Part shown: positions 1 to 64,000 of the stretch, piece by piece | Position numbering within the stretch: position 1 is the stretch's first letter | How the letters are laid out: each line of letters starts with the position of its first letter | Assembly (NCBI GenBank): GCA_043732305.1 | Contig: JAYTHU010000170.1 | Span: 6,374-70,373, forward strand | Direction: 5' to 3' | Length of the DNA: 64,000 nt | Source of the DNA: Oligoflexia bacterium | Lineage (GTDB): Bacteria; Bdellovibrionota; Bdellovibrionia; JABDDW01 | Translations under genes and position numbers: made by a program | The notes under the pieces: model-generated | Database searches by the model: none | The model's input: only the letters and a program-made list of their open reading frames with translations | Told to the model about the DNA's origin: nothing

Positions 1-479
1 GCACTTTGCGGAGGAGTATCTCTCCCATCAGTAATCACATGAATGTAGATATTTTTTTTGACATTTAATCTTTGAGCGGCTTCAAGCAGTAAAAAAAGAT
101 GATCGCAATGTGAATGGACCCCGCCATCACTGAGTAAACCCATGATATGGAGCGAACCTTCAGGAGACGTCATGACTCTTTTCACATCAGCAAGAGTTTC
201 AAAACCTTTCTCTTGAGCAAAATCACCGATCTTAGTGAATTCCTGTTTGATGATTCGACCACTTCCGATATTGAGATGACCAACTTCGCTATTACCCATG
301 ACACCTGGAGGAAGTCCAACGGCTGTGCCACTGGTGGTGATCAAGGAATGAGGATAGTTTTTTTCCATCTCATCTAAATTTGGTTTTTCCGCTTCGAAGA
401 TGGCGTTGTGTTCTTTGGTTTCAGAATGACCATATCCATCGAGAATTATCAGAATTGCTTTTCTAGTTGCATCACTCAT
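1..479 (-). CDS. gpmI: 2,3-bisphosphoglycerate-independent phosphoglycerate mutase, N-terminal part (runs off the window edge)
   Basis: Reverse-strand translation from the ATG (complement of 477-479) reads MSDATRKAILIILDGYGHSETKEHNAIFEAEKPNLDEM...GNSEVGHLNIGSGRI...LLSDGGVHSH, the typical iPGM N-terminus. No stop before position 1. Confidence 0.8.
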   Translation of the reverse strand, partial: MSDATRKAILIILDGYGHSETKEHNAIFEAEKPNLDEMEKNYPHSLITTSGTAVGLPPGVMGNSEVGHLNIGSGRIIKQEFTKIGDFAQEKGFETLADVKRVMTSPEGSLHIMGLLSDGGVHSHCDHLFLLLEAAQRLNVKKNIYIHVITDGRDTPPQS

Positions 480-942
480 TGTGATATTGAATCCCTTTTA
501 AAATTGTCATTGCCCTATAAACTTGCTCCAAAATCACCGCCATTGCAAGATGATGATTGAGGATCATTTCAGACAATTTGATCTTAAAATCTGCACGATT
601 CTTAACCGCATCGCCAACTCCATAAGCTCCACCAATGATGAAAATGAGCCGTTTCTTACCAGTTTGCATCCACTGGTTCATCTTTTTTGAAAACTCCATA
701 GATGTGACAGCTTTACCATTTTCATCACAAAGGACGACGTAATCTTCATTGCAAATGAATTCAAGAAACTTTTCAGTCTCCGCTTTAATTTTGGCAGTTT
801 TTTCTGATCGAGCAGAAGCTTTTGTTGAGAGGCATTTCACTTCGGTTTGAAACCAAAACGAAAGTTTTTTCTCATAATCCTTTTTCACCGCTTCAAGCCA
901 GTCTGGCAGACTCGAACTAGCGGTGACAAAGATTAATTTCAA
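472..942 (-). CDS. rlmH: 23S rRNA (pseudouridine1915-N3)-methyltransferase RlmH (SPOUT family)
   Basis: 156 aa, RLIFIIGGAYGV...ILNHHLAMAVILEQVYRA motif typical of RlmH/YbeA. Follows rsfS as in many bacteria. Confidence 0.85.
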   Translation of the reverse strand: MKLIFVTASSSLPDWLEAVKKDYEKKLSFWFQTEVKCLSTKASARSEKTAKIKAETEKFLEFICNEDYVVLCDENGKAVTSMEFSKKMNQWMQTGKKRLIFIIGGAYGVGDAVKNRADFKIKLSEMILNHHLAMAVILEQVYRAMTILKGIQYHNE

Positions 943-2309
943 TTCTTCCGAGCTTCTTTTTGGTCGTCTTTTTTCGCGACGGGCTTAGCTTCTAGAGTTT
1001 TTTTGGAACCCTGTGGTGGGAGTTCGTTTTGAATCTGGGGACAATCTCTCCACAGCTCTTCGATTCGATATTGGCCTCTCATCGCATCTTCGAAAACGTG
1101 AATCACGACGCCACCGTAATCTATCAAAACCCAGTGACCTTCGCGAGCGCCTTCAAAACTGATGGGACCTATTCCATACTCTTCCTTCACGCGCTCAACC
1201 ACATTGTGAGCGACCGAGATGGCGTGACGTGTGCTTGTTCCACTGCAGATAACGGAGAAGTCTGCGTATGTGTTCATAGCTTGCATGTCGTAAACTTTAA
1301 GAGCAATGCCCTTGAGATCTTGAGCAGCACGGCCACAGAAAAGTGAGAATTCTTTGTAGTCTTTGACCGCAGGAACGCTACGTTTGTAGAAACCTTTTTC
1401 ATTGATAAGGTCTAAGACCTGAGGGGAAACCATAGTTCTGGCATCACCACCGGCTCGTAATCTTTTTCTGATATCGGTCGATGAAACATTGATATCGTCA
1501 AGCTCAACCAATTCGATTGTGCGTTTGGTTTTCAGCTTGATGACTTTTCCATCGCTGGACGCAACATACTTTTCAAGTTCAGGATGAAGATCTTCCGCGA
1601 AGAGCGAAAGTTCAGTTCCAGGACGAGAAGTCACGATGAAATTTGCAAGCTTCAAAAGCTTAGGGAAATCTCTCCAAGTATGAAGATTCTTAAACGAGTC
1701 TGCACCAATGATGAAAAACAAATTGTCTGCATTATGAGTTTTGTTAAAAGCTTCCAAGGTGTCGACAGTGAAGCTTGTGCCACCACGTTTAATTTCTAGG
1801 TCGTCTGTTTGCAATTCAGGCTGATAAGCACTGACCGCAGCATCAATAAGTAAAAGACGATCTTGTGCTGAGGGTCCAGAAACTTCTCGATGAGGCGCGC
1901 GATTGACGGGGATGAAAACAACCCGATCAAGGATCATTTCGCTTTTCACAGTCATTGCAGCATTCAAATGACCGACGTGAATGGGATTAAACGCTCCGCC
2001 GAACAAACCTAAACGCTCAGTCGATAAATTTGGATTGAGTTTTGGCTCGCGAGGGGTTTTTGTAGCCTTTGTTGCTTTAGCTACTTTTGAAGCTTTCGCG
2101 ACAACGGTTTCCTTTACAACTTTTCTTTTCGCAGCGGGCTTCTTTGAAAAAACTTCCTTAGATGCGGGCTTTTTCGAAACCTTTGCTATTTTTTTTGCCA
2201 AGACCTTCTTAGCCAAGACTTTTTTAGCAATCGGCTTCGCTTTTTTAGCGCCTATTTTTTTCTTAGGTGTGGGCTTTTTAGTTTTTGTTTTCTTCATTAT
2301 TTTTTTCAT
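939..2309 (-). CDS. nadD: Nicotinate-nucleotide adenylyltransferase (NadD) fused in frame to ribosomal silencing factor RsfS, with a ~100 aa Lys/Ala-rich N-terminal extension
   Basis: A single 456 aa ORF. Residues 1-100 are KKxAKK repeats. The middle has GGAFNPIHVGHL...ADNLFFIIGADSF...STDIRKRL (NadD). The C-terminus has ALKVYDMQAMNTYADFSVICSGTSTRHAISVAHNVVERVKE...VVIHVFEDAMRGQYRIEELW (RsfS/iojap). There is no stop codon between the two parts. Confidence 0.75.
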   Translation of the reverse strand: MKKIMKKTKTKKPTPKKKIGAKKAKPIAKKVLAKKVLAKKIAKVSKKPASKEVFSKKPAAKRKVVKETVVAKASKVAKATKATKTPREPKLNPNLSTERLGLFGGAFNPIHVGHLNAAMTVKSEMILDRVVFIPVNRAPHREVSGPSAQDRLLLIDAAVSAYQPELQTDDLEIKRGGTSFTVDTLEAFNKTHNADNLFFIIGADSFKNLHTWRDFPKLLKLANFIVTSRPGTELSLFAEDLHPELEKYVASSDGKVIKLKTKRTIELVELDDINVSSTDIRKRLRAGGDARTMVSPQVLDLINEKGFYKRSVPAVKDYKEFSLFCGRAAQDLKGIALKVYDMQAMNTYADFSVICSGTSTRHAISVAHNVVERVKEEYGIGPISFEGAREGHWVLIDYGGVVIHVFEDAMRGQYRIEELWRDCPQIQNELPPQGSKKTLEAKPVAKKDDQKEARKN

Positions 2310-3318
2310 CGAGCATCCTCGTCATGCGGTCAACCAGTTCTTTGATACCAAAGCCAGCGACTGCGGAAATAAAGTGGGGAATAATCTGTTTTCGTTTAAA
2401 TTTCTGAGTGATCTCTTGCTTCTTCGCGTCGGACAAAACATCTGCTTTGTTCACGACTACCAATTGTTTGCGCGGAGAAAGCTCAAAGAAATCTTCTTGG
2501 TTTCTTTTGCTCTTGTCATAAAGTTTTAGCTCTTGATTGATGTCATCAAAATCTTGAATAGGATCGCGACCTGTGTGATCAGAGCCGTCCACCAAATGAA
2601 CAAAGAATTTTGTGCGTTCGATGTGCTTCAAAAATTTTATTCCAAGTCCAGCACCCTCATGTGCACCTTTGATCAATCCTGGAATATCGGCCACAACAAA
2701 ACTCTTTTCATGACCTTGAACAACACCAAGATTTGGAACCAATGTCGTGAAAGGATAATCTGCAATTTTTGGTTTAGCCGCTGAGATGCGAGAGATCAGT
2801 GTGGACTTACCTGCGTTTGGAAATCCGATGATTCCTACATCAGCGAGAAGTTTAAGTTCTAATCTGATTTCAGCTTCATCTCCAGGTTCGCCAGGCTGAG
2901 AAAACTTAGGTGCTTGATTGACACTGTTTTTGAAAAAGTCGTTTCCTTTTCCGCCGCGTCCGCCTGTGAAAAAAGTGAACTCTTGATTGATTCCACTCAG
3001 ATCAGCAATAACTTCGCCGTTTTCTTTTTTGATAATAGTTCCGACAGGCAAAACAATGATGACGTCTGCTCCATTATGACCAGTCATATTTTGTTTGGAA
3101 CCGGGATCACCGTCAGCAGCAATGAATCGTCGATTGAATTTGAAATCGAGAAGAGTTCCGATCTGGGCGTTGGTGCGAAAAATAACATCGCCGCCTTTGC
3201 CGCCATCCCCACCATCGGGGCCGCCGCGAGGAACAAATTTTTCCCTGCGCCAAGAAACTGCGCCGGCACCACCATGACCAGATTTTACATAGATCTTACA
3301 TTCGTCAATAAACTTCAT
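2278..3318 (-). CDS. obg: GTPase Obg/CgtA
   Basis: MKFIDECKIYVKSGHGGAGAVSWRREKF (Obg fold N-domain) plus G-domain GFPNAGKSTL, DIPGLIKGA and NKAD. 346 aa. Confidence 0.9.
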   Translation of the reverse strand: MKFIDECKIYVKSGHGGAGAVSWRREKFVPRGGPDGGDGGKGGDVIFRTNAQIGTLLDFKFNRRFIAADGDPGSKQNMTGHNGADVIIVLPVGTIIKKENGEVIADLSGINQEFTFFTGGRGGKGNDFFKNSVNQAPKFSQPGEPGDEAEIRLELKLLADVGIIGFPNAGKSTLISRISAAKPKIADYPFTTLVPNLGVVQGHEKSFVVADIPGLIKGAHEGAGLGIKFLKHIERTKFFVHLVDGSDHTGRDPIQDFDDINQELKLYDKSKRNQEDFFELSPRKQLVVVNKADVLSDAKKQEITQKFKRKQIIPHFISAVAGFGIKELVDRMTRMLDEKNNEENKN

Positions 3319-3360
3319 AGATCAAACTTCCTAAAACACGTTTCCAAAGACAACTTCTTA

Positions 3361-3393
3361 AAACAAAAAAAGGGGTGAGATTAACTCTCACCC
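3361..3393 (-). terminator. Rho-independent terminator or attenuator between rpmA and obg
   Basis: GGGGTGAGA-ttaac-TCTCACCCC perfect 9-bp stem at 3371-3393. On the minus strand it is followed by TTTTTTTGTT (plus-strand A-run 3361-3370). Confidence 0.55.
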
Positions 3394-3417
3394 CTTAGAG
3401 CTAAACTTTTTTAATAA

Positions 3418-3672
3418 TTAAGCGGGCAGAACACTCACGGCTTGACGTGTTTTTGTCTTTCTCGTGAATGTCACTTTGCCTTCAATCAAAGCATAGATGG
3501 TGAAATCGCGGCCAACGCCAACGTTTGCACCGGGGTGAAACTGAGTTCCTCGTTGACGAACAATGATGGTTCCTGGCTGAACCGTTTCGCCGCCGAAGCG
3601 TTTGACACCTAGTCTTTGACTATTAGAATCTCGACCGTTTCTAGTACTACCACCAGCTTTTTTTGTTGCCAT
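3418..3672 (-). CDS. rpmA: 50S ribosomal protein L27
   Basis: [29 protein letters not shown]...[11 protein letters not shown] is canonical L27. Confidence 0.9.
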
Positions 3673-3711
3673 TTCTATCCTCTAAATTTCTATTCGCAAA
3701 TGCTTTGCGTT

Positions 3712-4287
3712 TTATTTTTTAGCTTTTTTAGTTGCTGCTTTTTTTGGCGCAGCTTTCTTTTTACCGACGCTCTTTTTCTTAGCGGCTCCGCCTTTTTTTG
3801 CAGAAGCAGCTTTTTTAGCTGGTTTCTCGACTGCGGGCTCTTCGCCGTTGGCGACAGCTAAACGAGCAAGTCTTGTTCTTTCTCTTTGCGCTTCGCTAGC
3901 TGCTACTTTTCTAGCTTCAATGCGAGCTGCGTCCCAAACGTTGGGTTCGCCTTCGGCTTTGAAACTTGCACCAGCAGATGCGATTTCAGTGACAAAGAGT
4001 CTGGTCAACTCTGAACGGTGACCTCTCATTTTGCGATATTTGTGACGTCTTTTCTTCTTATAGACTAAGACTTTTTCTCCACGAAACTGACGTTCAATCA
4101 CAACAGTGACTGTAGCTCCGGAAACATGAGGTGCGCCTACGAGCAATTTTTCTCCACCGATCATCAAAACTTCGGTGATAGTGATTTTGTCTCCGGGGTT
4201 ACCATCTAATTTTTCAACACTCAGTGAGTCGCCAGCGGAAACTCTATACTGTCTGCCACTTGTTTTAATAACGGCGTATGGGATCAT
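3712..4287 (-). CDS. rplU: 50S ribosomal protein L21 with a ~90 aa Lys/Ala-rich C-terminal extension
   Basis: Starts at the internal ATG (MIPYAVIKTSGRQYRV...), which is preceded by AAGGAG. The L21 core is about 103 aa and is followed by AKKAASAKKGGAAKKKSVGKKKAAPKKAATKKAKK. Confidence 0.85.
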   Translation of the reverse strand: MIPYAVIKTSGRQYRVSAGDSLSVEKLDGNPGDKITITEVLMIGGEKLLVGAPHVSGATVTVVIERQFRGEKVLVYKKKRRHKYRKMRGHRSELTRLFVTEIASAGASFKAEGEPNVWDAARIEARKVAASEAQRERTRLARLAVANGEEPAVEKPAKKAASAKKGGAAKKKSVGKKKAAPKKAATKKAKK

Positions 4288-4376
4288 CGTTCTACTCCTT
4301 AAAATGCAATCTGAACTCAACGTTTTGCCACGGAAAGACTTGGGTTGTCAATGTATTAGACCGTTTCGCAAAAGAC

Positions 4377-5909
4377 TTAGCCATCTTGTGCCTTGGAAAT
4401 CACTTCAAACTGCTCCAAATGGAAGGTGGATTCAGTCTTTATGACAACGGGGCGGCCAAGATTTTTCTCGGTTTGTTCAAGCATTTCGCGCTCTTCGTCA
4501 TAAAGCCAATCGGCCACTTCGGGATGAACATGGATTTGGGTAGAGGCGGCGCTCTTGATACGAAGTTCTCTTTGAAGTTCTCGGAAAATTTCATAGCAGA
4601 TTGTTGTTTTGCTTTTAATGTAGCCTTTGCCATCGCAATAATTGCAAGGCTCGCACAATGTTCGAGTGAGACTTTCGCGCGTCCGCTTTCGAGTCATTTC
4701 AACCAATCCGAGAGAAGACATATTCAGCACATTGGTTTTTGCGCGATCTTTCAAGAGCTCTTCTTTGATAGCCGACAGAACTTTTTCTCGATTGGTTTCT
4801 TTTTCCATATCGATAAAATCCAAAATAATAATGCCGCCGCAATTGCGAAGCCTCAATTGATAAGCGATTTCTTTAACAGCTTCTAAATTTGTTTTGATGA
4901 TTGTGTCTTCTAGATTATGTCGACCAACATAGCGACCAGTGTTTACATCGATCGCGACTAAAGCTTCAGCTTCGTCGACTATGATGTAGCCACCACTCTT
5001 GAGCCAAACTTTTCGGCCTAGTGCTCGAGATATTTCCAACTCGATTCCAAAACTATCAAAAATAGGTTCTTCACCTTGATAAAGTTCAATATTATTTTTT
5101 AGCCGAGGCATAAATTGATTCACAAATTTGAGAACTTTTTTATGCGCTTTAGGATCATCGATGATCAGACGCTTCACATCATCAGTGAACAAATCGCGAA
5201 CTCCACGAAGCTCTACATCTAATTCTTCGTGAACTGTTCCTGCACCTTGTTTTTTCTCATAACTTCGCTGCACTTCTTTCCAAAGCCTGGTGAGATATTC
5301 CATGTCTGACTTGATTGATTTTTGACTGATGCCTTCACAAGCGGTTCGAATAATAAATCCGCCCTCAGGTGGCCTGAAAGAACTGACCACGTCTTTGAGA
5401 CGCTTGCGTTCCGCTTCACTTTCGATGCGGCGAGAAACGCCGATGTGATTGACGGTAGGCATGTACACTAAGTTTCGACCAGGCAAGCTGATGTGAGTGG
5501 TGATGCGCGCACCTTTTGTGCCAATGGAATCCTTAGCCACTTGAACTAGAATCTCTTGTCCCTCTTTGACTAAATCTTGAATGGGGGGAAGATTCGAACC
5601 GGAGGGTTTGTTTTGTTGAAGATTTTGATGTTTCTGACCTTCTTCATCGCTAACCAAATCTTCCTCATCCTCGGTAAATTCATGAGCACGAATGTCACCG
5701 ACGTATAGGAATGCGGCACGATCTAGACCAATGTCCACAAAGCAAGCTTGCATGCCAGGGAGAACGCGAATTATTTTTCCTTTGAAAACAGATCCAACTA
5801 GACCTTTTTCTCGAGAGCGCTCCACCAAAAGATCAGTAATGACCCCATTTTCTACAAAGGCCACGCGAGTTTCGACCGGAGTCGAGTTGATGACTAATTC
5901 TGACGGCAT
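4377..5909 (-). CDS. rng: Ribonuclease G/E family endoribonuclease (RNase G-like, 510 aa)
   Basis: S1-domain N-terminus MPSELVINSTPVETRVAFVENGVITDLLVER...GSVFKGKIIRVLPGMQACFVDIG, plus the DNase I-like catalytic region. The size matches RNase G/CafA. Confidence 0.8.
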   Translation of the reverse strand: MPSELVINSTPVETRVAFVENGVITDLLVERSREKGLVGSVFKGKIIRVLPGMQACFVDIGLDRAAFLYVGDIRAHEFTEDEEDLVSDEEGQKHQNLQQNKPSGSNLPPIQDLVKEGQEILVQVAKDSIGTKGARITTHISLPGRNLVYMPTVNHIGVSRRIESEAERKRLKDVVSSFRPPEGGFIIRTACEGISQKSIKSDMEYLTRLWKEVQRSYEKKQGAGTVHEELDVELRGVRDLFTDDVKRLIIDDPKAHKKVLKFVNQFMPRLKNNIELYQGEEPIFDSFGIELEISRALGRKVWLKSGGYIIVDEAEALVAIDVNTGRYVGRHNLEDTIIKTNLEAVKEIAYQLRLRNCGGIIILDFIDMEKETNREKVLSAIKEELLKDRAKTNVLNMSSLGLVEMTRKRTRESLTRTLCEPCNYCDGKGYIKSKTTICYEIFRELQRELRIKSAASTQIHVHPEVADWLYDEEREMLEQTEKNLGRPVVIKTESTFHLEQFEVISKAQDG

Positions 5910-5973
5910 TTTTTAAAAACCTCTATAAACTTTATTGCGATTCGATCCGATCAAGTTAGCACAAAGGGTGGGT

Positions 5974-7131
5974 ATGGCAAAGCTCGATCAACTATTCGCA
6001 GTGATGAAACAACAGAACGCGTCGGATTTACATCTGTCTACGGGGGCACCTCCGTTTCTGCGCCATATGGGGCAAATGGTAAAATTAAATTACCACGATC
6101 TTTCCGCAGAAGAATGCCAAGCACTTATCTTTGAACTACTCACAGAAAAACAAAAACGTCTATTCATGGAAAACTGGGAGCTGGATTGCAGTTACCAAGC
6201 TGAAGGTATCGGCCGATTTCGAGTGAACGTTTTTATGCAAAGAAAAGGAATCAGCGCAGTTTTCCGAATTATTCCAACAGAAATCAAATCAGCCACTGAA
6301 CTTGGATTGCCCGATTCTATTTTGCAAATGTGTGCGGCCCCTAAAGGTTTGATCTTAGTGGTCGGCCCCACCGGTTCGGGGAAATCCACTACACTAGCCT
6401 CGCTCATTCATCATATTAATTTGAATGAAAACCTGCACATTCTCACAGTCGAAGATCCAATTGAGTTTGTGCACAACAATATTAAATCTCTAGTTTCTCA
6501 GCGGGAAGTTTCCGGTCACACAAAATCTTTTGCGAATGCACTGAAAGCGGCACTTCGTGAAGATCCTGACATTATTTTGGTTGGTGAAATGCGTGACCTT
6601 GAAACAATCAGCTTAGCTCTTACCGCAGCTGAAACGGGTCACTTGGTTTTTGGTACTCTTCATACTTCGGGCGCTCACAAAACTGTGGACCGAATCATTG
6701 ACGTTTTCCCGCAAGAACAGCAATCACAGATTCGCGTGATGCTTGCTGAAAGTTTGCGCGGGGTAGTGGCGCAAACGCTATTGCCAAAAGCCGACGGTAC
6801 AGGACGGGTCGCAGCTCTTGAAATCATGCATAACAATAATGCGATTGCGAATTTGATTCGTGAAGGAAAGACTTTCCAAATTCCCAACACCATGCAAACT
6901 AGCAAGGGCGAAGGAATGGTTACGCTTGAGCAATACATGCAAGAACTGATGAAAAAAGGATTAATTTCCGCAGCAACTTACGGAGATGCCCTGGGGAAAA
7001 AAGCTCCAGTAGTTCATTCAACATCGGGTAGCGAGGCTACATCAACGGGACTAACAAGTTCTACGGTAGCTCAAAATACAAGCATAAGCAAAGTTTTGCC
7101 CGGGATGCCTCCCCTTAAAAAATCATCTTAA
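5974..7131 (+). CDS. pilT: Type IV pilus retraction ATPase PilT, with a ~40 aa Ser/Thr-rich C-terminal tail
   Basis: ASDLHLSTGAPPFLRHMGQM, Walker A GPTGSGKSTT, and His/Asp boxes. Start placed at the ATG after the AAAGGG RBS; the ORF-track start is an upstream TTG. Confidence 0.85.
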   Translation: MAKLDQLFAVMKQQNASDLHLSTGAPPFLRHMGQMVKLNYHDLSAEECQALIFELLTEKQKRLFMENWELDCSYQAEGIGRFRVNVFMQRKGISAVFRIIPTEIKSATELGLPDSILQMCAAPKGLILVVGPTGSGKSTTLASLIHHINLNENLHILTVEDPIEFVHNNIKSLVSQREVSGHTKSFANALKAALREDPDIILVGEMRDLETISLALTAAETGHLVFGTLHTSGAHKTVDRIIDVFPQEQQSQIRVMLAESLRGVVAQTLLPKADGTGRVAALEIMHNNNAIANLIREGKTFQIPNTMQTSKGEGMVTLEQYMQELMKKGLISAATYGDALGKKAPVVHSTSGSEATSTGLTSSTVAQNTSISKVLPGMPPLKKSS

Positions 7132-7136
7132 TATAT

Positions 7137-7577
7137 TTAGAAGATAAGACTGAAGTTAGCCCCGCCACCATCAGGCTTTTGCGTTTCTGCGGATTGTGTG
7201 ATGAATGGATCGACTGAAAATTTCGCGCCTTTTTTGCTTTTTTCATCTGGCTCAGTGTAATAGTCTCTTGTCGAAACAGATTTCACCGTCACATACGCAG
7301 TTCCAGCAATAACTCCGACGGCAAATCCAATTGCAATGTTCACTAATTGATCTTGCGGTCTTCCATAAAAACTTAAAGTCGAGAGGCCAAGAATTGCGCC
7401 ACCGAGCCCCGCAAAAACAATTGTCGCCAACTGTCTACGAGGTCCAGAGCTATGTTTAAGATCACCATCGGCTTGATTGTTTTGCTGAGCCTGCGCCTGC
7501 GCCTGATTTTCTAGTGCAACACTGCAAAAAATGAAACTTAGAGCCAAGACTGCCGCTAATATTTTATTCAATTTCAT
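7137..7577 (-). CDS. Hypothetical secreted protein with glycine-zipper segments
   Basis: Signal peptide MKLNKILAAVLALSFIFCSVA, a QAQAQAQQNNQ low-complexity stretch, and GLGGAILGL / IGFAVGVIAG glycine-zipper-like motifs. The C-terminus ends NFSLIF. Confidence 0.45.
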   Translation of the reverse strand: MKLNKILAAVLALSFIFCSVALENQAQAQAQQNNQADGDLKHSSGPRRQLATIVFAGLGGAILGLSTLSFYGRPQDQLVNIAIGFAVGVIAGTAYVTVKSVSTRDYYTEPDEKSKKGAKFSVDPFITQSAETQKPDGGGANFSLIF

Positions 7578-7869
7578 CTCTCCTGATTTCAAATTTCTCT
7601 GACATCTGCTTTTCCAACGGCTCACTCGCAGCAATCGAAAAATCAATGACACTCACGTCTTTGACTTTAGCAAACATTGGGCCTTGCTTAGCCCACGCCA
7701 CTAATGATCCCACATCCGAATCGGGACCGGATACAAGTATTTCCACTCTTCCATCCGGCAGATTTCTTACCCACCCCCTCAGTTTCAACCGAATTGCGGC
7801 ATGAAAGCAAGACTTGCGGTAACCTACTCCCTGAACTTTTCCGCTGACGAAGATCTTTTTGACAGTCAT
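7564..7869 (-). CDS. acyP: Acylphosphatase
   Basis: VSGKVQGVGYRKSCFHAAIRLKLRGWVRNLPDGRVEI is the acylphosphatase signature. Start moved to the internal ATG (MTVKKIF...). Confidence 0.7.
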   Translation of the reverse strand: MTVKKIFVSGKVQGVGYRKSCFHAAIRLKLRGWVRNLPDGRVEILVSGPDSDVGSLVAWAKQGPMFAKVKDVSVIDFSIAASEPLEKQMSEKFEIRRDEIE

Positions 7870-7916
7870 AACAGTTAACCTAATCGAAAACGCAGCACTT
7901 TGACAAGACCCTGCAT

Positions 7917-8759
7917 GTGTTGTTATGGTGCTCATGGAGCGGAAAAAACAATATGACTGATAAAAATAAAAGAGATTTAGAACACCTTGTTGAGGCGGTA
8001 ACCGCTGCTGTTATGAATAAAATCTCGCCAAAAGCTTTGTCCGCCAAAGCGCACGAAAGCATTCCGATGGCTCGGCCGGAGGAGTCCATAGACATGAATA
8101 TCGCGGCGATGATCGATCACACACTTCTGAAACCGGATGTCTCCCAAGATCAAATAAAAAAACTGTGTGAAGAGGCAAGGCAATATGGTTTTGCTACGGT
8201 ATGCGTGAACTCGAGCAATGTGGGTTTGGCAGCACAACTTTTGCGAGGTTCATCAGTCAAAGCCATTGCTGTGGTGGGGTTCCCCTTAGGAGCAGCCACA
8301 AGTTCGGCCAAAGCTTTTGAAACTTTGGAAGCTATTCGAAATGGTTCACTCGAGATTGACACCGTTATTAATATTGGAGCCCTTAAAAGCAAAGATTACC
8401 GTGAAGTTTATCTCGATATTCGGGCTGTGGTTGAAGCCGCGGGATCTATCCCAGTAAAAGTAATTTTAGAAATATCGCAATTGAATCTTGAAGAGAAAAT
8501 AATCGCCTGTGGATTATCAAAAGCAGCGGGCGCGGCATTTGTAAAAACCAGCACCGGATTCACAGGTGGCGGAGCTACTATTGAAGACGTGAAGCTGATG
8601 AGGAAAATCGTTGGCCCCAAAATGGGAGTCAAAGCTAGCGGCGGAGTGAGAACTAGAGAAGATGCTCTTGCGATGATTGCTGCAGGTGCTAATCGGTTAG
8701 GCACATCTTCAAGTATTGCCATAGTTACAGGTCAAATTGCAGGCGGTCAGGGCTATTGA
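7917..8759 (+). CDS. deoC: Deoxyribose-phosphate aldolase
   Basis: IDHTLLKPDVSQDQIKKLCEEA...ATVCVNS...VVGFPLGA...VKVILE...VKTSTGF...VKASGGVRT are DeoC class I motifs. The true start is probably the internal ATG, about 12 codons into the ORF-track ORF. Confidence 0.85.
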   Translation: MLLWCSWSGKNNMTDKNKRDLEHLVEAVTAAVMNKISPKALSAKAHESIPMARPEESIDMNIAAMIDHTLLKPDVSQDQIKKLCEEARQYGFATVCVNSSNVGLAAQLLRGSSVKAIAVVGFPLGAATSSAKAFETLEAIRNGSLEIDTVINIGALKSKDYREVYLDIRAVVEAAGSIPVKVILEISQLNLEEKIIACGLSKAAGAAFVKTSTGFTGGGATIEDVKLMRKIVGPKMGVKASGGVRTREDALAMIAAGANRLGTSSSIAIVTGQIAGGQGY

Positions 8760-10060
8760 TGCTTCCAGCAGAAATCATTAAGAAAAAGCGATCAGGTCTT
8801 CCCCTCACTGAAAATGAAATCAAATCTTTTGTCGACGGTTACGTGCATGGCACTGTTGCCGATTATCAGATGTCGGCATTTTTGATGGCCGTGTTTTTTA
8901 AAGGCATGAACCAAAATGAAACCTGGAATTTAACAAACGTCATGCTTCACTCAGGAGACATCGTTGATTTTGGCGATAGCGGCAATTCGAAGACGCCAAA
9001 AATTTCGCGGATTGACAAACATTCCACGGGTGGCGTGGGTGACAAAACCAGTTTAATCATTGCTCCAATCGTCGCTTGCGCAGGGGTGCAAGTTCCCATG
9101 ATTTCTGGTCGTGGCCTGGGACATACGGGTGGGACACTTGATAAATTGGAAAGCATTCCCGGATTTGACGTGAACCTTTCGATAGCTGAATTTAAAAAAC
9201 AAGTGCAAGAAGTTGGCGCCTGTTTCATTGGTCAAACCAAAGATATTTGTCCCGCTGACAAGAAGATGTATGCACTTCGAGATGTCACGGGCACCGTCGA
9301 ATGCGTGCCCCTGATTTGCTCAAGTATTATGTCGAAAAAATTAGCCGAAGGAATCGACGGTTTAGTTTTAGATATCAAAACTGGCTCCGGCGCTTTCATG
9401 AAAAAAACTAAGGATGCGATCAACCTTGCTAAGGTTTTAAAACAAGTTGGAACTCAGGGCGGTAAAAAAATATCAGCATTGATCACCGATATGTCACAAC
9501 CATTAGGATTAGCTGTAGGCAATTCTTTAGAAGTTCAAGAATGCATAGATATTCTCATGGGTAAAGGCCCTGCGGACTTGCGAGAGCTTTCGTTAGAGCT
9601 CGCAGCACAAATGATTTTATTAGGTGGAAAATGCAAAACTTTCGCGTCTGCTAAAAAACTTTCACAAGAAATTCTTGATTCGGGTTCCGCATTAAAACGT
9701 TTTGAAGAAATTGTTTTAGCACAAAAAGGAAAACTTTCAAATCTTCCGAAGGCCACAAAAACCTATGAAGTTCTTTCGCAGAAAAAGGGGTTTGTGTTTT
9801 CCGTGAATGCTGAAAAAATCGGGCTCGCAAGTCTTTGCCTCGGTGCGGGACGAGCAAAAGCCGATGACAAAATCGATCCCTCGGCTGGGATAATGATTCA
9901 TAAAAAGATTGGCGATCAAGTTGAAAAAAGGGATCGTCTCGCCACTCTGTATTTCAATGAAGACAAAAACCTGGAAGAATCCATAGGGTTAGTCAAATCT
10001 TCATATTTAATTCGCTTGCATAAAACGAAGCGACCGCGTTTGATAATAAAGAAACTGTAG
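8756..10060 (+). CDS. deoA: Thymidine/pyrimidine-nucleoside phosphorylase
   Basis: 434 aa with EIIKKKRSGLPLTENEIKSFVDGYVHGTVADYQMSAFLMAV...KHSTGGVGDKTSL. There is a 4-nt overlap with deoC. Confidence 0.85.
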   Translation: MMLPAEIIKKKRSGLPLTENEIKSFVDGYVHGTVADYQMSAFLMAVFFKGMNQNETWNLTNVMLHSGDIVDFGDSGNSKTPKISRIDKHSTGGVGDKTSLIIAPIVACAGVQVPMISGRGLGHTGGTLDKLESIPGFDVNLSIAEFKKQVQEVGACFIGQTKDICPADKKMYALRDVTGTVECVPLICSSIMSKKLAEGIDGLVLDIKTGSGAFMKKTKDAINLAKVLKQVGTQGGKKISALITDMSQPLGLAVGNSLEVQECIDILMGKGPADLRELSLELAAQMILLGGKCKTFASAKKLSQEILDSGSALKRFEEIVLAQKGKLSNLPKATKTYEVLSQKKGFVFSVNAEKIGLASLCLGAGRAKADDKIDPSAGIMIHKKIGDQVEKRDRLATLYFNEDKNLEESIGLVKSSYLIRLHKTKRPRLIIKKL

Positions 10061-10110
10061 CGTAATCATCGACAGAATGAATAAAGATAACTTGGGATAA
10101 AAAACTTAAA

Positions 10111-10959
10111 GTGACACTCTCAGAACAGTTGGCCGAAGCCAAAACATTCATTCGATCAAACTCGCAAATAAAACCTGTACTGGGTCTCATTCTGGGGAGC
10201 GGTATGGGATCGTTTGCCGACAGTATTGAAAAAGAAGCTTCGATGGATTACGAACGTATCCCATACTTTGGAAAAACTTCGGTAGCCGGCCATACAGGTC
10301 GCCTCATCATGGGACACGTGAAAGGTGTTCCCGTTGCAGCGTTACAAGGTCGCCTTCATTATTATGAAGGTTACGATATGTCTCAGATAGTTTTCCCCAC
10401 TCGTACTCTTGCACTATTAGGAATTAAAGTTTTGCTCGTGACCAATGCTGCAGGCGGATTAAATCGCCGAATGCGTGCGGGTGATTTTATGGTGATCAAT
10501 GATCACATCAATTTGATGGGGGACAACCCTCTCAAAGGTAAAAACATCGACGAACTTGGGCCGCGATTCCCAGATATGACCGAGGCCTATGATTCGGCAC
10601 TCGCAAAGATCGCGTTGAAATGTGGAAAAGAAGCCAACCTTCGAGTCACTTCCGGCGTTTACGTCGGAATGCCAGGTCCAACTTATGAAACTCCCTCCGA
10701 AGTTCGAATGCTCCAAAAAATTGGTGGGAATGCTGTAGGCATGAGTACGGTTCCCGAAGTCATTGCTGCCAATCACTTTGGGATCAGAACCGTTGGAATC
10801 AGCTGCATCACTAATCAGGCAGCAGGACTTTCAAAACAAAAACTAAGTCACGAAGAAGTCACCCTGACCGCCCAAAGAATCGAAAGCCAATTTAAAGATT
10901 TCGTAACCTGCCTTGTTTCTGACATTGGCCAAGTGATCAAGAACAATGGAAACACTTAA
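10111..10959 (+). CDS. punA: Purine nucleoside phosphorylase (family 1, PunA/XapA-type)
   Basis: PVLGLILGSGMGSFAD...GHTGRLIMGHVKGVPVAALQGRLHYYEGY...VLLVTNAAGGLN...VGMSTVPEVI is characteristic of trimeric PNP. Confidence 0.8.
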   Translation: MTLSEQLAEAKTFIRSNSQIKPVLGLILGSGMGSFADSIEKEASMDYERIPYFGKTSVAGHTGRLIMGHVKGVPVAALQGRLHYYEGYDMSQIVFPTRTLALLGIKVLLVTNAAGGLNRRMRAGDFMVINDHINLMGDNPLKGKNIDELGPRFPDMTEAYDSALAKIALKCGKEANLRVTSGVYVGMPGPTYETPSEVRMLQKIGGNAVGMSTVPEVIAANHFGIRTVGISCITNQAAGLSKQKLSHEEVTLTAQRIESQFKDFVTCLVSDIGQVIKNNGNT

Positions 10960-11338
10960 AAAAGCCGTCGAAGCCATGGGCCATGCTCATGCACCTTACA
11001 GTCATTTCAATGTGGGATGTGCCGTTGAAACGGTAACAGGTGAAATCTTCAGCGGTTGCAACGTGGAGAACGCAAGCTACGGCGCAACCATTTGTGCCGA
11101 ACGAGTGGCAATCAGCTCTGCCGTGGCTCAAGGTCATAAGAAATTCAAAAGTGTGGTTCTGATTTCCAAAAATCCAGAGCCCATAACCCCGTGTGGAGTT
11201 TGTCGCCAGTTCATGGCGGAGTTTCTTGATCCTGAATGTGAAATTCATTGCTATGGACTAGATCAAAAGAAGCTCAAAAAAGTAAAAATGAGAGATCTGC
11301 TCCCCCTGGCTTTTACATCGAGCGATATCACCAAATAA
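10946..11338 (+). CDS. cdd: Cytidine deaminase
   Basis: HAPYSHFNVGCAVETVTGEIFSGCNVENASYGATICAERVAISSAV...PCGVCRQFMAEF has the zinc ligands C/H-AE...PCGxCRQ. Confidence 0.85.
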   Translation: METLKKAVEAMGHAHAPYSHFNVGCAVETVTGEIFSGCNVENASYGATICAERVAISSAVAQGHKKFKSVVLISKNPEPITPCGVCRQFMAEFLDPECEIHCYGLDQKKLKKVKMRDLLPLAFTSSDITK

Positions 11339-11518
11339 TTTTACACGGCTCCAGGTAAGCAAATAATCTATATTTAAAGACCTAGACCTAAGACCTACAG
11401 CCACCGTGTAACTCTGCGATTTCTGGCTAAGCACCAAGTCCGATCAAATTATTGACGCCATGTTTTAACCCTTAGGTCTCCCGCGAGTGTTATTCTTATC
11501 TAAAGGGGGGCCTGTTGC

Positions 11519-12808
11519 ATGGATGCGACTCGTCTGGTTGTTGCCGCTTTGATGGTGGCTTTTTCTCTCTCAAATATAAGTTGTGGACCCAAATCTCCGG
11601 CGACAGTAAATGCTACCGCGCTCAACGGACAAAATTGCGTTAATGAAGCGAAGGCAAATACTTTCTTAGTGAAATGGAAAGAAGTTCCCGCTGACTTTTC
11701 AGCGCGAGTGATTCATCCGCAATCGCTCATCACAAAATTCTCCGATATAGAAAAGAGCGATCTCGAAAAAAACATTCTCGCTCCTAATATGGCGAAATTA
11801 GATTTTGCTGAATATGAATTCAACGTGAGAAATGTCATCTCCACCGTTCGAACTGAAGCGGCAACAGCAACTACTAATGCTTGGGGTCCCGCAGACGTAC
11901 AAGCTCCACAGGCTTGGGCCGCAGCCGGGGGAAAAGCCGGCGATGGAGTGATTGTTGCGGTTGTTGATTCCGGGGTAGACATCACCCACTCGCTTCTCTC
12001 ATCCGTGATTTATACAAATGTCGGAGAAATTCCCAGCAACTCGATCGATGACGATAAGAACGGCTACATTGATGACTATCAAGGTTTTGATTTGGGGGGC
12101 AATAGTCCCGATGTCACAGACGGGGCAGGTCATGGAACGCACGTTTCCGGAATCATTGCAGGGCAGTCTGGACCAAATGGATTTACTGGAATGGCACCCA
12201 AAGCAAAAATTTTGCCGCTGAAGTTTTTGGACAGCACTGGTGCCGGTGGAGTTGGCGCGGCGATCGCAGCCATTGATTACGCTGTTAAAAAAGGCGCCAA
12301 GGTTATCAATGCCAGCTGGGGCGGAACCGAATGCAGCACAAGTTTGAAACAAGAAATCACTGCTGCCACTAGCGCCGGGGTCGTGTTTGTAAATGCATCT
12401 GGCAATAGTGGAAAAGATATCAACAATCCTAATTACACCGAGTGGCCCGCAGCTTTTCAAATGCCGGGAAAAATTACGGTCGGTTCAATGAATCTTTCTC
12501 AAGCTCTCTCTGCATTTTCAAATTACGGAATGCTCGTTGATCTAGCAGCGCCTGGAGAAAATATTTTAAGTACCTATCCGCCTACGATTGTTCAATCTGA
12601 CACCCAAATGATGGTGATGAGTGGAACGAGCATGGCGACTCCCTTTGTTGCAGGAATGGCAGCACTTTTGTTTGGAATTAACCCAAAGGCGACAGCTCAG
12701 CAAGTCACCGATGCTATCAATAACTCGGTTACTGTTGGCCACTACGGCGTGAGAACTCAAGGCAAATTAAATGCCCTGGCCGCCGTCAATTATCTCATGA
12801 GTCACTGA
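11519..12808 (+). CDS. Secreted subtilisin-like serine protease (peptidase S8) with signal peptide and propeptide
   Basis: Catalytic triad motifs VAVVDSGVD, HGTHVSGIIAG and GTSMATPFVAGMAALL. N-terminal hydrophobic signal. A strong RBS AAAGGGGGG sits upstream. Confidence 0.85.
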   Translation: MDATRLVVAALMVAFSLSNISCGPKSPATVNATALNGQNCVNEAKANTFLVKWKEVPADFSARVIHPQSLITKFSDIEKSDLEKNILAPNMAKLDFAEYEFNVRNVISTVRTEAATATTNAWGPADVQAPQAWAAAGGKAGDGVIVAVVDSGVDITHSLLSSVIYTNVGEIPSNSIDDDKNGYIDDYQGFDLGGNSPDVTDGAGHGTHVSGIIAGQSGPNGFTGMAPKAKILPLKFLDSTGAGGVGAAIAAIDYAVKKGAKVINASWGGTECSTSLKQEITAATSAGVVFVNASGNSGKDINNPNYTEWPAAFQMPGKITVGSMNLSQALSAFSNYGMLVDLAAPGENILSTYPPTIVQSDTQMMVMSGTSMATPFVAGMAALLFGINPKATAQQVTDAINNSVTVGHYGVRTQGKLNALAAVNYLMSH

Positions 12809-12813
12809 CAGTT

Positions 12814-14358
12814 TTAGGGATTTCTAAACCAGGGCGTCTTCACAATATTCGAGAGATCTTCGCAAGTGACACGATCATCGTTCTCGGAATTACAAATGCC
12901 TTTATTATTTTTGATTTTTTCTAAGCTCGTTCGAGCCACAAAAAATTCATGCATGCGATGAGTGTCCGTTTCTTGTCGGCGCAACAAACTTCCATTGGGA
13001 TCGTTGATTAGATACCGAGAGAGTTCATGCATTCGCGAAAGATCCTCACTGATTGAATCGTAAAGCCCAAAATGTGCAGCGGCTTTAAAACTAATCTCGC
13101 CACCCTCGGGAAGCGAGATACTGGCATTGGAAGATTCTTCCGCAGCAGCTTGGAAAAATCTGCGGGCGCAAAATTTATCACCCATCTGAGTGCAAATTTG
13201 TCCGAGTACAAAATCTCTTTCGCCTTCCGTCCATCCCCATTTTTCAAAAGCGTCTTCACGCACTCTATGAAATAGAGAAATACGGGTTTCTACTTGGAGA
13301 TCGTTGTAAAACTCGTCTGAGTTTCCATCATAGCTGATGGCTCCGGGCATACTCGCGCAACTTTCCGATTGCTCAACCGCGCGATCAATTTCAGCGCCAT
13401 CTTTTAAACCTGCCAAATGTAAGGTTTCGTGAAGCAATGTCGAATTGATTTCATCATTGCACTGAGAAAAATTCAGAGACACTTGCGGAGCAACTGCAAA
13501 AAATGCTTCAGCGAGAGGAATGCTGGCCTCACCGCAATTTTCATTCCCAATTGGTTTTTTCAATTTACATTCGATTGTGGGGCGTTGAAGTAAAGCTGCT
13601 ACCAAACGCATGGCGCGGTCAGGGTTTTGCTCCATCCAACATGTGAGTTTTGGCTCGATCTCGTCTGCAATTAAATCTTCGAGCTGCTGCTTTTCTTTTT
13701 CCGAGCAATTGCCCGCGTAACGAAACTTCAGTAGGGACGTTCGCGCATCCGAAATCTTATACAAAAATCCTAAGTCTCCCCGAGTCCACGGGATGGCGGT
13801 GGCGACAGGAATTTTTGAAGCGAAATCATCAAAGCCTTCAAAAGACATTGCCGAAAACTCTCGGGTTTTTCCTGAAACGGACGGAAGAGTTATTTTTCCA
13901 AAGTTGATGGCTTTTCCGTGCCCACGGTGCCGGCGGCTCTTCTTCTTATTTCCTACAATGGCGTCAGCGGACCCATCACTCCATGCGATTTTTCCATTCA
14001 GGGAATCAATCTTTCCGGTTCGAGCTTTTCCATCCTTGATATCGACAATATTTTTTGCGGCATAAACCATAAGAATGCGGCTAGGTCTGCCGTTCTTGTC
14101 CGGCTCCATGCCCATCCATCTAACGCCAATGGCCTGCTCCATGAATGAACGCGGTGGGCCTTGCTCCTTGTCTTTCTCCCGAAGCCAAATTTCATTCCAC
14201 TGACCCTGATCATTGGTGTTGAACTCAAGCGGAAGGTCTTCCACGTTTTCTGGCAAAAGCTGCCAAGCCAAGGAGGAAAACTCCGAACCTTTGGCGGTCG
14301 TTTGGAAGCAGTTTATGACACAAAGCGCAGTAATCAGAATTTTCAGTTTTGTTTCCAT
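12814..14358 (-). CDS. Hypothetical secreted protein, possible zinc metallopeptidase (HExxH)
   Basis: Signal peptide [24 protein letters not shown] and an internal [11 protein letters not shown] motif (HExxH). No closer family recognised. Confidence 0.4.
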
Positions 14359-14439
14359 AGGATGGAATTGATTAGAATCGATCAAGCTTACACTTTCAAG
14401 CTGGAAATTAAGCCCCTCTCCGTGTTAGTTCCTAATACC

Positions 14440-15735
14440 ATGTCATCAAAATTTTATATTGCCGACCTTTCGAAACACGTGGGCCAAACTGTTGAACTCA
14501 AAGGATGGGTTTACGGCAAACGTTCCAGTGGAAAAATCAAATTTCTCCAGCTCAGAGATGGCACGGGATTGTGTCAGTGTGTTTATTTCAAGGGTGAGTG
14601 CGATGAGAATTCTTTCAACGAGTTTGAAAAACTAACTCAAGAGGCTTGCGTCACTGTCACAGGTATTGTGAAAGAAGAAAAACGCAGTCCAGGTGGCTAT
14701 GAATTGAGTGCGCAAGAACTTAAAATCACCGCACCTTCTGTTGATTTTCCGATTGGCCCGAAAGAACACGGCCCTGATTTTTTATTAAACAATCGCCATC
14801 TTTGGCTCAGATCTAAAAATCAACATGCAGCTTTGCGCATTCGCGCAGAGATAGTGAAAGCTGTCAGAGATTTTTTTGATGGCCGAGGTTTCACTTTAGT
14901 CGACGCTCCTATTTTTACTCCTAGCGCGTGCGAAGGAACTTCCAATTTATTCCAAACGAACTATTTTGATGAAAAAGCTTATCTAAGTCAGAGCGGACAG
15001 CTTTACATGGAAGCGGCAGCAGCTGCATTTGGAAAAGCTTATTGCTTCGGTCCAACTTTTAGAGCGGAAAAATCAAAAACTCGACGCCACTTGATTGAAT
15101 TTTGGATGGTCGAACCAGAAGTTGCCTTCAACGATATTTATGACAACATGGAACTTGCAGAACAATTTGTGGAATACATTGTTCAAAGAATCATCACAAA
15201 CAAAGCTGATGAACTTAAGGCACTGGATAGAAATATTGATAGTTTATCCAAAGTTAAAGGTCCCTTCCCAAGATTGCATTACAAAGAAGCTGCGGAAATT
15301 ATTGCGAAAGAAAATCCTAATTTTAAAATTGGCGAAGACTTTGGCGGCACAGACGAAACTATTATCTCCTCCCGATTTGACAAGCCCGTTTTTGTTCATC
15401 ACTACCCTTCAGCTATAAAAGCGTTTTACATGAAGGAAGATCCAGCGGAAGCTGGCAGCAGCATGAGCTGCGATTTACTTGCGACTGAAGGTTACGGAGA
15501 AATTATCGGTGGCGGTCAACGTGAAGATGACATTGTGAAGTTGGAGGCCAAAGTGAAAGAGCATGGACTCGATATGGCCGACTTCCAGTGGTATTTTGAT
15601 TTAAGAAAATATGGCTCCTTTGAACACGCCGGTTTCGGTTTGGGCATTGAGAGAACAGTGAGTTGGATTTGTGGACTTCAGCACGTCAGAGAAACGATCC
15701 CGTTTCCTCGATTGTACGGAAGACTTAGACCTTAA
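14440..15735 (+). CDS. asnS: Asparaginyl-tRNA synthetase (class IIb aaRS, 431 aa)
   Basis: N-terminal OB-fold anticodon-binding domain ([26 protein letters not shown]). Class II motifs [19 protein letters not shown]. The size fits AsnS rather than AspS. Confidence 0.75.
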
Positions 15736-15752
15736 AGGGTGGGGAAATAAAA

Positions 15753-17309
15753 ATGGAAATGACAACAACCGATAGACTTAAAGATCTTGAAACCAGAAAC
15801 TCGGCAGCAATGCTCGGCGGTGGCAAGGAACGTATCACAAAACAAAAAACAGGAGGAAGACTTTCTGCCCGCGAACGTTTAGACGTCCTTCTTGATCCTG
15901 GATCATTCATCGAGTTTGATAGGTTCATGACTCATCGATGTTCCGATTTCGGAATGAAAGATAAAAAGATTCCTGGTGATGGAGTCATCACCGGTTACGG
16001 CCGCATCAACGGGAAATTGGTTTATGTTTACAGCCAGGATTTCACCGTTTTTGGTGGAAGTTTGAGCTCAACAAATTCAAAGAAGATTTGCAAAGTCATG
16101 CAGATGGCCGTCAAGAATGGCGCGCCGATGATTGGCTTGAATGATTCCGGTGGCGCTCGAATTCAAGAGGGCGTGGAAAGTCTCGGCGGGTACGCAGATA
16201 TTTTTCTTCGTAACACTTTAGCAAGCGGTGTGATTCCCCAAATTTCTGCCATCATGGGGCCGTGCGCTGGTGGCGCGGTTTACTCTCCCGCAATCACTGA
16301 TTTTATTTTCATGGTCAAAGACACGAGCTACATGTTTGTCACAGGACCTGACGTCGTTAAAACCGTCACTCACGAAACTGTCAGCATGATGGATTTAGGT
16401 GGAGCGCAAACGCACAACACTAAATCTGGCGTCGCGCACTTTGCTTGTGAAGATGACAAACATTGTCTACTCATGATTCGCGAACTTCTAAATTTCTTAC
16501 CTTCTAACAATATAGACGATCCACCCATTTTGCCTGCTAAAGACAAACCAGATCGCATTGATGAAAGTTTGAACACGTTGATTCCTGACAGTTCAAAAAA
16601 ACCTTACGACATGAAAGACATTTTAAAAACTGTAGTCGACGAAGGTTACTTTTTGGAAGTCCAGCAGCATTACGCGCCCAATATTTTAATTGGATTTTCT
16701 CGATTGAACGGTCGAAGTGTCGGCATTGTGGCAAACCAACCCATGGTACTCGCGGGTTGCTTAGATATCAATGCATCGGTCAAGGCTGCTCGCTTTGTTC
16801 GATTTTGTGATGCGTTCAATATTCCTATTATTACTTTTGTGGATGTTCCCGGATTTTTACCTGGAACAAATCAAGAGCATAACGGAATCATCCGTCACGG
16901 AGCGAAGCTCTTGTATGCTTACGCCGAAGCAACAGTTCCCAAAATCACCATCATCACTCGCAAAGCTTATGGCGGCGCATATGACGTCATGAGTTCAAAG
17001 CACATGCGCGGAGACGTAAATTTGGCCTATCCTACTGCTGAAATCGCGGTCATGGGACCTGAAGGTGCGGTAAGTATTATTTTCCGCGAAGAAATTAAAC
17101 GCGCCAACGGCGATGCTTCAGTGAAAGATAAACTTGTCGAAGACTATCGCGCAACGTTTGCGAATCCTTATAAAGCAGCTGAATTAGGTTACATCGATGA
17201 AGTGATCGAACCTTCATACACTCGTGTACGATTGATTGACGCTCTTGAAATGTTGAAAAATAAACGGGACACAAATCCCCCACGCAAACACGGAAACATT
17301 CCACTCTAA
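15753..17309 (+). CDS. pccB: Acyl-CoA carboxylase carboxyltransferase subunit (propionyl-CoA carboxylase beta / methylmalonyl-CoA carboxyltransferase family)
   Basis: 518 aa. [31 protein letters not shown]...[27 protein letters not shown]...[13 protein letters not shown] is the typical carboxyltransferase domain. Confidence 0.8.
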
Positions 17310-17318
17310 GGAGAAAAG

Positions 17319-18809
17319 ATGTTTAAGAAAATTCTGATCGCCAACCGAGGTGAAATCGCAATCCGTGTGCACCGTGCTTGTAAAGAGCTGGGCATTCAAA
17401 CTGTAGCCGTGTTCAGCGAAGCTGACCGAAACAGTCTGCACGTTTTATTCGCCGATGAAGCCTATTGCATTGGGCCTGCACCTAGCAGAGAGAGTTACCT
17501 GAATATTCCGAAAATCATTGATGTCGCTCTCAAAGCCGGCGCTCAAGCGATTCATCCTGGGTATGGTTTCCTTTCTGAAAATGAAGATTTTGCTGAAGCC
17601 TGCACAAAAGCAGGAATCACATTCATTGGTCCGAGTGTCGAAGCTATTTCTAAAATGGGAGATAAACTTTCTGCTCGAGACCTTATGAAAAAAGCCGGAG
17701 TGCCCATTGTTCCTGGCAGTGATGGACCGGTCAATACGGTGGAAGATGTCCGTGCCGTTGTCAAAAAAATCGGCTATCCGATCATGATCAAAGCTTCTGC
17801 CGGTGGTGGCGGAAAAGGCATGCGATTTGTTGCTGGTGAAGGCGAATTAGAAAGTGCCGTGCGCGCTGCTAAATCTGAAGCGCTTAACTATTTTGGCGAT
17901 GACAAAGTCTACGTTGAAAAATACGTGACCAACCCTAAGCACATTGAAATACAAATCTTTGGAGACAGTCACGGGAACGTGATCCATCTCTATGAACGCG
18001 AATGTTCAATTCAAAGACGTCACCAAAAAATCATTGAGGAATCCCCATCACCGGCTTTGAATCAAAAAACTCGCGAAGCCATGGGTGAGATTGCCGTCAA
18101 GGCTGCTAAGTCCGTGAACTACTGCGGTGCAGGTACAGTGGAATTTATTTTCGATATCGATTCGGGAGAATTCTATTTCCTAGAAATGAACACTCGCTTG
18201 CAAGTTGAACATCCTGTCACAGAACTTGTGACTGGTGTTGATTTGGTTCAAGAACAAATTCTCGTTGCGGCGGGCCTACCAATGAGCTTTAAGCAAAAAG
18301 ATATTGTCCAGCGCGGTTGGGCCATAGAAGTTCGAATTTACGCAGAAGATCCAATCACATTTATGCCAAGTCCTGGAGAAATCATTCGTTGCCGTCATCC
18401 GCAAGGACCGTTCACTCGCGTGGATAGTTACGTTTATCCTCGTTACACAGTTCCGTTGCATTACGATCCCATGATTGCAAAACTCAGCACCTGGGGATCT
18501 GATCGCCAAAAAGCCATTCAAAGATGTGCTCGTGCGTTGGATGAATTTATTCTAACCGGTATCAAAACGAATATCCCTTTGCATAAAAAGATTTTGCAGG
18601 ACGAAAAGTTTCTCAAAGGAGATTTTTCCACCCACTTTATTGACAAAGACTTTGCCGGCTTCGATAAACTTTTTTCCACCACTGATGATCGCGTGTTTTT
18701 GATCACGGCGGCGATTGAAGCTTATCAAGAACATAAGAAGCAAGGTATTTGGGATCTGAATTTAGTCAGCAATTGGAAACGTCTAGGCCGAAGACTTTCG
18801 CTGAGATAA
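17319..18809 (+). CDS. Biotin carboxylase domain protein (acetyl/propionyl-CoA carboxylase alpha, BC part only)
   Basis: MFKKILIANRGEIAIRVHRACKELGI...ATP-grasp...EMNTRLQVEHPVTE. 496 aa, ending before any biotinyl domain. Confidence 0.85.
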   Translation: MFKKILIANRGEIAIRVHRACKELGIQTVAVFSEADRNSLHVLFADEAYCIGPAPSRESYLNIPKIIDVALKAGAQAIHPGYGFLSENEDFAEACTKAGITFIGPSVEAISKMGDKLSARDLMKKAGVPIVPGSDGPVNTVEDVRAVVKKIGYPIMIKASAGGGGKGMRFVAGEGELESAVRAAKSEALNYFGDDKVYVEKYVTNPKHIEIQIFGDSHGNVIHLYERECSIQRRHQKIIEESPSPALNQKTREAMGEIAVKAAKSVNYCGAGTVEFIFDIDSGEFYFLEMNTRLQVEHPVTELVTGVDLVQEQILVAAGLPMSFKQKDIVQRGWAIEVRIYAEDPITFMPSPGEIIRCRHPQGPFTRVDSYVYPRYTVPLHYDPMIAKLSTWGSDRQKAIQRCARALDEFILTGIKTNIPLHKKILQDEKFLKGDFSTHFIDKDFAGFDKLFSTTDDRVFLITAAIEAYQEHKKQGIWDLNLVSNWKRLGRRLSLR

Positions 18810-18844
18810 TTTTTTAGTCATGATTTTAAAAAAGGAACGCAGAA

Positions 18845-19372
18845 ATGTATTTTGAAGCGGAAGTAAAACGAAAGAAATATAAAGTCGAAGTCAATGAATC
18901 CAAAACTCATTGGCATGTGAAACTGCAGGCCGCCGGCGAAAAACCTGAAGTTTTCGATATTTCTAAAATCGATTACACAGAATTTGATGACGCCATCTCG
19001 TTTATTTTCAACGGCAAATCTTACATGTTGGATGTTGTTTCCTCCAAAGATGGCTACACCATTTTTACCGGAAACAGTTATCGCAACGTCACCATTCACA
19101 ATGATGAAAGTCTGCTTCACGAATCTCTCAAAGCTGGCTCCACGATGGGCGATGCAGATAAACTTTCAGCGGGTATGCCTGGAAAGATTTCTAAAATCTT
19201 TGTTCAGGTTGGTCAAAAAATTGCGAGTGGAAAACCTATTCTGATTATGGAAGCCATGAAAATGGAAAACGAAATGCGCGCGATCAACGATTGCGTAATT
19301 AAAGAAATCCATGTCAAAGAAGGAGCCTCCGTCGAATCAGGAGCAGTGCTTGTCACCTTCGAAGCCAACTAA
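18845..19372 (+). CDS. Biotin carboxyl carrier protein-like (BT-like linker plus biotinyl domain)
   Basis: C-terminal [11 protein letters not shown]...[17 protein letters not shown] has the biotin-attachment motif (A/E)MKM. Lies 35 nt downstream of the BC ORF. Confidence 0.75.
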
Positions 19373-20921
19373 AATTATTTTTCATCCCGAAGATGGTTTG
19401 CAACCTGCAGATTTTGCCGAAAAACTCGGTAATCCAGGCGAGTATCCTTACACTCGCGGAATTCAAAAAGACATGTATCGCGGTCGCCATTGGACTATGC
19501 GCCAGTATGCGGGGTTCGGCGATGCTTTCGAAAGTAACAAACGTTACAAAATGCTTTTGGAAAAAGGTCAAACGGGACTTAGTGTCGCTTTTGATCTGCC
19601 CACACAAATGGGTTATGACTCCGATGATCTCATGTCACGTGGCGAAGTTGGAAAAGTGGGAGTAGCAATTTCGTCTCTTGAAGACATGGAAACTTTGTTT
19701 CGCGGAATTCCCTTAGATAAAGTTTCAACCAGCATGACCATCAATGCGACGGCGGGAATTCTCCTGGCACTTTATATCTGCGTGGCTAAGAAACAAAAAG
19801 TTTCGCTCAAAGATATTAAAGGGACCATTCAGAATGATATTTTAAAAGAGTACATCGCTCGCGGCACTTATATTTACCCAGCGAAACAAAGCATGCGTCT
19901 CATAACCGATATTTTTTCGTTCTGCAAAGACAATGTCCCTCAATGGAACACAGTCAGCATCAGCGGTTACCATATCAGAGAGGCTGGTGCGACGGCGATT
20001 CAAGAAGTGGCATTCACTCTTGCGGATGGAATCACCTACGTTCAAGCGGCGATTGATTCAGGTCTAGATGTCGATGATTTTGCTTCGCGCCTAAGTTTCT
20101 TTTTCAACGTTCATAATAATTTTTTTGAGGAGATCGCAAAATTTAGAGCAGCTCGTAGAATCTGGGCAAAAATCATGCGCGAAAGATTCAAAGCAAAGAA
20201 TCCCAAAAGCTGGCTACTTCGATTTCACACCCAAACTGCTGGAGTAACTCTCACGGCGCAACAGCCAGAAAACAATGTGGTTCGAGTTTCCCTTCAAGCC
20301 CTCGCGGCTGTGTTGGGCGGAACACAAAGTCTGCATACTAATTCTAAAGATGAAGCGCTTGGACTCCCTACTGCTGAAGCGGCAACTTTAGCTTTGAGAA
20401 CCCAACAAATTATTGCCAACGAAACCGGTGCTCCCGATGTAGTCGATCCCCTCGGTGGAAGTTATTATATTGAAAATCTCACAGATCAAATCGAAAAAGC
20501 GGCTCTCGATTACATCGAACGCATTGAAAAAATGGGTGGTGTGATTAGGGCAATTGAAACTGGATTTATTCAAAAAGAAATTCAAAACTCGAGCTACGAT
20601 TTTCAGAAAAAAGTAGATGCCAAAGAAGAAATAATTGTGGGTGTGAATTCCTATATTGAAAAGGCCACCTTCAAAACACCGATTTTAAAAGTTCCTCCCG
20701 GCTTAGAGAAAACGCAAGTGGCCAGACTTAAAAAATACAAAACCAAGCGAAATAAAAAACTTGTTGAGAAATCTCTCACCGAAATCAAGATCGCAGCGAA
20801 AGGCACACAAAATCTTGTCCCTCTCTTTGTAACCGCTTTAGAAAATAAAGTTACTTTAGGTGAAATTAGCCACGCCCTCAGAGATATTTTTGGTCTTTAT
20901 AAAGAAAATATTGTGATCTAA
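19311..20921 (+). CDS. Methylmalonyl-CoA mutase family, substrate-binding (N-terminal TIM-barrel) domain only
   Basis: [26 protein letters not shown]...[32 protein letters not shown] is the MCM catalytic domain. There is no B12-binding domain. The ORF-track start overlaps the BCCP by 62 nt. The true start is possibly downstream (in-frame TTG near 19398). Confidence 0.8.
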
Positions 20922-21094
20922 AAACCTCTGTGGCGCTGCCTATAAAGCTTTAAAAGTCCTATTTTTTTGACCAGTCTTTAGACATATGCAAATTCGTTAG
21001 TCAATTCATCCTCTTCATGACGGTCTTACCCTCAACAACCTAAGCACGAAACTTGCTCCTTCATAGAAGTGTAAACTTATTCCGGGGGGAATTC

Positions 21095-21958
21095 ATGAAC
21101 AAGGGTAAAGTCGTAATTCTGGTATTTTTTACTTTCTTCGTTGTGGTGAATTATCAAAACTGCTCAACACCATCAAACATTGTAAAAAACGCAGCTACAG
21201 CAACAGCATCGCCAACCGTACCCATTGTCCCGTTGCCGATTCCTACACCCGGGCCTATTCCGACCTGCCAACCTAATTACGTTTATGACGGTGAAAGTTG
21301 CGTTCCTCAAACGGTCGCCTGCCAAAGTTACCAAGAATTAATACTTTCTAACTCCCCACTTGTCATTCCTGCACGCGATAAAAATCAAGTTTGTTACTTT
21401 GTGCATGTCATAAATCAAGTTGTGAGTGCAAGTGGAGGATCTATCGCTTCCAGCAACTGGCTAAGTGCAAGACAAGACATCGTGGCTCGCAGCCATGATC
21501 TCAATCATGCTAACGCAGCTCCGAAAGTAATTGATTCCGTGTTTGATGGGTCCGCAATTGCCGTGGGCGCAGTAGGCGAATTGAAATTCACATTGCAAGG
21601 TCAACGTAACGTTATGATGGGCGGAAATTCAGCCGGTAATATCCCGATGTCTGTTGATAACTTTTTATTTTTAGAAATCAATTCAGCAACAAAAGGCAAA
21701 GAATATGTTGCAGAAGGATCTTCTGACTCTGTTCCTTTTGCAAATCCCAATAATTCCTCCGACAGTTCAACCGGCCCCATAACTATAAACGGGCAGGCCG
21801 TACCATTCGTTTCTTTTGGTACGAGTGGAACCGTGCAAGTTGCACCTGTGGATATTTCAAACTATCTGCCAATCAACGATCAAATTGATTTCAAAGTAAC
21901 CGGTTTGGATTGTGGAAATGTCGGAGATATTTCAGATGTCTTCATTATGTTTCAATAA
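21095..21958 (+). CDS. Hypothetical secreted protein (Cys-containing N-terminal region)
   Basis: MNKGKVVILVFFTFFVVVNYQNC signal-like N-terminus. Pro-rich linker PTVPIVPLPIPTPGPIPTCQP. No family recognised. Confidence 0.45.
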   Translation: MNKGKVVILVFFTFFVVVNYQNCSTPSNIVKNAATATASPTVPIVPLPIPTPGPIPTCQPNYVYDGESCVPQTVACQSYQELILSNSPLVIPARDKNQVCYFVHVINQVVSASGGSIASSNWLSARQDIVARSHDLNHANAAPKVIDSVFDGSAIAVGAVGELKFTLQGQRNVMMGGNSAGNIPMSVDNFLFLEINSATKGKEYVAEGSSDSVPFANPNNSSDSSTGPITINGQAVPFVSFGTSGTVQVAPVDISNYLPINDQIDFKVTGLDCGNVGDISDVFIMFQ

Positions 21959-21969
21959 AGAAGGAAAGT

Positions 21970-22713
21970 TTAAACGGTTGCTTTAGGTGCAAAAAATTTA
22001 ACGAGCAAAATACTCATCTCGTAAAGCAATAACAAAGGAACAAGAAGCGCGATCATACTCACGGCATCTGGAGGAGTAATAATTGCGGCACCAACAGCCA
22101 TAAGAAGAATCGCCCATCTGCGATTTTTCTTTAGAAACAAGTGATCAATGACACCCATGGCTCCAAGAGCAGTGAGAACCACGGGAAGTTCAAACATCAC
22201 GCCGAAGCCAATAAAAAATTTCAGGATGAAATCAAGATACTCGCTGATGGTGATGAGTGGTTTATCTACGTCACCTCCAAAGCCAATGAGAAATTTAAAT
22301 GCAAAGGGCAAGACAACAAAATAAGCAAAGCTTGCCCCAGCTAAAAATAAAAACACTGCCGAAGCTAGAAATCCCGCAGCAAATTTTTTCTCTCGAGAAT
22401 ACAGACCTGGCGCAATAAATTTCCAAACTTGGTACAGCCACAATGGCGACGTCAGAAATACGCCACCCAGAAAACTCACTTTCACGTGAGCCATAAATTT
22501 TTCAAAAACACCAATATAGTGAAGTCCCTTTTCCCCATCGGGTAAAAAAGGTAAAATCGGAGCGCGAAGAACATTGAAAAGTTTGTCACTGAATCCGTAA
22601 CAAAGTCCAAATCCCGCCAGCAAAATGACTAGCACCCTGATCAATCGGTGACGAAGTTCTGCTAGATGATCCGTCAGCGGCGCAGTTTTATGCTCTTCAG
22701 TTGATTCGCTCAC
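21970..22713 (-). CDS. tatC: Twin-arginine translocase subunit TatC
   Basis: LTDHLAELRHRLIRVLVILLAGFGLCY...six-TM profile typical of TatC. Confidence 0.85.
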   Translation of the reverse strand: MSESTEEHKTAPLTDHLAELRHRLIRVLVILLAGFGLCYGFSDKLFNVLRAPILPFLPDGEKGLHYIGVFEKFMAHVKVSFLGGVFLTSPLWLYQVWKFIAPGLYSREKKFAAGFLASAVFLFLAGASFAYFVVLPFAFKFLIGFGGDVDKPLITISEYLDFILKFFIGFGVMFELPVVLTALGAMGVIDHLFLKKNRRWAILLMAVGAAIITPPDAVSMIALLVPLLLLYEMSILLVKFFAPKATV

Positions 22714-23048
22714 TTGCCTAATTCCCGCATGACTTCATCTATTGATTTTGACGCTTTAGATAATTTATTTTCAGAAGAATTTTCTGTGATCACATCGACA
22801 ATTTTACTGACGGAACGAGATTTGGAATCAGACACCAAACTTCCCGCAATTGTGTGGGTCATTGATTTTTTAAAAATGTCTGCATGCATTTCCGTCTTCA
22901 CCACATTTGTCACGTCGTGAAAAGCTTTTCTAAATTCGCTGTAGGTTCGCCCGAGAACTTTTGCAACCTGAGGCAATTGCTTGGGCCCAAGCACAAGCAG
23001 ACCAATTGCGGACAAAACCATGATTTCGCCAAAACTGAGATTAAACAT
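22710..23048 (-). CDS. tatA: Twin-arginine translocase TatA/TatB-family protein (112 aa)
   Basis: MFNLSFGEIMVLSAIGLLVLGPKQLPQVAKVLGRTYSEFRK is the canonical TatA/B N-terminal TM plus amphipathic helix. 4-nt overlap with tatC. Confidence 0.75.
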   Translation of the reverse strand: MFNLSFGEIMVLSAIGLLVLGPKQLPQVAKVLGRTYSEFRKAFHDVTNVVKTEMHADIFKKSMTHTIAGSLVSDSKSRSVSKIVDVITENSSENKLSKASKSIDEVMRELGK

Positions 23049-23674
23049 CAGCTCTTATTTATCTTGTCTTTGATTCCTAATGCAAGCGGAGGCGCGGGAA
23101 GTCCCTTATCCATAAGATGTTTTTTTGCCGCCTCGCTACCTGTCTTGAGATAGGTCTCATAGACTTGGAGGAGGCTTTGATCGTTTTGACCTAAAAACTC
23201 ATGACTGACCTCGCTCAAAACTTCAACGAAGTCTGAAAACTTTGAATAAAGCTCATGATAGAGATCGTGAAAGGATTCCTCACGAATGCTATCCGCAAGG
23301 TTGCGGTAAGCAAGTGCTCCCATATCCCGATAATATTCAAGATCTACTACTTTACGGCTTAGTGAATTAGTGAAAAATCCGCTGATATATAGTGAGCTAT
23401 CACCAAGTTTTTTAAGCAGTCTGATTTTCTCAGTCCCTGAAACTCCTGGAGCCTGAGCGTTAAGAAGTTGAATCGCAAGAGGTTCAGTCTGAAGATGATG
23501 CTGGGCATCTTCTTTATCGAAGAGATTTGCGGTCACAATATAGCGATCCAAAAGATCCACCACGTAAAACTCCGCAACTTCAGTTGTGGTAAATTTTTTG
23601 CGTGAAATCACATCGCTCACGCGATCCTTGAAAAACTCTGAAGACTTTTGGACTAGATCTATCTTCTTGATCAT
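23048..23674 (-). CDS. Hypothetical protein (208 aa), co-oriented with and abutting tatA/B
   Basis: Clear ORF, with Tyr/His-rich segments (FHDLYHELYSKF). No signal peptide. Its stop overlaps the tatA start by 1 nt. No family recognised. Confidence 0.5.
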   Translation of the reverse strand: MIKKIDLVQKSSEFFKDRVSDVISRKKFTTTEVAEFYVVDLLDRYIVTANLFDKEDAQHHLQTEPLAIQLLNAQAPGVSGTEKIRLLKKLGDSSLYISGFFTNSLSRKVVDLEYYRDMGALAYRNLADSIREESFHDLYHELYSKFSDFVEVLSEVSHEFLGQNDQSLLQVYETYLKTGSEAAKKHLMDKGLPAPPLALGIKDKINKS

Positions 23675-23871
23675 AGGGTCTAAGTTTCCTTGCTTTCATT
23701 ATCTCAAATCGGCTGTCTTGTGTCAAAACACGAGAGAAGAACTAGCCTAGAGTCCGTAGATTGGCCAAACTTTCAATATTTAAAGCGTGGGTTCATGCCG
23801 CCCGCCTAATCGACCATAATAGCCGATACGATATCGAGCAAGGCGGGATCGGCAAGATCACCCACGGAGTT

Positions 23872-26508
23872 TTAGTTCTTTGAACCTTCTGCCCATGGAT
23901 CTCGTGCTCCAAATGCTACCGAAATGTTTTTTTGCGTGAACAATTCTTTTGCTAGTTTGTGCACTTGCTCTGGAGTGATTTTTGTTAAGAAATCAGCGTA
24001 ATGAAAAGCTTCGTTGCTATCAATTCCGTAAATCTCATCAAATAAAATCGAGTTAGCTTGTGCGCTATTTCTCTGCAAGCCAATGTGATTTTGGCCAATC
24101 AAATATCTTTTTGCTCGCTCAATTTCTTCCAAGGCAGGTTGAATAGTAGCGATCTTATGGAATTCTTCGTTCAACATGCGCACAGCTTTTGCGCCTTTTT
24201 CTGGAGAACAACCAATGTATGCGCCAAAATATCCAGTCTCCACACCATTCAAATGAATAGGAGCCACGGTGTAAGCGAGTGACGCTTTGTCTCTTAGTTC
24301 CATAAACAATCGGCCACCTTGACCAGCAAGGATCGCTTGAATAATATCGAGAGTAAATCGTCTTTCATCACTCAATGAAATTCCGCGATAACCTAAAATA
24401 ATGTGAGTCTGTTCTTTCTTCAGAGGAGAAAAAATTTCTCGAGATTCAGCAAGTTCAGGTACGGCGAATTTCTTGTCTAATCGTGGACCTTTATTCATTC
24501 CATTTGAGATTTTATCTATGAAAGCGATCATTTCTTTTTCATCAAAGTCGCCCGTCGCCACAAATACAGCATTCTTGGAATTCTTGGTAAATTCAAAGAA
24601 GTTTTTAACTTCTTGATCACGAGCTTGAGTCAAGAACCTCTCTGTGCCTAAAGCATCGCGCGAATAAGGATGACCTTTGAACATGTTCTCCATGAATTTC
24701 TGCGAAGCTAGGCTCGAGGGATTATCCACTCTGCTTTTCAAATGATGCTGCTGAAGTTTTGCTTCACGCTCAACAATGCTTTGTGGAAATGTGGGTTTTA
24801 AAACCACATCGGCATATACATCTTTGATCTGACCAAAATAGCTTTTGATGCACTCAAGAGAAAGGCCAATACTATTTCTTCCACCAAAACTTGAGAGGGA
24901 AGCTGCGGCACTTTCAACTTTGGTAGCAATCTGCTCTTCCGTAAAGTTTTCGGTTCCACCCGTCCAAGTGTTGGAAAGAAGAGTTGTGATCCCACCGTTC
25001 GTGTCTGATTCGAATCTGCCGCCACCAAGAAATGCAAGTTTTAAACTCATCACCGGAATTTCGGGATTTCGCTTCATGATCAATCGTGCGCCATTGGAAA
25101 AAGTGTGTTTCACAATTTCCGACTCGCTTGATTTAAGTTTTAACGGGACTTTTATTTCCGGAGATTTGGTAATTTTAACAGTTTTAATTCTAAGCTTTTT
25201 CTTTAAGTTTGCTTTTAGATTTTTTTCTAAAGTCTTGGCTGTCTCAAAAAACTCTTTTTGCGTGAACTTAGGCTCGTCTGCCTTATTTAGAAGCAATGTC
25301 ACATTTAAGTTATGTGGAGCGAGATATTTTCTCGCCACTCGCAATAAATCTGAAGAAGTGAGTTTAGAGACCTGCTTTAGATATTTTTCCAAATGCTCTG
25401 GATCTCCCAGCATTGTTTGGAAAGATCCCACTTTGCGTGCAAGTCCGTCGACAGTTTCTAACCCATAGACTTCATCAGACTGCGTGTTTAATTTCGCGCG
25501 TTCCAATTCGTCTTTCTCAACAGGCTTTGTAATTATTTGCTCGAGCTCCTCTTGGACGATCGCAAAAACTTCTTTGATATTACCGATTTCCATATTCAGG
25601 AATACCGCAAAGAGCCCTTGATCTAGAGGATGATAGCCGCCAGCGCCAACTGAAACAACGAGTGGCTTTTGCAAACGCAGACGTTGCACTAAGCGCGAAC
25701 TATCCCCTTGTCCTAAAACCATTCCAAGCATGTCGAGAGCAGCAATATCTTTGCTCGCCATACCGGGAGCTTTGAAAGCGATATTTAAATGCGCGTCTTT
25801 AAAATCCGTTTGTTTGTAATTATAAACCAGCTGTTTTTGTTTGGGATCTTTAGCGCGTTTAATTTTCTTGAGGCGATTCTTTTTGAAAGGTTCAAAGTAT
25901 TTTGTGACGAGTTTTTTCAACTCGGGCTTTTCAAAATCGCCAGTGATGACCAAAGTCATATTCGATGGAACGTAGCGTGCGAAATAATAATCCATGAGCC
26001 GTTTGCGAGTCACTTCACGAATATTTTTTTCATAACCAATGATGGGAATTCCATAAGGGTGTTTTTTAAAAATAGTGGAAAAGAGCTGCTGGCTTGCAAC
26101 TTGGTTAGGATTATCGAAGGATCGTTTGATCTCTTCAATGACCACTTCGCGTTCGCGATTGATCTCTTCGTCGTCAAATTTCGGAAATCCCATCATTTGG
26201 GATAAAACGTCCATTCCCAGTTCGAGATCTTTCTTAGACATAGTCACGTGAAAAACAGTGTGATCGAATGTAGTGTAAGCGTTAAGCTCCCCACCTGACC
26301 CTTCTATCTCACGAGCGATCTGACCGACACCAAACTTCTCGGTGCCTTTAAAAACCAAATGTTCGATAAAATGGCTGATACCTTCTTGTTTTTTCTTTTC
26401 ATCGGCACTACCGGTCTTCACCCACACCTGAACAGCCACCACAGGGGCTTTGTGAGACTCGACCAATAATACTTTCATTTTATTTTTTAATTGATATTGC
26501 GTGAGCAT
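23872..26508 (-). CDS. M16-family zinc metallopeptidase (insulinase/pitrilysin-like, double M16 unit, 878 aa)
   Basis: Inverted zinc motif HFIEHLVFKG (HxxEH) plus downstream E. A second M16-like half is present. The start may be the internal MKVLLVE. Confidence 0.8.
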   Translation of the reverse strand: MLTQYQLKNKMKVLLVESHKAPVVAVQVWVKTGSADEKKKQEGISHFIEHLVFKGTEKFGVGQIAREIEGSGGELNAYTTFDHTVFHVTMSKKDLELGMDVLSQMMGFPKFDDEEINREREVVIEEIKRSFDNPNQVASQQLFSTIFKKHPYGIPIIGYEKNIREVTRKRLMDYYFARYVPSNMTLVITGDFEKPELKKLVTKYFEPFKKNRLKKIKRAKDPKQKQLVYNYKQTDFKDAHLNIAFKAPGMASKDIAALDMLGMVLGQGDSSRLVQRLRLQKPLVVSVGAGGYHPLDQGLFAVFLNMEIGNIKEVFAIVQEELEQIITKPVEKDELERAKLNTQSDEVYGLETVDGLARKVGSFQTMLGDPEHLEKYLKQVSKLTSSDLLRVARKYLAPHNLNVTLLLNKADEPKFTQKEFFETAKTLEKNLKANLKKKLRIKTVKITKSPEIKVPLKLKSSESEIVKHTFSNGARLIMKRNPEIPVMSLKLAFLGGGRFESDTNGGITTLLSNTWTGGTENFTEEQIATKVESAAASLSSFGGRNSIGLSLECIKSYFGQIKDVYADVVLKPTFPQSIVEREAKLQQHHLKSRVDNPSSLASQKFMENMFKGHPYSRDALGTERFLTQARDQEVKNFFEFTKNSKNAVFVATGDFDEKEMIAFIDKISNGMNKGPRLDKKFAVPELAESREIFSPLKKEQTHIILGYRGISLSDERRFTLDIIQAILAGQGGRLFMELRDKASLAYTVAPIHLNGVETGYFGAYIGCSPEKGAKAVRMLNEEFHKIATIQPALEEIERAKRYLIGQNHIGLQRNSAQANSILFDEIYGIDSNEAFHYADFLTKITPEQVHKLAKELFTQKNISVAFGARDPWAEGSKN

Positions 26509-26532
26509 GTCTTAAACCTTACCTTCACCATC

Positions 26533-27720
26533 ATGAGTTTTGGAATATACGTTCACATTCCCTATTGTCTCCAAAGGTGCGTCTACTGCGATTTTGCAAC
26601 CTACGAGTTCTCTCAAATCCTCAAACCCGAAGACTATGTTTCGAGGGTGGAGAAGGAAGTGCGGACTAGATCAAAATACATCGGACCAAGAAAACTTGAT
26701 ACACTTTATTTTGGTGGAGGCACTCCGTCACTCTTGAGTCCACCACTTCTGGGCCGCATCATTTCTGTTTTGCATGAAGAAGGATTCACACTTTCACGCG
26801 AAGCTCTTCCAACCGACACAGAAGTCACTCTCGAAATAAATCCTGCGACGACCAACGAAGATAATTTATTGCAGTTGCGTGAAATGGGATTCAATCGATT
26901 TTCCGTTGGCGCCCAGACGTTTGACGAGGAAATTCTAAAAATCGCGCATCGAAAACATTCTGCCAAAGATACGCTCATGACACTGGAACTACTCAAAAAA
27001 CATAACTTAAATTTCTCTGTTGATCTGCTCTTTGCGCTACCAAAACAAGACATGACTGGCTTGAAAAAAGATTTGGAAATTATCAATAGTTTTGAACCAC
27101 CCCACGTGAGCCCCTATTGCCTCACAGTTCCAGAATCAAATCCCATGGCTAAAGGCAGACCGCTCGATGAAATTCAAGTGGAGATGTTCACACTTATAAA
27201 AAATGAACTTGAAAAACATGGGCACTCTCGTTATGAAATCAGTAATTTTTCAAAGCCGGGAGCTGAGAGCAAACACAATATGCTCTATTGGAATGATGAC
27301 GAATATTGGGGAATAGGCCTCTCGAGTCACAGTTACATGCATTGGAATGAATGGGGCACAAGATTCTGGAATCCGCGTGGCATCGATCAATACGTGAAGA
27401 ACACGGATGAGGATCTGGTCTCTTGGAAAAAAGACGATCTCCATGAGAATTTAGCGCAGAATCAAGCACTCACAGATTACAGCCACACTTCGCTGAGGAA
27501 AAAAGAAGGCATCAGTTATGAGAAGTTCCTGACAAAGTTTGGTTTAAGCTTTCCCACTTTTGCAGAAAAAAGCATCAAAAAGATGGTTGGTAGAGGTTGG
27601 GCAAAAGAGGATGAAAACCATCTCAGACTCACAGATGAAGGAATTCTCCTCTCCAACCAGGTTTTTGAGGAATTTACCTACCTTAAAGACCCCAGCGCAG
27701 TTGACAAAAAGGCCAAGTAA
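26533..27720 (+). CDS. hemW: Radical SAM heme chaperone HemW (HemN-like, oxygen-independent coproporphyrinogen oxidase family)
   Basis: GIYVHIPYCLQRCVYCDFAT (CxxxCxxC radical SAM) and LYFGGGTPSLL. Lies upstream of grpE, as in the conserved hemW-(hrcA)-grpE-(dnaK)-dnaJ arrangement. Confidence 0.8.
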   Translation: MSFGIYVHIPYCLQRCVYCDFATYEFSQILKPEDYVSRVEKEVRTRSKYIGPRKLDTLYFGGGTPSLLSPPLLGRIISVLHEEGFTLSREALPTDTEVTLEINPATTNEDNLLQLREMGFNRFSVGAQTFDEEILKIAHRKHSAKDTLMTLELLKKHNLNFSVDLLFALPKQDMTGLKKDLEIINSFEPPHVSPYCLTVPESNPMAKGRPLDEIQVEMFTLIKNELEKHGHSRYEISNFSKPGAESKHNMLYWNDDEYWGIGLSSHSYMHWNEWGTRFWNPRGIDQYVKNTDEDLVSWKKDDLHENLAQNQALTDYSHTSLRKKEGISYEKFLTKFGLSFPTFAEKSIKKMVGRGWAKEDENHLRLTDEGILLSNQVFEEFTYLKDPSAVDKKAK

Positions 27721-27744
27721 AACCATATTCGGGAATGAGGTGTT

Positions 27745-28329
27745 ATGTCTGAAAATACAAAAAAAAATGATCCAAATACCGACAATGTATTCAACTTGCC
27801 CGACGAAGTAGCTACTGAAGCTACGGTTGGCGGCGATGAAGCTGGCGACTCTTCGATGAACGCTTCGTCTGATTCAATTGCAAAACTCCAAGCGGAAAAC
27901 ACTGAGTTGCGAAAGCAATATCTCTATCTGCGTGCTGATTTTGATAACTATAGAAAACAAATGCTCAAGGAACGTTCTGATCTGGTGAAGTTTGGATCCG
28001 AACCCATTTTGCGAGAATTTCTAAATATCTTGGATGATCTCGAGCGAGCCGCAAATTCTGAATTGAAACCTGAAACAATGGAATCTTTCAAAAATGGTGT
28101 CACTTTAATCGTGAATCAGTTCAAGAAAGTTTTTGATCGATTCGGAGTGGAAGAAGTTGAGAGTCATGGAAAAGTTTTTGACCCTCAGATTCATGAAGCC
28201 CTTGGCTCATTGGACAGTCCCGAATTTCCCCCAAATTCCGTAACCCAAGTTTATAAAAAAGCTTACAAGCTACACGGTAAAGTCATCCGACCCGCACAAG
28301 TCATGGTCAACTCCTCAAAAGGCGAATAA
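27745..28329 (+). CDS. grpE: Nucleotide exchange factor GrpE
   Basis: [41 protein letters not shown]...HEALG...[18 protein letters not shown]. Confidence 0.85.
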
Positions 28330-28334
28330 GTAAA

Positions 28335-29468
28335 ATGGCTAAAAGAGATTACTACGAAGTTTTGTCTGTTGTGAAAACAGCATCGGGCGATGAATTAAAA
28401 AAAGCGTATCGCAAACTCGCAATGCAATATCACCCGGATAAAAACCCCGGAGATAAAATTTCCGAAAATAAATTCAAAGAAGTCTCCGAAGCTTATGAAG
28501 TTTTAAGCGACGATAAAAAACGCCAAATGTATGATCAGTTTGGCCACGCGGGCTCAGGAATGGGCGGCGGTGGATTTGGCGGTCAAGGATTCGGTGGAGA
28601 CGCCGGCGGGTTCCAAGATCTTTTCAATGACGTTTTCGGCGATATTTTCGGCGGAGGCCAAAGAGGCGGAGGCGGTAGACGTGAACGCGGGAAACCTCGG
28701 GGAGCCGATCTAAGATACACTTTAAATGTAAGTTTCGAAGAAGCTGCAATCGGCAGCGAAAAACAAATCAATTTCATGCGCAACAAGAGTTGCAACACGT
28801 GCAAAGGATCAGGAAGCAAATCCGGGTCTGGGCGAACCACTTGCACCCAATGTCACGGCCAGGGTGAAGTGCGATTTCAGCAAGGCTTCTTTGCAGTCTC
28901 TAGACCTTGCACACATTGCGGAGGTTCAGGCCAAATCATAAAAGATCCCTGCAACACTTGTCACGGTGAAGGGGTTGTTCAATCCGCTTCAAAACTTTCG
29001 GTTAGCGTTCCTGCTGGAGTGAACACTGGCCAAAGACTTAAATTAAAAAATGAAGGTGACGCTGGACCCCAAGGAGGAACTCCAGGGGATTTGTATGTTG
29101 TGATTCAACTTTTGGAACATGCTTTATTTGAAAGACAAAATGACGATGTCGTTTGTGAACTTCCCATAAGTTTTACTGAAGCAGCGCTTGGAACCGAAAC
29201 CAGCGTGCATACTTTAAACGGAAGCGTATCTTTGAAAATTCCTGCTGGCACTGCGAGCGGAAAAGTCTTTAGAATAAAGGGCAAAGGTTTTCCACATCTC
29301 GGCGGTTTTGGCGCGGGTGATATCTTTGTCAAAGTAGTCGTCGATGTTCCCAATCATCTTTCAAGTGAGGGCAAAGAGCTCCTCAAGAAATTTGATCAAC
29401 TCGGGGAAGACACTCCTTTGAAAAAACAATATAAGGACAAGATTAAAAATCTCCCAAGGAATTCATGA
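28335..29468 (+). CDS. dnaJ: Molecular chaperone DnaJ
   Basis: J domain (DYYEVL...YHPDKNP), G/F-rich region, and four CxxCxGxG zinc-finger repeats. Confidence 0.9.
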
Positions 29469-31465
29469 TTAAGAAAATTGGTTTAGGGTTATTGGCAGTA
29501 TTGATTTTAAATTCGTGCTCCACCGCTCCAACGGAGCCCCAAGCCAAACCAGCCGCTTTAAAAGCGCCACCGAAAGCGCAAAAAGAATATCGCGAAGCTG
29601 TTGATCTTTATCATGCTAAGAAAACTCAAGAAGCACTCAAAAAATTAAGTCATATAGTTCAAGCTTATCCAAACGTCGATTTGGCCAATGAGTCTTATTT
29701 CTTGGTTGGAGAAATTTTCTACGAACAAGCTGACTTTTTCAAAGCTTACCGTTACTGGATGGCGGTTGTGGACAGCCGAAGCTATTCAGAACACTACGCG
29801 AAAGCGTTGGTGGGAGCGGCTCAGTGCCAATCACAATTGGGCCACGGTGAAGAAGCCCTCGCTTTGATTTCAAAATACAAAGTTAAATATCCGGAAGCCG
29901 GCAAAGTTCTTTCCGCCTCTGATCTGAATCTCAATGCTCAAGCTCTAGAACTTTCATCTAAATTAAAACTGCCGCGTGGAATGAATGTTGATGCTCTCAG
30001 AGAAATTCTTTTAGCTAAAACTTTTCGCCGAACACCACAGGACCGTCAAAATCTTCAGATGACAGCTGAAGAAATGATTCGTACTAACTTTAGTCAGGCA
30101 CAACTGCAGAGTGTAGTTGATCAACCCGAATTTACAGATGCCGAAGCCGCGGCGAGATTTCGTATTGGCGTTTTAAACTACGAAGCTAAATCTTGGCCTG
30201 CCGCCAAAGCACAGTTTGATATTGTAACCACAAAGTTTCCTAATTCCGAATATGCTCTGAAAGCTCAGCAGTACCACGCGTTTGTTGAATCTCAAGAACG
30301 TATTGATTCTAACACTATCGGCGTGATTTTACCTCTCACGGGCAAATATTCAGCCCAAGGCTATAAAGTTTTACGTGGCATAGAAATGGCGGCCGGGGTT
30401 TTTGGTCACAGTGGTTCTCCAGTAAAACTCGCGGTTGTGGATAGCGAAGGCAATCCTGAAGTTGTGAAACAAGCTGTTGATCGATTGGTGACCGAAGATC
30501 ATGTGGTTGCGATCATCGGAGATATCGCTGCTAAAACGGCACAAGTGGTTTCTCAAAGGGCTCAAGAGTTGGGTGTTCCAAATATCACACTTTCGCAAAA
30601 ACAAGGTCTGACCGAAATTGGAAACTTCATTTTCAGAAATAATCTAACACCAGATATGCAAATGCGCGCCCTCGTGAAGTACGCCATGGAAGTTCGCGGA
30701 TACAAAAAATTTGCGATTATCTATTCTAACGATGCTTACGGAACGGAATACGCTTCTGCTTTTTGGGACTATGTGCGATCTCGCGGTGGGAAAATCACCG
30801 CGGCTCAAACTTATGCTCCAAATGAAACTGACTTCAGGCATGCGGTCCAACGTTTAGTGGGCACATATTATTTTGATGAGGACCGAGGTCCAGAATTAAA
30901 AGTTCGACTGCAAGATTGGAAAAAGGAACAAACAAAAAAAGGCACCAAAGAGAAATCACCGAAAGATATTCTCCCTCCGATTGTGGATTTCGATGCGATC
31001 TTTATTCCGGATAGTCCAAAAGCCTTGGGACAAATAGCGCCAATGCTTTCATACAACGACGTCGATAAAATTCCTTTGATCGGAACCAATCTTTGGAACA
31101 CTTCACAGACCTTGGATAGAGCTGCAAAATTTGTGGATCACTCCCTTTTTATTGACGAATTTTTTACCCAGGACACGAGTTCAACCACAAAAAAATTCAC
31201 AGCAGATTTTCAAAATCAGTTTGGTTACAGCCCCGATGTTTTCGAGATTCAGGGCTTTGATTCTGCCCAAATTCTAATTTCCGTTCTGCAAACTTCCAGT
31301 ATTTCTTCCCGAAATTCTATGCGCGAAAATCTAGCTAGAGCCAGCCGTGTGCCAGGCGCTCTGGGTTTTCTCAACATGACACAATCTCGGGATATAGAAA
31401 AAAACCTTATTCCACTAACCGTTCGCAACGGTCAAATCGTCAAAGCAGACAACGAGTCTCCCTAG
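29465..31465 (+). CDS. Lipoprotein with N-terminal TPR-like domain and C-terminal type-1 periplasmic binding protein (LivK-like) domain; LpoA-like architecture
   Basis: Lipoprotein signal [22 protein letters not shown]-like helical N-half. C-half has [28 protein letters not shown]...[23 protein letters not shown]...VVAIIGDI (Leu/Ile/Val-binding-protein fold). 4-nt overlap with the dnaJ stop. Confidence 0.55.
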
Positions 31466-31657
31466 ACTAAAATCAAGAGGATTTTGGAACAGGGCATTAA
31501 AAATGACTCAATTAAAGTTGTCTGTTCTTGTATTTTTTTAGTGACATAAATACATGGTCAGAATACAAAACTTACAAAGTCTGTACGTTATTATCGTTTA
31601 GGGGGGTTTTAGCAGTTCCAGTTTCGCTATCAACATTTTACGCTAGGGGGGGAAACC

Positions 31658-32023
31658 ATGCGTGCGAAAGAAATGGATAAGTTTAGAAAGTTACTCGTGT
31701 TCCAAAAAGAGGAGCTTCTCAATAACACTCGGAAGCTAATCAGAGAAGAGGCTTCACATAGCCCAGATGATCTAGCTGACGAAGCCGATCTAGCAGTGAG
31801 CGGGGTCATTCAAAATTTGACCCTGAGACTACGTGACCGCGAGAGAGTTTTGCTTTTGAAAATCGAGGGGGCCTTGGGGAAAATCGAAAATGGCTCTTAC
31901 GGCGTTTGCGATTGCTGCGAAGAAGACATTGAGGCTAAACGCCTTGAAGCTCGACCTGTCGCCACCATGTGCATCACTTGCAAAGAAGAGCAAGAACACA
32001 AAGAACGGGTATTTGCATATTGA
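31658..32023 (+). CDS. DksA/TraR-family C4 zinc-finger protein
   Basis: 121 aa with a coiled-coil N-terminus. C-terminal GSYGVCDCCEEDIEAKRLEARPVATMCITC (CxxC-x17-CxxC). Confidence 0.7.
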   Translation: MRAKEMDKFRKLLVFQKEELLNNTRKLIREEASHSPDDLADEADLAVSGVIQNLTLRLRDRERVLLLKIEGALGKIENGSYGVCDCCEEDIEAKRLEARPVATMCITCKEEQEHKERVFAY

Positions 32024-32038
32024 GAATTACAAATGGAA

Positions 32039-32075
32039 ACGCCGTACTCTAAAAAGTACGGCGTATTTTTTTTCT
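32039..32075 (+). terminator. Rho-independent terminator between the convergent DksA-like genes
   Basis: ACGCCGTAC-tctaaaaa-GTACGGCGT stem followed by ATTTTTTTTT. Confidence 0.65.
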
Positions 32076-32080
32076 TAAAG

Positions 32081-32509
32081 TTATTTAGCGTATTTGCGAT
32101 TGATAGCTTCGCGGATCTCGGCACCTTCGATGCTCAACCGCGTCCATGGAATGGCAAGTAGTCTTTGAGGCTCGATAGGCTCATCTGTCTCTTCGCAATT
32201 GCCGTAGGCTCCGCGTTCGACTCTATCTAAAGCATTTTCGATTTCTAGAAGCTGATTTCGCAATCGTGAATTCATCGCGAGAGAACTTTGCTCAGCAATA
32301 TGACGGCTCGACATGTCTGCTTCATCACCCGTCGTTTCCAGAACGACAATCTCTAATCGCATTTGCGCAAAACGATTTAGAATCTCGGTTTTCGTTTCTA
32401 ATAATTTCTTTTTACAATCGAGAATCAATGCAGGAGTAATCTTAGCCATCTTTTTAGATGGTTGTGGTTTTGAAGTCGGAACGACTTTCATTTTTGCAGG
32501 CATATCCAT
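32081..32509 (-). CDS. DksA/TraR-family paralog lacking the Cys4 zinc finger
   Basis: 142 aa. Coiled coil plus DksA-like C-terminus (ERGAYGNCEETDEPIEPQRLLAIPWTRLSIEG) with a single Cys. Convergent with the other DksA-like gene. Confidence 0.6.
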   Translation of the reverse strand: MDMPAKMKVVPTSKPQPSKKMAKITPALILDCKKKLLETKTEILNRFAQMRLEIVVLETTGDEADMSSRHIAEQSSLAMNSRLRNQLLEIENALDRVERGAYGNCEETDEPIEPQRLLAIPWTRLSIEGAEIREAINRKYAK

Positions 32510-32758
32510 ATCCCCCTATGAAAAAATCAATCTCATCCCCATGAGATCTTCCGTTTATTGTATGCACGAGCTAGACATTTGGCACGGCAATTTTAAATTA
32601 CGAAGTAAATCTCGTCTAAGGTCGTGGGTTATTGTTGAAGCCGCCAAATTCTTGGCAGAGCAAGAGACCGGAAATGTGGTCCAGAGGTAGAATTCCGCTC
32701 ATTTCGCTTATTAATTTTTAATCAGCTCCGATGAAGTACTTAGAAACAACTGACTCTT

Positions 32759-35203
32759 TTGGAGGCACACAAAATGACTTTCGACGACAAATCACTTGAG
32801 ATTCCTGAAACAATGCCCATGCTGCCGGTACGGGATATCGTTGTCTTTCCATACTCTGTACTCCCGCTCTTCGTAGGCAGAGATGCTTCCGTAAAAGCAG
32901 TGGAAGAAGCATTGCTAGATAAAAACCGACTCATCTTCTTGGCTTCTCAAAAAGAAATCACTGAAGAGAATCCTTCGGCCGACACCATCTACAATGTCGG
33001 AACAATCGCAATGATCATGCGAATGAAGAAACTCCCCGATGGACGAGTGAAAATTCTCATTCAGGGTGTCGCGAAAGGCAAAATTGAAAGCTTCGCGCAA
33101 ACCGAACCTCACTATGTGGTGAAAGTCACAAAGCTTGAGGAAGGATCATCCACTGTACCTAGTATTGAAGTGGAAGCCCTGATCAGAACAGTGAAAGAAA
33201 ATCTTGAGAAAATTATTTCTCTCGGCAAAGTTCTCTCACCTGATATTTTGATGATCTTAGAAGATGTCACTGATCCCGGTCGCATTGCAGATTTAGTCGC
33301 CAGCAACTTGGGATTAAAAGTTATTGATGCACAATCGATTCTTGAAACCATAAATCATCGTGAGAGATTAAAACTCGTCAACGATTTCTTAGTGAAAGAA
33401 TTAGAATTGCTCGCTATGCAAGCACGCATCCGATCACAAGCTAAAGACGAAATGACTCGCTCACAGAAAGAATATTTCTTGCGTGAACAATTACGCGCTA
33501 TCAAATCTGAACTTGGCGAACAAGATTCTAAGGCGGAGGAAATAGACGAATTACGTGAAAAGGTAGAAGCCTGCAATATGCCCGAAGCCACCGAGAAAGA
33601 AGCTCTGAAGCAAGTTTCTCGCCTGGAAAGAATGCATCCCGATGCCTCTGAAGCTACTATGGTCAGAACCTATATTGACTGGTTAGTGGATATGCCTTGG
33701 TCTAAATCATCTGAAGACAATTTTGATTTAGAAAGAGCGCAAGCTATTCTAGATGAAGATCATTTTGATTTGAAAAAAATCAAAGATCGTATTTTAGAAT
33801 TCATGGCCGTCCGAAAGCTCAAACACAAAATGAAGGGTCCCATCCTTTGTTTCGCAGGTCCCCCTGGAGTTGGTAAAACTTCTCTTGGAAAAAGCATTGC
33901 ACGTTCGATGGGCCGTCAGTTTGTACGCATCTCACTCGGCGGAGTCAAAGACGAAGCTGAAATCCGTGGACACAGACGCACTTATGTTGGAGCGATGCCC
34001 GGGAAAATTGCACAAGCACTTAAACAAGCTGGAACCAACAATCCTATTTTTCTGCTCGATGAAATCGATAAGATGGGTGCAGACTTCAAAGGTGATCCTT
34101 CATCGGCGATGCTCGAAGTTTTGGATCCTGAGCAGAACTCAACTTTCCGTGATCACTATCTGAATTTAGATTTCGATTTGAGCAATGTCATGTTCCTTGC
34201 AACTGCTAACGTGCTCGAAACTATTCCTCAGGCTTTAAGAGATCGAATGGAAATCATTCAGCTCTCTGGATACAGCGAAGAAGAAAAATTAATTATCGCT
34301 CGCAAGTATCTTGTGAAAAAGCAAATGGAAGAAAACGGAATCACTGAAAATAACATTGAGTTCACAGACGAGGGTTTAGCTAAGGTCATCTCTAGCTACA
34401 CTCGTGAAGCAGGCTTACGTAATCTCGAGCGTGAGATTGGTAGCGTATGCCGAAAAATTGCTAAAGACGTAGCTCAAGGTAAACAAGAAAAAGTTATCAT
34501 CACGGCCAAAGTTGTTGAAAAACTCTTAGGTGCTGAGAAACACATGCATGAAGATATCATGGAAAAAAATGAAGTTGGAGTCGCAACCGGTCTTGCTTGG
34601 ACACAAGTGGGCGGAGAGATTCTCTACATCGAGGCCACCAAAATGAAGGGCAAAGGTCATCTGACTTTGACTGGGCAGCTTGGAGACGTCATGAAGGAAT
34701 CAGCATCTGCAGCTCTAAGTTTTATCAAGAGCCATGCAGAAGGTTTCAACATTCCTGATAGTTTCTTTACCGATTATGACATTCACATTCATCTTCCCGC
34801 AGGAGCTATCCCCAAAGATGGTCCCTCAGCCGGAATCACTTTGACCACAGCTATGGTGAGTTTAATCACCGGGATTCCTGTGCGAAGAGATGTCGCGATG
34901 ACAGGTGAAGTGACTCTGCTCGGAAAAGTTCTTCCCATCGGTGGACTCAAAGAAAAATCTTTGGCCGCGATGAGACACGGGGTTAAGGATGTTTTGATTC
35001 CTTTCCGTAATGTGAAAGACTTAGAAGAGATCCCTGAAGAATTTAGAAAGAAACTAAACTTCATTCCTGTGAAGAGTATCTTTGAAGTTCTCGATGTGGC
35101 TCTTGAGAGAAAAGTTTCTTACCACCACGTGAAAGAAATTGGCATCGCGAGTGGAACGGCCGGCGGAAAACGTAAAAATCGCCTGGTTGCAGGCGCAGCT
35201 TAA
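32759..35203 (+). CDS. lon: ATP-dependent Lon protease
   Basis: Lon N-domain (LPVRDIVVFP), AAA+ Walker A GPPGVGKTS, and proteolytic domain with PKDGPSAGIT (catalytic Ser). 814 aa. Confidence 0.9.
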   Translation: MEAHKMTFDDKSLEIPETMPMLPVRDIVVFPYSVLPLFVGRDASVKAVEEALLDKNRLIFLASQKEITEENPSADTIYNVGTIAMIMRMKKLPDGRVKILIQGVAKGKIESFAQTEPHYVVKVTKLEEGSSTVPSIEVEALIRTVKENLEKIISLGKVLSPDILMILEDVTDPGRIADLVASNLGLKVIDAQSILETINHRERLKLVNDFLVKELELLAMQARIRSQAKDEMTRSQKEYFLREQLRAIKSELGEQDSKAEEIDELREKVEACNMPEATEKEALKQVSRLERMHPDASEATMVRTYIDWLVDMPWSKSSEDNFDLERAQAILDEDHFDLKKIKDRILEFMAVRKLKHKMKGPILCFAGPPGVGKTSLGKSIARSMGRQFVRISLGGVKDEAEIRGHRRTYVGAMPGKIAQALKQAGTNNPIFLLDEIDKMGADFKGDPSSAMLEVLDPEQNSTFRDHYLNLDFDLSNVMFLATANVLETIPQALRDRMEIIQLSGYSEEEKLIIARKYLVKKQMEENGITENNIEFTDEGLAKVISSYTREAGLRNLEREIGSVCRKIAKDVAQGKQEKVIITAKVVEKLLGAEKHMHEDIMEKNEVGVATGLAWTQVGGEILYIEATKMKGKGHLTLTGQLGDVMKESASAALSFIKSHAEGFNIPDSFFTDYDIHIHLPAGAIPKDGPSAGITLTTAMVSLITGIPVRRDVAMTGEVTLLGKVLPIGGLKEKSLAAMRHGVKDVLIPFRNVKDLEEIPEEFRKKLNFIPVKSIFEVLDVALERKVSYHHVKEIGIASGTAGGKRKNRLVAGAA

Positions 35204-35209
35204 GCTTTT

Positions 35210-35728
35210 TTAGTTATCAATTTCGGGAAAATAAAAGTTATCGATATTTTGCTCAGAGCTACTTAGGCTCTGAGCTTTTTTTTCATCCGCAGCTTTTTGT
35301 GCGACGTATTGATCAGATTGTTTTTCTAAAAGATTCACCAACATATTCAGATCTAAAATTTGCTCTTTTAGAATACCTATTTGCTCTTCTTTTTCTTGCA
35401 GAATCTTGGCATACGCAGATTTAAGCTCTTCGACCAAACGATTGGCAGAAGTCAAAACCGAAGCTTCAATATAGTTATCAGAATGGCTTGCAGAAATGGG
35501 AAGCGGAGCGGCGTATGTGGACGATTGAGTTTTCATGTGCTGGAGTGGAACGTGGGCAGGCGCGTAGCTCATCGGCGCGCCAATCTCATCGCCATCGAGA
35601 ATAAAATATTTGCCGCCATCTAATTTAAAGAGGATGGCATTATTTTTAATGCGACGTCTTAATGTGGATAAGCTAATATTATATTTACTTGAGTATTCAA
35701 AAAGCGGAATCCAGTTTTGAGATGCCAT
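35210..35728 (-). CDS. Hypothetical DNA-binding protein (N-terminal HTH-like segment plus C-terminal coiled coil)
   Basis: Start chosen at MASQNWIPLFEYSSKYNISLSTLRRRIKNNAILF (HTH-like). C-terminal heptad-rich LKEQILDLNMLVNLLEKQ. The ORF-track ORF extends upstream to 35938. Confidence 0.4.
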   Translation of the reverse strand: MASQNWIPLFEYSSKYNISLSTLRRRIKNNAILFKLDGGKYFILDGDEIGAPMSYAPAHVPLQHMKTQSSTYAAPLPISASHSDNYIEASVLTSANRLVEELKSAYAKILQEKEEQIGILKEQILDLNMLVNLLEKQSDQYVAQKAADEKKAQSLSSSEQNIDNFYFPEIDN

Positions 35729-35800
35729 TGGCAGCCCCCTTTGACTATTCAAAGAATAACACCGAGCGGCCATTTGTAAAATACAATTAAGGGAACAACC

Positions 35801-36997
35801 GTGATTAGGCTCAAAAATAAGAAAAAAATCGCTCTCGTCCTTAGTGGAGGCGGAGTCAAAGCCGCCGCCTTTCACGTTGGGGTTTGTATAGCCCTTCAAG
35901 AAAAGGGCTTCAAATTTGCTGGAGGCACCAGAGAACAAGTGGAAGAAAGCTCACTTGCTCATGACCCCATGGCGATCAAAACTTACGTGGGATCAAGCGC
36001 CGGTGCATTTATTTCGGCTTTACTCGCTGCCGGACATAGCATTGAGGATATAGTCGCAAGCTTTCAGATGGGAGCAGGCCTTGTTAAGAGGCCGACCAAA
36101 AAATCTCGGATCAAGCCAATCAGCTACTTCGACATCTTCTCTGCCAATCAACCGAAGCTTGGAACTATCTTAAGCTTATTTAAACGAAAAAATCTTATCT
36201 CAGGAGGCTTCGAAGCAGCTCTCAAAAACAATTTTAAAGTAAACGGGTTATTCACCACCCGCAGTCTTGAACGCTATTTAAGAAAATACGTACTGCCCAC
36301 AAATTCCTTTTCAGAACTTGGTGCCGAGTTTTATGCTGTAGCGACATTTTTAGATTATTCCAGAAAAGCTATTTTTGGCCCGTCCACTAATACCACCAAA
36401 AAAGATCCCTCCATTTCTTATTACAATGATGTTTCCATCAGTGACGCCGTCGCGGCATCGATGAGCTTGCCACCTGTTTTTGCTCCCTACCCCATTAAAA
36501 ATTCTCAAGGCAAAATGATCTATTATTTTGATGGAGAGATTAGAGAAACCCTTTCAACCCATGTCGCTAAAGATGTTGGCGCAGATTTGATCATCGCGAG
36601 TTATTCAATTCAGCCATACGAATACACAGAAGAAGTTGGCTCTCTGAGCCAGTTTGGTTTGCCTTTGATCATGAACCAAGCCCTGTATCAAGTGGTTGAG
36701 CAAAAAATTGCACGCGGCCTCGAGGCACGCGAAGATATTCGTACATTGATCAGCACCGTGAATGGCTATTTCAAAGAAAATGGTCTGCCACCAGAACATG
36801 GCGAAAAACTTTTAGAAATCATGTGTCGCAAAGTGAATTACAAACGCGACATCGATTATATTTATATTCATCCGCGCGGTGAAAATTATGAAATGTTCTT
36901 TGTAGATCATTTTTCTCTGAATCCAGAAATTTTAAGTCGAATCGTAAAGATTGGATTTAAATCGGCGATCAATGTTTTGAGAAAATATCACATTTAA
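35801..36997 (+). CDS. Patatin-like phospholipase
   Basis: LSGGGVKAAAF (oxyanion GGxK), GSSAG (GxSxG) and FDGEI (DGA/G Asp). Confidence 0.8.
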   Translation: MIRLKNKKKIALVLSGGGVKAAAFHVGVCIALQEKGFKFAGGTREQVEESSLAHDPMAIKTYVGSSAGAFISALLAAGHSIEDIVASFQMGAGLVKRPTKKSRIKPISYFDIFSANQPKLGTILSLFKRKNLISGGFEAALKNNFKVNGLFTTRSLERYLRKYVLPTNSFSELGAEFYAVATFLDYSRKAIFGPSTNTTKKDPSISYYNDVSISDAVAASMSLPPVFAPYPIKNSQGKMIYYFDGEIRETLSTHVAKDVGADLIIASYSIQPYEYTEEVGSLSQFGLPLIMNQALYQVVEQKIARGLEAREDIRTLISTVNGYFKENGLPPEHGEKLLEIMCRKVNYKRDIDYIYIHPRGENYEMFFVDHFSLNPEILSRIVKIGFKSAINVLRKYHI

Positions 36998-37101
36998 GTT
37001 TTCTTCATATTTATGAACTTCATGTTATTTATTTAAACTTTTCTTGAATTAAATTCCAAATCTTACAAAAAATTTCTTTATCTACAAGAGCCTTCTCCAG
37101 G

Positions 37102-37126
37102 AGCTCGGAAGGTCCCGGCTGTTTTT
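37102..37126 (+). terminator. Probable rho-independent terminator downstream of the patatin gene
   Basis: AGCtCGG-aaggtc-CCGGCT hairpin followed by GTTTTT. Confidence 0.45.
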
Positions 37127-37184
37127 AGCCCCTGGCACATGTGTTGCTTTTACACATAATGGGGTAATAAAAATAGGGGGAAGA

Positions 37185-38753
37185 ATGATCAAGGGGATTT
37201 CTGCGTCCATTGTATTTTTTATTTTCTTTTGTTTCGTCTCGGTCATTACAAACTCTGCTTTCGCTTCCGGCGAATGCAAAGACATATTAGGAGCATCGCT
37301 CAATCCACTTTGGGTCATGTCGAAACTTGATGATATCAAGAGCACGGAGACCCCATCAGAACGACGAGTGCGTGACGCCACAGCAAACTACGGATTTGAA
37401 GCAGTGGCACTGAACAATGAAGTTCTAAAGTTTGATACTCTTTACACCAAGACCGTTTATCCGACAGATACTGTCGACCAATCATATTCCGGGACATGTT
37501 GGATATTTGCCCAGTTAAATGTCTATCGAACAAGTATGGTCAAAGCAGGATTAGTTCTCCCGGAGTTTAAATTCTCAACTAACTTTGTGCATTTTTTCGA
37601 TATGTTAGAAAAATCAAACACTCGACTAGTAGAAGCAATGCTTGCAGCTGAAAAATTCTCGACTGAAATAGAAATCTATAGAGAAGTTCGTGCTGAGATC
37701 GGGCGCGTGAGCGACGGCGGATGGAGCAACTACCTTCCTCAATTGGTAGAAAAATATGGACTGGTTCCCTATCAGTCCATGCCAGATACTTACGCTACAC
37801 AATATTCCGATGTGATGATCAATGAAGTGAACAGGCAAGTAAGCAATGTCATTCACCAAATTATTCAAAAAAGTATTGATCTCAAGTTAGATAGATCACT
37901 GAACCGCACAGCACGCATGGCTGAGATGCTTAAGATTAAAGAAATCGGCATGAGCGCCGTAACTAAAATTTTAGTGACTCACCTCGGGCATCCCCCCTCT
38001 GAAGTGGACACGTCTTTAAACTACGCCGTTAAAAAAAGCGGCAAAGTTCTCAAAACAAGTTTGATGCTGATTAAAAATATGTCGCCAACTCAGTTCGCAC
38101 GTAAAATCGTGGAATTTAATAAAGATGATTTTGTGGTGATCAGACACTATCCGTCATTGGCGCCAGGCCACTACGTTGTCAAAAGAAGCTCAATCGGAAT
38201 AACTAGCGGGACTGAAACCAAATACGATCTGCATTTTTTAAATCTTCGATCAGGAAACGGCGCAGATCGAATGCAACAGCTGGTCATGAAATCAATCAAT
38301 GCGGGAATCGCCGTTGAATTTTCAGCTGACATTGGGCAGAACGCTTATTCGCCGTATGGGATTTTGGATCCGAAAATATATGATCGCGAAGGTTTATATG
38401 GATTGTCTTCTGAGGAGCGTGGGGAAGAATTATCTAAACGCTACGAACTTTTGCTGGGGGAAACATCTCCCGCTCATGCGATGGTCTTCACTGGCTATGA
38501 TGCTCGCGATGGCAAAGGCAAACCTCCGAGACGTTTTCTCGTAAAAAACTCCTGGGGTATTTATGTTGGAGCAAAAATGGAAGGCGAAAAAAATAAATCA
38601 GTACAAGACGGCGATTTCCACATGAACCGTTCCTGGTTTGATAAATATGTTTTTGACATCAACGTCCCTCGCCGCATGCTCAATAAAAAAGAACACTCCG
38701 TGCTTGAAGACAAACCCCAGGTGATCTCCTACGAAGATTTTAGCGAACTGTAA
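37185..38753 (+). CDS. Secreted papain-family (C1) cysteine peptidase, aminopeptidase C/bleomycin-hydrolase-like
   Basis: Signal peptide. SYSGTCWIFAQLN (QxxxGxCW active-site Cys), HAMVFTGYD (His) and VKNSWG (Asn-Ser-Trp-Gly). C-terminus ...YEDFSEL, as in PepC. Confidence 0.75.
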   Translation: MIKGISASIVFFIFFCFVSVITNSAFASGECKDILGASLNPLWVMSKLDDIKSTETPSERRVRDATANYGFEAVALNNEVLKFDTLYTKTVYPTDTVDQSYSGTCWIFAQLNVYRTSMVKAGLVLPEFKFSTNFVHFFDMLEKSNTRLVEAMLAAEKFSTEIEIYREVRAEIGRVSDGGWSNYLPQLVEKYGLVPYQSMPDTYATQYSDVMINEVNRQVSNVIHQIIQKSIDLKLDRSLNRTARMAEMLKIKEIGMSAVTKILVTHLGHPPSEVDTSLNYAVKKSGKVLKTSLMLIKNMSPTQFARKIVEFNKDDFVVIRHYPSLAPGHYVVKRSSIGITSGTETKYDLHFLNLRSGNGADRMQQLVMKSINAGIAVEFSADIGQNAYSPYGILDPKIYDREGLYGLSSEERGEELSKRYELLLGETSPAHAMVFTGYDARDGKGKPPRRFLVKNSWGIYVGAKMEGEKNKSVQDGDFHMNRSWFDKYVFDINVPRRMLNKKEHSVLEDKPQVISYEDFSEL

Positions 38754-38835
38754 TTCTAAGTCCTTGTTTTAACGAAGGAAAATACTAGTCCAGGTCTTCC
38801 CCTTGAAAGCCGATAGAATAGGGTGGGGGAACATG

Positions 38836-40377
38836 AACAAATTAAAAGCCCGACTTAAAAAATCAGCGGTGGCACTAGTTCTATATGTAGTGATTCCGTT
38901 TGCTGTGCTCTTCAACGTTTATTATATTGTGGATTCCAATTCAGACAGCATGCGAAGGCTCGCATCCATTGTTAAAAATAATCTTAGTCCAACATTGGTT
39001 TTCCAAACTGAGCAACTTCTGTCAAATCTAAACAGTGTTTTTGGTTCATCAAAAACTGACACTGAAGAAGAAGATGAAGCCCTGCCATTAATCAAAGCCC
39101 AGGCCAATAAAAAAACTCCTGATGGTGCTTTCATCACAGAAAATTTTATTGAGCAAAGGCAAACTGCCGCACCCACATTGACATCCGAATCTATAAACAA
39201 AATCCCACTTGAGTATTTAGATGAAACTTTTGTGAAGGAAGATATTCTTGACGATAAACTCAATCGACTTCCCCAGGATTTCAAAATTGCACCAGAGATG
39301 AAAGATCGGGTTGGATTTTGGCTAGATATCTACACCAAATACACCTCACGGTTTTCTGTTATTCACGACGAAGAAAGACCGTGGATCATTTATAAAGTTG
39401 TAGATGCTCGAGAAATATACAGTCAACCCGGATCTCAGGTCACACTTCATGCGAATGAAATGATATTGATCGCGAGAGAGAAAAAATCTGTAACAGACAC
39501 ACTTAAGAAGCTTTCAAAAAGAAAAAACGCCAAAGACCTCACCGCTGACGAAACAAAATTTGCGAGGCTTCTCGAAAGCACGGTTGGAAAACGCAAAACT
39601 GTATTTTCTAACGCAGAAAAACACATTCGTATTCAAAGAGGGCAAAAAGATTTTTACCGTAACGGAGTTATTGAAAGTTCAAAATATCTAAATGAAATGG
39701 AAGAAATTTTTGCGCATCATGACTTGCCTACGGAACTTGTGAGACTGCCGCTTGTCGAATCAAGTTTCAATGAGGACGCTACCAGTAAAGTTGGAGCAAG
39801 CGGAATTTGGCAATTCATGCCTAGTGTGGGAGCACATTACGTAAAAATGGGCGCAACCATAGACGAAAGAAATTCGCCGATCAAGGCTACGGACGCTGCC
39901 GCAAAACTTCTCCGCAGCAATTTTAAAATGTTAAAGAACTGGCCGCTCGCGATAACAGCCTACAATCACGGCGCCGGCGGCCTAGTGAAAGCTTCTAAAA
40001 ATATTGCCAATCCGACAATGTTTGAAATCATTCAAACTTACAAATCGAAAAGTTTTAGTTTTGCTTCCAAGAACTTCTACTCGGAATTTATGGCGGCACT
40101 TTATGGCGAACGCTATCAAGAGGAAATATTTGGCAGTCTGGTCAAACTTGCGCCATTGGCTGCAGATGAAGTGATTCTTAAGAAAAAAATGCGCTTACGT
40201 GACGTAGCAGAAATTGCGGGCGTGACAATGGAAGAAATAAAACTTCACAATCCTGATTTGAGAAAACATCTTATCAAAGAAAATCCATTCTTGCCCAAAG
40301 GATACACGATCAGACTTCCACTCGGACGCGGCACTTCGCTGGAGCTTTATTACCAACAACAAGCCAAGGCTGGATGA
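38836..40377 (+). CDS. Membrane-bound lytic murein transglycosylase (SLT domain, MltD-like) with C-terminal LysM-like segment
   Basis: LPLVESSFNEDATSKVGASGIWQFMP...AYNHGAGG (SLT catalytic Glu and motifs). C-terminal LRDVAEIAGVTMEEIKLHNPDL...YTIRLP is LysM-like. N-terminal TM/signal. Confidence 0.7.
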   Translation, partial: NKLKARLKKSAVALVLYVVIPFAVLFNVYYIVDSNSDSMRRLASIVKNNLSPTLVFQTEQLLSNLNSVFGSSKTDTEEEDEALPLIKAQANKKTPDGAFITENFIEQRQTAAPTLTSESINKIPLEYLDETFVKEDILDDKLNRLPQDFKIAPEMKDRVGFWLDIYTKYTSRFSVIHDEERPWIIYKVVDAREIYSQPGSQVTLHANEMILIAREKKSVTDTLKKLSKRKNAKDLTADETKFARLLESTVGKRKTVFSNAEKHIRIQRGQKDFYRNGVIESSKYLNEMEEIFAHHDLPTELVRLPLVESSFNEDATSKVGASGIWQFMPSVGAHYVKMGATIDERNSPIKATDAAAKLLRSNFKMLKNWPLAITAYNHGAGGLVKASKNIANPTMFEIIQTYKSKSFSFASKNFYSEFMAALYGERYQEEIFGSLVKLAPLAADEVILKKKMRLRDVAEIAGVTMEEIKLHNPDLRKHLIKENPFLPKGYTIRLPLGRGTSLELYYQQQAKAG

Positions 40378-40383
40378 AGCGAA

Positions 40384-42693
40384 TTAAGGTGTGATTTCGC
40401 CGTTCACGACGTTGAGGATTCCTGCTTCGGATACAAAGACCCGAGAATTAGTCATCTCTCCATCAGCAGTGGATACTAACAGAGTGTGAAGCCCCGGCTT
40501 AAGATTGGTGAGAAGAAAAAGTCCACCTTCCGCCCCAGATTCTGTTTTACCAGCAGCAATATTTCCCGACTCATCAAAGTAGAATATATTTTCGTCCGCT
40601 TGAACTTCGTTGTCGAGAGAGACACGAAAAGTTGTTCCGTCATATTTACCCAAAAGTATTCCGGCAGATTCATATTGTTTAATGTTGTTTTGTGACATCT
40701 GAGCGAGCAACCAAGCTTTTCGATAAACCTGAATGTCGATATCTTTTGCTTCAGATCTTAAAATCGCTTCGCGTGAAACGAAATAGTCAGATCCGGCGTT
40801 GGCATCGAGATAAAGCACTGGATCAGTGGATGCAAGTTTAGCGCTGAAACCTTGAGAGCCACTCTGGAATCCGTTCTTTGTTCCAACCACAGAAATTTGA
40901 GCGGAGACACTTTGACTGAGGCTCACGTCTGAAATTTTGCCGGAGACTTCGAGCCACTTCAAATTAATTTCTGCATAAGAAACAAATCCCGGACTTGCGA
41001 CAACAACAGAACTCGGAAGAACGTGCCCAGGCATTTCTGTGCTCACGACATGAATGCCTTGTTTCACTTTAATAAAAGCGTAGAGGCCATTTGCACTCGT
41101 TGCGTTTAGTTTTTTATCAGGGATACGCCAGTCGTTGAAATAAATCGGACCTACGGCACCTTGCGCACTCAATGAAACCTTCACGCCAGCAAGTGGTTTG
41201 CTTCTTTTATTCACCTGGCCCCAGATCACAGCATAAGTATTGTTCGCCCCGGGCTCACCAGCTAAATCGAAAAGACTTTGCATCATTTTATTTGAAAAAA
41301 GTGGAACGCGTTCTTTGATGGCCGTTTCCGTGACAAGTCTCGTACCCCAATAGTCAGGAGCACCAGCTTCTAAAATGAAACTTGATGAACCACCAAGTCC
41401 TGAAAGTTTATATGCTCCGCGCGGATCTGCTTCATCTCTGGTTTGCGCAGCTCCCATGACCATTGCACCTGGAGCTAGAATTTTCACATTGTCATAACTA
41501 TAGGCGCTAACAATTTCTCCAGTTTTTGCTGAATTGATAGGTGCAAGAGTGATTTTCACGCCATCAGATTTTCTCATTTGGATGCTTAGATCTTCTTTTG
41601 TTGCCCCATTTAAATCAAAATCTCCGCGACCCAAAAGTTTGTGATGAGAATCTTTAAGTGTTGCGATAATTTTCCCGGAATCATACGCGGGAACATTCAC
41701 GCTGTAGAGACCTTGCGTATAATCAACAGTTCCATCTACCGTTTGAGTTCCAGTTTTCCATTGGACTTTCAAATTGTTGATTTCATGAGTGATAGCAAGT
41801 CCTCCGGAAAGTTCGATCTGTCCGTGAATCGTATAACTTCCGCCACTTGGGGCTTTGTCTGCAACTGCGGGACTATCGGACACATCATTTGCTGACATTT
41901 GTTCCAGAACTTGCGCAGCCATGCTCGCTGAACGAATCGTTGGGATTTCCATCATTGATTTTGTTGATAGATTCACTGAGCCAACAGACGCGACTTTATT
42001 AGTATTTCCTCCAGGAATGCCGCTACCCCCGGGAGTTCCGCCACCAATTGAATTGATGAAGGCGCTAGGCAATCTGCTCGAAGTGTAACTCTTGGTCGAA
42101 ATTTGAAGACCTTGAGGTATCACTTCCTCCCCAGATGGCAATCCACGATAGGCATTTGTTACTGACGGGATCAAATGCACTTCGCCGCGCACTGAAATTC
42201 CGGTAGCGGCAATGGTCTGAAAGTTCACTGGACGCACAAGATTCAAAAGCTCTGAAAGCTTTTCGAGCTTCCGATTCTCTAAATTATTCTTTTTGATTTC
42301 AGCCAAAAGCTGCTCAGGAATATTGACCGAAAGTTCTCGCTGCATTCTTTTCTGTTCGAAAGCCTGAAGTTTTACTTTCCTGATCTGCTCTCGAGAAAAA
42401 TTATCAGACACCTTTTTGAGTTCGGGCCAGAAGGATTTTTGACCTGCCAAGAGAACACGAGTATTTTTCCCCAAGGTCATCTCGTTTGCAGGCTCAATAT
42501 TGACCTGTGGAAGTTCTTCATCGGAAATTGCTGCTAAGGGCGGAGAATTTTTTGAGATAGTGATTGTTAGAGAATTGTCTTCGGAGATGTGAACAAAATC
42601 AAAATTCCCCATGGCGGATGGGAATGCCGTAGATATAAATATCCACGAATAAAGCGGCCAAAAAAAAGGCGAATAAAACAGTTTCACACTCAA
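40384..42693 (-). CDS. Large hypothetical secreted protein (769 aa)
   Basis: N-terminal hydrophobic signal. Gly-rich GGGTPGGSGIPGGN stretch. Beta-rich C-terminal half. No family recognised. Confidence 0.5.
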   Translation of the reverse strand: MSVKLFYSPFFWPLYSWIFISTAFPSAMGNFDFVHISEDNSLTITISKNSPPLAAISDEELPQVNIEPANEMTLGKNTRVLLAGQKSFWPELKKVSDNFSREQIRKVKLQAFEQKRMQRELSVNIPEQLLAEIKKNNLENRKLEKLSELLNLVRPVNFQTIAATGISVRGEVHLIPSVTNAYRGLPSGEEVIPQGLQISTKSYTSSRLPSAFINSIGGGTPGGSGIPGGNTNKVASVGSVNLSTKSMMEIPTIRSASMAAQVLEQMSANDVSDSPAVADKAPSGGSYTIHGQIELSGGLAITHEINNLKVQWKTGTQTVDGTVDYTQGLYSVNVPAYDSGKIIATLKDSHHKLLGRGDFDLNGATKEDLSIQMRKSDGVKITLAPINSAKTGEIVSAYSYDNVKILAPGAMVMGAAQTRDEADPRGAYKLSGLGGSSSFILEAGAPDYWGTRLVTETAIKERVPLFSNKMMQSLFDLAGEPGANNTYAVIWGQVNKRSKPLAGVKVSLSAQGAVGPIYFNDWRIPDKKLNATSANGLYAFIKVKQGIHVVSTEMPGHVLPSSVVVASPGFVSYAEINLKWLEVSGKISDVSLSQSVSAQISVVGTKNGFQSGSQGFSAKLASTDPVLYLDANAGSDYFVSREAILRSEAKDIDIQVYRKAWLLAQMSQNNIKQYESAGILLGKYDGTTFRVSLDNEVQADENIFYFDESGNIAAGKTESGAEGGLFLLTNLKPGLHTLLVSTADGEMTNSRVFVSEAGILNVVNGEITP

Positions 42694-42720
42694 ACCTTCC
42701 GTAGTTTGTGCATATCTTTG

Positions 42721-42740
42721 CCTACTATTTAAATAGTGGG
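42721..42740. promoter_or_regulatory. 20-bp near-perfect palindrome (candidate operator) upstream of the 769 aa secreted-protein gene
   Basis: CCTACTATTT|AAATAGTGGG (9/10 symmetric), located 28-47 nt upstream of the minus-strand start at 42693. Confidence 0.3.
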
Positions 42741-42767
42741 CAGATTGAATACTCTTCTATTATTTTC

Positions 42768-43262
42768 CTAGAATGAACGGAAATCGTCAATGAAGTTATT
42801 CGACTTTTCCCGCTTCTCTAAAATGGAAGTGATGCTGTTGAGTAGTCGAGTGGCTAGTCGTTTGTCATAGTGATCAAATGAATAGTCACTGTCCCTAAGT
42901 TCAGATTGAGGTTTCTTTGCCGTGCTCCGTTCAATAGAGACTTGCACATCAAAAGTGTACGGGCGGCTTTCTCCGTAAACAGTAACTTTGGCTAGTCCCC
43001 TATCACGAAGTCCAGATTTTATAACAGATGGGTCTTGCTTCACCAAAAAAGGCCGAGAAATGATATCTCGGTGATTTTCACTGTAACTGAGAACACCCAT
43101 GCTCAGGGCTTTTTCGATCGCAGAATAAACAGAAGTGAGTGGATAATTTTGTTCAGTAGAAGTTACCGTAGATGAGCAACCACTTAAAGCGAAAACGGCA
43201 AGTATGAAAATACTTGCCGTCGACACTAAATTAAAATTTCTGAAATTTAAAAAATTAGGCAT
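42768..43262 (-). CDS. Hypothetical lipoprotein
   Basis: [31 protein letters not shown] is a lipobox LSGC. Confidence 0.5.
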
Positions 43263-43920
43263 TCGTTTGAGGCTGTTGCTTCGAAACTTTTTCCCAGTCT
43301 TTCAAAAATGCAGCGATACCTTTATCAGTCAAAGGATGACTTGCAAGACTTCGCGCTACACTGATAGGCATGGTTGCGATATCTGCACCAACCATTGCTG
43401 AATCAAGAACGTGAATAGGATTACGCACACTTGCCACAATGATTTCCGTTGAATACTCATAGTTGTCAAAAATAGTGCGGATCTGACTAATCAAATCCAT
43501 TCCAACTGATCCAATATCATCAAGTCTGCCAACGAAAGGGCTGACATAGCTTGCGCCCGCTTTTGCACAAAGCAAAGCTTGGAGCGGACTAAAAATTAAA
43601 GTGACATTGGTTTTGATTTTCTCAGCTGCGAAACGTTTCACGGCTTTGAGACCTTCGATGCCCATGGGAATTTTAACAATCACGTTATCTGCAAGCTTGG
43701 CGAGCTCTCGGCCCTCTTCATACATTTTTCCAGCTTCGAGGCTAACAACTTCAGCAGAAACAGGTCCACTTACTTCTTTGCAGATCTCTTTGATCACTTC
43801 TTTGAAGTCACGACCGCTTTTCACGATCAGAGTAGGGTTAGTCGTTACACCGTCACATAGGCCTAAGGATAAACCTTCGCGAATGTCACTCATCTCTGCG
43901 CTATCAACATAAAATTTCAT
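43255..43920 (-). CDS. tal: Transaldolase (short type 3B / fructose-6-phosphate aldolase family)
   Basis: [36 protein letters not shown]...[11 protein letters not shown]...TNVTLIFS (Schiff-base Lys region). Confidence 0.85.
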
Positions 43921-44005
43921 ATTACTTGCCTCCGGTCATTACAGATAGACTTGGTGCGCTTAAAAATCAAGCTCAATCCAGATTCCGGTCGAGATACATA
44001 GGCGA

Positions 44006-45193
44006 CTATGCTCTCGAGCGAGGATTGTTCATTGCAAGAGTGATTCTCTCCATCGCCACTTTCATTCGTTCGATGGGGATAGTCATAGCGAATCGCACAT
44101 AACCTTGTCCCTCAGGGCCGAAACCAGTACCAGGGGTGACAATGACTCCGGCTTCTTTAATAAGAAATTCCGTGAAGCTTTCAGAGTTAAAGCCCGCAGG
44201 GACTTTGCTCCAAATATAGAAACTTGCTTCAGGCACTTTAAATTGAAACTTCAATTTTTTCAGTTCAGCGCAAAGATAATCTCGACGAGCTTGATACTGC
44301 TCACGCATATTGTCGCAATCTTTCCAACAGTCTTCCAATGCGACAATGCCCGCTTCTTGAATAGCTTGATAAACTCCGGAATCAATGTTGGTTTTGATTT
44401 TTGCTAGACCTTCAATGACTTTTTTATTACCTACAACAAAACCGATGCGGAATCCGGCCATGTTGAAAGTTTTAGAAAAAGAATGAAATTCAATTCCTAA
44501 GTTCTCTTTAGCACCTTTAGCTTGAAGAAAACTTGGAGGGCGTTTGCCGTCGTAATAAATTTCTGAATAAGCATTGTCATGACAAACAATGAGCTCACGT
44601 TTTTTTGCAAAATCAGCCACATAATCAAAAAAACTTGTGTCGACAATGGCGGAGGTTGGGTTGCACGGGAAATTTAAAAAAAGCATTTTTGATTTATCGA
44701 GCGCTTTTCTATCAATCATTTCCAGATCGGGAAGAAAATCTTTCTCCTCCCGCTGAGGAACAAAAATAGGAACTCCACCTGCGATAATTGTGGCTGTCTG
44801 ATAAACAGGGTAACCAGGAGAAGGCACAAGAACTCCATCACCGGGATTTATAAATGCTTGTGGAATATGCGCAAGACCTTCTTTGGAACCTGAAAGAACC
44901 AGAACTTCTGAGTGAGGATCAAGCAATACGCCAAATCTGGCGTCATACCACTGAGCAATTGCTTTTCTCAGCTCAATCATTCCTGGATATGAAGGATAGT
45001 ATGAGCTTTCAGGTTTGAGGCTTGCTTCATGAAGTTTTCTGAGCACACGCTCAGGGGTTGGAAGATCGGGATCTCCTACACCAAAACTTATGACGTCGAC
45101 TCCTTGAGAAGTTTTTTCTCTTTTCATCTCGTCTATCTTTGCAAAAACATAAGGCGGTAATTTTCGAACTCGTTCAGCGTATTCCATTTGCAC
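44006..45193 (-). CDS. Class I/II (AspC-fold) PLP aminotransferase; by operon context probably a diaminopimelate-pathway aminotransferase (DapL/DapC-like)
   Basis: KLPPYVFAKIDEMK...VISFGVGDPDLPTP...NPGDGVLVPSPGYPVY...SFSKTFNMAGFRIGF (PLP Lys in SFSK). Last gene of the dapF-dapA-dapB cluster. Confidence 0.6.
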   Translation of the reverse strand: MQMEYAERVRKLPPYVFAKIDEMKREKTSQGVDVISFGVGDPDLPTPERVLRKLHEASLKPESSYYPSYPGMIELRKAIAQWYDARFGVLLDPHSEVLVLSGSKEGLAHIPQAFINPGDGVLVPSPGYPVYQTATIIAGGVPIFVPQREEKDFLPDLEMIDRKALDKSKMLFLNFPCNPTSAIVDTSFFDYVADFAKKRELIVCHDNAYSEIYYDGKRPPSFLQAKGAKENLGIEFHSFSKTFNMAGFRIGFVVGNKKVIEGLAKIKTNIDSGVYQAIQEAGIVALEDCWKDCDNMREQYQARRDYLCAELKKLKFQFKVPEASFYIWSKVPAGFNSESFTEFLIKEAGVIVTPGTGFGPEGQGYVRFAMTIPIERMKVAMERITLAMNNPRSRA

Positions 45194-45907
45194 TCACTTT
45201 TTAAGAAGGTCTTTCATAGAGTAGAGCCCAGCTTTTTGTTTAAGAATCCACCGGCTTGCAGCCAACGCACCTTCAGCAAAAAGGGCGCGTCCTTGAGCGT
45301 GATGTTCAAAACTCACCCATTCTCCTCCACCGAAAAAATAGACTTTATGTATACCGTAAACTTCTCCGCCGCGCAAACTAACGGGAGAAGAAACTTTTTG
45401 ATTCGATTTTTTAACTTCTTCGACGGCATCTTTTAAGAAAATAGCCGTTCCACTGGGCTTGTCTTTTTTATCTTTATGGTGAATCTCTTCAATTTCAATT
45501 TCGCAAGATCCGTAAGCTTTCAAAAAAGCTTGCATCGCCTCACGCATAGCATTCACACCCAAACTCATATTTGGGCTCATGAAGATAGGAATCTTCTTAG
45601 ATGCTTTTTCAATCAGATTAAAATTTTTGAGTTTAAATCCAGTCGTTCCAATTACGATGGCTTTTTTCTTTTTCACGCACCAATCGACGATTTCCATCGT
45701 TCCTGCGGGACTAGAAAAATCAATGACCACATCGGGCTTTCTTTGCTCTAAAGAAACTAGGCGAGTGTATGTTTCGAACTCGCCAACGCTGATTTTTTGA
45801 TCTAGCCCGGCGCAAATTGTGAACTCACCTTTTTGCTTTGCCAATAGAGCGATCTCTCGTCCCATTCTGCCACTGGCTCCGCTCAATGCAACTCTGATCA
45901 CTTTCAT
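45194..45907 (-). CDS. dapB: 4-hydroxy-tetrahydrodipicolinate reductase
   Basis: MKVIRVALSGASGRMGREIALL (Rossmann GxxGxxG) plus EIEEIHHKDKKDKPSGTA (the E(L)HHxxKxDAPSGTA-type box). Confidence 0.85.
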   Translation of the reverse strand: MKVIRVALSGASGRMGREIALLAKQKGEFTICAGLDQKISVGEFETYTRLVSLEQRKPDVVIDFSSPAGTMEIVDWCVKKKKAIVIGTTGFKLKNFNLIEKASKKIPIFMSPNMSLGVNAMREAMQAFLKAYGSCEIEIEEIHHKDKKDKPSGTAIFLKDAVEEVKKSNQKVSSPVSLRGGEVYGIHKVYFFGGGEWVSFEHHAQGRALFAEGALAASRWILKQKAGLYSMKDLLKK

Positions 45908-46761
45908 AAAACTCCTGTTTGTTTTAAAACTTGCTTGGTTTTTTTCTTTAAATTTTCATCGAAAGGCACGAGCGGCAAGCGTAATTCATCACTCTTGATA
46001 ATGCCCATTTCTTTCAGCGCCCACTTTACAGGGATGGGATTAGACTCAGAGAATAATGCATGAGAAATAAGCTTTATTTTTTCAATGTCTTTGTCCGTCG
46101 CGTAGAGACACAGCCGAGGAACCACGTGAGAAATCACGCTAATGACACCGTGGGCACCAGCATTCATGGCGGACACAAATGTTTCATCGTCACCAGAGAG
46201 TATCGAAAAGCTTTTGGGCAGCACTTTGACCAAATCTTTAATGATGCTTAGATCACCGGTTGCTTCTTTAATGCCTACGATATTTTTTATTTTAGAAAGT
46301 TGCAGAACCGTCGAAACTTTTAAAGGCGTGACCGTACGCGAAGGAACGTTGTAAACAATGACTGGTTTCTTAGTGCTCTGAGCAATGATCTTGAAATGCT
46401 CAATGAGCCCACGCTGTGGAGGCTTATTGTAATAAGGAGTTACTATTAAAAATCCTGATACTTTTGTTTTAGAAAAAAGCTTTGTCAGTGCCACGCTTTC
46501 CAAAGTGTTATTGGTCCCACTTCCCATGATCACGGGAACTTCGCCGGAAACTTCAGAAAGTACAAAATTCAAAAGTTTTGATTTTTCCTTAACTGTCAAA
46601 GTGGCGGCTTCACCTGTGGAGCCTGAAACAACTAAACCTTGAATGCCCGCGTCTATCTGATGCTTGATAAGATTGCGCAAAGATTTAAAATCGATTTTGC
46701 CGCGATAAAAAGGGGTGACAAGTGCGGTGCTCACGCCTTTAAAGAAAATTTCTTTCTTCAT
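45904..46761 (-). CDS. dapA: 4-hydroxy-tetrahydrodipicolinate synthase
   Basis: GVSTALVTPF...GLVVSGSTGEAATLT...VIMGSGTNNT...YNVP, with the catalytic Lys region. Confidence 0.85.
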   Translation of the reverse strand: MKKEIFFKGVSTALVTPFYRGKIDFKSLRNLIKHQIDAGIQGLVVSGSTGEAATLTVKEKSKLLNFVLSEVSGEVPVIMGSGTNNTLESVALTKLFSKTKVSGFLIVTPYYNKPPQRGLIEHFKIIAQSTKKPVIVYNVPSRTVTPLKVSTVLQLSKIKNIVGIKEATGDLSIIKDLVKVLPKSFSILSGDDETFVSAMNAGAHGVISVISHVVPRLCLYATDKDIEKIKLISHALFSESNPIPVKWALKEMGIIKSDELRLPLVPFDENLKKKTKQVLKQTGVL

Positions 46762-47591
46762 ACGCGCACCTTTAGAATCTCGGGATGCAGCTCACCAGAG
46801 CAAACATATTCCGCAGGCCCTTTAAGTTTTGCCCAAGAGAAATTATCTCCAAAGGTCACGCACAAAAGTCCGCCAGGCATCATCACTTCGATAGGTGAAG
46901 CTTCTCCCATGACCACCGCTTGTGCCGCAGCCGCAACGGCTCCAGTTCCACATGCCAAGGTCACACCTTCGACACCACGTTCATAAGTAGCCGCCTGAAC
47001 TTTAGATTTGTCGATGATTTCAAAAAATGTAGCATTGGCTCCATTAGTTTTTTTAAAAAAATCATGATTGCGTAAATATTCACCCATTTCATTCAAGTAC
47101 TCATTGCTCCAGTCATCAGTTTGCTTGACGACATGAGGAACTCCGGTGTCCCAGTAACCCACTTGAACTTTAATATGTTCGCCAACCGGGACATCTAAAG
47201 ATTTGAACATCATCTTTGGTTTGGTCATTTGTACTTCAACCGTACTGTCATCATTTTGACCGGAGAGAGAAGCACTGACAATTCCCGCGATTGTTTCAAA
47301 CTTCATTTCACGACCAGCGATTTTATTATCAAAAGCATAGCGAGCCACACATCTTGAGCCGTTACCGCACATTTCCGCCACGCTTCCGTCAGCGTTATAA
47401 AAATCCCATTTGAAATCATTTTCCTTGTTTGCGGGAGCTTCAATAAAAAACAGCCCATCTGCGCCAATGCCGAAGTGCCGGTGACAAACTTTGATCGCAA
47501 AACTCACGCGATCCAAAGTAGGAAAGAAATTTTCTCGCGCGTCGATAATAATAAAATCATTTCCTGCGCCCGTCATTTTTGTAAAACGCAT
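46758..47591 (-). CDS. dapF: Diaminopimelate epimerase
   Basis: MRFTKMTGAGNDFIIID...MCGNGSRC...second Cys motif GTGAVAAA. Start set to the MRF... Met immediately after the upstream lipoprotein stop. The ORF-track ORF extends to 47639. Confidence 0.8.
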   Translation of the reverse strand: MRFTKMTGAGNDFIIIDARENFFPTLDRVSFAIKVCHRHFGIGADGLFFIEAPANKENDFKWDFYNADGSVAEMCGNGSRCVARYAFDNKIAGREMKFETIAGIVSASLSGQNDDSTVEVQMTKPKMMFKSLDVPVGEHIKVQVGYWDTGVPHVVKQTDDWSNEYLNEMGEYLRNHDFFKKTNGANATFFEIIDKSKVQAATYERGVEGVTLACGTGAVAAAAQAVVMGEASPIEVMMPGGLLCVTFGDNFSWAKLKGPAEYVCSGELHPEILKVRV

Positions 47592-47592
47592 A

Positions 47593-47853
47593 TTAGTCTT
47601 CATCGTTTTGGCCATTCGTGGAATTGACAGGTTGGTCACGTTTTGATTTCTTGGCTTTTGAATTTACAGGCGCTTCGGGTTTTATTTCCGGATCGCCTTC
47701 ACCTTCTCCTGTTTGAGGAGTGTAAAGAGGTCGGCCATGTCCAATGTCATCGGGACTAGCAGGAGGCTGAGGATCATTTTTGACCCCACAACTAACTACA
47801 AGCGATGAAACTACAATTAAAACGAATGAGAAAATTAGGTTTTTTATTTTCAT
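47593..47853 (-). CDS. Small hypothetical lipoprotein (~86 aa), Pro/Gly/acidic-rich
   Basis: MKIKNLIFSFVLIVVSSLVVSCG is a lipobox. The rest is low-complexity. Confidence 0.4.
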   Translation of the reverse strand: MKIKNLIFSFVLIVVSSLVVSCGVKNDPQPPASPDDIGHGRPLYTPQTGEGEGDPEIKPEAPVNSKAKKSKRDQPVNSTNGQNDED

Positions 47854-48650
47854 AGAATTTTTTCTTTCGCCCGACTGCATAGGGAGGGGTCTCGAAGATT
47901 TATTTTTTTAGTCTTACATAACTCGTTGTATTTCAATATAAGTTTCTGGTCATCGAGAGATGAGGCCTGTAATTCGTTCATGTAATAATAAGCTTCCGCA
48001 TAACTCTTATCTTTGCCAATGGAAGTGTCAAAATTTTTCTTCGCTTCGTCTAATTTTCCCAATTTCATTGCCGCTATTCCTCTAAAATAATAATCGAGAG
48101 CATTAGCCGAGCCAGAAGAGACCATCGCATCTGCTGTAACAAGTGCTTCGGCCCACGAGTCGGAAGCAATTTCTAAAGCAAGCTTGTCTCGTGAGAGTTC
48201 GTCATCGAGCGGATTGATTTGCAAGGCCCGAACATTTGCCTCAACGGCCAACTTTATTTTTTTAGTCCAAAACAAAGCCAGACTCAGATTGTGAAGAACC
48301 TCTGTGTTGCTTTTTTCAGTCTCATCGGCTTCCGTGAATTTATCCACAGCCTCCTGATATTTTTCTTTTTCTAGAAAATCTTTCCCAACTAAAAAATTTT
48401 GGAAACCTTTGTCCGAGTAATAGTTTTTTGAAAAATAAAAAAGGCGCTCTTTGAGGAATGCCGCATCCGCACCTTTAGATTTTCGATGAGCTTCGAAAAG
48501 AGTGTAACAAGCAAGAAGGCGATCTTGCACCAGGGTTGAATTTTCGGCTTTTTTAACTGCCTGTGAAGCTTTAGAGGACTGCCCTTGCGAAGCAGCCGGA
48601 GGGGTAAAGAGTAAGAATAAAATGATAAACGAAACCACTAAAGCATTCAT
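47850..48650 (-). CDS. Secreted TPR-repeat protein
   Basis: Signal peptide MNALVVSFIILFLLFTPPAAS. Several TPR-like helical pairs (AEAYYYMNELQASS...). Confidence 0.55.
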   Translation of the reverse strand: MNALVVSFIILFLLFTPPAASQGQSSKASQAVKKAENSTLVQDRLLACYTLFEAHRKSKGADAAFLKERLFYFSKNYYSDKGFQNFLVGKDFLEKEKYQEAVDKFTEADETEKSNTEVLHNLSLALFWTKKIKLAVEANVRALQINPLDDELSRDKLALEIASDSWAEALVTADAMVSSGSANALDYYFRGIAAMKLGKLDEAKKNFDTSIGKDKSYAEAYYYMNELQASSLDDQKLILKYNELCKTKKINLRDPSLCSRAKEKIL

Positions 48651-48695
48651 GTTTAACCTCAACATTGAAAGATTTGGCGATTTTAAATTTGAAAC

Positions 48696-50993
48696 TCAGT
48701 CCAAACTATTTGCTAAAACGCGGCGAGGCTTACTTCCATTAGATGGACTAACCACACCCTCATTTTCAAGCATCTCAATCAGCCTTGCGGCCTTAGGATA
48801 CCCAAATCTGAATCGACGTTGCAATAGACTTGCGCTGACTTCTTTTTGGCTGGCCACATAGGCAACCACTTGATCGTACTCTTGATCTAACTCAGGGCTA
48901 TGATGTTGGTCTTCACCCTCTGGATTGTCTATTGCCGCCTGCAGGCTCTGGACGGCGGTTTGCTCAAATTGTGGCTCCCCTTGTTTCATCCAAAATTCAG
49001 TGACGCCATTGATTTCTTCGTCACGCAAAAAAGCCCCGTGATATCGTTGCGGCTGTGAAATTCCGGGCGCTAAATAGAGCATATCTCCAACGGAAAGAAG
49101 TCTCTCTGCTCCTCGAGAATCGAGAATAATTGTCGAGTCCACTTTGCTGGCGACCTTGAAACTGATTCGACCAGGAAAATTGGTTTTAATTAATCCGGTA
49201 AGAACTTCTCTTCTGGGACTTTGCATGGCGATGACAATATGAATACCCGCCGCGCGAGCCATTTGAGCTAAACGCACCACAAGCGGTTCAATCGATGTTC
49301 GATCAACTGACATGAGATCAGCAAACTCTTCGATCACAGCGACAATATAAGGAAGTTGTTTTGCGTAATAGGATTGGCTCATAGTTTGAGGTTGCGATTC
49401 AAAAGCTTTTATTTTTTCCTCATGAAGCGTCGTTTCTTGTATCGAAAGCTTCCCAATAACTTCATTGAAACCTTCAATATTTTTACTGCCAAACTGACTC
49501 ATGGATCTATAGCGTCTTTCCATTTCTTTTACTAACCAGCGCAAGGTGGTAACAGCTGGTTTAGTTTCTTTCACTGGAGGCATGAGCAAATGAGGGATTT
49601 TATGAAACGCGCTTAGATCCACTTGTTTAGGATCAATGATGATGAGCTTCAACGTTTTTGGAGAATGTCGCATGATGAGGCTTGTCACCAAAGACATTAC
49701 AAAAACGCTCTTTCCAGAACCGGTTGTTCCAGCCACAAGCAAATGAGGAAGTTTTCTCAAATCAACAATTTTTGGTTCGCCTGTGACTGATTTTCCGAGA
49801 GCGATTGGGAGCTTAATGTCTGGCGACCAGAAATCCGGCGATTCCAAAAGATCTTTCATATAGATGGGCTGACGAGTGCTGTTTGAAGTTTCAATCCCCA
49901 CCACATCTCTGCCAGGGATTGGGGCAATTATTCTTAGCGACTCTGCTGACAGTGCGAGAGAAAGATCGTCGTTAAGTTTTGTGATCTCATTGATTTTAAC
50001 ACTGGCTGCGGGCTTGAATTCATACATTGTCACAGCTGGACCGGGTTTAACATCAACCACTTGCCCCGAGACATCAAACTCCGCTAATTTTTGTTCCACT
50101 AATTTAGCATTGCGATTGATCTCACGCTCATCGACTTTTTTTGTATCTGTAGGTGCATCAAGCAAAAGCTCCATTCCGGGGAGCTGCCAATTTTCGATTT
50201 GCATAACTGGACGTTGGGGCTTGGCTTTTACTTTTTCTGCTTTTGTTCTCGCCAGGTCTTTGAGGGAAAATTTCAGCAATGATTTAGGCGCTTGATCTTT
50301 TGATTCGAGCAGAACATCTTCGTCTGAAACTGGCTCAGCCTCGGCAAATGCTCCGGGAATCTCCTTCATAAAGCTGCGCTGAGGTTCCATTTGCCGTGGA
50401 GCCATCATCTTTAATCTCAATAAGGATGCTTCTTGGCTCAGGCGTTTGGAGAAGGTCCATATCCAAGGCATCAAATCGCGAATTGGTTTTTCGGTGTAGA
50501 AGACCAAAAAAACTAAAAAGGCAGCCCACAGAATAATAGCCACACCTGTTTTATTAAATCCGAGAACCAAGCCATGACTTAAAAGTAAACCGAGCGCACC
50601 TCCAAGAGAAACTTGGCCGCCGTAAATTCGAGTCTGAGGAAAATGCAGAGCCATAAGACTACTCATAACTATCAAAAGAAGAATGACCCAAACCTTGCGC
50701 AATAGATTTGGTTTCCCACCTTGATCTTTGAAAGCTTTGATCGAAGCTCTCATCATCACTATGACAAAAACCCAAGCAACAATTCCGAACAAATAGAAAA
50801 GAAAATCACTAAGAAAACTTCCAAAGTAACCACAGAAATTTTGAACATGTCCTGCTTTGGCAAACTTTGAAAAACTATTTAGAGACGGATCTGACGGGTG
50901 ATAGCTCACCAAAGACAGGCCTAAAAATAAAGCGGAAGCGCCCCATATAACACCGTAAACATCCCTGCGGAATTTTTCGAAAAATTTTGCCAT
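48696..50993 (-). CDS. ftsK: DNA translocase FtsK/SpoIIIE
   Basis: N-terminal 4-TM domain, linker, and motor domain with HLLVAGTTGSGKSV (Walker A), plus the C-terminal winged-helix gamma domain. Confidence 0.85.
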   Translation of the reverse strand: MAKFFEKFRRDVYGVIWGASALFLGLSLVSYHPSDPSLNSFSKFAKAGHVQNFCGYFGSFLSDFLFYLFGIVAWVFVIVMMRASIKAFKDQGGKPNLLRKVWVILLLIVMSSLMALHFPQTRIYGGQVSLGGALGLLLSHGLVLGFNKTGVAIILWAAFLVFLVFYTEKPIRDLMPWIWTFSKRLSQEASLLRLKMMAPRQMEPQRSFMKEIPGAFAEAEPVSDEDVLLESKDQAPKSLLKFSLKDLARTKAEKVKAKPQRPVMQIENWQLPGMELLLDAPTDTKKVDEREINRNAKLVEQKLAEFDVSGQVVDVKPGPAVTMYEFKPAASVKINEITKLNDDLSLALSAESLRIIAPIPGRDVVGIETSNSTRQPIYMKDLLESPDFWSPDIKLPIALGKSVTGEPKIVDLRKLPHLLVAGTTGSGKSVFVMSLVTSLIMRHSPKTLKLIIIDPKQVDLSAFHKIPHLLMPPVKETKPAVTTLRWLVKEMERRYRSMSQFGSKNIEGFNEVIGKLSIQETTLHEEKIKAFESQPQTMSQSYYAKQLPYIVAVIEEFADLMSVDRTSIEPLVVRLAQMARAAGIHIVIAMQSPRREVLTGLIKTNFPGRISFKVASKVDSTIILDSRGAERLLSVGDMLYLAPGISQPQRYHGAFLRDEEINGVTEFWMKQGEPQFEQTAVQSLQAAIDNPEGEDQHHSPELDQEYDQVVAYVASQKEVSASLLQRRFRFGYPKAARLIEMLENEGVVSPSNGSKPRRVLANSLD

Positions 50994-51155
50994 GCCTAAT
51001 TGTATAGGAAAAATTATAATTTAGATGCGCGACCTAGGTACTATTGCAACGCATAATCAACAACTTAAAAACATTATGAGGGTGTTCGTACAGTTCTCTT
51101 GCAACTTCTTCGGCATAAATATATATCAAGTCCACCAACATTATAGGGGAACCGA

Positions 51156-51467
51156 ATGTCCAACAGTAACCAGTCGCAAAATTTGCTCGTGGCTAATTTG
51201 AATCAGATCAGTCTGGAAAAACTTGTCAAAAGCAAACTTGAGGTCATTTTGGAGCAACACAAAGCTGGTGGTCGAGTCAAAAATCTTTATAACCAAGTCT
51301 TGGAACAAGTGGAAAAACCCATGATCGAACTTGCGCTGAATGTTCATGCTGGTAATCAAATTAAAACTGCGGAATTTTTGGGAATCAACAGGAACACTTT
51401 GAGAAAAAAGATCACTATCTACAAAATCAAGATTCGCAGTTTCACTGCACCAAAAGTCGCTAAGTAA
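51156..51467 (+). CDS. fis: Fis-family DNA-binding protein
   Basis: C-terminal [24 protein letters not shown] matches the Fis signature (GNQxxAAxxLGIxRxTLRKKL). Confidence 0.7.
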
Positions 51468-51479
51468 TCTGATTTAATT

Positions 51480-51764
51480 TTATTCGTGACCAAGTTCTTC
51501 GGGACTAATTTCTTCTTCAATAAGCACACCTTGATCAAATGCATCTTTAGCTTGAATAATGACATCTTTGAGATATTGAGAGAGAACCTGCCTCAGCTCT
51601 TCCATGGTCATATCACTAGCATTTAGTCCTTTTTTGCTTAGCAATTTCCCTAATTCGTTGGAAACCAAATTGGCAGGCAAACCAGTGGATTCTGTGACTT
51701 TTTTAAATAGTTCATTAGACATAAAAGGCGTCCCCCTCTTGACCGACATCTGTTTAGACCCCAT
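51480..51764 (-). CDS. Small hypothetical protein (80-94 aa)
   Basis: Clean ORF convergent with fis. Helical and acidic C-terminus. No family recognised. Confidence 0.4.
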   Translation of the reverse strand: MGSKQMSVKRGTPFMSNELFKKVTESTGLPANLVSNELGKLLSKKGLNASDMTMEELRQVLSQYLKDVIIQAKDAFDQGVLIEEEISPEELGHE

Positions 51765-51819
51765 TATGTGAACATGGGGTTAATATCGAAGCAAAGGAAT
51801 TCTTAAAAGGAGCCTGACT

Positions 51820-52527
51820 ATGCCATTCAAAGACAGTTTACAAACTCGCACGGTGAGCGGACTTGATATCTCTCGATTCTTATCCCGCGTGTACGGCTGG
51901 ATGACTTTTGGACTGTTAATCACAGCGGTCACGGGCTACATGATTAGCTCAAACGCGGAACTTGCACATTCTCTGTTGCGAGGGCCCGGGCTTATTGTCG
52001 CCATAGTTTTGCAGTTTGGTTTAGTAATTGCCCTTAGCGCAGGAATCAAACGCATGAGTGTAGGAACCGCAACCGCGTGTTTTCTGCTTTATTCTTTTGT
52101 CACCGGCGTGACCTTCTCTACAATATTTTTAGTTTATAAACTCGATACTATCGGCCAGGTATTTGCGATCACCGCTGGAACTTTCGGCACGATGGCCATC
52201 TACGGCTTTATCACTAAGCGCGATCTCTCAGGAATGGGAAGCTTCATGCTAATGGGATTGTTTGGCGTGATCATTGCCTCCGTAGTGAATATTTTTATGC
52301 ATTCAGCGGGACTTGATTTTGCAGTTTCAATCTTATGCGTCGCCATTTTTTCCGGTCTTACCGCATGGGACGTGCAGAAATTAAAGCAGATTGCGGCAAG
52401 TGGAGATGTGGATAGTGATGAGTCTCACAAAATGGCCATCTATGGAGCGCTCAGTCTTTATCTAGATTTTATCAATTTGTTCTTTGCTCTGTTACGAATT
52501 TTTGGTGGCGGCCGAAGTCGAGATTAA
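51820..52527 (+). CDS. Bax inhibitor-1/YccA-family (TMBIM) seven-TM membrane protein
   Basis: 235 aa. N-terminal ...ISRFLSRVYGWMTFGLLITAVTGY, then seven hydrophobic segments. The size and pattern are typical of YccA/BI-1. Confidence 0.55.
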   Translation: MPFKDSLQTRTVSGLDISRFLSRVYGWMTFGLLITAVTGYMISSNAELAHSLLRGPGLIVAIVLQFGLVIALSAGIKRMSVGTATACFLLYSFVTGVTFSTIFLVYKLDTIGQVFAITAGTFGTMAIYGFITKRDLSGMGSFMLMGLFGVIIASVVNIFMHSAGLDFAVSILCVAIFSGLTAWDVQKLKQIAASGDVDSDESHKMAIYGALSLYLDFINLFFALLRIFGGGRSRD

Positions 52528-52538
52528 GTTTCGACTTA

Positions 52539-53103
52539 TCAAGGCACCTTGATTACCGGCATGACTTTGTCTCTGGCAGCTCTCAAAATATAAACGGATT
52601 TTCCATCCTGATCAGGCCCTAAGCTCGCAGCTTGGAGAATCTCGTTTACCCATCCGTAAGTAGAATAGGCTCGACATAGAACTGCAAGAACTTCTTTGAA
52701 TGTTGTCAGACTGAATTTTGGATCAAAAACAGGCGGAGCCACCAATGAAAAGATGCTGTGAGCCCGCGTGGGTAAGCACTGCTCCTTGGAAAGGACCGAG
52801 GATATTTTTTCCGTTAGTTTTAATTTCAACTATCGATTCAATTCCTCTTGGAGAAATAAGAGCGAGCCTGCCTTCAGGAGTTCTATTTTTGACCATGTTG
52901 AGAGCAATCGCAATCGTTCCATCTTCGAAAACGTAAGAGTTTGTCAAGACTGTTCTTTGGCTGGGCGAATAATCCACCTGGTGCATTTTTTTGACTATCC
53001 CGTGACTGAGTCTTTCCACATCAGCCGAGCCAATGAGTTTTGAGAGTGCGTCGTCACAAGGATTTGCTAACGTGGTTTTGCTGATAGCTAAAATTAAAAA
53101 CAT
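52539..53103 (-). pseudogene. Secreted hypothetical gene apparently split by a frameshift (two ORFs overlapping by 107 nt in different frames)
   Basis: ORF 52723..53103 (signal-like MFLILAISKTTLA...) and ORF 52539..52829 are co-oriented and overlap at 52723-52829 in different frames. Confidence 0.4.
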
Positions 53104-53142
53104 AGATATTGAGATTTTTTTTCATGAGGCACTGCCTGATTT

Positions 53143-54504
53143 TTAGTTATTTGAATGAACAGACGGAGCGGGCGCATGACCATCTGCCATTGCCAAATTT
53201 GTGAAGGTTCCGAAGTGCGATAGGAACGTGACCTTAACTGATCCAACTGGACCGTTACGTTGCTTAGCTATGATGATTTCAGCTTGGCCTTTGTTGTCTG
53301 CGCTGTCGCGATCATAATATTCATCCCGATAAATCATGGCTATGACGTCAGCATCCTGCTCGATCGCACCTGATTCTCGAAGATCTGAAAGCATGGGACG
53401 TCGATCATTTCGACCTTCAACGCCTCGATTGATCTGAGAGAGAACAACAACTGGTACGCCAAGTTCTTTCGCAAGTGCTTTCATGTTTCGAGACATTTCT
53501 GAAACTGCACGCTCGCGACTTTCGACTTTTACTTTTAAATCCATGATTTGAAGGTAGTCGACCATGATGAGATCAAGACCCTTTTGCGTTTTCAGTCGGC
53601 GAGCCTTTGCTCTGATTTCATAGGGACTAATACCTGAAGTGTCATCGATGTAAAGTGGAGCATCACTGAAACGAGAAGCGACATTGATGAGTCTTGGCCA
53701 AAAGCTGTCTGCTACGCGGCCAGTTCTTAGATCACTGAGGTTGACGCGTGCTTCTGAAGCGAGCATTCGCATCATGACTGATTCCAAACCCATTTCTAAG
53801 GAAAAGAATGCGACTGATTTTTTCTCACGCAACGCCACGTGTTGAGCGATGTTAAGCGCAAAAGCAGTTTTCCCCATGGAGGGCCGAGCTGCAATAATAA
53901 CTAGATCTCCGGATTGAAGACCGGATGTCATCTTGTCAAAATCAGTGAAGCCCGTGGCCACACCGGTGACGGCTGCTTTTGCATTGTACATGTATTCGAT
54001 TTTATCAAGACTGGCTTTGATGATGCTACTCGCAGGAACAAGTCCTGCTTTTTTTGATTTTTCCGCGACTTGGAAAACACCAGACTCAGCTTCGTTAAGA
54101 AACTTGTCGAGATCTTCAAAATCTTGGTTGTAAGCTTTTTCGACGATCTCTGAGCAGATCGTGATGAGTCGACGAGTTGTCGACTTTTCTTTCACGATTT
54201 CTGCATAGTGAACAATATTTGCCGACGACGGAGTTTGATCAACGATGGTGGCCAAATAAGATGTCCCGCCAATAGCATCGAGCTCTCCAGAATCCCGAAG
54301 AGACGACGTGATGGTCAGAAGATCTACAGGTTGATTTTTAGTTTTAAGCCCCATCACCGTAGCGTAAATCTTACGGTGAGCGTTCTTATAAAAATCTTCC
54401 TCTGTGATCACATCCACAATGCGATCAAGCGCATCTGGATCAACCATGATGCCACCAAGGACGGATTGCTCCGCCTCTAAGTTTTGTGGAGGTATCTTTG
54501 ACAT
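53143..54504 (-). CDS. dnaB: Replicative DNA helicase DnaB
   Basis: PPQNLEAEQSVLGGIMVDPDA...Walker A ARPSMGKTAFALN...RecA-like C-domain. Confidence 0.9.
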   Translation of the reverse strand: MSKIPPQNLEAEQSVLGGIMVDPDALDRIVDVITEEDFYKNAHRKIYATVMGLKTKNQPVDLLTITSSLRDSGELDAIGGTSYLATIVDQTPSSANIVHYAEIVKEKSTTRRLITICSEIVEKAYNQDFEDLDKFLNEAESGVFQVAEKSKKAGLVPASSIIKASLDKIEYMYNAKAAVTGVATGFTDFDKMTSGLQSGDLVIIAARPSMGKTAFALNIAQHVALREKKSVAFFSLEMGLESVMMRMLASEARVNLSDLRTGRVADSFWPRLINVASRFSDAPLYIDDTSGISPYEIRAKARRLKTQKGLDLIMVDYLQIMDLKVKVESRERAVSEMSRNMKALAKELGVPVVVLSQINRGVEGRNDRRPMLSDLRESGAIEQDADVIAMIYRDEYYDRDSADNKGQAEIIIAKQRNGPVGSVKVTFLSHFGTFTNLAMADGHAPAPSVHSNN

Positions 54505-54508
54505 TTTT

Positions 54509-54952
54509 TTATTCGCGCTCGACGTTGACCTTTATTTCGGTTTCAACTCCGGAGGCGATTCTAATAGTCACTCGATGTTGTCCCAAGATTTTGATGGGTT
54601 CAGAAATATGAATGTCACGTTTTTCAATCGCAAATCCAGCTTTAACAAGTTCAATTGCGATATCACTGCTAGTGACTGATCCGAAAAGTTTATCGGTTTC
54701 GCCAGCTTGTGATTTTAAAGTCACAGTGTGTGCTCCCAATTTTTCAGCGATCTTCTTAGAAGCGCCAACTGCCTTTTTCTTTCTAGCTTCAGCCATGGCT
54801 TGAAGATGCTTGAATTCTTTTTCTCGGCCTTCGGTTGCAATCAATGCAAGTTTACGGGGGAGTAAAAAGTTACGTGCGTATCCATCAGAGACTTTTACGA
54901 GATCTCCAATTTTACCAACGGCAGCAACATCTTGAGATAAAATAACTTTCAT
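54509..54952 (-). CDS. rplI: 50S ribosomal protein L9
   Basis: MKVILSQDVAAVGKIGDLVKVSDGYARNFLLPRKLA. Confidence 0.9.
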   Translation of the reverse strand: MKVILSQDVAAVGKIGDLVKVSDGYARNFLLPRKLALIATEGREKEFKHLQAMAEARKKKAVGASKKIAEKLGAHTVTLKSQAGETDKLFGSVTSSDIAIELVKAGFAIEKRDIHISEPIKILGQHRVTIRIASGVETEIKVNVERE

Positions 54953-54964
54953 AAAGGCTCCTTT

Positions 54965-55849
54965 TTAAATCGCAGTTCTCTTGTCTGTCTTCTTCCTAGT
55001 TCTAAACTGCATCCACAAATCGATGAAGCCTAGAGAAGCGACAGCCCAAAACTGCGTGAAGATTAATATATAACTTATCATTCGCCAAATAGGGCCAACT
55101 CTCTTCGTGTTAAAAAAGTTGACCACTACGGCCAAGCCCTGGAAGAAATAAAGCATGATCACAACGTTAAAAACGTTAGTGCATGTCCATTTAAGCCAAA
55201 GCGGTTCGAAATCTAGAAAATTTCCAGCTGCTGATGCGAGGGCAATCCACACAAAAGCATCAGGAAGTTTCCATTCCAAAAGTTCTTGGCTCGAAAAATG
55301 ATGAGAAAGTTTCTCTGGAGCCCATCCCAATATTTTCTCCACTCGAGGAGCGAGAATAGAATTGAGCCAAACAGAGAAAATAGTCATCATCACAATGGCT
55401 GAAGGCACCTGCTTTAAAACACTGTCTTGGTCTTGAGTGACCTCTGGAGTCACTTTGAGCTGAGTCAGGGTTTGAGCGATTTGTTCTTTGAAAAAAACAA
55501 TCGGTTGAAAACCCAAATAATGAACTGCAAAGCTTCCGAGTAAAAAGCCAACTCCGGCAAGAACAATCACTGTTACAAAAATAGAAGCCGTATAACCAAT
55601 GTTCGAATTTTCACACTCGGTAAGCACAACGGTTAAAATAGCCGCTGCACCAAAAGACATCGCAACCACTAACGGCGCCAAAAAATAAAGGGCTACCGTG
55701 CCTGCTAACGCCGCCGCTAATAAAGCGAGGCGACCTTCTTTTCTTCTGAGTACCAGAAGAGGAAGGGGCGCTAGAAAAACTGTCGTCACTGAAAACGCAA
55801 CGGCGGTCAATCCAGAAAGCAAAGTGTGGAGGAGTCTTCGAGTCTGCAT
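54965..55849 (-). CDS. Polytopic membrane protein, possibly DUF2232/YybS-like
   Basis: 294 aa with 7 or more hydrophobic helices. It occupies the position between rpsF and rplI-dnaB that YybS (DUF2232) holds in the Firmicutes rpsF...yybS-gdpP-rplI-dnaC locus. The family call is by context only. Confidence 0.45.
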   Translation of the reverse strand: MQTRRLLHTLLSGLTAVAFSVTTVFLAPLPLLVLRRKEGRLALLAAALAGTVALYFLAPLVVAMSFGAAAILTVVLTECENSNIGYTASIFVTVIVLAGVGFLLGSFAVHYLGFQPIVFFKEQIAQTLTQLKVTPEVTQDQDSVLKQVPSAIVMMTIFSVWLNSILAPRVEKILGWAPEKLSHHFSSQELLEWKLPDAFVWIALASAAGNFLDFEPLWLKWTCTNVFNVVIMLYFFQGLAVVVNFFNTKRVGPIWRMISYILIFTQFWAVASLGFIDLWMQFRTRKKTDKRTAI

Positions 55850-55851
55850 TC

Positions 55852-56280
55852 TTATTCTTCGGATTCGGGAACTTCTTCTTCAACTTGTTGCTGACGACGT
55901 GCTTTTTCTTCTTCTGCACGTTCTTTTTCGCGCTTAGCACGAGCTTCCAATTTTCCTTTGTAAGCAGCAATTGCAGCCATAGGATCAACTTTGTCGTCGA
56001 TCTTAACTGTCAAGAATCTGAAAATATCTTCATTGATTCTCATGCTTCTTTCAAGCTCAGCAACCGCAGTGGTGTCAGCATTGAAAGTCATGCAGAAGTA
56101 ATGACCTTTGAGTTCTTTTTGAATGGGATATGTGAGTTTCTTTTTTCCCCAATCGTCCATATTGAGAAGTTTGCCTTTGGCAGCTTCAATGATGGATTTA
56201 TTTTTGTTATGAAGCTCGACCATGCGAGGTTCAGTAGCATTGGGATTGGTGATAAAAATAGTCTCGTAGTTACGAGTCAT
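55852..56280 (-). CDS. rpsF: 30S ribosomal protein S6 (acidic C-terminal tail)
   Basis: MTRNYETIFITNPN...DWGKKKLTYPIQKELKGHYFCMTFNAD...ELERSMRINEDIFRFL. Confidence 0.85.
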   Translation of the reverse strand: MTRNYETIFITNPNATEPRMVELHNKNKSIIEAAKGKLLNMDDWGKKKLTYPIQKELKGHYFCMTFNADTTAVAELERSMRINEDIFRFLTVKIDDKVDPMAAIAAYKGKLEARAKREKERAEEEKARRQQQVEEEVPESEE

Positions 56281-56446
56281 GCGAATTAGTCCTTTCGATC
56301 TGCACCCTTTTCACGGGGGGCCCTTTGGGCTTATAAACTAGGCCAAAGAGCAAGGTTATGTACTTATAGTTAGTTTACGGGTCTATCATGATGTGCCACC
56401 AGGAGCCAGACTTTTCAAATGACTTTAATAGGATTAAACTATCACT

Positions 56447-57154
56447 ATGATTCTTAGACTCAAAATCACGCAAGGCTCCAGAAAAAAAGACGAATTCACC
56501 ATCAAAAATGAGGTTTTCATCGGTCGATCACGCTCAGACACGGACCTGACGATTGATGACCACAAAGCGTCCGCGAAACACGCCAGAATTCATTTGGCAG
56601 ACAATCACACTTTTCAACTGGAAGATCTTGCTTCGTCAAATGGCACTTCGTTGAATGGGCATAAGATCAATGAGCAGAAGGAACTTAAACTCGGGGACAC
56701 CTTCACAATTGGGCGGACTTCGTTTGAAGTCATTGAAATTTCAGGTGAATCTCTATTTGAGAAGGGCTCATGGCAAGCTACCGTCGACGCGAGCCTTTCC
56801 AGTGCGCAATCTCTTTATGATAAGCTCCCGCCAGCTCAATCAGATTTCGGGTTCTTCAAAGAACCCGTCTCTTTAGAAGTGACAAAGGGCGATGCAAAAG
56901 GTGGGAAATTCACTTTTACATTTGGACCTCGACTGGTGGGCAAATACAGTGTGGATGCACCAGTCTTTGCAAAAGACTTTCCCGACGAAGCTTTTGAACT
57001 TCGCCCACTCAAAGGACAGTGCGAGCTTTTCACCAAAATAAAAGATGCCGTAAAAGTTAATTCCAACTCGGTGCATGCAGTGGTTTTAAAAGATGGCGAT
57101 TTGATTTCTGTTGGACAGACCGAAATACTTGTGAAATTCCTTAGTGACATATGA
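56447..57154 (+). CDS. FHA-domain protein
   Basis: FIGRSRSDTDLTIDDHKASAKHARIHLADNHTFQLEDLASSNGTSLNGHKI is a canonical FHA core (GR...S..H...SxNGT). Confidence 0.75.
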   Translation: MILRLKITQGSRKKDEFTIKNEVFIGRSRSDTDLTIDDHKASAKHARIHLADNHTFQLEDLASSNGTSLNGHKINEQKELKLGDTFTIGRTSFEVIEISGESLFEKGSWQATVDASLSSAQSLYDKLPPAQSDFGFFKEPVSLEVTKGDAKGGKFTFTFGPRLVGKYSVDAPVFAKDFPDEAFELRPLKGQCELFTKIKDAVKVNSNSVHAVVLKDGDLISVGQTEILVKFLSDI

Positions 57155-58026
57155 ATATCATCAAAAAAACCACGGGCTACGCCCCAAGCTTTGACGGCAC
57201 TCCGATCTTTTACGAAATAAGAGGCGAAGGAAAACCTCTCATTTTTTGTTATGGGATTGGTTGCTTGATGAATCATTGGCACAATCAGGTGAAGTTTTTT
57301 TCTAATCAGTATCAAGTCATATTGCTTAATTATCGTGGGCATCATCAAAGTCCCATTCCCGAACATCGAGACAATTTAAATTTGGACGCTTGCGTGATGG
57401 ATATCAAAGCGGTCATCGATCATTTGGGAATTAAAAAAGCTTCCTTCGTTGGACACAGCTGGGGATCACAACTTCTGGTTCGCCTGTTCGATCTTCATCC
57501 AGAGTTTTTTGATAACTTCATTAGCATCAATGGTTTTGTGAGTAATCCGCTGGTCGGAATGTTTGGCAGCAATTTGCCCGCCGCGGGTTTTGAGTTGTTG
57601 AAGCAAGCCTATCAACAAGTTCCGGAGACCGCCAACTGGCTCTGGCAAAAAATTGCTTACAATCCTCTCGCCATTAAATTCACACAGATGGCTGGTGGCT
57701 TTAATCCAAAACTCACGAAGGTAAAAGACATTGAAGTTTATTTAAAAGGTGTCGCGTCTATAAACATAGAAGTTTTCATAAAACTTTTCGAAGCGATGAT
57801 GAATTACGATGGGCGCCCAGTCCTCGAAAAAATAAGTGTTCCTACTTTATTGATTTCCGGAGAGCAGGATTTCGTGACGCCCCTGAAATATCAAGAAGAG
57901 ATGAATCGAAAAATCAAAAGCTCTCAGCTCACTCGCGTTCCATTCGGAAGTCATTGCACGATGCTAGATATGCCGGAGTTTGTGAATTTAAGAATGGAAA
58001 AGTTTTTGAAAGAAAACCATTACTAA
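57151..58026 (+). CDS. Alpha/beta-fold hydrolase
   Basis: FVGHSWGSQL (nucleophile elbow GxSxG) and a C-terminal His region (GSHCTMLDMP). 4-nt overlap (ATGA) with the FHA gene. Confidence 0.75.
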   Translation: MNIIKKTTGYAPSFDGTPIFYEIRGEGKPLIFCYGIGCLMNHWHNQVKFFSNQYQVILLNYRGHHQSPIPEHRDNLNLDACVMDIKAVIDHLGIKKASFVGHSWGSQLLVRLFDLHPEFFDNFISINGFVSNPLVGMFGSNLPAAGFELLKQAYQQVPETANWLWQKIAYNPLAIKFTQMAGGFNPKLTKVKDIEVYLKGVASINIEVFIKLFEAMMNYDGRPVLEKISVPTLLISGEQDFVTPLKYQEEMNRKIKSSQLTRVPFGSHCTMLDMPEFVNLRMEKFLKENHY

Positions 58027-58106
58027 CCCTTAAACCGCCCTAAAAGTAAGCTTGCTTTAGATAAATCCCCATGACATCGTTCTTCGGTCACTACGGGGGT
58101 AGCAAC

Positions 58107-58538
58107 ATGAACATTTTTACTTTACTTTGCGCTTTGTGTTTTTCATTGCCGAGCTTAGCCGATCCCAAAATTATACCTATTAGTCAAACTGCACCATTTG
58201 CTAAAGCTATGAGGCTTACTCTCGAAAATAATTCATGGAGCTGTCGAAATAAAAAGGGGCACATGGAAATTTCCACAGATCTTTTTGAAAACGCGAAATC
58301 AGTTGAAATGGCAAGTTTGGCCGAACAACCTTTTTTGATTTTCCGAGGCGGAGATGCTCTGAATCAATATGTTTTGTACGTCACGACAACTTCCGACCAC
58401 AAACGCATTTTAAAAATTGATGGTGATCGCTTTGAAGCAATCCAAGGGCGCGTCAATGCATTGGATTTTTCCCGACCGGAAATTATTGATCGCACGCAAA
58501 TATTTTTGACTGAAAGAATTTCCTGCACTCCAAAATAA
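58107..58538 (+). CDS. Hypothetical secreted protein
   Basis: Signal peptide MNIFTLLCALCFSLPSLA. Confidence 0.45.
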   Translation: MNIFTLLCALCFSLPSLADPKIIPISQTAPFAKAMRLTLENNSWSCRNKKGHMEISTDLFENAKSVEMASLAEQPFLIFRGGDALNQYVLYVTTTSDHKRILKIDGDRFEAIQGRVNALDFSRPEIIDRTQIFLTERISCTPK

Positions 58539-58742
58539 TTATCCCACTTCTTCAAAATCAAAAGAAAGTTGCGCGCGTTCTTTTTTGCGAGTTTCTTCAT
58601 CCTTATATTTCTCGGGAAGTTCTATTCGCACGCCATAAGCTTGCTGAATAAGATTTTGCACAAACGCCGCTTTTACCGAATCGCTGGCTCCATCTTTAAA
58701 GCCAAGTCGTTCCATGATGTCTTTGACCTTGTCCACGGCCAC
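58539..58742 (-). CDS. Small hypothetical acidic protein (67 aa)
   Basis: Clean ORF convergent with the upstream gene. No homology recognised. Could be spurious. Confidence 0.3.
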   Translation of the reverse strand: MAVDKVKDIMERLGFKDGASDSVKAAFVQNLIQQAYGVRIELPEKYKDEETRKKERAQLSFDFEEVG

Positions 58743-58989
58743 GCCCCATCTGGAGTGAGTTTTGATTGTCTGTTGGATGCTATCTCAGATGTGAAAAATC
58801 AGCGCTGCATTCATTGGTGATGTAAACCCCTCAAAGGTAAGACCCGCAAGCGTTTCAGGCTGGTTAATACTATTTCAATATGCGCTGCGCCACTCGCCGA
58901 TATGCTGCTTTAGCATTAGTTGACAACCTTTCAAAAAGACTCCAATAATGTCTCGTGACAACCGGGTTTTTACAAAAGGAATTAAATTT

Positions 58990-59775
58990 ATGAACATTTT
59001 TGTTTGCATCAAACAGGTGCCGGATTCAGAGACAAAGATCCAGATCAAGAGCGATGGATCTGCAATTGAGTCTAATGGCGTCAAATGGGTGATGAATCCT
59101 TATGATGAATTTGCAGTCGAGGAATCTTTAAAACTTCGGGATAAATTAGCCGATGGCTCCCAAGTTACAATTCTCACACTCGGACCCAAACCTCGGTCCA
59201 TTGATGTTCTGCGAACTGCGTTAGCCATGAGTGCAGACAATGCGGTTTTGATTGAAGCGCCTGAAAATCTTGATTCATTTAGTGTCGCAAAGGCTATTGC
59301 CGCAGTTATCAAAAATGAAACCGATGTAGGTGTGATCTTTACTGGAAAACAAGCCATCGACGACGACTGCGCTCAAACAAGCCAGCTCATTGCTGAATTT
59401 TTGGGATGGCCGCATGCCACGGTTGTTATTAAATTTGAAATGGACGCGGAGAAAACTCATTTCATCGTCAACAAAGAGGCCGAAGGCGGATCTGTTGAAA
59501 CTTTGCAGCTAACTAAGCCTGCGGTGATAGCAGCGCAAAAAGGTTTAAATACCCCTAGATATGCAAGCCTCCCCGGAATTATGAAGGCCAAGAAAAAAGA
59601 GATTCGAGAGATTGCTTACAGTTCCTTAGGGGTGAGCGATTCTGATTTGAAAATTTCTCAGAAAAACTTCCAACTTCCTCCGGGAAGACCTCAGGGAAGA
59701 TTTATCGATGGCGATGCCGCCACTCAAGTCACAAACTTGGTAAAACTTTTAAGAGAAGAAGCAAAGGTAATTTGA
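58990..59775 (+). CDS. etfB: Electron transfer flavoprotein beta subunit
   Basis: MNIFVCIKQVPDSETKIQI...VKWVMNPYDEFAVEESLKLRD. Confidence 0.85.
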   Translation: MNIFVCIKQVPDSETKIQIKSDGSAIESNGVKWVMNPYDEFAVEESLKLRDKLADGSQVTILTLGPKPRSIDVLRTALAMSADNAVLIEAPENLDSFSVAKAIAAVIKNETDVGVIFTGKQAIDDDCAQTSQLIAEFLGWPHATVVIKFEMDAEKTHFIVNKEAEGGSVETLQLTKPAVIAAQKGLNTPRYASLPGIMKAKKKEIREIAYSSLGVSDSDLKISQKNFQLPPGRPQGRFIDGDAATQVTNLVKLLREEAKVI

Positions 59776-60740
59776 TGTCGCAAATATTAGTTTTCCTTGA
59801 ACATAAAAACGGAGAGATAAAAAAAACCTCTCTCGAACTTTTAACCGCCGCCAAAAAATCTGGAGCGCCTTTTGACGCCATGGCTTTTGGAGCAGGATCA
59901 AAAATACTGGCTGCAGTCGCTGGCGGCTTGGGAGCACAAACTTTATTTGCTTCTGAAAATGAGATTTTTAAAAATTATAATTCGGAAGCTTTTGCCGAAG
60001 CTGTGAGCCAAATCATTAAAGAAATAAAACCTGAAGTTCTTTTGGCAACAGCTAGCCAGGTAAACAAAGATTTATTCCCACGAGTTGGTGGAAAAACTGG
60101 AAATGGCGTCGCTACCGATTGCACGAGCCTCACTTTGAGCGGAACAAATCTTTCTGTGCGTAGACCAGTATTTTCCGGCAAAGCATCAGTCGAAGTTGAA
60201 TTTAAGAACTCCCCAACAAAAATTGCGTTGATGCGTCCTAATGTTTTGGAAATAGAACAGCCCGCAAGTGGAAAATCTGCAACTGTAGTTGAAGTAGCTC
60301 TTGCACCAATGGACCTTAAGACGATCGTTAAAAGTATTGTTCAAGGTGCAGGATCAAAACTCGATTTGACCGAAGCTAACGTGATTGTTTCTGGTGGACG
60401 TGGAATGAAGGGTCCTGAGAATTTCAAAATGCTGGAAGAACTCGCCGCCGTACTAGGCGGAACAGTTGGTGCTTCACGTGCCGTAGTCGACGCCGGATGG
60501 GTCGCCCATGATATGCAAGTAGGACAAACCGGAAAAACAGTTTCGCCCTCATTGTACATTGCATGCGGAATCAGCGGCGCCATCCAACATTTGGCCGGGA
60601 TGAGTTCTAGTAAGGTTATCGTGGCGATCAACAAAGACAAAGAAGCTCCCATATTTCAGAGAGCAACCTACGGAATTGTGGGCGATGCTCTCGAGATCGT
60701 TCCTTTGCTCACCGCCGAGTTTAAAAAACTTCTGCAGTGA
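59772..60740 (+). CDS. etfA: Electron transfer flavoprotein alpha subunit
   Basis: VSGGRGMKGPENFKMLEELA...GASRAVVDAGW...GQTGKTVSPSLYIACGISGAIQHLAGM (FAD-binding C-domain). Confidence 0.85.
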   Translation: MMSQILVFLEHKNGEIKKTSLELLTAAKKSGAPFDAMAFGAGSKILAAVAGGLGAQTLFASENEIFKNYNSEAFAEAVSQIIKEIKPEVLLATASQVNKDLFPRVGGKTGNGVATDCTSLTLSGTNLSVRRPVFSGKASVEVEFKNSPTKIALMRPNVLEIEQPASGKSATVVEVALAPMDLKTIVKSIVQGAGSKLDLTEANVIVSGGRGMKGPENFKMLEELAAVLGGTVGASRAVVDAGWVAHDMQVGQTGKTVSPSLYIACGISGAIQHLAGMSSSKVIVAINKDKEAPIFQRATYGIVGDALEIVPLLTAEFKKLLQ

Positions 60741-62095
60741 GAAATTTCATTCTTGCTCCTCTGATTGCAGTAGTTTATTGGCTGTGGTCTCGCACATGGA
60801 GATTAAAAATTCACGAAGAAACAGAATTCAAAGCTGCACTCAGAAACGGCCCGGTGATTTTTGCTCACTGGCATGGTGATGAGCTCGTGGTTTTAAGAAT
60901 CGGCAGGCATTATCATTCTGCAGCGATGACTAGCACTTCTAAGGATGGCGAGTTAATGACGAGAGTACTGAAAATTTTTGGATTTGGAATCTCACGAGGA
61001 TCCAGTACCAGAGGTGGAGTGAGAGCGCTCGTGGGAATGGTTCATCTAATGAAACAGGGCTTCAATGCCACTGTTGCTGTTGATGGTCCGAAAGGGCCAA
61101 TATACAAAGTGAAACCCGGGATCCTAGCGCTAGCAAAACATGGAGCATCTCCCATTGTTCCTACTGGCGTTGGGAAAAAATCTGCGCTCGTCTTCGAAAA
61201 ATCCTGGAATAAAACTTATCTTCCTTGGCCATTTTCTAAAGTAGTGGTGAGCTTTGGTCGACCCTTCATGTATGATGAGAAAATAGAAGAAAAGGAACAA
61301 ATCGAAATGTTAGAATTGAAACTATTAAAACAAAAAGCTCACGCTCAATCTTTACTCACAATTGCTTTAGTGACACTTACTCTTCTCACTTCTGGTTGCG
61401 TCACGAGCTCGCCAAATAATGAAAGTAATAGTACCGGCGGGATGGAAGACACGCTCACTCGGTCAATTCATAAATTTATGAAGCCTCGAGCCACTGAAAT
61501 TTCTGGTACAGAGCCAGCAGTTCTTCAATATGTACTTCCCGGCGGACTCGCTCAGAAATATGGTTTTAAAGTAGGCGATAAAATCACCAAAATTAACGGT
61601 AAGGAGATCAGCACTTCTTCTGAATTTCAGAAAAAGATGAGAGCTCCCTCTTCTCCAACAATGCAAATTGAGTACAAAAATAAAAATGGAACATTGAATG
61701 TTCGAAACATTCAGTTTGCCACTGACACCGTCAAATTTGGAGCTAGCACTGAACCCCAAAATGTAGAGTTGGTAAGAAATTCTTCCTCCGTAGCGTTTGT
61801 GAACCACGGCCCGTTCACAATCTATGGATCCGTTTCCATCAATAAGGAAGGATCCACTATTTTCCTAAATTTGATTTTAGATAGTGAGGTACGAATGGCG
61901 CGCACCCAGGTAAATTTCAAAGTCATCAATAGTGAAAATAAAAAGGTATTAGGAACGAACGAAGAAACCCTTGACGCGTTGGGCTTAAGTCCAACTTTAG
62001 TTTCACGATCTTTCAATATCAGTGATGTTCCTTCGAGCGTCACAGTTTCATTAGCACTTGAAAAACAACACTTTACGTTTGAGTTTAAAAATTGA
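60737..62095 (+). CDS. Fusion ORF with an N-terminal acyltransferase-like domain (DUF374/LPLAT-type motifs), a TM/lipoprotein-signal segment and a C-terminal PDZ-containing periplasmic part
   Basis: N-terminal 190 aa has AHWHGDEL, ISRGSSTRGG and ASPIVPTGV, which resemble PlsC-like acyltransferase motifs I, III and IV. An internal Met (nt 61307, after AAGGA) begins MLELKLLKQKAHAQSLLTIALVTLTLLTSGC (lipobox). Downstream LPGGLAQKYGFKVGDKITKINGKEIS is PDZ-like. There is no stop between the parts. Confidence 0.55.
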   Translation: MRNFILAPLIAVVYWLWSRTWRLKIHEETEFKAALRNGPVIFAHWHGDELVVLRIGRHYHSAAMTSTSKDGELMTRVLKIFGFGISRGSSTRGGVRALVGMVHLMKQGFNATVAVDGPKGPIYKVKPGILALAKHGASPIVPTGVGKKSALVFEKSWNKTYLPWPFSKVVVSFGRPFMYDEKIEEKEQIEMLELKLLKQKAHAQSLLTIALVTLTLLTSGCVTSSPNNESNSTGGMEDTLTRSIHKFMKPRATEISGTEPAVLQYVLPGGLAQKYGFKVGDKITKINGKEISTSSEFQKKMRAPSSPTMQIEYKNKNGTLNVRNIQFATDTVKFGASTEPQNVELVRNSSSVAFVNHGPFTIYGSVSINKEGSTIFLNLILDSEVRMARTQVNFKVINSENKKVLGTNEETLDALGLSPTLVSRSFNISDVPSSVTVSLALEKQHFTFEFKN

Positions 62096-62139
62096 GCATG
62101 CTAGCGTCATAACGTAGATAATCATCACCTGGGGGCTTC

Positions 62140-62961
62140 ATGAAAGCATCGCATCGTCTGTTTATTGGTTCACTTTTATTCTTGGGCTCAATTGCCGTCG
62201 CGGCAACTGAATCACCGGTTGTAGCTACGATCAACGGACGCGCCATCCGCCTCAATGAATTCAACCAAAGATTTGATGATGCGAGCAAGTTAGTAAATCC
62301 TCCTGCTAATCGCAAAGTTTTCTTGGAAGATCTCGTCCGATACGAAGTGGGCGTTCAAGAAGCTGAAAAAAGAAAAATTGAAAACGATCCCGTCGTTAAA
62401 GAGAGAATCAGACAACAGCTTTATGTAGGTCTGATTGAAAAAGAATTGGGCGATAAGATCAATAATCTCCCAGTTTCTGAGGCTGAGATGGAATCCTATT
62501 ACAAAAACTCTCCTGAACTTAAAAGCAGCCACATTTTGATCGAAGTGAAACCTAATGCGACTGAAGCCGAAAGAGGAGCGGGTAAAAAGCGCGCTGAAGA
62601 AATTCTTAAAGAAGTTCGCGCCAGCAAAAAATCTTTTGAAGAACTCGCCAACCTCTACACGGATGATATCGTCACTAAAAAACGTGGTGGCGATGTGGGT
62701 TATCAAAATCGTCTCACCGTAGTCGCTCCCTATTTCGACGCTCTTATGAAGTTAAAAACAGGCGAAATTTCCGGGCTCATTGATACAAAATTTGGTTTCC
62801 ATATTGCCAAACTCACGGGCCGTCATACCTATGAAGAAGCCGACAAAGCTGTACTCAAAAATGCTGTTTTTGAGAAAAAACGTCTGGCCATGTTCAATGA
62901 TTATTTCGACAAGCTTAAGAAGAAATATAAAATCACTTTGAATCCGGAAATTGTTAAATAA
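62140..62961 (+). CDS. Periplasmic parvulin-type peptidyl-prolyl isomerase (SurA/PpiC-like)
   Basis: Signal peptide. Parvulin core SSHILIEVK...GGDVGYQNRLTVVAPYFDALMKLKTGEISGLIDTKFGFHIAKL. Confidence 0.75.
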   Translation: MKASHRLFIGSLLFLGSIAVAATESPVVATINGRAIRLNEFNQRFDDASKLVNPPANRKVFLEDLVRYEVGVQEAEKRKIENDPVVKERIRQQLYVGLIEKELGDKINNLPVSEAEMESYYKNSPELKSSHILIEVKPNATEAERGAGKKRAEEILKEVRASKKSFEELANLYTDDIVTKKRGGDVGYQNRLTVVAPYFDALMKLKTGEISGLIDTKFGFHIAKLTGRHTYEEADKAVLKNAVFEKKRLAMFNDYFDKLKKKYKITLNPEIVK

Positions 62962-63949
62962 AAATTTCTATCTTATTTTATCGATTCCAATTTGTTTGCT
63001 TTCGCTAAGCCTGAACACTGGCTGCACAAAGTTACAGGATAAAACTGCTGCGAGCAAAACAGTCTTGAAACTGAATAACCAGTCCATGGACACTATCGGA
63101 TTTTCCAAACAGCTGGCGGAAAAGATGAAAGTCTATGATGCTGCCGCTGCCAAAGCGCCAATCAATCTTGCCCGAGCAAAAAAAGAAATTATCAATGAGT
63201 TTATCGTTTCCGCTCTGGTCACTGAATATGCCGCAAAAAATGGCATCAGCGTTTCAGAACTTGAACTTGAGACTGAGTTTAATAAATTACGAAAAGGCTA
63301 CGCCTCAGATATTGATTTTAAAGAGTCATTGGCTCAGTCAGGTCTTCTGATTGAGGAATGGAAAGCTAAGCTAAAGGTTTCGCTTTTACAGAAAAAAGTA
63401 ATCGATGATATTTCCAAATCTGTAAATCTATCCAAGCAGATTCAGAACAACGACGTGAAAAATTATTACGAATCTCATCTGCGAGAATTTCAGCGACCTG
63501 CTGAAATACGAATTTCGCAGATTGTTGTCCAGCACATGGATGAAGCGGATGAACTAAAAAAGCGAATTAAATCTGGCAGTTTTCGGTTTGAGGAAGCAGC
63601 AAAGAAATTCAGTCTCTCTCCAGATGGAAAAAAAGGTGGGGACATAGGATTTTTAGCAAAAGGGGTTGTTCCCGCGTTTGATATCGCATTTACATTTCCT
63701 GTAGGACAGTTGAGCTCAGTTATCAAAAGCAGCTACGGGTACCATTTGATGAAAGTGACAGAAAAGCGCGCAGCGTCAAAACAGTCTTTAGAACAGGCGC
63801 GTCCCAGTATTTTAAAACTTGTCATGGAGCAGAAAAAAGAAGAATCTTTCAGACAATGGTTTGACCAACAAATCAAGCTCGCTAAATTGGAAGAAGACAC
63901 GCCGCTTATTGATGCTTTGAAAGTCTACACGCAAGGAAATTTGGAATGA
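62951..63949 (+). CDS. Lipoprotein parvulin-type peptidyl-prolyl isomerase (PrsA/SurA-like)
   Basis: Lipobox LNTGC. Chaperone-like N-domain. Parvulin core RISQIVVQH...GGDIGFLAKGVVPAFDIAFTFPVGQLSSVIKSSYGYHLMKV. Confidence 0.75.
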   Translation: MLNKNFYLILSIPICLLSLSLNTGCTKLQDKTAASKTVLKLNNQSMDTIGFSKQLAEKMKVYDAAAAKAPINLARAKKEIINEFIVSALVTEYAAKNGISVSELELETEFNKLRKGYASDIDFKESLAQSGLLIEEWKAKLKVSLLQKKVIDDISKSVNLSKQIQNNDVKNYYESHLREFQRPAEIRISQIVVQHMDEADELKKRIKSGSFRFEEAAKKFSLSPDGKKGGDIGFLAKGVVPAFDIAFTFPVGQLSSVIKSSYGYHLMKVTEKRAASKQSLEQARPSILKLVMEQKKEESFRQWFDQQIKLAKLEEDTPLIDALKVYTQGNLE

Positions 63950-64000
63950 AGTTCATATTCTCTTTATGCCTCCTAGTTGGAACTCACGCCCACGCGGAGA
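63945..64000 (+). CDS. 5' end of a further ORF (signal-peptide-like), truncated by the window edge
   Basis: ATG at 63945 gives MKFIFSLCLLVGTHAHAE... and overlaps the previous stop by 5 nt. Confidence 0.3.

Follow-up and report, generated by a model that had tools for sequence, protein, structure and literature searches.

Introduction

Does an Oligoflexia-like member of the Bdellovibrionota make one protein in which an enzyme of NAD synthesis is joined to a ribosome silencing factor, and does a long Lys-rich leader belong to that protein? These questions are raised by a locus in the 64,000-nt stretch of DNA analyzed here, hereafter called the window, in which a sequence-only reading had seen a Lys/Ala-rich leader, NadD and RsfS in a single open reading frame. 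An operon link between nadD, ybeB (rsfS) and the 50S subunit has been described, and the authors of that work noted the link of nadD with rsfS as unexplained (PMC3351149).

Results

A single gene encodes NadD and RsfS

The ORF listing gives one uninterrupted frame at 939..2309 on the minus strand, starting with ATG and encoding 456 amino acids, as had been claimed. It reads in order through a Lys/Ala-rich leader of 96 residues, a complete NadD, a linker of about 10 residues, a complete RsfS and a short disordered C-terminal tail. Its parts are:

2022..2309, minus strand: polycationic N-terminal tail rich in Lys, Ala, Pro, Thr and Val (codons 1-96), from composition, pLDDT and start-codon analysis
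1380..2021, minus strand: NadD domain (aa 97-310), with equivalogs above cut-off, PDB matches, HVGH at 111-114 and SSTDIR at 276-281
1359..1379, minus strand: interdomain linker (aa 311-317, RSVPAVKD region), containing neither stop nor start codon; pLDDT 81-92
1035..1358, minus strand: RsfS/iojap ribosome silencing factor domain (aa 318-425), from PF02410, TIGR00090 and PDB chains
939..1034, minus strand: mixed-charge disordered C-terminal tail (aa 426-456) and TGA stop; pLDDT 48-68, with the end sequence ...AAGAATTGAAATT

Pfam placed CTP_transf_like at aa 102-283 (71.9 bits) and RsfS at aa 327-420 (87.2 bits for PF02410 against a cut-off of 21.6, profile positions 5-98 of 98). Both NadD equivalogs of NCBIfam covered aa 97-310 and scored above their cut-offs, NF000840 with 169.7 against 150 (profile positions 5-200 of 201) and TIGR00482 with 145.8 against 112.45 (positions 1-194 of 194), and so did the rsfS equivalog TIGR00090, with 87.9 against 56.9 (positions 7-99 of 99). 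When searched against the sequences of solved PDB chains, each half aligned end to end, the NadD half with solved NadD chains (E = 1e-28; in 1k4k, residues 6-213 of 213) and the RsfS half with residues 14-104 of 105 in the 7bl2 family; the latter matched the RsfS chains of E. coli (E = 4e-17), S. aureus and M. tuberculosis. The earlier proposal of an in-frame fusion between a complete NadD and a complete RsfS is borne out by these three sources.

The N-terminal ATP-binding motif of NadD (GGAFNPIHVGH, aa 104-114) and its C-terminal SxTxxR motif (SSTDIR, aa 276-281) are both present, and H111, G113, H114, S276 and R281 are kept in 108-113 of 114 fused homologues. Among the same homologues D397, G399, H404 and F406 of RsfS are invariant, and the C-terminal tail (aa 426-456) differs in length. 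Foldseek returned target TM-scores of 0.82-0.92 against solved NadD structures, in a comparison dominated by the NadD half, the RsfS fold being assigned from the sequence alignments with chains of solved RsfS structures. In the AlphaFold2 model, aa 318-425 have a pLDDT mostly above 90 and consist of helices alternating with strands.

No second copy of nadD or rsfS was found within the 64-kb window, and no structured RNA was matched by Rfam anywhere in it. An antisense ORF of 182 aa at 1981..2529 on the plus strand, a Phe/Leu-rich mirror of the Lys codons that overlaps the upstream gene obg and the NadD core, was treated as spurious. The locus is confirmed as one gene encoding a single NadD-RsfS polypeptide.

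The fused state is conserved in Bdellovibrionota

A separate Logan assembly carries DNA that is 100% identical over 5177 nt. The alignment with related sequences that had been suggested as a check recovered at least 114 protein clusters, of 31-67% identity and from many samples, with the same gap-free NadD-RsfS junction, at which Y308 and D317 are nearly invariant. Among the matches listed, where Bdellovibrionota are sampled by five species, the genes are fused in 5/5 genome loci of this phylum and in 0/75 loci from other phyla, in line with the previous statement that nadD and rsfS are separate in most bacteria. The fusion is a conserved state in Bdellovibrionota, ancestral to a large clade of the phylum. 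Outside the phylum, nadD and rsfS share one frame with a single stop between them at 17 of the 75 loci, and the loss of one stop codon could therefore create such a fusion.

There is no ATG, GTG or TTG between codons 294 and 341, and the homologue alignment has no conserved Met or Val at the junction. Internal initiation yielding a free RsfS was therefore rejected for this gene, and since an internal start codon is missing, RsfS exists here only as part of the fusion. The suspicion that a stop had been missed, or a frame shifted, at the nadD/rsfS junction has next to nothing left in its favor: one base error could indeed mimic a fusion in genes lying one stop apart, but it is effectively refuted by the identical second assembly and by the junction kept with its conserved linker in all these independent clusters, while the reference loci of the phylum are fused as well and a separate RsfS would have no start codon available.

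The fusion gene lies in a 50S-biogenesis string

The neighbors of the fusion gene, in order of transcription, are:

3712..4320, minus strand: rplU (bL21), first ribosomal-protein gene of the string; Pfam Ribosomal_L21p, aa 15-113
3418..3672, minus strand: rpmA (bL27), between rplU and obg; from the ORF listing, an identical locus (L001) being annotated PF01016 Ribosomal_L27
2278..3318, minus strand: obg (GTPase ObgE/CgtA), upstream of the fusion gene; Pfam GTP1_OBG (194 bits) and MMR_HSR1
472..942, minus strand: rlmH (23S rRNA m3-pseudouridine-1915 methyltransferase), downstream; Pfam SPOUT_MTase, residues 1-154 of 154, 146 bits

From its ATG at 2309, the fusion gene overlaps the 3' end of obg (2278..3318) by 32 nt in a different frame, exactly as had been noted. 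In the related loci L082-L085 obg is the upstream neighbor too, with overlaps of 0-38 nt. On the other side, the stop of the fusion gene and the TTG start of rlmH share four nucleotides, as TTGA. The fusion gene thus sits in the conserved 50S-biogenesis string rplU-rpmA-obg-(nadD-rsfS)-rlmH. The C-terminal extension of bL21 is K/A-rich in the window and in 9/9 related loci examined; Lys/Ala-rich tails are a habit of this lineage, as the bL21 tail in the same operon illustrates.

Translation very probably includes the leader

Residues 1-96 comprise 34 K, 2 R, 14 A and 3 E, for a net charge of +33, and are predicted to be disordered, with a pLDDT of 45-57 and no secondary structure in the AlphaFold2 model. 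The leader had been described as about 100 aa of KKxAKK repeats. Its Lys/Ala richness and its length, 96 aa, hold, whereas regular units do not: Tandem Repeats Finder reported just one 15-nt duplication (KKVLA), which makes the leader a low-complexity sequence and not a repeat array, and an origin by regular tandem repetition was rejected on this ground. The term 'histone-H1-like' likewise does not extend beyond composition. The sole Pfam signal on the tail was HC2 (PF07382), whose 11.5 bits (E = 0.32) fall far short of the gathering score of 40, and the resemblance to histone-H1-like proteins, as far as sequence can tell, is compositional only.

Upstream of the start codon we found:

2316..2320, minus strand: Shine-Dalgarno-like GAGGA inside the 3' end of obg, with a 6-nt spacer to the ATG at 2309; the 20 nt upstream are CCGCATGACGAGGATGCTCG, followed by ATG

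The same arrangement, GAGGA or AGGA followed by 6 nt and ATG AAR AAA, was seen in the relatives L082 and L083. Up to the NadD core, in-frame ATG, GTG or TTG codons occur only at positions 1, 5, 32 and 37, and then as TTG at codon 102 (...RLG|LFGG...). Initiation at TTG102, which has no Shine-Dalgarno sequence, would delete the (I/V)G(I/L) that is conserved in strand beta-1; the in-frame start codons therefore agree with the initial remark that no ATG lies nearby and that a TTG start would truncate the first beta-strand. L082 has start codons at the head of its tail only and none from there to the NadD core, and L083 has one at the head of the tail plus the equivalent of the truncating TTG102. 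In 5/5 loci no intergenic space is left, the tails adjoining the obg stop or overlapping it.

Polycationic tails of 15-99 aa, called lengths that are inflated by the preference of gene callers for the longest ORF, were present in 13/13 members of the clade to which the window belongs. They also occur in 2-3 other clades, some with a common conserved MKSVKKSS head, and the in-frame K/A/P/T composition recurs in relatives of just 33-67% identity. About 85 of the 106 scored fused homologues have a tail shorter than 15 residues and, because most of the family does without it, the fusion can perform its core function in the absence of the tail.

It could be argued that the leader is untranslated, that the product starts near the NadD core and that the 290 nt upstream are an A-rich spacer open by chance. 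Several frames are open in such low-complexity DNA, among them the antisense frame 1981..2529, and the absence of the tail from most fused homologues would fit. On codon usage, which is a weak test here, the fusion frame scored best with 0.40 bits/codon and the antisense frame followed closely with 0.33; since the antisense frame of the tail is open too and nearly equal in score, the openness of an ORF proves nothing by itself. What makes an untranslated leader very unlikely is the start codons, as neither ATG nor GTG is found from codon 5 to codon 102 and the remaining TTG cuts into beta-1, together with the same constraint in L082 and L083, the tails that meet the obg stop and the in-frame composition that persists in distant relatives. 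Taken together, the start codons, the Shine-Dalgarno-like sequence, both relatives and the tails throughout the clade indicate that the leader, of which part had been thought probably real, is very probably translated as part of the protein, and that translation most probably starts at ATG 2309, served by the GAGGA within the end of obg.

Discussion

The fusion is a known architecture with an added tail

The view that such an architecture is unusual was overstated. Independent nadD-ybeB(rsfS) fusions in five lineages (Pedobacter heparinus, Solibacter usitatus, Clostridium phytofermentans, Rhodococcus and Coriobacteriaceae) were published by Wanschers et al. in 2012 (PMC3351149), and in Bdellovibrionota the fusion is a conserved state. 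The published fusions and the gene described here have both genes in one frame with NadD N-terminal, in the context rplU-rpmA-obg-...-nadD-ybeB-rlmH. Bdellovibrionota are not among the phyla listed there, so this is presumably another independent fusion event; it differs from the others in being kept across a large clade, with at least 114 clusters, and in the 15-99-aa polycationic N-terminal tail that a subset including the present gene adds and that PMC3351149 does not mention. Literature on NadD with RsfS, on the fusion and on Bdellovibrio nadD yielded nothing specific to the lineage, and this fusion literature, searched without aiming at tails, gave no description of a polycationic tail on NadD-RsfS. 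The fusion is therefore a known conserved architecture, and only the polycationic tail is a modest new element.

Proposed function

As a whole, the best explanation, which we consider probable, is a genuine single-polypeptide gene encoding a tail, a full NadD and a full RsfS that act as follows. Most likely the product is a catalytically active NadD joined to a 50S anti-association factor, with the tail as a tether to rRNA; this mechanism is inferred from established knowledge of the NadD and RsfS families. The NadD half would still adenylylate NaMN for NAD synthesis. The RsfS half is expected, by its family membership, to bind uL14 and to stop subunit joining, that is, it would occupy uL14 on free or late-assembling 50S particles and prevent the 30S subunit from joining, and the 24-kDa NadD body would add steric bulk at the subunit interface. 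The tail, with its charge of +33, may act as a non-specific electrostatic tether to rRNA that raises the local concentration of the protein on 50S particles, and the Lys/Ala-rich tail of bL21 from the same operon presumably acts likewise. Fusion would also ensure that the two activities are synthesized 1:1.

Both halves resemble their stand-alone counterparts. The NadD half shares with the enzymes of E. coli (1k4k) and P. aeruginosa (1yul) the fold, at the TM-scores given above, the HxGH and SxTxxR motifs and equivalog scores above cut-off; it differs by its N- and C-terminal additions, and its activity is a prediction from sequence. Compared with stand-alone RsfS (E. coli YbeB/RsfS, S. aureus, M. 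tuberculosis; 7bl2, 6sj6, 4wcw), the RsfS half is a full-length match that keeps DYG, HVF and ...LW, but it follows a 24-kDa enzyme and a +33 tail in one covalent chain, and a free 12-kDa protein cannot be made from this gene. It also matches MALSU1 (E = 1e-8 in the PDB sequence search). In the mitochondrial MALSU1-L0R8F8-mtACP module (PDB 5ool and others), attached protein mass raises the steric block at the large-subunit interface. Here too an RsfS-family domain carries extra attached mass, an analogy of mechanism only, as the mitochondrial partners are separate, non-covalently bound proteins unrelated to NadD.

Alternative roles of the tail and of the NadD half

Polycations bind any polyanion, and the tail might instead be a DNA/nucleoid- or polyphosphate-binding module that brings the protein to the nucleoid or to polyP granules. 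Like Chlamydia Hc1/Hc2, Pseudomonas AlgP and the basic extensions of ribosomal proteins, it is a disordered, strongly cationic sequence of low complexity, rich in K, A and P. The histone-H1-like AlgP reportedly affects the spacing of polyP granules (PMC9239181), and the faint HC2 match points the same way. We nevertheless regard this role as unlikely. That match is far under its cut-off, no homology with Hc1/Hc2 or AlgP is detectable and the tail is carried by an enzyme-silencing-factor fusion, not by a nucleoid or ribosomal protein; moreover, both folded domains and every neighboring gene indicate the 50S subunit, and bL21, which carries the window's other K/A-rich tail, belongs to the ribosome.

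A second alternative, distinctly unlikely in our view, is that the NadD half has ceased to work chiefly as an enzyme. It would instead gate the binding of RsfS, either as a sensor of nucleotides (ATP/NaMN/NAD) or simply by its bulk, and so tie silencing to energy or NAD status. Of all genomic signs that two proteins are linked in function, fusion is the strongest, and PMC3351149 left it without explanation. As the linker is short, conserved and confidently modeled (pLDDT 81-92), a fixed arrangement of the domains is suggested. However, HxGH and SxTxxR are essentially invariant across the fused family, and the search of the 64-kb window gave no other nadD. NadD is normally essential, and an active enzyme is therefore the simplest reading.

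A ribosome-resident sensor-effector is a further idea, which we judge improbable and put forward as speculation. The tail would park the protein on rRNA or the 50S subunit, and the nucleotide state of NadD (ATP, NaMN or NaAD) would set the engagement of uL14 by the rigidly linked RsfS. Bdellovibrionota include predators with distinct non-growing and growing phases. If the idea were true, there would be a direct coupling of NAD and energy status with both ribosome silencing and the late steps of 50S assembly.

Significance

Annotation of such genes names 'nicotinate-nucleotide adenylyltransferase' alone, which masks the RsfS function. The polycationic tail, which varies among relatives, and its counterpart on bL21 give a small data point on the recruitment of disordered basic extensions to ribosome-associated proteins. 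The nadD-rsfS pair is among the most conserved operon associations that are still without explanation (PMC3351149), and a lineage with an obligatory NadD-RsfS polypeptide and no free RsfS is a natural test of whether this association reflects mechanistic coupling or mere co-expression.

One reading frame encodes complete NadD and RsfS domains

The following features, all on the reverse strand, were annotated around the fusion gene.

472..942 (-), rlmH, whose TTG start overlaps the fusion TGA as TTGA
939..2309 (-), NadD-RsfS fusion ORF of 456 codons with an ATG start; Pfam cytidylyltransferase-like domain at residues 102-283 and RsfS domain at residues 327-420
2278..3318 (-), obg; the fusion ATG (2309) lies 32 nt inside it, in another frame
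2316..2320 (-), Shine-Dalgarno-like GAGGA, with a 6-nt spacer before this ATG (ATG1)
3712..4320 (-), rplU (bL21), with a C-terminal Lys/Ala-rich extension

The gene string (an RNase E/G-family gene, rplU-rpmA-obg-(nadD-rsfS)-rlmH) is kept in relatives. Fusion of NadD and RsfS in one frame, as proposed by the sequence-only reading, was confirmed by the ORF, the domain models and the relatives. The NCBIfam NadD equivalogs match residues 97-310 across the whole model length and above their cut-offs (NF000840, 169.7 for a cut-off of 150; TIGR00482, 145.8 for 112.45), and the rsfS equivalog TIGR00090 scored 87.9 (cut-off 56.9). The NadD half aligned end to end with the solved chains of E. coli (1k4k, residues 6-213 of 213) and P. 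aeruginosa (1yul), as did the RsfS half with the solved E. coli RsfS chain (residues 14-104 of 105). Since equivalogs and solved chains align over their full length, both halves are complete. The catalytic motifs HxGH (111-114) and SxTxxR (276-281) are kept in 108-113 of 114 fused homologues and the RsfS motif residues D397, G399, H404 and F406 in all 114. No start codon occurs from codon 294 to 341 of the fusion, so that a separate RsfS cannot be initiated; no further nadD or rsfS copy was found within the 64-kb window, nor any Rfam family match.

AlphaFold2, run with a 114-sequence alignment, gave a model with a mean pLDDT of 84. Residues 98-306 (NadD) and 318-425 (RsfS) were mostly above 90 and the interdomain linker reached 81-92, while residues 1-95 (45-57) had no secondary structure and the C-terminal 30 residues were predicted to be disordered. 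Target TM-scores of the NadD half with solved NadD structures were 0.82-0.92; structure comparison of the model retrieved no solved chain covering both halves.

The fusion is conserved in the Bdellovibrionota sampled

Window 133..5309 (5177 nt) is matched at 100% identity by a contig of a separate assembly (sequencing run SRR22198290), which rules out an assembly error, although not a systematic read error, since this contig may share reads with the source genome. A protein search recovered at least 114 clusters carrying both Pfam domains, at 31-67% identity. Aligning 27 or all 114 of these clusters leaves no gap at the NadD/RsfS junction, where Y308 and D317 are nearly invariant. This comparative evidence is decisive, and the identity in a separate assembly together with the junction conserved across these clusters excludes an artefact. 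The named close relatives are MAGs of Oligoflexia, a class of Bdellovibrionota; databases label the fused proteins simply as nicotinate-nucleotide adenylyltransferase.

HMMs were built for each half and used to scan stop-to-stop ORFs in 80 of the listed loci, from one-genome-per-species contigs. Both domains shared one ORF in 5/5 of the Bdellovibrionota loci scanned (Bdellovibrionales, Pseudobdellovibrio and Pseudobdellovibrionaceae MAGs) and in 0/75 of those from other phyla. Among the latter, rsfS stands close by as a gene of its own in 65, while the sequence retrieved for the other 10 contains no rsfS. In 17 of these 75 loci nadD and rsfS lie in the same frame with a single stop between them. 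Losing one stop codon suffices for such a fusion, and this ease may explain the repeated rise of nadD-rsfS fusions.

The basic leader is very probably translated

Residues 1-96 comprise 34 Lys, 2 Arg, 14 Ala and 3 acidic residues (net charge +33). The factual statements of the sequence-only reading on the fusion were all correct except for the description of this leader as KKxAKK repeats: it is Lys-rich, but of low complexity rather than regularly repeated, with just one 15-nt duplication detectable.

Ahead of the NadD core, the in-frame starts are ATG1 (2309), ATG5, TTG32 and TTG37, followed by TTG102, which sits in ...RLG|LFGG..., lacks a Shine-Dalgarno sequence and would cut part of the first beta-strand. 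That strand belongs to the conserved NadD domain, because homologues without a tail begin two residues ahead of the (I/V)G(I/L)FGG motif. In the relative L082 (65% identical), the only starts from the upstream stop to the core are two ATGs heading a tail of 55-58 residues; L083, another relative, has only an ATG heading a 27-residue tail and a truncating TTG equivalent to TTG102. In both relatives the start region has the arrangement GAGGA/AGGA, 6 nt, ATG AAR AAA. The tail starts at or within the obg stop in 5/5 loci examined (overlap 0-38 nt), where it fills the gap exactly, leaving no intergenic DNA. Codon-usage score was highest in the fusion frame, by a narrow margin. At least about 60 leader residues must be translated if NadD is intact, and most probably all 96 are. 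The earlier suggestion that part of the leader is probably real is supported by the position of the only non-truncating starts, the Shine-Dalgarno sequence before ATG1 and the agreement of the relatives.

The obg/fusion overlap (2278..2309 (-)) is an A-rich stretch, GATGAAAAAAATAATGAAGAAAACAAAAACTAA, encoding the acidic/Asn-rich Obg end and, in the +1 frame, MKKIMKKTKT. Its run of seven A is potentially slippery; a -1 slip would not reach the fusion frame. A Phe/Leu-rich antisense ORF of 182 aa (1981..2529 (+)) overlaps obg and is the mirror image of the tail's Lys codons. There is little doubt that it is spurious, though automatic gene callers could be misled by it.

Lys/Ala-rich tails recur in the lineage

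In a neighbour-joining tree made from the folded regions, polycationic tails of 15-99 residues occur in 13/13 members of the window's clade, the window's being the longest. Two or three further clades also have tails, some of which open with a shared MKSVKKSS motif. An extreme N-terminus (M/L)KS(V/A)KKSS is common to a second tail-bearing group (homologues P0015, P0031, P0051 and P0092, and locus L085). In L085 (2459-2500) the called start is a GTG; a TTG further upstream has AAGGAG 7 nt ahead of it, so that the annotation probably misses about 12 residues of this tail. The tail, described earlier as histone-H1-like, resembles such proteins in composition but not in family membership (11.5 bits with HC2, cut-off 40), and no significant family match was found for it. 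As an addition to the fusion, the polycationic N-terminal tail is real, but it varies and is dispensable.

A scan of the 64-kb window for Lys-dense segments returned only the fusion tail and the bL21 extension as clear Lys/Ala-type tails. The window's bL21 continues for 77 residues past the conserved core, the C-terminal ~40 being Lys/Ala-rich. This extension (54-92 residues, ending in a Lys/Ala-rich run ...AKKAASAKKGGAAKKKSVGKKKAAPKKAATKKAKK) is found in the window and in 9/9 related Bdellovibrionota loci, including those with a tail-less NadD-RsfS, and the polycationic tail fits this habit of the lineage. The rplU start is ambiguous (longest ORF 202 aa; 191 aa from start 4287 with another gene caller). 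In L085 (1108..1398), bL27 is extended at its C-terminus by 13 residues that include Ala and Lys, KTAVAAKPAKSAA; the window's bL27 lacks them. A 132-codon ORF (55611..56009 (-)) contains the Lys-dense segment TKENWKLVLSAKKNVQKKKKHVVSNKLKKK; relaxing the Pfam search to E = 10 still gave no match for it.

Probable role of the fusion

The gene, part of a 50S-biogenesis operon, encodes NadD and RsfS, both intact, together with a disordered +33 tail in one polypeptide. From what is established for the two families, the NadD half most likely turns NaMN and ATP into NaAD, and the RsfS half most likely binds uL14 at the 50S interface and blocks 30S association during starvation and late in assembly. 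The bulk of the fused NadD would enlarge this steric block, by analogy with the additional subunits in the mitochondrial MALSU1 module, and the tail would provide non-specific electrostatic affinity for rRNA. Alternatively, the tail may bind DNA or polyphosphate, or the NadD half may act as a sensor.

Wanschers et al. 2012 (PMC3351149) described the conserved rplU-rpmA-obgE-...-nadD-ybeB-rlmH neighbourhood and independent nadD-ybeB fusions in several phyla, and left the nadD-ybeB link unexplained; Bdellovibrionota are absent from their list. Our search of the nadD/rsfS literature returned no work on this lineage. The fusion adds a lineage-wide member to a class that is already in print, and offers a way to test the coupling of NadD and RsfS, which still lacks an explanation.
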